Below, piece by piece: positions 1-11,355 of a stretch of 11,355 nt of DNA. Within the stretch, counting starts at the first letter, position 1; each line of letters begins with the position of its first letter. Source of the stretch: Fibrobacterales bacterium. Lineage in GTDB: Bacteria > Fibrobacterota > Fibrobacteria > Fibrobacterales > JAOPTW01. A program made the translations under genes and the position numbers. The notes under the pieces were generated by a model. The model was not told where the DNA came from. It was given only the letters and a program-made list of their open reading frames with translations, and searched no databases. The stretch spans positions 1 through 11,355 of the forward strand of contig JAOPTX010000074.1 in assembly GCA_051532055.1 (NCBI GenBank), in the 5' to 3' direction.

Positions 1-1
1 T

Positions 2-2665
2 ATCATTATAGCTTGTCTCAATTGCTTTAATTAATTGGGCTACTTTTTCATTTTTCTTTTCAACTACTTTATCCCACCACATAACGAGTGCATCAACGCC
101 ATCTTCAACCATATCGACCACATCATCACACGCTTCTTCAATTTTCATCAGTACAAATTCAGAACCATCCTGCATTGCTTCTATGCTGGTTACTGCAATA
201 TCAGTAAGTAGTTGTATTTGAGCCCGTACTATGAGTTGGTACACATCTCCGGTAATTTCTGCAATATACCGAAAATTGACGTTATTATAAATGTGCATAA
301 CAAAATAATAGGCCTCTTTAAAGGCTAATTCAAACCCATACCCCACAGACCCCCCAACTTTTAGGGTAACACCTGCTTTGAATTTTACTTGTACGCCATT
401 AAGGCCGAGTTGCACTTTAAGAGTAAGATTGGCGCCAATTCCTATACTGCCCTCTGCAAGCATATACAATTTACCTATGCTTTTCCATTTTTCGTCTGCA
501 GCCCAGTTAAATGTTTTGTTCCATTGAAACTGTCTGTAAATTTGTGCGGTACCTTTTATGCCCGCAAAGGCTTCTGCAGTAACATCAACTGAAGCAGGAA
601 AAGTATCACCCTCTTTGACGCCTTTACTTTTCGCGGTTTTCTCAGTTTCTTTAATGGTGTGGCCACCAGGTTTTGATGCTTTACCCATGGTTGTTTCAGG
701 TGAGGGGGGCATTGCTAATGCTTCTTGAAGTACATTTTTAGATTTAGGGATACCGATTTGTGCTTTCCCTTTAACACTTATTGATGCACCGACGGTTACT
801 CCGAGTGATAATCCAAATTCAAACCGAATTTTTAGGTTTCCTGTGGCAAATGCAGGGGGTTTTGGTGGTGTGATTTCCGTGACTTCTGGTCCTGCAAGTT
901 CAAACTCTATCCGTCGGTTTTCGAGATTGACTTTGTCGTCTTGAAACGCATCAACTTTAGGACTTGTTTCACCCCAAGCCTCTGTAGGGCGGGATAGGTG
1001 AAATTCAATATCTATACTTTTTGTTGCATCATAATCAAAATAGGTCATGGATGACCAGATATTTCCTTTGGCAGCGGTGTACATGGTGCCAGGAGTCCAG
1101 CGACTCAACTTTTCACACAGTTTGTCACGGTAGAGGTTAAAGACAATTTTCCAGAAGTCTTCATCAGCCTCGTTGTTTTCATTCACCATGGGTACGACTA
1201 AGAGCGGGCCGGGCAAGAGATTATTTTGTTTATAATATTTTTCATTATAATCCCTTTTCAGGTTTATTATTGCATCCTTAGTTTTTTGGCCCATTGTATT
1301 GTCGGCTTCGCCAGGGTGGTAGTCGCCATCAAACCATTTACATAGAGCAATAAGAGACTCCTGACAGTCATCCACACGACTTTTTTCGGTGGCAATTGAG
1401 GTCCAGGCGTCAACATTACCCTCGATGAGGGCTTTAACACAATCAGCACGTTTTTGTGAAAGAGCCTTATTGTAGGCTGCTGGGCCACTTCTATCAGTGT
1501 GTCCATGAATTACGAGCTTTCGGTCAAGGCCAGATTGTTGGTAACTTCTGTAGGCGGTTACCATTTTTACGATAGCGTCTATACAATTACCGGCTTCTGG
1601 GCTTATGGCGGGTACTGCTGAATCCAGATTAAATTTTATATTGTCAGTGAGTACTACATCTGACCATTTCTTTTGTTCTTCCAAGTAATTAGTGAGATTT
1701 TTCTTTAACTCTGCTGCGGTTTTTTGAGATTGTCTCAATAAATCAAAGAGATCAAACCCTTCTTCTACAGGCAGAAAGAACTTGGCGGTAAATTCATCTT
1801 CAATGAGGTTGTAGCCTACTTCACCACCACCTTCAAAACTCGCATTCATCTCCTTAACATTGATTTCGCCTTTAGCACTTGCTTTGGCAAAATAGCGACA
1901 CGTTTGTGCTTTGTTTGAAATGCGGTACCCACTACCGGTTTGCCCTTTATTGAAGTCACTTATAAACGCAAATTTCATTGGCCAATACTGAGAGTCATCT
2001 GTATCAGGGTTGCCGTCATCAAAAGGGTTCCACTCTTTGAGGTCAAACGCAATCTTCGCATCAAGGTTGAAACCATGGGCTTCTGATTCACGTTCTGAAC
2101 CTAGATTCTTTTTATTTTCAATGGTGAGCTTTAATGAGTCAATAATGCGTTTGCTTACACAGTCTTCACCTTCCTCGGCTTTTTCTTCCTTTACTTTCAG
2201 TATGGCAATATCGGCAAGCTCTGTATCTCGGACATACACCATGGTCTCAAAGCCGCGTTCTTTCCAGATAGGATGCTTTTTGAGGAGTACGAGTTCAACA
2301 ATTTTGGTATCTTCATTAGGAAATAAACGATTAACAAGGGAATCGGCATTCTTTGCTGCATCTTCTACTTGTTCATGAGGTTTTTTGTTTTTTATACTTT
2401 CACGATCAGCGAGTATGTCTTTATGAAATTCTTCCATGGCTTCAACTTCATTAAGGAACGCATCGCGGACGTCAGTTTCGGAGTCTTCAAAAACCCAGTA
2501 CTCTTTGTCACCGGGGCAATAGAAAATCATTGATTTGTCGGTACTGACGGTAATAGATTGCTGATGTTGGTTTTGGGGACCGGTTTTCGTTATCTTTATA
2601 CCATCAGTTACCAGTTTGCCCTGTGATACATATTGAGTGTTTGAATCTTGTGCTGCTGTAGTCAT
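2..2665 (-). CDS. Large protein (>=888 aa, 3' end beyond the window) with an internal OmpA-like domain, a degenerate PG-binding insert and Gly-rich beta-strand regions; possible secretion-system effector
   Basis: Manual translation: ATG at 2665 (MTTAAQDSNTQYVSQGKLV...) stays open to position 2 (...KAIETSYND). It has no stop in the window, which explains its absence from the ORF track. Motifs: KFNLDSAVP, VIHGHTDRSGPAAYNKALSQKRADCVKALI (GHTD 1493-1504), PGEADNTMGQKTKDAI, AWGETSP, NRRIEF (NRRIE 906-920). Starts 24 nt downstream of the 2690-4183 gene. Confidence 0.9.
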   Translation of the reverse strand, partial: MTTAAQDSNTQYVSQGKLVTDGIKITKTGPQNQHQQSITVSTDKSMIFYCPGDKEYWVFEDSETDVRDAFLNEVEAMEEFHKDILADRESIKNKKPHEQVEDAAKNADSLVNRLFPNEDTKIVELVLLKKHPIWKERGFETMVYVRDTELADIAILKVKEEKAEEGEDCVSKRIIDSLKLTIENKKNLGSERESEAHGFNLDAKIAFDLKEWNPFDDGNPDTDDSQYWPMKFAFISDFNKGQTGSGYRISNKAQTCRYFAKASAKGEINVKEMNASFEGGGEVGYNLIEDEFTAKFFLPVEEGFDLFDLLRQSQKTAAELKKNLTNYLEEQKKWSDVVLTDNIKFNLDSAVPAISPEAGNCIDAIVKMVTAYRSYQQSGLDRKLVIHGHTDRSGPAAYNKALSQKRADCVKALIEGNVDAWTSIATEKSRVDDCQESLIALCKWFDGDYHPGEADNTMGQKTKDAIINLKRDYNEKYYKQNNLLPGPLLVVPMVNENNEADEDFWKIVFNLYRDKLCEKLSRWTPGTMYTAAKGNIWSSMTYFDYDATKSIDIEFHLSRPTEAWGETSPKVDAFQDDKVNLENRRIEFELAGPEVTEITPPKPPAFATGNLKIRFEFGLSLGVTVGASISVKGKAQIGIPKSKNVLQEALAMPPSPETTMGKASKPGGHTIKETEKTAKSKGVKEGDTFPASVDVTAEAFAGIKGTAQIYRQFQWNKTFNWAADEKWKSIGKLYMLAEGSIGIGANLTLKVQLGLNGVQVKFKAGVTLKVGGSVGYGFELAFKEAYYFVMHIYNNVNFRYIAEITGDVYQLIVRAQIQLLTDIAVTSIEAMQDGSEFVLMKIEEACDDVVDMVEDGVDALVMWWDKVVEKKNEKVAQLIKAIETSYND

Positions 2666-2689
2666 AGTTTATCTCAAAGTATTTAAAAG

Positions 2690-4183
2690 TTACCCTTGTT
2701 CTACAAGGAAAAAGTCAAGTTCAGTGTGTGCACCAATGGCGATAGATGCTTTACCTTCATCATCCAGTTCGCCGGTAAGTTCAGAATTATCAGGGAGCAC
2801 TATCTTATAGGCATGCCCTACAAGAGCTGCATCATGTTGATCGGTAAGGAAGACATCGAGATAATTCTCGCCGTCACGGGTTACAATTGCCAGATGGACA
2901 ATGTCAGAAATATCCTGATTATAGCTGTCAAATGCTTCTATGTCTATTTGTGGCGCAGCTGCAGGTATTGTGGGTGGATTAGGTCGGTCGTGGAAATGGA
3001 TTTCAACACGGCGATTACTTTCTGACTCAAATCCATCTAAACCAATCTGATCGATGGGGCAGGATTCACCACAGGCCATAATACCTTCATTATCGGCAAA
3101 AAACCGCGGCGTTATTCTGGTGGGATCTGCTTCTGACGCCACAAGAGCGAGTTCATACAGGGTATGAGCAAATGCTCCCCACGTTGCCGGTCCAATAAGC
3201 CCATCTTCGGTAAGTGATCCTGAGTAGTGAGTGTTATACTCTTCTTGAAAGCTTTTTACACCCGCCTGAGTATTTTCTCCATCGGCTCCATCGACTGTTC
3301 CAGGATCGCAATTCCAACCATATGAAGCTGCCAATGATTGTAATATCGTTTGATAATCAGTGACAGTGCTGTGGCCTTCAATTGCACTTGTCCATATATC
3401 CTGATCATTCGATATGAGTGCTTTAACTGCTTGTGCTCTTTTTTCTGAGAGTGCAAGGTTATGATCGGGCTCACCACTGGTATCAGTATGACCGAAACAT
3501 ACTATTTCTTTATCGGGAAATTCGCTCATATGTTTAAATGCAGCGCTCAAAGCGGATACGACACTTCCTGTTGTATCGAGGCATGGCACAGCACTGTTTA
3601 GGTTAAATACAGAGTCAAGAACTTCCACTATCTCAATTAGTAGTGTTGCATTAGGGAGTTCTATTGCCTCGCTCGCTATTTCGGTACCATCATCATCACA
3701 TGTGGCGATAAAGGTATAAGAGACCTTATCAGCAGCTGTTTTGTTTTCGGTGAAATAAAAGCCTTGGTGTTGAGCGAGTGGTATACAGGCTGTAGCGATA
3801 CCATTTTCGGGGGTAACTGAAATAGGCGAACCGCGTTCCTCTTCATCATTATAGCGCGCAACCATTGTGAGTACAATGCCAGGAGTACGATCAGTGAGAT
3901 AGTTCACTTCTACAGACACCTCTGATTCTTCATCAATGCGTGCAGCTTCTGAATCGCTAAAAACTGGATTGGTAAAAGAAACCAACTGTTCTTGAACCGC
4001 TTCCTCTTCTTCAGGCTCCTGGTCAGTCTCTTCTTCAATTGGTTCTTCTTCCTGAACTGTGGCACTGGTGCTAGAGCTAAAATATCCACCACCACCTGAT
4101 TTCTGACTATAACGGTGGTCATTATTAAAAGTATCGTCAAGTTTTGAGTGGTCTAAACGGTTTTTTGAATCTGAAAATATCAT
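2690..4183 (-). CDS. OmpA-like domain protein with an inserted peptidoglycan-binding (PG_binding_1-like) domain, acidic N-terminal linker and short C-terminal beta domain
   Basis: 497 aa ORF. Motifs: FNLNSAVP, CFGHTDTSGEPDHNLALSEKRAQAVK (GHTD 3482-3493), DPGTVDGADGENTQAGVKSFQ...LTEDGLIGPATW (PG-binding signature), ACGESCP, NRRVEI (NRRVE 3002-3016), and C-terminal YKIVLPDNSELTGELDDEGKASI. No signal peptide seen. Confidence 0.9.
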   Translation of the reverse strand: MIFSDSKNRLDHSKLDDTFNNDHRYSQKSGGGGYFSSSTSATVQEEEPIEEETDQEPEEEEAVQEQLVSFTNPVFSDSEAARIDEESEVSVEVNYLTDRTPGIVLTMVARYNDEEERGSPISVTPENGIATACIPLAQHQGFYFTENKTAADKVSYTFIATCDDDGTEIASEAIELPNATLLIEIVEVLDSVFNLNSAVPCLDTTGSVVSALSAAFKHMSEFPDKEIVCFGHTDTSGEPDHNLALSEKRAQAVKALISNDQDIWTSAIEGHSTVTDYQTILQSLAASYGWNCDPGTVDGADGENTQAGVKSFQEEYNTHYSGSLTEDGLIGPATWGAFAHTLYELALVASEADPTRITPRFFADNEGIMACGESCPIDQIGLDGFESESNRRVEIHFHDRPNPPTIPAAAPQIDIEAFDSYNQDISDIVHLAIVTRDGENYLDVFLTDQHDAALVGHAYKIVLPDNSELTGELDDEGKASIAIGAHTELDFFLVEQG

Positions 4184-4462
4184 AGGGGGAAATCATTTTT
4201 AATAATTAATGACCGAATAGATAAATAATTTTAGAAGGCTAATTGCTTTTGTAACATAATCTTTACTAAAATAGTTCTTACCAGCTGATACTCTATCACA
4301 GCTGGCTGTTGGACTCATTGCAATAACGGGGAGGTCACTATATATAGCAGTGTTCAGAGCGATTTGATGTTGTGAATTTGTATACAGTTGCTGTCCTCTT
4401 ATATGAGGGTGTCAGGAATGGTGTGCAAAACCGCCAGTGATATACTACACCCATTTGGCCAC

Positions 4463-4496
4463 AAAAAAGGTTACCCCCCGCTGGAAGTAACCTTTT
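4463..4496 (-). terminator. Rho-independent terminator-like hairpin, best on the minus strand
   Basis: AAAAGGTTAC (4465-4474) and GTAACCTTTT (4487-4496) form a perfect inverted repeat. On the minus strand the stem extends with G-U pairs and is followed by T6. Confidence 0.55.
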
Positions 4497-4677
4497 ATAC
4501 ATCTATTAGAGAAAGAGGGTACTGTTATTCAACAATACTGATATCCCATTGTTGATTTTCACCAGTATGTTGCGGTAGGAAATGAAAAAATATGAGTGTA
4601 ATTGCCTCATTTTGTCCGCAAATGTAATTTTCAATATAAGTTTAAGGCACACATACATACTGCTTTTGGGGACACGA

Positions 4678-6315
4678 ATGCATCAATTGTTAATACCGCG
4701 TATAGTCGCTGTTGTTTTTATTTCTATTTCACTTTTTCATTGCTCAACTGCTCTTGATGGAGATGATGCATCTCTGGTGAGTTCATCTACTGATGTTTCG
4801 GACTGCTCTTATGACTTTATATCGTATAGTCATTTATTGGGCGATGTTATTTCGAGCAGTGATGAGATGAGTAGTGAGTTAAGTTTTGATGAAGCATATT
4901 CTAGTAACGCTTTTGAAAATGAGGAGTTAAGTAGTTCTCTGGTGCTTCTTTCGTCTTCCTCAGAGATGGTAAGTAGTAGTGCGGTGAGTTCCTCTATAGG
5001 GCCATCAAGTAGCTCCCTGGTAGTTCTTTCATCTTCCTCAGAGATGGTAAGTAGTAGTGAGCCTGTAATGGTCTCTATGGTGCCTCCCCGGAGTTTTGTA
5101 GCAGATCAGCCGGGCAATATAAAAAATCAGGTCAGGGCGCAGCATCGTGCTTTTGATCAAACGCCGTTACAGTCAACGGGGTATTATGTGTTGGCCGGGG
5201 ATGTTATTACCGCTTCATACTCTTATACAGGGAGTGAGCCTACGGTGACTCCTCAGGTACTTATCCATGATATTTCTAATGAGAATGCTCTGTATACCAA
5301 TGAAGAATTTGTAACACTCTCTCAAGAGGGGACAACGGTTACTGCGGCTTATGATGGCATAGTCTATTTCTGTCTGTTTAATGAGCCTACTGATGGTGAG
5401 ATAACCTTAAACCTTGAGTCTGGCGGTAGGATTATGCCACGGTTTGTGTATAACTATCACCGTAATGAACATCTTGATACCATGATGGTTGAACATGCAG
5501 AGGCTCCTTGGGTTGAACTCGTGGGGAATTCTGCAATGGTCACGGCGACTATGGGGAGTTCGGTAACTCATATTGATGATCCAACTCATCTTATGGCTCT
5601 GTATGATACGATTATCGCGGCAGGTCAGGAGCAATACGGTATAAGCGAGGGTAAGGCCTATCCCCATGATCCAGTGAAACACAAATTTCATTTTGTAGAA
5701 ATTGCTCCTACTTCGAGCTATTATATGTTTTCATGGTTTTATCGTATGACTGCGAAACATACTGCCATTGAAAATTACCTCAATGCTGAATATATGAGAA
5801 CCAAAGCGTGGGGGATGTGGCACGAGTTTGGACATCAACTTCAAATGAAAACCTGGACATGGGAAGATCAAGTTGAGGTGACCGTAAATATTACTTCGGC
5901 CTATATTGAACAGTTATTAGGAAATGATTCACGATTTGAGAAGGATGGTCACTACGAAACAGTCTTTAATTATTTCAATCAAGGGAGTAAAAACTATCAG
6001 GATCTCGAGTTATTCCCTCGGGCCATTATGTTTTGGCAGTTGCGCCTCACTTTTGGAGACCCGTTTTATAAAACTATGGGCATGAATTATCGTAATTATG
6101 GTTTGGGTCCTTGGGATTATTCTGAGTCTGAGAAAAAACAGCAGTTCATTATTGAGGCAAGCCGTGTAGCAGGGTATGACCTTACGCCTTTCTTTGAACA
6201 GTGGGGTATTCCGGTTGAGTGGGCTACCAAGGCGACTTTAGCAGGTATGTCTCTGAAGGTATTAAGTGATCCTATTTGGCAAAATCGGGATACGAATATT
6301 TTGTATGTGTTGTAG
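4678..6315 (+). CDS. Lipoprotein M60-like (enhancin-related) zinc metallopeptidase with a Ser-rich linker
   Basis: WGMWHEFGHQLQ...WTWEDQVEVTVNI (HEFGH 5821-5835) fits the HExxH...E pattern of M60-like peptidases; N-terminal QSTGYY, APWVEL and C-terminal DLTPFFEQWG also fit. ATG 4678 is preferred over 4582 because GGGGA precedes it and it gives a lipoprotein-type signal (MHQLLIPRIVAVVFISISLFH-C). Confidence 0.85.
   Translation: MHQLLIPRIVAVVFISISLFHCSTALDGDDASLVSSSTDVSDCSYDFISYSHLLGDVISSSDEMSSELSFDEAYSSNAFENEELSSSLVLLSSSSEMVSSSAVSSSIGPSSSSLVVLSSSSEMVSSSEPVMVSMVPPRSFVADQPGNIKNQVRAQHRAFDQTPLQSTGYYVLAGDVITASYSYTGSEPTVTPQVLIHDISNENALYTNEEFVTLSQEGTTVTAAYDGIVYFCLFNEPTDGEITLNLESGGRIMPRFVYNYHRNEHLDTMMVEHAEAPWVELVGNSAMVTATMGSSVTHIDDPTHLMALYDTIIAAGQEQYGISEGKAYPHDPVKHKFHFVEIAPTSSYYMFSWFYRMTAKHTAIENYLNAEYMRTKAWGMWHEFGHQLQMKTWTWEDQVEVTVNITSAYIEQLLGNDSRFEKDGHYETVFNYFNQGSKNYQDLELFPRAIMFWQLRLTFGDPFYKTMGMNYRNYGLGPWDYSESEKKQQFIIEASRVAGYDLTPFFEQWGIPVEWATKATLAGMSLKVLSDPIWQNRDTNILYVL
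4929..5059 (+). repeat. Intragenic 53-bp direct repeat (period 78 bp) encoding the Ser-rich linker
   Basis: 4929-4981 vs 5007-5059 are 48/53 identical; both encode SSSLV[LV]LSSSSEMVSSS. Confidence 0.9.
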
Positions 6316-6498
6316 TGGGGAATGATACTGTAATGATTATACGCATTTGAGACGCTTTGGTTTGCTCTTGGGCTATCTTCCTCGTTACTTTAATGCTCAC
6401 AAATAGAGAGCGCTATAATAAAGCCGTTTAATAATACAAAACAAGTGTACTGTCATATTCATATCTTATGAGTAACAGATAAGTAATGGAAGTGCTGT

Positions 6499-7716
6499 AT
6501 GTATAAGTTGTATATGTTGATTGTTTTTGTTCTCTTTCTCGGGTGCAATGGTGTGATAGATTCAGAGGTGGCTAATGAGTCGAGTGCCCAAAGAGGTTCA
6601 TCTGATAGTGAGGTGTTGGAAAAAGAAGTTGATAATGACATTGATGACAATTGTCGTGCATTTGATGTTGATGGTATTACTAAAGATGGGTACTGTTTTG
6701 ACAAATATCGATATGACTATGAAGATGATGATGTTCTGGGGTATGCCTTTACGGGAACTTCTTGCGATAAGGTGTACGGGTGTGAATGTGAGGGGAAGGA
6801 TTGCGATAAGCTATTTGAGAGTAAAGTAGCGTGTTTAAAAGAGTATCAAGGTGATTGTTACGACTCTTTTGAACGGGAATTTTGCATCCATAATGATAGA
6901 GATTATAACGTAGATCAAGTGATTAAATCAAATCATCGGTGTGCTGCAGATCTCTATTGTGATGAAGGTGGTGTCGTTAAGGAGTTGGATGATGTGGAGC
7001 CTTGTGTTACCTGTACCAATCCTGATGGACAAGAGTTTGCAATTGGAGCAAAATATACTGATAATTGTGTTATCTATACCTGCAATGATTCTGGTGAGTG
7101 GAATTCTGAAGAATTAGAACAACCAGTCTGTGGTCTCGATGGTGTTGAATATAAAAATAGCTGCTCTTTGGATTCACCGGCCCTCTATAAAGGCGCTTGT
7201 CAGTCAGAGATTAAGTTCACCGATTTACATTCTGTTAAGATCTATCACTTTGATGGTTCGGTACTATCATCTATTGAAGAAACAAATTCGAATAGGTCGA
7301 TAATAGCTCTAAAACAATCGGTGAGTGTGCAAATGCCACAATGTGAATATATTCAAACCCTTGAGTATGAATTTAACCATAAAGAGCGGGGGGTTACGGT
7401 AACCCTTGCAGAGGAATGTGAAGAAGACTCGGACTATAATGGTGAGGGTGGCTGGTCTACTTTTGATCAGTATGGTGCAGATGTCTATGAACGTTTTGTA
7501 AAGGCTTATGAGTGGGAATCTTTATTTTACTACAATACAAACTGTGATAACGATCTTGAATGTGTAAATAAAAATAGTGAATCTTTTGTTTTTTCCTTTA
7601 ACACTCACTCATCGTATGTGACTATTAATGCTGGATACAAGTTACATCAAAGTATGGTATTGCTTGGTGATCCCTTTTTAGATCTTTTTAATGAGTATCG
7701 AAAAGATCATAAATGA
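6499..7716 (+). CDS. Cys-rich lipoprotein with a Kazal-like motif
   Basis: 405 aa. Signal MYKLYMLIVFVLFLG-C, many Cys, and PVCGLDGVEYKNSC...YKGAC (7123-7200), which resembles the Kazal core PVCGxDGxTYxNxC. Confidence 0.8.
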   Translation: MYKLYMLIVFVLFLGCNGVIDSEVANESSAQRGSSDSEVLEKEVDNDIDDNCRAFDVDGITKDGYCFDKYRYDYEDDDVLGYAFTGTSCDKVYGCECEGKDCDKLFESKVACLKEYQGDCYDSFEREFCIHNDRDYNVDQVIKSNHRCAADLYCDEGGVVKELDDVEPCVTCTNPDGQEFAIGAKYTDNCVIYTCNDSGEWNSEELEQPVCGLDGVEYKNSCSLDSPALYKGACQSEIKFTDLHSVKIYHFDGSVLSSIEETNSNRSIIALKQSVSVQMPQCEYIQTLEYEFNHKERGVTVTLAEECEEDSDYNGEGGWSTFDQYGADVYERFVKAYEWESLFYYNTNCDNDLECVNKNSESFVFSFNTHSSYVTINAGYKLHQSMVLLGDPFLDLFNEYRKDHK

Positions 7717-7799
7717 TCCAAGTTTAATAATTCATATGAAGTATTTTCTGAATATGTCCGAAGCCATTTGGTATAAAGAACCTTCATTTCTTCTGGTAC
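7707..7799 (-). pseudogene. Possible remnant of an integron-integrase N-terminal segment
   Basis: The minus frame reads VPEEMKVLYTKWLRTY (7799-7752) then stops at 7709-7707. This recalls the IPxxxxxxYxKWLRYY N-terminal extension I remember from some long integron integrases (unverified). It lies upstream of and opposite to the attI-like site, the canonical intI position. No catalytic motifs are present. Confidence 0.3.
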
Positions 7800-8027
7800 T
7801 TTTGAGCCGCTTTTTGTTGCAGTAGTATAAATGAAAATAGATAGAGTGCCCAATATACAAGCTGTCTTAACTTCATCGTGCCCCTCTATACCTATGAATT
7901 CCGGGAAGGGCTCAAGTCGTGTTGATGATGAGCGTGATATTATAAGCTTTTTGTGGGAATTTGATACTCTAGAATTATATATGGTGGTATGTGCTGGTGA
8001 AATTGGTACTTTGTATGGTATAAGCTC

Positions 8028-8052
8028 ACCTTCTGTATATTAAGAGTTAACT
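8028..8052 (+). other. attI-like recombination site 1 (start of mini-array A)
   Basis: ACCTTCTGTATATTAAGAG|TTAACT. GTTAACTGC (8046-8054) is the exact complement of GCAGTTAAC (8601-8609) at the start of the next attC. No upstream attC left arm is visible. 21/22 identical to 10481-10502. Confidence 0.7.
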
Positions 8053-8062
8053 GCGACCTAGA

Positions 8063-8584
8063 ATGAAAATCACACTCCAAGTAATTATTTTTCTTTCCAC
8101 TGTAATAATAGGCTGTTCCACTCAAATGGATGATCATAACCCAGAACCAACACCATGTAAAACTGGGCAAATATCTCATTTTCCAGAATTACTTGGGTGT
8201 TGGCATGCTCTGGATACTTTATACAACTATACGGATTCCTTACACTCATATGAATATTGTCAAACCTTGTGTTATTGCTCAGATAATTCTATGTACGAAC
8301 AATCTCCAATGGTTAATGATACAGGGATAGTTATGCAGGTATTAAGTTCTGGCTACATTGACTCCATATCCCAAAATTCATACTTATATAATTACACAAG
8401 AAATTTAACAATCAAAAATACTAGTCCTGACACGTTATATCAAGACACAACACAGTTTCAAATTACCAATACTGCCTTAACATTGCATACAAAACGAACA
8501 ACTTATTATCAACAGAACAACTTTTCAAGTCCTCTTTGCGAAGATCCAAACACATTTTTCGACAAAAATTTCAATACTAATTAA
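8063..8584 (+). CDS. Cassette 1: hypothetical lipoprotein
   Basis: 173 aa with signal MKITLQVIIFLSTVIIG-C; bounded by GTTAACT (8046) and attC1. Confidence 0.8.
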   Translation: MKITLQVIIFLSTVIIGCSTQMDDHNPEPTPCKTGQISHFPELLGCWHALDTLYNYTDSLHSYEYCQTLCYCSDNSMYEQSPMVNDTGIVMQVLSSGYIDSISQNSYLYNYTRNLTIKNTSPDTLYQDTTQFQITNTALTLHTKRTTYYQQNNFSSPLCEDPNTFFDKNFNTN

Positions 8585-8602
8585 GAAGACGGAAACTGCA
8601 GC

Positions 8603-8722
8603 AGTTAACAAACCGTTGCAGACGGTAATCTTCACTTCAAAAACAATTAATTAAACTCCCTCCGGTCAAACAATAATTAATTATTTTTAAAGCAAAGCTT
8701 CCGCTGAACTCAACCGTTATTT
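8603..8722 (+). repeat. attC site 1 (120 bp)
   Basis: R'' AGTTAAC (8603-8609), spacer AAACC, L'' arm GTT(G)CAG(A)CGG pairing with CCGCTGAAC leaving two extrahelical bases, AT-rich inner stem, R' GTTATTT (8716-8722). Confidence 0.9.
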
Positions 8723-8727
8723 TGCTT

Positions 8728-9168
8728 ATGAAACATCTGTTCATGATTCTTTTTTTCATCACCTTAACCAGTTGCGACTGTGTAACTACTAGTAGTTTTC
8801 ACATTCAGCTTTCGATATTTGATCAAAATGGCAACCCTATTAATGGTGCTACAATAAAGTTAAGTGAATACCAAAGGGATATTGAAAAAGACACCATTAT
8901 AGAGTTTTCAAATATTGACAGTTATTTTTATGACGAATTTCAAAGTGATTCATCAGGGATGATTTCTGCCAATTTGTCCGCTCAAACCGCAAAAAACTGT
9001 CCAAGTGTTACTGAAAATAACTCATCACTATTTGTTTTATCTGTTGCAATCAAGTGCTCGAACAATAAATGGCTTATACATGAATATAAAAACGGAACAG
9101 ATATGGAATATATTAACAATTCTAATATCATTGATTCTATTTATATTGATTCAGAATGCTTATATTAG
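8728..9168 (+). CDS. Cassette 2: hypothetical lipoprotein with a prealbumin/carboxypeptidase-regulatory-like beta motif
   Basis: ATG 8728 is preferred because TTG 8722 overlaps the attC R' box. Signal MKHLFMILFFITLTS-C; motif IFDQNGNPINGATIKL...SDSSG. Confidence 0.78.
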   Translation: MKHLFMILFFITLTSCDCVTTSSFHIQLSIFDQNGNPINGATIKLSEYQRDIEKDTIIEFSNIDSYFYDEFQSDSSGMISANLSAQTAKNCPSVTENNSSLFVLSVAIKCSNNKWLIHEYKNGTDMEYINNSNIIDSIYIDSECLY

Positions 9169-9182
9169 GATTTACGTACACA

Positions 9183-9300
9183 AAATAACAAACTGTGGAG
9201 TCGGAATGTCCACTGCATTTTAAAAATAATTTACTCCCTTCGGTCAAACAATAATTATTATTAAAACACCGCGGCCTTCCGCTCAACTCAACCGATATCT
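9183..9300 (+). repeat. attC site 2 (118 bp), degenerate
   Basis: R'' AAATAAC (9183-9189) and 3' arm CCGCTCAACTCAACC. Shares ACTCCCTYCGGTCAAACAATAATTA with attC1. R' reads GATATCT (9294-9300) instead of GTTATCT, and the L'' arm is 1 nt shorter than in attC1 and attC3. Confidence 0.85.
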
Positions 9301-9387
9301 GGGGTCTGATGACAGAAGCTCTGTGTTTTTACCACCAAATCAACCAAAATTACACCATTTTTTATAAACTATATTAGAATAATTATG

Positions 9388-9428
9388 AATACAAACGAAT
9401 AAAATGTATTTTGTAGTAAAACTGAGGA
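9388..9428 (+). promoter_or_regulatory. Putative TA promoter/operator and RBS
   Basis: Inverted repeat AATACA (9388-9393) / TGTATT (9405-9410) overlaps a -10-like TAAAAT (9400-9405); RBS GAGGA at 9424-9428. TA cassettes typically carry their own autoregulated promoter. Confidence 0.45.
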
Positions 9429-9432
9429 AATT

Positions 9433-9675
9433 ATGTCTAAAACCATTACGATTCGTTTAGAAGAAGAGAAGTACGAGCTGTTTAAAAAGTTTGCAGAAAT
9501 GGACAATAGAGCCATTTCAAATTTCATAGAAACTGCGACTTCCAGATATATAGAAGAAATTGAATACGCTGACGAGTTTGAAATGGCTGAAATTAATTCC
9601 AACGAAGACTTACAAAAATCATTAAAACGCGGACGTACTGATGTAAAGAAAGACAGGAGACGTCGCATTGCCTAA
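9433..9675 (+). CDS. Cassette 3: type II antitoxin, ribbon-helix-helix (CopG-like)
   Basis: 80 aa. MSKTITIRLEEEKYELFKKFAEMDNRAISNFIE is an RHH pattern followed by an acidic segment. Has an RBS and overlaps the toxin gene by 8 nt. Confidence 0.88.
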   Translation: MSKTITIRLEEEKYELFKKFAEMDNRAISNFIETATSRYIEEIEYADEFEMAEINSNEDLQKSLKRGRTDVKKDRRRRIA

Positions 9676-9946
9676 ATATGATGTCTTCATTGCCCACGAA
9701 TATGATAAACAGCTAAAGAAAATTACAAAAAATGATAAAGCTTTAATTGAGAAGAAAATGAAAGAATATATAATTCCTCAATTAAAGTCTGAACCTCATT
9801 TTGGATCAAATATTAAAAAGCTTAAAAATTATGATCCTCCTACTTGGCGATACAGAATTGGTAAATACAGAGTTTTTTATGAAATCGATTCTGAGAGGAA
9901 TGAAATTGATGTTCTAACTATCTCACAACGGAAAGATGCGTACTAG
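9668..9946 (+). CDS. relE: Cassette 3: type II toxin, RelE/ParE family
   Basis: 92 aa basic protein with TTG start; IKKLKN...WRYRIGKYRVFYEID...VLTISQRKDAY is a typical RelE signature. Confidence 0.9.
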   Translation: MPKYDVFIAHEYDKQLKKITKNDKALIEKKMKEYIIPQLKSEPHFGSNIKKLKNYDPPTWRYRIGKYRVFYEIDSERNEIDVLTISQRKDAY

Positions 9947-9958
9947 ATGAAGCGCCCC

Positions 9959-9997
9959 AGATAACATCTATACGCCCTCTCCAAGTCACGTAAAAAA
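9959..9997 (+). repeat. Non-attC array-terminal motif, copy 1
   Basis: AGATAACATCTATACGCCCTCTCCAAGTCACGTAAAAAA; 9961-9997 aligns to 11316-11351 at 32/37 columns. It begins at the R'' of the TA cassette but lacks the attC L''/L' arms. Confidence 0.75.
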
Positions 9998-10052
9998 ATG
10001 ATTCACCGCAATTTGTTATACTCAACTTCTCACTTCCGCTCATCCCCATTAA

Positions 10053-10286
10053 TCACCCAATCCGATTCTTTCGCTTCAAATATTGTTTCCTACCATAGTC
10101 ACTATTAAATTGTTTGCGGATACTTGGGGCGTTGCAAAAGGTAATATCGGCCCAGTCACCGGGGGCTATCAGTAGGTTTATGATCTGGTCTCGGATGCTT
10201 TTATTCTCTTTCATCTGTATGATGGCAAAGTGAACGGTGGCCTCGAGGCTAGAGATTTCGTTGACGAGGGGTGATGACCATTCCAT
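10053..10286 (-). CDS. Small hypothetical ORF in the inter-array spacer
   Basis: 77 aa with no recognisable family and no well-spaced RBS (GGAGGAG lies 24 nt upstream); may be a fragment. Confidence 0.3.
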   Translation of the reverse strand: MEWSSPLVNEISSLEATVHFAIIQMKENKSIRDQIINLLIAPGDWADITFCNAPSIRKQFNSDYGRKQYLKRKNRIG

Positions 10287-10480
10287 GCTTCTGTTTTAAG
10301 TACCCGAGTACTCCTCCGGAAATGGTGTTTATAATGTAAAGGGAATTATAAGGTGGTCGGTATAATGCCATTATTTGGTATTATCCATTGGAAATGGTTT
10401 AATTCAATTGGAATGAGTGTTCTAAAGTGGGGAAGGGTACTGGATTATTTGGAAATTGCTAGATTATTTATCATAAACCA

Positions 10481-10505
10481 ACCTTCTGTATAATAAGAGT
10501 TATCT
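10481..10505 (+). other. attI-like recombination site 2 (start of mini-array B)
   Basis: ACCTTCTGTATAATAAGAG|TTATCT. GTTATCTGGC (10499-10508) complements GCCAGATAAC (10877-10886). Ungapped similarity to site 1 extends upstream (10452-10483 vs 7999-8030, 21/32). Confidence 0.7.
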
Positions 10506-10509
10506 GGCC

Positions 10510-10854
10510 ATGTGCACATATTTTAAATTTATCACACGTAGCAAACCACCTGAAAAAAGTAGTTTTATTATAGACTCACTTATAAAAGTTGCATCGTTTA
10601 TTTTTCCACAGGCAAACCCTGACTATGATGATAAAATCGGTAATGTATCTTATTGGTTTATTGAATGTGGCGATGAAGGATATCCATATCGTGAAATTGG
10701 TTTTGATGCAAATGACAACATTTTGTTTAAAGGTCCGAACAAACGTAATTATGGATATTGGTTAGACACAGATATGACAGATGATCATTTTGAAAACCAT
10801 AAAGATTGTGAGGAAATTTCTGGAAAAACATTTGAAGACATGTGGAACAAATAA
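10510..10854 (+). CDS. Cassette 4: hypothetical protein
   Basis: 114 aa ORF filling the cassette; aromatic/acidic motifs NPDYD...YWFIE...PYREIGFD...NYGYWLD; function unknown. Confidence 0.82.
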   Translation: MCTYFKFITRSKPPEKSSFIIDSLIKVASFIFPQANPDYDDKIGNVSYWFIECGDEGYPYREIGFDANDNILFKGPNKRNYGYWLDTDMTDDHFENHKDCEEISGKTFEDMWNK

Positions 10855-10879
10855 CCCTTTTTCGTTTCGATAAACAGCC

Positions 10880-10996
10880 AGATAACAAACCGTTTGAGTC
10901 GGTAATTGCAAATGCCCACAAAATAGATATTCGCGATCCGCTCCAATTTATCTATTTTGTGGACATCAGCAATTCCGCTCAACTCAACCGTTATAT
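10880..10996 (+). repeat. attC site 3 (117 bp)
   Basis: R'' AGATAAC; L'' arm GTT(T)GAG(T)CGG pairing with CCGCTCAAC; perfect 14-bp inner stem CCACAAAATAGATA (10916-10929) / TATCTATTTTGTGG (10949-10962); R' GTTATAT (10990-10996). Confidence 0.92.
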
Positions 10997-11019
10997 TGGG
11001 TGTGTCACGTAGAAGTATC

Positions 11020-11229
11020 TTATAGCGATGAATCTGTCAGATAAATTATTATGAAACCTATAAATATCAGAAATGGCATTATCATCATAGCAAATAATCG
11101 CTGCCTAGAATGCCATGATAAAACATCATCACCATTATGAAGTTTACTTTTATGAATTCTATATGCTACAATTGCTAGGATAATTGAAACTGCCTGAAAG
11201 CCGAAGTACCCAACAAATACCATTTTCAT
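11020..11229 (-). CDS. Cassette 5: small membrane protein (2 hydrophobic segments), reverse orientation
   Basis: 69 aa with two hydrophobic stretches separated by a polar loop; the only sizeable ORF between G10990 and C11320. Confidence 0.6.
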   Translation of the reverse strand: MKMVFVGYFGFQAVSIILAIVAYRIHKSKLHNGDDVLSWHSRQRLFAMMIMPFLIFIGFIIIYLTDSSL

Positions 11230-11313
11230 ACCGTGATTAAAGACTTTTCAAATAATTTAGTAATCAATATACTTCTTAGCACGCAGGAAATGATGTTGTT
11301 TGAGAAAGGCCCA

Positions 11314-11351
11314 ATATAACATCTAGATGTCCTCCCAAGTCAAGTAAAAAA
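11314..11351 (+). repeat. Non-attC array-terminal motif, copy 2
   Basis: ATATAACATCTAGATGTCCTCCCAAGTCAAGTAAAAAA. CCCAATATAAC (11310-11320) is the exact complement of GTTATATTGGG (10990-11000). The window ends 4 nt later. Confidence 0.72.
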
Positions 11352-11355
11352 TAGT

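Follow-up and report, generated by a model that had tools for sequence, protein, structure and literature searches.

The region from 8028 to 11355 of the window (the entire 11,355-nt contig C74 of a marine Fibrobacterales genome) belongs to a chromosomal array of integron cassettes that has no integrase gene next to it. The preliminary description had divided it into two mini-arrays, each bracketed by a conserved left site (L) and a conserved right site (R); this observation is confirmed, and the interpretation placed on it is partly supported. In the explanation that we consider probable, the sub-arrays are headed by L, L is an attI-like site served by an integron integrase (IntI) in trans, and R is the end, or a relic of the end, of an insertion sequence (IS) that inserts into attC sites. 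Each sub-array would then end in a cassette whose attC had taken up the insertion sequence, no dedicated pair of sites being involved. Given an L at the head and a struck attC in the last cassette, the two bracketed mini-arrays are thus best described as two L-headed sub-arrays.

The layout is L1, cassette 1, attC, cassette 2, attC, cassette 3, R1, a 533-nt interval, L2, cassette 4, attC, cassette 5, R2 and the contig end (Table 1). Recomputation reproduced this cassette order together with the identity of the two L copies (21/22) and of the two R copies (9961-9997 and 11316-11351; 32/37, with one 1-nt gap). In the window, L matches with at most 3 mismatches occur twice against 0.00 expected (200 shuffles), as do matches to a degenerate R 19-mer (2 against 0.00 expected from shuffles). 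All five cassettes have a start complementary to their own 3' end, again as first described. The bases that come after this complementarity are AAAC.. (attC) in cassettes 1, 2 and 4 and ATCTA.. (R) in cassettes 3 and 5. The covariance model used for scoring was trained on 16 attC sites of the same genus, with all 3 attC sites of the window among the training rows. RNAalifold analysis of 16 aligned attC sites yielded 10 pairs, of which 3 show compensatory changes, and the R-box and L-box pairs covary. On average, the bottom strand of these sites folds more stably than the top strand (-19.3 and -14.0 kcal/mol, respectively).

Table 1. Coordinates of cassettes, attC sites, L and R copies and the intervening gene relic in the window.
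Feature	Position	Strand	Details
L1, 3' part of non-coding L-module	7984..8049	+	Core 8028-8049, junction G at 8046; chromosomal genes adjoin
Cassette 1	8046..8609	+	ORF 8063-8584, 173 aa, no Pfam family; 9-nt end complementarity
attC 1, canonical	8600..8724	+	Covariance model 113.1 bits
Cassette 2	8716..9189	+	ORF 8722-9168, 148 aa; 9-nt end complementarity
attC 2, canonical	9180..9302	+	Covariance model 101.6 bits; R' box GAT, not GTT
Cassette 3, toxin-antitoxin pair	9294..9965	+	11-nt end complementarity, one mismatch
DUF6290 antitoxin, cassette 3	9433..9675		Pfam E = 1.8e-06
ParE-family toxin, cassette 3	9668..9946		Pfam E = 8.9e-09
R1, putative right-end relic of an IS110/IS1111-family element	9966..10050	+	85 nt, directly after ..AGATAAC of cassette 3
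geneP relic, 77 codons	10053..10286	-	C-terminus of a ~262-aa all-helical protein family
L2 module, non-coding part	10287..10502	+	attI-like core 10481-10502, junction G at 10499
Cassette 4	10499..10886	+	ORF 10510-10854, 114 aa; 10-nt end complementarity
attC 3, canonical	10877..10998	+	Covariance model 109.6 bits
Cassette 5	10990..11320	+	69-aa ORF on minus strand, 11020-11229; 11-nt end complementarity
R2, first 35 nt of the element's right end	11321..11355	+	33/35 identity with the intact C119 copy at this end

No integron integrase was found in the window. The only integron integrase gene of the genome, intI, is located on contig C108 (7927-8862; 372.6 bits at a cut-off of 265). The term integrase-less used in the preliminary description therefore holds for the arrays, which have no intI beside them, but not for the genome, which carries the gene elsewhere. 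On C108, the first cassette begins directly after TTCTTTATAATAAGA with GTTATGTG and has 9-nt end complementarity. The position between intI and the first cassette, the criterion for an attI, is true of the C108 copy only; at L1, L2 and six other places in this genome, intI is not adjacent.

L represents the final ~20 nt of a repeated non-coding module and would serve as a double-stranded, attI-like docking core where cassettes begin (G/TT, the slash marking the junction). The L2 core is identical to the intI-proximal site on C108 at 21/23 positions (score 36, reached by 0/300 shuffles; shuffle maximum 27), and L1 at 17/19 (score reached by 1/300 shuffles). L1 is also recovered by nhmmer with the L profile (E = 1.8e-16). 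The 29 L regions examined fold at a mean of only -4.5 (top) and -3.6 (bottom) kcal/mol, compared with the attC means given above, and the attC covariance model of this genus matches nothing at L in the window. Since L does not fold like an attC and matches the site beside intI, it is identified as an attI-like core, in agreement with the original proposal. A G/TT cassette start comes directly after L in 22 of the 29 copies, and the remaining 7 are one-base variants, which bears out the expected joining of L to cassette starts. Judging from sequence, IntI supplied in trans could presumably insert cassettes at L. It should be noted that the likeness to attI is confined to ~23 nt. In the comparison with the attI of the sister genome, the score was reached by 41/300 shuffles for L2 and 12/300 for L1, which is not significant. 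With an L profile built without C108, the C108 site scores only E = 4.6; this profile finds 8 places in this genome, namely 7 training copies and one new one (C57:578).

On sequence evidence, R is not an integron site but belongs to an IS110/IS1111-family insertion sequence, whose transposase-distal end it forms or is a relic of. An intact copy of the element on C119 encodes a 348-aa transposase with DEDD_Tnp_IS110 (PF01548, 1.2e-12) and Transposase_20 (PF02371, 2.4e-20) domains. Read in array orientation from the R side, the cassette end ..GCTAAC is followed by ATCTA-TATGTCCCCCC, ~450 nt of non-coding sequence, the transposase gene on the minus strand, GGGGGACATA-ACTAATATC and finally AAATCGTTGGAGTCGG, the remainder of a canonical attC. 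The intact element is thus located in a canonical attC, directly 3' of the ..TAAC box and antisense to the cassettes. Its subterminal inverted repeats are 10 bp long (TATGTCCCCC / GGGGGACATA) and, with AAC and AAAT taken as the bases that flank the element on its two sides, the terminal extensions measure 9 and 5 nt. A search for target matches in the ~450-nt non-coding region, which lies downstream of the transposase gene, gave one 6-mer only. R1 is identical to the right end of the C119 copy in 69 of 91 alignment columns, contains a degenerate subterminal repeat and is detected by nhmmer with E = 1.2e-17, though R1 itself is in the R profile. Overall, R carries up to ~240 nt of the element's right end. 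TAAC precedes R at 20 of 29 junctions in this and the sister genome and one-base variants precede it at the other 9 (recounted by eye), so that the earlier expectation of a cassette plus TAAC before R is upheld. That R is no attC was likewise stated correctly: together with its downstream sequence it reaches at best 9.1 bits (E = 2.7) under the genus-specific covariance model, on the minus strand and hence opposite to the cassettes.

As seen in the intact copies, the element inserts into attC sites in antisense orientation to the cassettes, its insertion point lying right behind the ..TAAC (R'') box. For cassette 5, R2 most likely marks an insertion of this kind into its attC, and the contig probably stops there because the inserted element is repeated; R2 is incomplete since the window spans the whole contig. 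Summed contig depth is 2133 in the bin of R2, compared with ~428 in unique bins. Contigs C74, C108 and C157 terminate in R, whereas the element's left end and the attC remainder open C157, C32 and, at its minus end, C31. C119 overlaps C157 at both of its ends. The right bracket of the second mini-array, formerly taken for a dedicated site, is an assembly break at an IS repeat. R1 is probably what is left of an earlier insertion into the cassette 3 attC. From the anatomy of the region, the rest of this element and of the attC would have been lost, so that the relic now adjoins a pseudogene fragment and, beyond it, the L2 module.

Paralogues of the pseudogene fragment, geneP, were identified by tblastn, among them a full-length gene on C3 with 66% identity; fragment copies of geneP in the sister genome carry stop codons and a 12-nt indel. 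Positions 10041-10508 of the window are 83-84% identical to three places in the sister genome, the single genome used for comparison. In this genome, L has at least 15 matches and R at least 32, and no transposase match was found. It is rich in R-L fusions and in non-coding modules ending in L, some with R and some without, and these make up whole arrays, one of which has 7 L and 6 R in alternation. The second option of the preliminary description, a repeated R...L element that has taken the place of an attC, is a good description of how these arrays are built. L-modules are non-coding, ~230-550 nt long and found between coding cassettes, with a 5' boundary where the next cassette would begin, and terminate in the attI-like core instead of a folded attC. 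R is missing from 2 of 5 module starts; such R-less units consist of the cassette's ..CATAAC, a 22-nt short attC-like piece and ~330 nt of non-coding sequence ending in L. Because L-ending modules occur without R, L and R do not constitute the matched pair that had been assumed. Neither an attC remainder nor the element's left end was found between R1 and L2 or in five examined R-L units of the C11 array of the sister genome, which, like the joint occurrence of the precise junctions AAC/R and L/GTT, is a point against the IS-relic explanation. Array content differs between the two species: at one orthologous locus (C57 here, C31 in the sister genome) the flanks are 94% identical, the arrays measure 1.9 kb and ~14 kb and the cassettes differ. 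One cassette (96.9% over 509 nt) is preceded by different L types in the two species.

Four other readings have been considered. The one originally put forward, cassette modules complete in themselves, with two inward-facing sites dedicated to recombination and both used by IntI in trans, agrees with the recurrence of L-cassette(s)-R brackets (twice on C74, once around a single cassette on C31 and once on C57) and with the precision of both bracket junctions. However, R is continuous with an intact transposase-bearing element with matching subterminal repeats, does not score as an attC and is also found in canonical attC sites whose remainder comes after the element. L-ending modules are known without R, and the right bracket of the second array is the contig end, so we regard paired dedicated sites as very unlikely. 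It is equally hard to credit that the entire R...L unit is one giant attC-like site whose ends pair in single-stranded DNA and which IntI uses like an attC. The unit does stand in the attC position between cassettes, and in the minimum-energy fold of the 555-nt unit of the window, CCAGATAAC.TCT.ATAC at the 5' end pairs with GTAT....AGAGTTATCTGG at the 3' end. Yet the 5' arm of this fold belongs to the insertion sequence, being its subterminal repeat region, R-less units exist, and the 9-bp outer stem derives mostly from the two flanking cassettes in the window and is absent in sister-genome units. Among the R-L pairs listed, the L arm varies and the R arm is constant, with no compensatory change seen by eye.

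Numerous R...L copies with precise junctions at both sides, the up to ~240 nt of right end within R and the occurrence of copies without a transposase in the sister genome could also point to a non-autonomous, MITE-like derivative of the insertion sequence, with L as its left end and the transposase acting in trans. This is unlikely, as L does not resemble the left end of the element, its junction has no subterminal-repeat partner nearby, and its core matches the attI beside intI instead. In addition, the target on the L side would be GTTA.., compared with AAAYCG.. at real insertions, and modules without R exist. Finally, L could be merely a conserved promoter or 5' leader common to cassettes, a reading suggested by TGgTATAAA ~25 nt upstream of the junction in type-b L copies. 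We find it quite improbable, because the end of L coincides with the G/TT cassette boundary or one-base variants of it and L resembles the intI-proximal insertion point. A promoter scan of the window gave 17 sites against 16.2 expected, with nothing above chance at L and none there on the plus strand.

With regard to the favored explanation of L-headed sub-arrays and IS-struck attC sites, the C119 element resembles the IS1111-attC group (ISPa21, ISPst6 and ISKpn4; IS110/IS1111, seekRNA-guided) in that it has a transposase of the DEDD type, inverted repeats in subterminal position and, downstream of the transposase gene, a long stretch of non-coding sequence, and in that it occupies one fixed point near the attC 5' end, antisense to the cassettes. 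The same placement and orientation are given for published IS1111-attC elements (PMC3001079). In contrast to that group, the host is a member of the Fibrobacterales. According to the family description (PMC11187229), the subterminal inverted repeats of IS1111 elements measure 11-13 bp and their extensions 7 (or 6) and 3 bp, and the seekRNA is encoded in a long non-coding region that lies downstream of the transposase gene. The C119 element departs from these values with its 10-bp repeats and 9/5-nt extensions. The presence of the two repeats and of the long non-coding region is compatible with the description. The best matches of its transposase among plasmid-borne IS110-family genes of PLSDB are 44-49% identical; those listed come mostly from marine gammaproteobacteria and a Candidatus Manganitrophus record, not from Pseudomonas or Klebsiella. 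No description of short IS right-end relics fused to another module was found in the literature searched.

The attI1 site of classical integrons contains a simple site and has its crossover at G/TT. Like a classical attI, the L core lies at the start of the first cassette, shares the crossover triplet GTT, shows no potential to form hairpins and, as seen for L2, is near-identical to the intI-side site. Unlike a classical attI, at least 8 copies in this genome lie away from intI, some of them between cassettes. The region shares with clusters of attC sites lacking an integron integrase (CALINs) and with sedentary chromosomal integrons an attC-bounded array without adjacent intI, an intI elsewhere in the genome, cassette content that varies between related species and a toxin-antitoxin cassette. 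CALINs are defined through attC sites only (PMC4889954), whereas here an attI-like core heads each sub-array and recurs within arrays on non-coding modules.

We tentatively hypothesize that L-modules are mobile, ORF-less head cassettes with an attI-type site, although we would not consider this the expected outcome. In circular form they might enter any attC at its R' end through attI x attC recombination, both within arrays and at scattered chromosomal sites. Each insertion could create a new docking, and perhaps expression, point, with one IntI serving many intI-less arrays. The attC-seeking insertion sequence might then strike the attC just upstream, generating R-L fusions. If the spare attI-like cores work, cassette capture in this lineage would not be limited to the single intI-side site. 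Many chromosomal loci and deep array positions could then take up, and perhaps express, new cassettes, which would bear on the building and upkeep of CALINs. The C119 element extends attC-targeting IS1111-type elements to Fibrobacterota. Many short IS relics appear to replace attC sites, and the neighboring cassettes should be frozen in place. The tips of R are well conserved in the sister genome despite the missing transposase, which is odd for inert relics.

An array of five cassettes, beginning at position 8046, follows the ordinary genes of the contig, which encode two OmpA-domain proteins, an M60 peptidase and a Kazal-domain protein. The contig is complete at 11,355 nt and belongs to an assembly of 5.17 Mb (181 contigs, 39.6% G+C). 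Judging by the names carried by the nearest relatives of its proteins, the genome belongs to Fibrobacterales. Every detail of the array reported in the preliminary description was confirmed: the attI-like left motifs L1 and L2 agree at 21 of 22 positions and the right motifs R1 and R2 at 32 of 37 (0.00 matches in 200 shuffles for either pair), and in each of the five cassettes 9-11 nt at the start can pair with the 3' end of the same cassette. With 16 attC sites of the genus as the basis of a covariance model, three canonical attC sites scored 102-113 bits in the window, the model having been trained partly on these same sites, and nothing above 15 bits was found in the rest of the window. The attC alignment contains the expected R-box and L-box pairs; of its 10 pairs, 3 show compensatory changes. 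The bottom strand folds more stably than the top strand (-19.3 vs -14.0 kcal/mol).

Several further features of the cassettes should be mentioned. GAT in place of GTT is found in the R' box behind attC 2. The 5' crossover triplet of cassette 3, a toxin-antitoxin pair, is therefore mutated, and its attC is interrupted by an insertion sequence; this cassette is probably fixed in place. Several unrelated cassettes, in the window and at loci L021 and L034 of the sister genome from the same genus (G001), end in ..AGACGGAAAC, 6-9 nt before the R'' box; the recombination site may have a conserved extension here, or the cassettes may have a terminator in common. In both genomes, the attC class of about 115 nt is accompanied by much shorter inter-cassette sites; one such class is about 29 nt long (AAC-AAACTGTGTTAAAACCAAGAAC), another about 40-85 nt long and beginning with AAAACGTTCTTTTAGAC.

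Positions of array features and related loci
Feature	Genome, contig or locus	Position	Strand
Ordinary genes	window	1-7716	
L1	window	8028-8049	
Cassette 1	window	8046-8609	
Terminal ..AGACGGAAAC	window	8588-8598	
attC 1	window	8600-8724	
Cassette 2	window	8716-9189	
attC 2	window	9180-9302	
R' box after attC 2	window	9294-9296	
Cassette 3	window	9294-9965	
R'' of cassette 3 to R' of cassette 4	window	9953-10508	
R1	window	9966-10050	
Stretch with three sister-genome matches	window	10041-10508	
ORF77	window	10053-10286	minus
L2	window	10481-10502	
Cassette 4	window	10499-10886	
attC 3	window	10877-10998	
Cassette 5	window	10990-11320	
R2	window	11321-11355	
intI, modelled part	source, C108	7927-8862	minus
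intI open reading frame	source, C108 (L062)	7909-9282	
Short inter-cassette site	source, C57	1962-1995	
Short inter-cassette sites	G001, L035	4465-4510, 4530-4565	
Short inter-cassette site	source, C31		minus
Degenerate L copy	source, C57	578	
L-type array with ortholog in G001 (C31)	source, C57	1-4395	
Decayed transposase fragment	source, C30	32633-32839	
Region of split geneP copy	source, C72 (L056)	14760-15800 (1742-2800)	

The array had been called integrase-less, which holds only locally: one intI gene above the curated cut-off is encoded elsewhere in the source genome, on contig C108 (372.6 bits vs 265, NCBIfam TIGR02249). The first cassette at this locus begins after TTCTTTATAATAAGA/GTTATGTG (slash, junction), about 220 nt beyond the intI start codon, and its 3' end carries the matching ..CACACATAAC followed by a canonical attC; by position, the site before this cassette is the integron's attI. 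L shares a local identity with this insertion point. When the 220 nt preceding the L2 junction were compared with the C108 attI, the best local alignment was the core itself (21/23), its score of 36 being reached by none of 300 shuffles (mean 18.9, maximum 27), and the L1 alignment (17/19) was matched by 1 of 300. The likeness is confined to the core, the C108 site giving E = 4.6 over 20 nt against an L profile built without it. The sister genome has its own intI; its attI showed no significant match, with 41 (L2) and 12 (L1) of 300 shuffles reaching the score. The open intI reading frame on C108 spans 458 codons and the family model 315 positions, leaving about 125-140 residues N-terminal to the modelled part; the intI of the sister genome matched model positions 85-313 only.

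Folding of L is close to nil (means of -4.5 and -3.6 kcal/mol, 29 copies), which fits a double-stranded site of the attI type and not an attC, and the idea of L as half of an attC was discarded since none of the 29 copies has a stable fold. A promoter scan at L stayed at chance (17 sites vs 16.2 expected). GTTA comes directly after L in 22 of 29 copies, and one-base variants of it in the remaining 7. Cassettes headed by L are found in the source genome on the window contig (twice), C31, C57, C72, C82 and C30, plus the intI locus, a matching cassette end not being found for the C30 copy or for a degenerate copy on C57. IntI would act on these L copies in trans.

R had been proposed to be a non-attC right recombination site; it is instead the end of a transposase-bearing element of the IS110/IS1111 type found inserted in attC sites. 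At R, the covariance model was negative, which dismisses a hidden or normally folding attC. R recurs on other contigs of the source genome and, on the 1,680-nt contig C119, runs on into about 450 nt of non-coding DNA and a gene for 348 amino acids on the opposite strand carrying both Pfam domains of IS110-family DEDD transposases. In array orientation, this element begins with ATCTA-TATGTCCCCCC directly after a cassette ending in ..GCTAAC and terminates with GGGGGACATA-ACTAATATC, directly before the canonical attC remainder AAATCGTTGGAGTCGG... In having two 10-bp subterminal inverted repeats and, downstream of its transposase gene, a long non-coding region, the element resembles the IS1111 branch as described in PMC11187229, and its insertion near the attC 5' end, antisense to the cassettes, agrees with what PMC3001079 gives for the IS1111-attC group. 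However, PMC11187229 gives repeats of 11-13 bp and terminal extensions of 7 (or 6) and 3 nt, compared with 10 bp and 9 and 5 nt here. The best plasmid relatives of the transposase are IS110-family genes, 44-49% identical and mostly from marine gammaproteobacteria. A search of the C119 non-coding region for seekRNA-to-target matches yielded one 6-mer only and was uninformative. Contig C30 carries, beside an attC, the remains of a second IS110-family transposase gene, a decayed fragment with stop codons and 47-65% identity over parts.

R lies at the end of three contigs (the window contig, the intI contig C108 and C157), the left end of the element together with the attC remainder is found at the start of C157 and C32 and at the minus end of C31, and C119 overlaps C157 at both ends; based on these contig ends, C119 is best read as a collapsed multi-copy element. 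R2, 33/35 identical to it, is best read as the start of one copy and would run into an intact element. Depth over R2 is about 5x that of unique bins, which fits a repeat, summed contig depth being a crude measure. R1 has diverged further from C119, with 69 of 91 columns identical, and has no transposase behind it. With offsets set by eye, TAAC precedes 20 of 29 R junctions fetched from the two genomes and one-base variants precede the remaining 9.

That L and R are separable became apparent from the sister genome, the only other genome of the genus compared, which contains at least 15 L and at least 32 R matches. R tips are well conserved there though no match to the transposase was found. On its contig C11, 7 L and 6 R copies alternate regularly, forming R-L units of 270-390 nt. 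In many R-L units, precise AAC/R and L/GTT junctions occur together without an attC remainder. On C31 of the same genome, the same kind of unit exists both with and without R. In the R-less unit, a cassette ending in ..CATAAC is followed by AAGCTGTGTTTAAAGCAAGAAC, a short attC-like piece also found alone between cassettes on C57 of the source genome and near the intI of the sister genome. Downstream of this piece lie GCTATCAGCG.. and a conserved non-coding stretch of about 330 nt that terminates in L. This non-coding module (L-module) has L as its 3' end, and its 5' edge is located where the next cassette would begin. Three of five module starts carry an R relic of about 38 nt exactly at the AAC of the short piece and two do not; R is thus a secondary invader at its usual target. 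We consider it possible, if rather doubtful, that L-modules are themselves mobile cassettes with an attI-type site, which would enter attC sites through attI x attC recombination and give rise to new capture heads; the location of the module 5' edge at the cassette-start position fits this reading.

Comparison of the two genomes revealed cassette turnover at L-type loci, and the arrays are alive or were so recently. One cassette, 96.9% identical over 509 nt, is common to C72 of the source genome and C11 of the sister genome, has different L types upstream in the two and ends in R in the latter only. An orthologous L-type array (C57 and sister-genome C31) with flanks 94% identical spans 1.9 kb in one species vs about 14 kb in the other, the conserved flank including a right-hand R relic and the 5' part of a module. 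At the left boundary of this locus lies the 3' portion of a module, as though the array had split a single module. At the locus corresponding to the window, the sister genome retains the M60 peptidase gene (76% amino acid identity), but synteny goes no further, and L, R and attC are absent there. One sequencing run, of contigs and possibly of the source sample, revealed neither excision nor empty sites, the joints lying at repeated attC and L sequences.

Neither L nor R was found outside the genus in 41 genomes, genome_contigs and metagenome_contigs. The R-spacer-L stretch matched 2 of the 41 genomes, namely the source and sister genomes, and an exact R 27-mer was confined to two contigs of one Fibrobacterales MAG in genome_contigs. 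A degenerate L 18-mer had 76 loci in metagenome_contigs, about chance by a rough guess; among 78 loci inspected, no R or attC was seen besides the two Fibrobacterales MAG contigs, and the sole longer L match (L080) looks like coding sequence. The component parts are of known kinds, specifically, CALIN-type arrays, attC-seeking elements of the IS1111 type and ORF-less cassettes. In the available portions of the literature on IS1111-attC elements and on CALIN, attI and attC in integrons, we did not find described repeated attI-like cores that head intI-less arrays and also lie between cassettes, nor the frequent fusion of such cores to insertion-sequence end relics replacing attC.

The R1-L2 interval of the window probably arose through loss of the rest of the element and of an attC. 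Three places in the sister genome are 83-84% identical to a stretch reaching from the end of R1 past L2, and in each case cassettes with canonical attC sites lie next. The possibility that the 5' end of R pairs with the 3' end of L was rejected, no compensatory change being seen by eye. Over 9 nt, CCAGATAAC (R'' of cassette 3) and GTTATCTGG (R' of cassette 4) are fully complementary, exceeding the window's three canonical attC sites; this may be accidental or reflect how the unit formed.

The interval also contains ORF77, a 77-codon fragment corresponding to the C-terminal fifth of a protein of about 262 amino acids (geneP). An IntI origin of ORF77 was excluded for want of similarity (E = 17), and the ORF had no homologue in a word-indexed protein search. 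Full-length geneP copies exist on C3 of the source genome and twice in the sister genome. Elsewhere the gene is split or truncated, in the vicinity of further L or R copies (C72, C110 and the sister genome). Copies of the ORF77 stretch in the sister genome carry stop codons and a 12-nt indel, and geneP in the window is a relic. The family comprises 324 representatives at E <= 0.001 in a large protein library. At the E cut-offs used, the first member matched no Pfam family and 60 members gave 5 unrelated single-member matches; none of 5 members belonged to a PHROG family, and matches in a protein atlas were unnamed clusters only. The predicted structure is all-helical and confident (pLDDT 95.1), with no PDB match at E <= 0.001. 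On C72, a split geneP copy is preceded by about six iteron-like words (CTATCCATA and variants) and an L heading a cassette lies about 0.9 kb beyond it, a layout that mimics intI-attI with an unknown gene in place of intI.

Follow-up and report, generated by a model that had tools for sequence, protein, structure and literature searches.

We found that the sequence following the R'' box of two terminal cassettes in a Fibrobacterales genome is, with a probability of about 0.92, the right end of an attC-targeting insertion sequence (IS) of the IS110 family with an IS1111-like layout, lying on the strand opposite to the cassettes. Two copies occur in the window, that is, the whole stretch of 11,355 nucleotides analysed here; this stretch spans contig C74 of a 5.17-Mb draft genome from one end to the other and so stops at an assembly break. 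To judge from its sequence, copy 1 is a stump, which would have stayed behind when the bulk of the element was lost along with the rest of attC. The finding is mostly ordinary, namely the debris of an attC-targeting IS. Targeting of attC by IS is already known; here a separate lineage is involved, and its leftover ends are joined to many different cassettes.

Cassette modules of the window and the element on contig C119

From position 8046 onward the window carries two cassette modules, headed by attI-like sites with G|TT at 8046 and 10499. Each module has complete attCs between cassettes, and its last cassette has an R'' box without the attC interior (9965 and 11320). The features are as follows.

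7992..8048, + strand: integrase-less attI-like site, head of module 1; crossover G8046|TT; profile built from five such sites including this one
8046..8609, + strand: cassette 1, ORF 8063-8584 without Pfam match
8602..8722, + strand: complete attC 1; attC profile (of which it is itself a seed) and bottom-strand hairpin
8716..9189, + strand: cassette 2, ORF 8722-9168
9184..9300, + strand: complete attC 2, GAT core at 9294
9294..9965, + strand: cassette 3, toxin-antitoxin (TA), R'' box at its end; Pfam, 83% copy on contig C130
9965..9966, - strand: two-base core, TG on the element strand, common to target and element; same TG at both ends of the C119 element
9967..10034, - strand: decayed IS right-end stump, copy 1; aligned with the right end of C119 at 82.7% over 75 nt (E 2e-12)
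10041..10508, + strand: linker tail into the second attI-like site; repeated in congener G001
10445..10501, + strand: integrase-less attI-like site, head of module 2; crossover G10499|TT
10499..10886, + strand: cassette 4, ORF 10510-10854
10879..10996, + strand: complete attC 3; attC profile and hairpin
10990..11320, + strand: cassette 5, R'' box at its end; start and end complementary (9/9)
11322..11355, - strand: IS right end, copy 2, stopping where the contig stops, either a full element or a longer stump; aligned with the right end of C119 at 94.9% over 39 nt (E 1e-9)

Cassette 3 encodes, by Pfam, a DUF6290 antitoxin-like protein (9433-9675) and a ParE-family protein (9668-9946). The GAT core of attC 2 (9294-9296) is a non-canonical crossover triplet ahead of this cassette and reads GCT in the C130 copy. 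The final bases of the first attI-like site are those of the attI that accompanies an intact intI on contig C108 of the same genome; a Xer/dif-like reading of the left sites was dropped by eye because they align with this intI-adjacent attI. At least seven integrase-less attI-like sites are present in the genome (window, C57, C30, C31, C82 and C72), with about three upstream variants and one to three cassettes each, and they are more numerous and often tandem in the congener G001. Very short attC variants (about 36-65 bp) occur beside the 120-bp family (C57 1968-2000, C30 ~39900, C45 818-870, C100 706-770), and another lies at locus L148 ~3010-3050. Upstream of the modules the window holds genes at 2-4183 (minus strand), 4582-6315 and 6499-7716. 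Among them are two of OmpA-like/peptidoglycan-binding type (Pfam confirms the second), one for an M60-family peptidase in which a serine-rich stretch of 78 bp is duplicated, and a lipoprotein-like gene that is rich in cysteine and has a Kazal domain.

Both terminal cassettes retain R'', as the preliminary description of this DNA had stated: CCCCAGATAAC at 9955-9965 and CCCAATATAAC at 11310-11320. These boxes are the cassettes' own, being near-perfect complements of the starts at 9294 (8/9) and 10990 (9/9). That description placed a switch to ATCTA directly after R''. At both sites ATCTA does stand in place of the attC interior, but the first A after TAAC also occurs in true attCs, and the departure from attC begins one base later than claimed, at 9967 and 11322. 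The motif is also longer than first described, copy 1 reaching ~10034 and copy 2 the contig end at 11355. When aligned with a single gap, the copies agree at 37 of 43 bases (BLAST, 84% over 44 nt), far above chance.

On the bottom strand the motif had been taken for an attI simple site, from a geometry of seven bases, a five-base spacer and GTT. Such geometry is no test of attI identity, and of the 12 bases that precede GTT only 2-4 agree with real attI or with the window's two attI-like sites. A scan of the whole genome gave a third copy on the 1,680-bp contig C119. Here the R'' ahead of the motif belongs to a different cassette, and the motif leads into a gene of 348 aa on the opposite strand, with transposase domains PF01548 (E 1e-12) and PF02371 (E 2e-20), both above cut-off. 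Past the 5' end of the transposase gene come an inverted repeat of the motif and then an attC remainder. The element measures 1,554 bp, with a left end of 68 bp, a right end of 437 bp and TG at both junctions, and it splits attC at the same base as the motif in the window. It lies antisense to the cassette array, and its TG core consists of the last R'' base and the next one; therefore the cassette keeps R'' followed by the right end of the element, and the rest of attC lies past the left end. The subterminal inverted repeat is perfect over 10 bp, 8 and 4 bp inside the TG cores.

The origin first proposed, in which IntI recombined the top strand of an attC, at R'', with an inverted attI-like simple site that would be the motif itself, is highly improbable in this light. 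Its crossover point would look alike (G|TT, bottom strand), the genome has an intact intI, and top-strand recombination does occur at low rates (PMC5027507). Nevertheless, the motif ends a transposase-bearing element with a matching left junction and resembles real attI at only 2-4 of 12 bases, and top-strand events are given in the same source as 1,000-10,000 times rarer, with no inverted cassettes in nature. As the origin of the motif, an inverted attI is refuted by the C119 element and its left junction. Two further explanations, misassembly and a terminus of a group IIC-attC intron, have a chance close to negligible. Copy 2 does lie at a contig end, and such introns likewise insert antisense into attC (PMC3001079), but copy 1 is internal to its contig and is spanned by a 741-nt contig of a sequencing run that is possibly the source of the assembly, and the C119 ORF encodes a DEDD transposase and not a reverse transcriptase. 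Both explanations are refuted by the C119 sequence together with the many internal copies in a second genome. No Rfam match was found in C119 or the window.

Copy 1 is a decayed stretch of 69 bp with a subterminal repeat at ~9971-9980, a decayed -35 box and part of the terminal hairpin; it follows the C119 right end over 75 nt and then diverges, and its inverted repeat is damaged. Copy 2 has two mismatches in the inverted repeat, and a contig of the possible source run stops at 11355 as well. At the ends of three contigs (C157, C31 and C32) a left-end junction adjoins an attC remainder, and three contigs (C157, C108 and C74) end at a right-end junction. From this pattern, about three long copies were probably collapsed by the assembly into C119, copy 2 possibly among them.

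The expectation that the last cassette of a module is immobilised was borne out: since its attC is lost, excision by the normal attC route is closed. It also proved right that the motif marks module ends. The same cassette with a complete attC had been proposed as a check, and the 83% copy of the TA cassette on C130 is indeed followed by a whole attC, yet its R'' reads TAAA. A low-depth contig of the sequencing run that may underlie the assembly joins a variant of the TA cassette to attC sequence, with the joint at 9966. Nothing from an RNA run aligned to the window, an outcome that carries no weight as evidence.

A hairpin lies just inside the right end (C119 1540-1587; window 9983-10028; z -2.7), is kept by stumps of at least ~70 bp, and could terminate cassette transcription. 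On the 1.5-kb contig C157 an IS left end and a right end enclose two cassettes; either the IS inserted twice, into adjacent attCs, or the contig represents a circle that joins the IS to two cassettes. At C30 32839-32577 an internal transposase fragment is fused to the 3' part of an attC, and this is the sole left-side relic seen.

Family placement, targets and guide-like segments

The IS1111-attC group (ISPa21, ISPst6, ISKpn4, ISUnCu1 and ISPa25) was reportedly treated by Tetu and Holmes in 2008 and by Post and Hall in 2009. Its members insert near the 5' end of attC in antisense, as outlined in PMC3001079, may immobilise cassettes according to PMC11616780, and have their guide RNA 3' of tnp in the accounts of PMC11187229 and PMC11208160. 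The C119 element agrees with the target described in PMC3001079, the 5' end of attC in antisense, and is like this group in its long non-coding region downstream of tnp with guide-like segments, a feature of IS1111, in having subterminal repeats and in the supposed immobilisation of cassettes. For canonical IS1111 elements these repeats are given as 11-13 bp, 7 and 3 bp from the ends (PMC11187229), or 7-17 bp (PMC11208160); the repeat of C119, 8 and 4 bp in, departs from the canonical spacing. Membership of the broad IS110 family follows from the DEDD/RuvC and Transposase_20 domains and from the mode of insertion, which is specific in site and orientation, uses a short core and leaves no long duplication of the target.

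In contrast, full-length relatedness to IS1111 is lacking. The transposase is 23.6% and 20.5% identical to two IS1111-type proteins and is parted from IS1111-type by a long branch in a 16-row tree with only two IS1111-type rows. ISKpn4 and ISPa25 have the GL-P----S(t)G type of transposase, whereas that of C119 carries GIDLH and RLVxCxxESAG and no GL-P----S(t)G. The same diagnostic motifs run, by eye, along the proteins of the cluster of ISGsu4, ISGsu5, ISShfr7 and ISShwo5 and of ISMahy12 (supplement of PMC11187229). In the supplement table of PMC11208160, ISKpn4/ISPa21/ISPa25 and ISGsu4 stand in separate clusters and ISMahy12 is absent. It is these published clusters and the different motifs that set C119 apart from the ISPa21/ISPst6/ISKpn4 clade. 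On this sequence comparison its transposase would belong to a distant ISGsu4-like cluster and not to the IS1111-attC group. A search by name found no paper on the target of the ISGsu4/ISMahy12-type cluster, subscription papers being mostly outside its scope; ISfinder pages may note a target.

Searches gave 63 related loci. Automatic finding of ends by inverted repeats failed or chose wrong pairs in many relatives, and both ends were set by hand for 24 of them, which with C119 makes 25 elements; all of these ends were set with a TG core, and the TG feature is therefore partly built in. TAAC stands at the target in the same register in 17 of the 25, of which 15 form one close gammaproteobacterial group and the others are the C119 element and a Lentisphaerae one. 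Once rebuilt, the targets of eight of the 25 form an attC-like hairpin (70-116 nt, -13.7 to -21.1 kcal/mol), whereas four elements target unrelated sites. Relatives of 45-49% identity in Alteromonadales and in Vibrio plasmids sit in attC at the same base. The hosts in which R'' is targeted are far apart (this genome, Alteromonadales, Vibrio and a Lentisphaerae genome), and since a lineage only ~20-24% identical to the compared IS1111-type transposases also hits attC R'', attC targeting arose more than once. Arrays broken by such IS would escape attC-based annotation. A more distant relative (29% identity; L066, L067, L070, L074 and L075) has a C-terminal extension and a different 3' region, and lies at the R'' of attC-like sites.

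The 3' non-coding regions hold three kinds of segment. The first ends in C, stands before TG[GAT] and corresponds to the right target in reverse complement; the second ends in TG, stands before A[AT]T[AG]G and corresponds to the left target; the third lies further on and corresponds to the left donor. Cognate pairs beat permuted ones with p of 1e-4, 5e-5 and 3e-4 among 15 elements, kin among them not being independent, and 2e-3, 2e-5 and 3e-3 among nine groups, values that are optimistic because the anchors were chosen after the sequences had been inspected. Two elements aimed at other sites have guide matches of 8 bases. The target matches of the C119 element itself are short, 4 bases by strict count and 5 of 6 for the left guide.

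The guide halves of C119 face each other in two predicted internal loops, which are followed by a donor loop (z -3.3, -2.1 and -1.5); the donor-loop fold is weak, 15 of 200 shuffles being as stable. By the motif list, two target-type pairs are present in 9 of the 15 elements. The predicted RNA thus appears to have two target-type loops and one donor loop. These are seen at C119 1167-1487, and attC-targeting relatives mostly have two target-type loops as well. IS621, ISEc11 and CazIS110-1, recombinases with a bridge or seek RNA, resemble the scheme predicted here in the two-base core, in the placement of the guides for target and donor within internal loops, and in the junction promoter; their RNAs as described have one target loop, whereas the C119-type element apparently has two. 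No mention of two target-binding loops was found in the literature searched, in which subscription papers were mostly outside scope. An apparent pair of target loops is a natural design of interest for bridge recombinases. Judging from known IS110/IS1111 biology, the element would excise as a circle whose end junction would form a promoter (read by eye as TTGACT, 17 bp, GATATT). The same biology, together with the covariation, suggests that the DEDD recombinase would be guided to R'' by a bridge/seek RNA encoded in the 3' region.

Right-end stumps, linkers and cassette turnover

Right-end sequence occurs in two of the 61 genomes searched, this one and the congener G001. At least 29 matches to the C119 contig were found in G001, 28 of them at the right end of the element (40 of 48 candidates scored), and a whole-genome search of G001 (91% complete) found no left end and no transposase. 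Junctions were collected over the whole of this genome and, in G001, over 134,645 fetched bases. Of 38 candidates, 35 remained once a duplicate and two chance hits had been removed. The right end follows TAAC in 24 of these and TACC in 4 more, and a complementary cassette start was found for 22 of the 35, a count with no chance control and with some wrong partners.

Twenty of the 35 junctions fall into five classes, each with a common breakpoint and tail. Their stumps measure ~34, 80, 147, 69 and 70 bp, in 5, 4, 5, 3 and 3 copies; the ~70-bp class, which includes copy 1 of the window, was judged by eye. Members of a class are joined at the same base to unrelated cassettes, and only one pair has a common upstream 350 nt or cassette. 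Many units of stump and tail lead to integrase-less attI copies; some tails end instead in a short attC remainder or in the end of another element. On contigs C11 and C31 of G001 a unit made up of attI-like site, cassette, R'', stump and tail is repeated in tandem, and the tail of the window with its attI recurs at three places in G001 (83-84% over ~470 bp). The linker tail holds the 3' fragment of a paralogous gene (10068-10268, minus strand; tblastn, 65% over 71 aa), and three full-length paralogues gave no Pfam match. This 263-aa family without Pfam match lies repeatedly beside stumps and attI-like sites (C3, C72 and C110 of this genome; L130, L131 and L143). No intI remnants were found in the linkers by tblastn.

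A possible explanation of how the linkers reached different cassettes is that, after a new cassette had been captured, a fresh IS insertion into its attC would be followed by deletion between the new and old right ends. Among the routes considered, we favour that the linkers mostly arose in this way, by insertion and deletion between direct repeats, at somewhat less than even odds. Against it, class A offers just 34 bp of homology, and within each class the stump has diverged to the same degree as the tail (0.83-0.87 vs 0.83-0.89); there is therefore no sign that stumps were refreshed by new insertion.

We consider it rather unlikely, as a second route, that a bridge recombinase acting in trans moved an existing right junction onto the R'' of another attC. 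The junction would be of the type left-donor, core, right-target, and the terminal cassette would be swapped, the old one being releasable with a rebuilt attC. Such one-ended transfer would account for the five classes with common breakpoints (20 of the 35 junctions) and unrelated cassettes at the same base, and equal divergence of stump and tail is what one inherited unit would give. In agreement, an orthologous slot shared by contig C57 of this genome and contig C31 of G001 is 86% identical up to the attI crossover and 94% over 2,083 bp from the R''-stump junction, with unrelated contents of 760 and 646 nt. One-ended transfer has so far been described only in laboratory systems, in two recent preprints: exactly this junction type was moved to a new target in another IS110 element (bioRxiv 10.1101/2025.10.25.684509), and half-match reactions are reported for IS621 (bioRxiv 10.64898/2026.08.31.748434). 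The linkers and the swapped slot are in this respect a natural test of it.

The precedents, however, come from preprints and concern distant elements, the deletion route would lead to an identical outcome, and the inverted repeat of copy 1 is damaged. Moreover, bases near the junction are no better conserved. Stumps carry ~12% changes, mostly private as in neutral decay, and the first 16 bases are not spared, mismatch being 0.12 and 0.105 in bases 1-16 vs 0.16, 0.13 and 0.07 further in (18 stumps, in a test biased to distal matches by a 69-nt length filter).

With the odds clearly against it, orphan right ends could also be reusable docking sites, with a bridge recombinase at R'' and IntI at solo attI copies making up a dispersed two-enzyme system of cassette exchange. 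Were this so, the last cassette of each slot would need no attC, and an RNA with two target loops would broaden the range of attCs recognised. A small remnant of the idea first put forward may lie here: the junction may serve again in the exchange of cassettes, with the IS recombinase a more plausible agent than IntI, whose part as a secondary user of existing stumps has a slim chance. It is improbable that the linkers are non-autonomous mini-elements with attI, transposed whole into attC and later deprived of their left ends by attI x attC excision. This would explain the duplication of stump and tail, the precise R'' junctions and the lost attC remainders in one scheme, but no left end was found downstream of attI in the 134,645 fetched bases or in the whole-genome search of G001, and not all tails lead to attI. 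Other routes by which old stumps came to lie behind new cassettes are, taken together, decidedly improbable.

The dispersal of attI copies would most simply be due to IntI acting on attI-bounded cassettes, by analogy with class 1 integrons, where such cassettes are described as functional IntI substrates (PMC12901181). At another locus of G001, ~3.75 kb of extra units fit precisely between two G|TT points, the outcome to be expected of attI x attI recombination. The attI-type and delta-attI-type cassettes of PMC12901181 are likewise bounded by attI instead of attC and are substrates of IntI, and arrays far from intI are common among the CALINs of PMC4889954. Unlike both, the present arrays are chromosomal and have near-full attI copies with upstream DNA, which are tandem-amplified and coupled to IS right ends.

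The end of a second element abuts cassette starts at G|TT in three places (C31 of this genome ~60250-59830, L130 ~4560 and L131). Another element thus seems to strike the R' side of attC, and the transposase fragment beside this end is one that we take, from its looks, to be IS1182-like.
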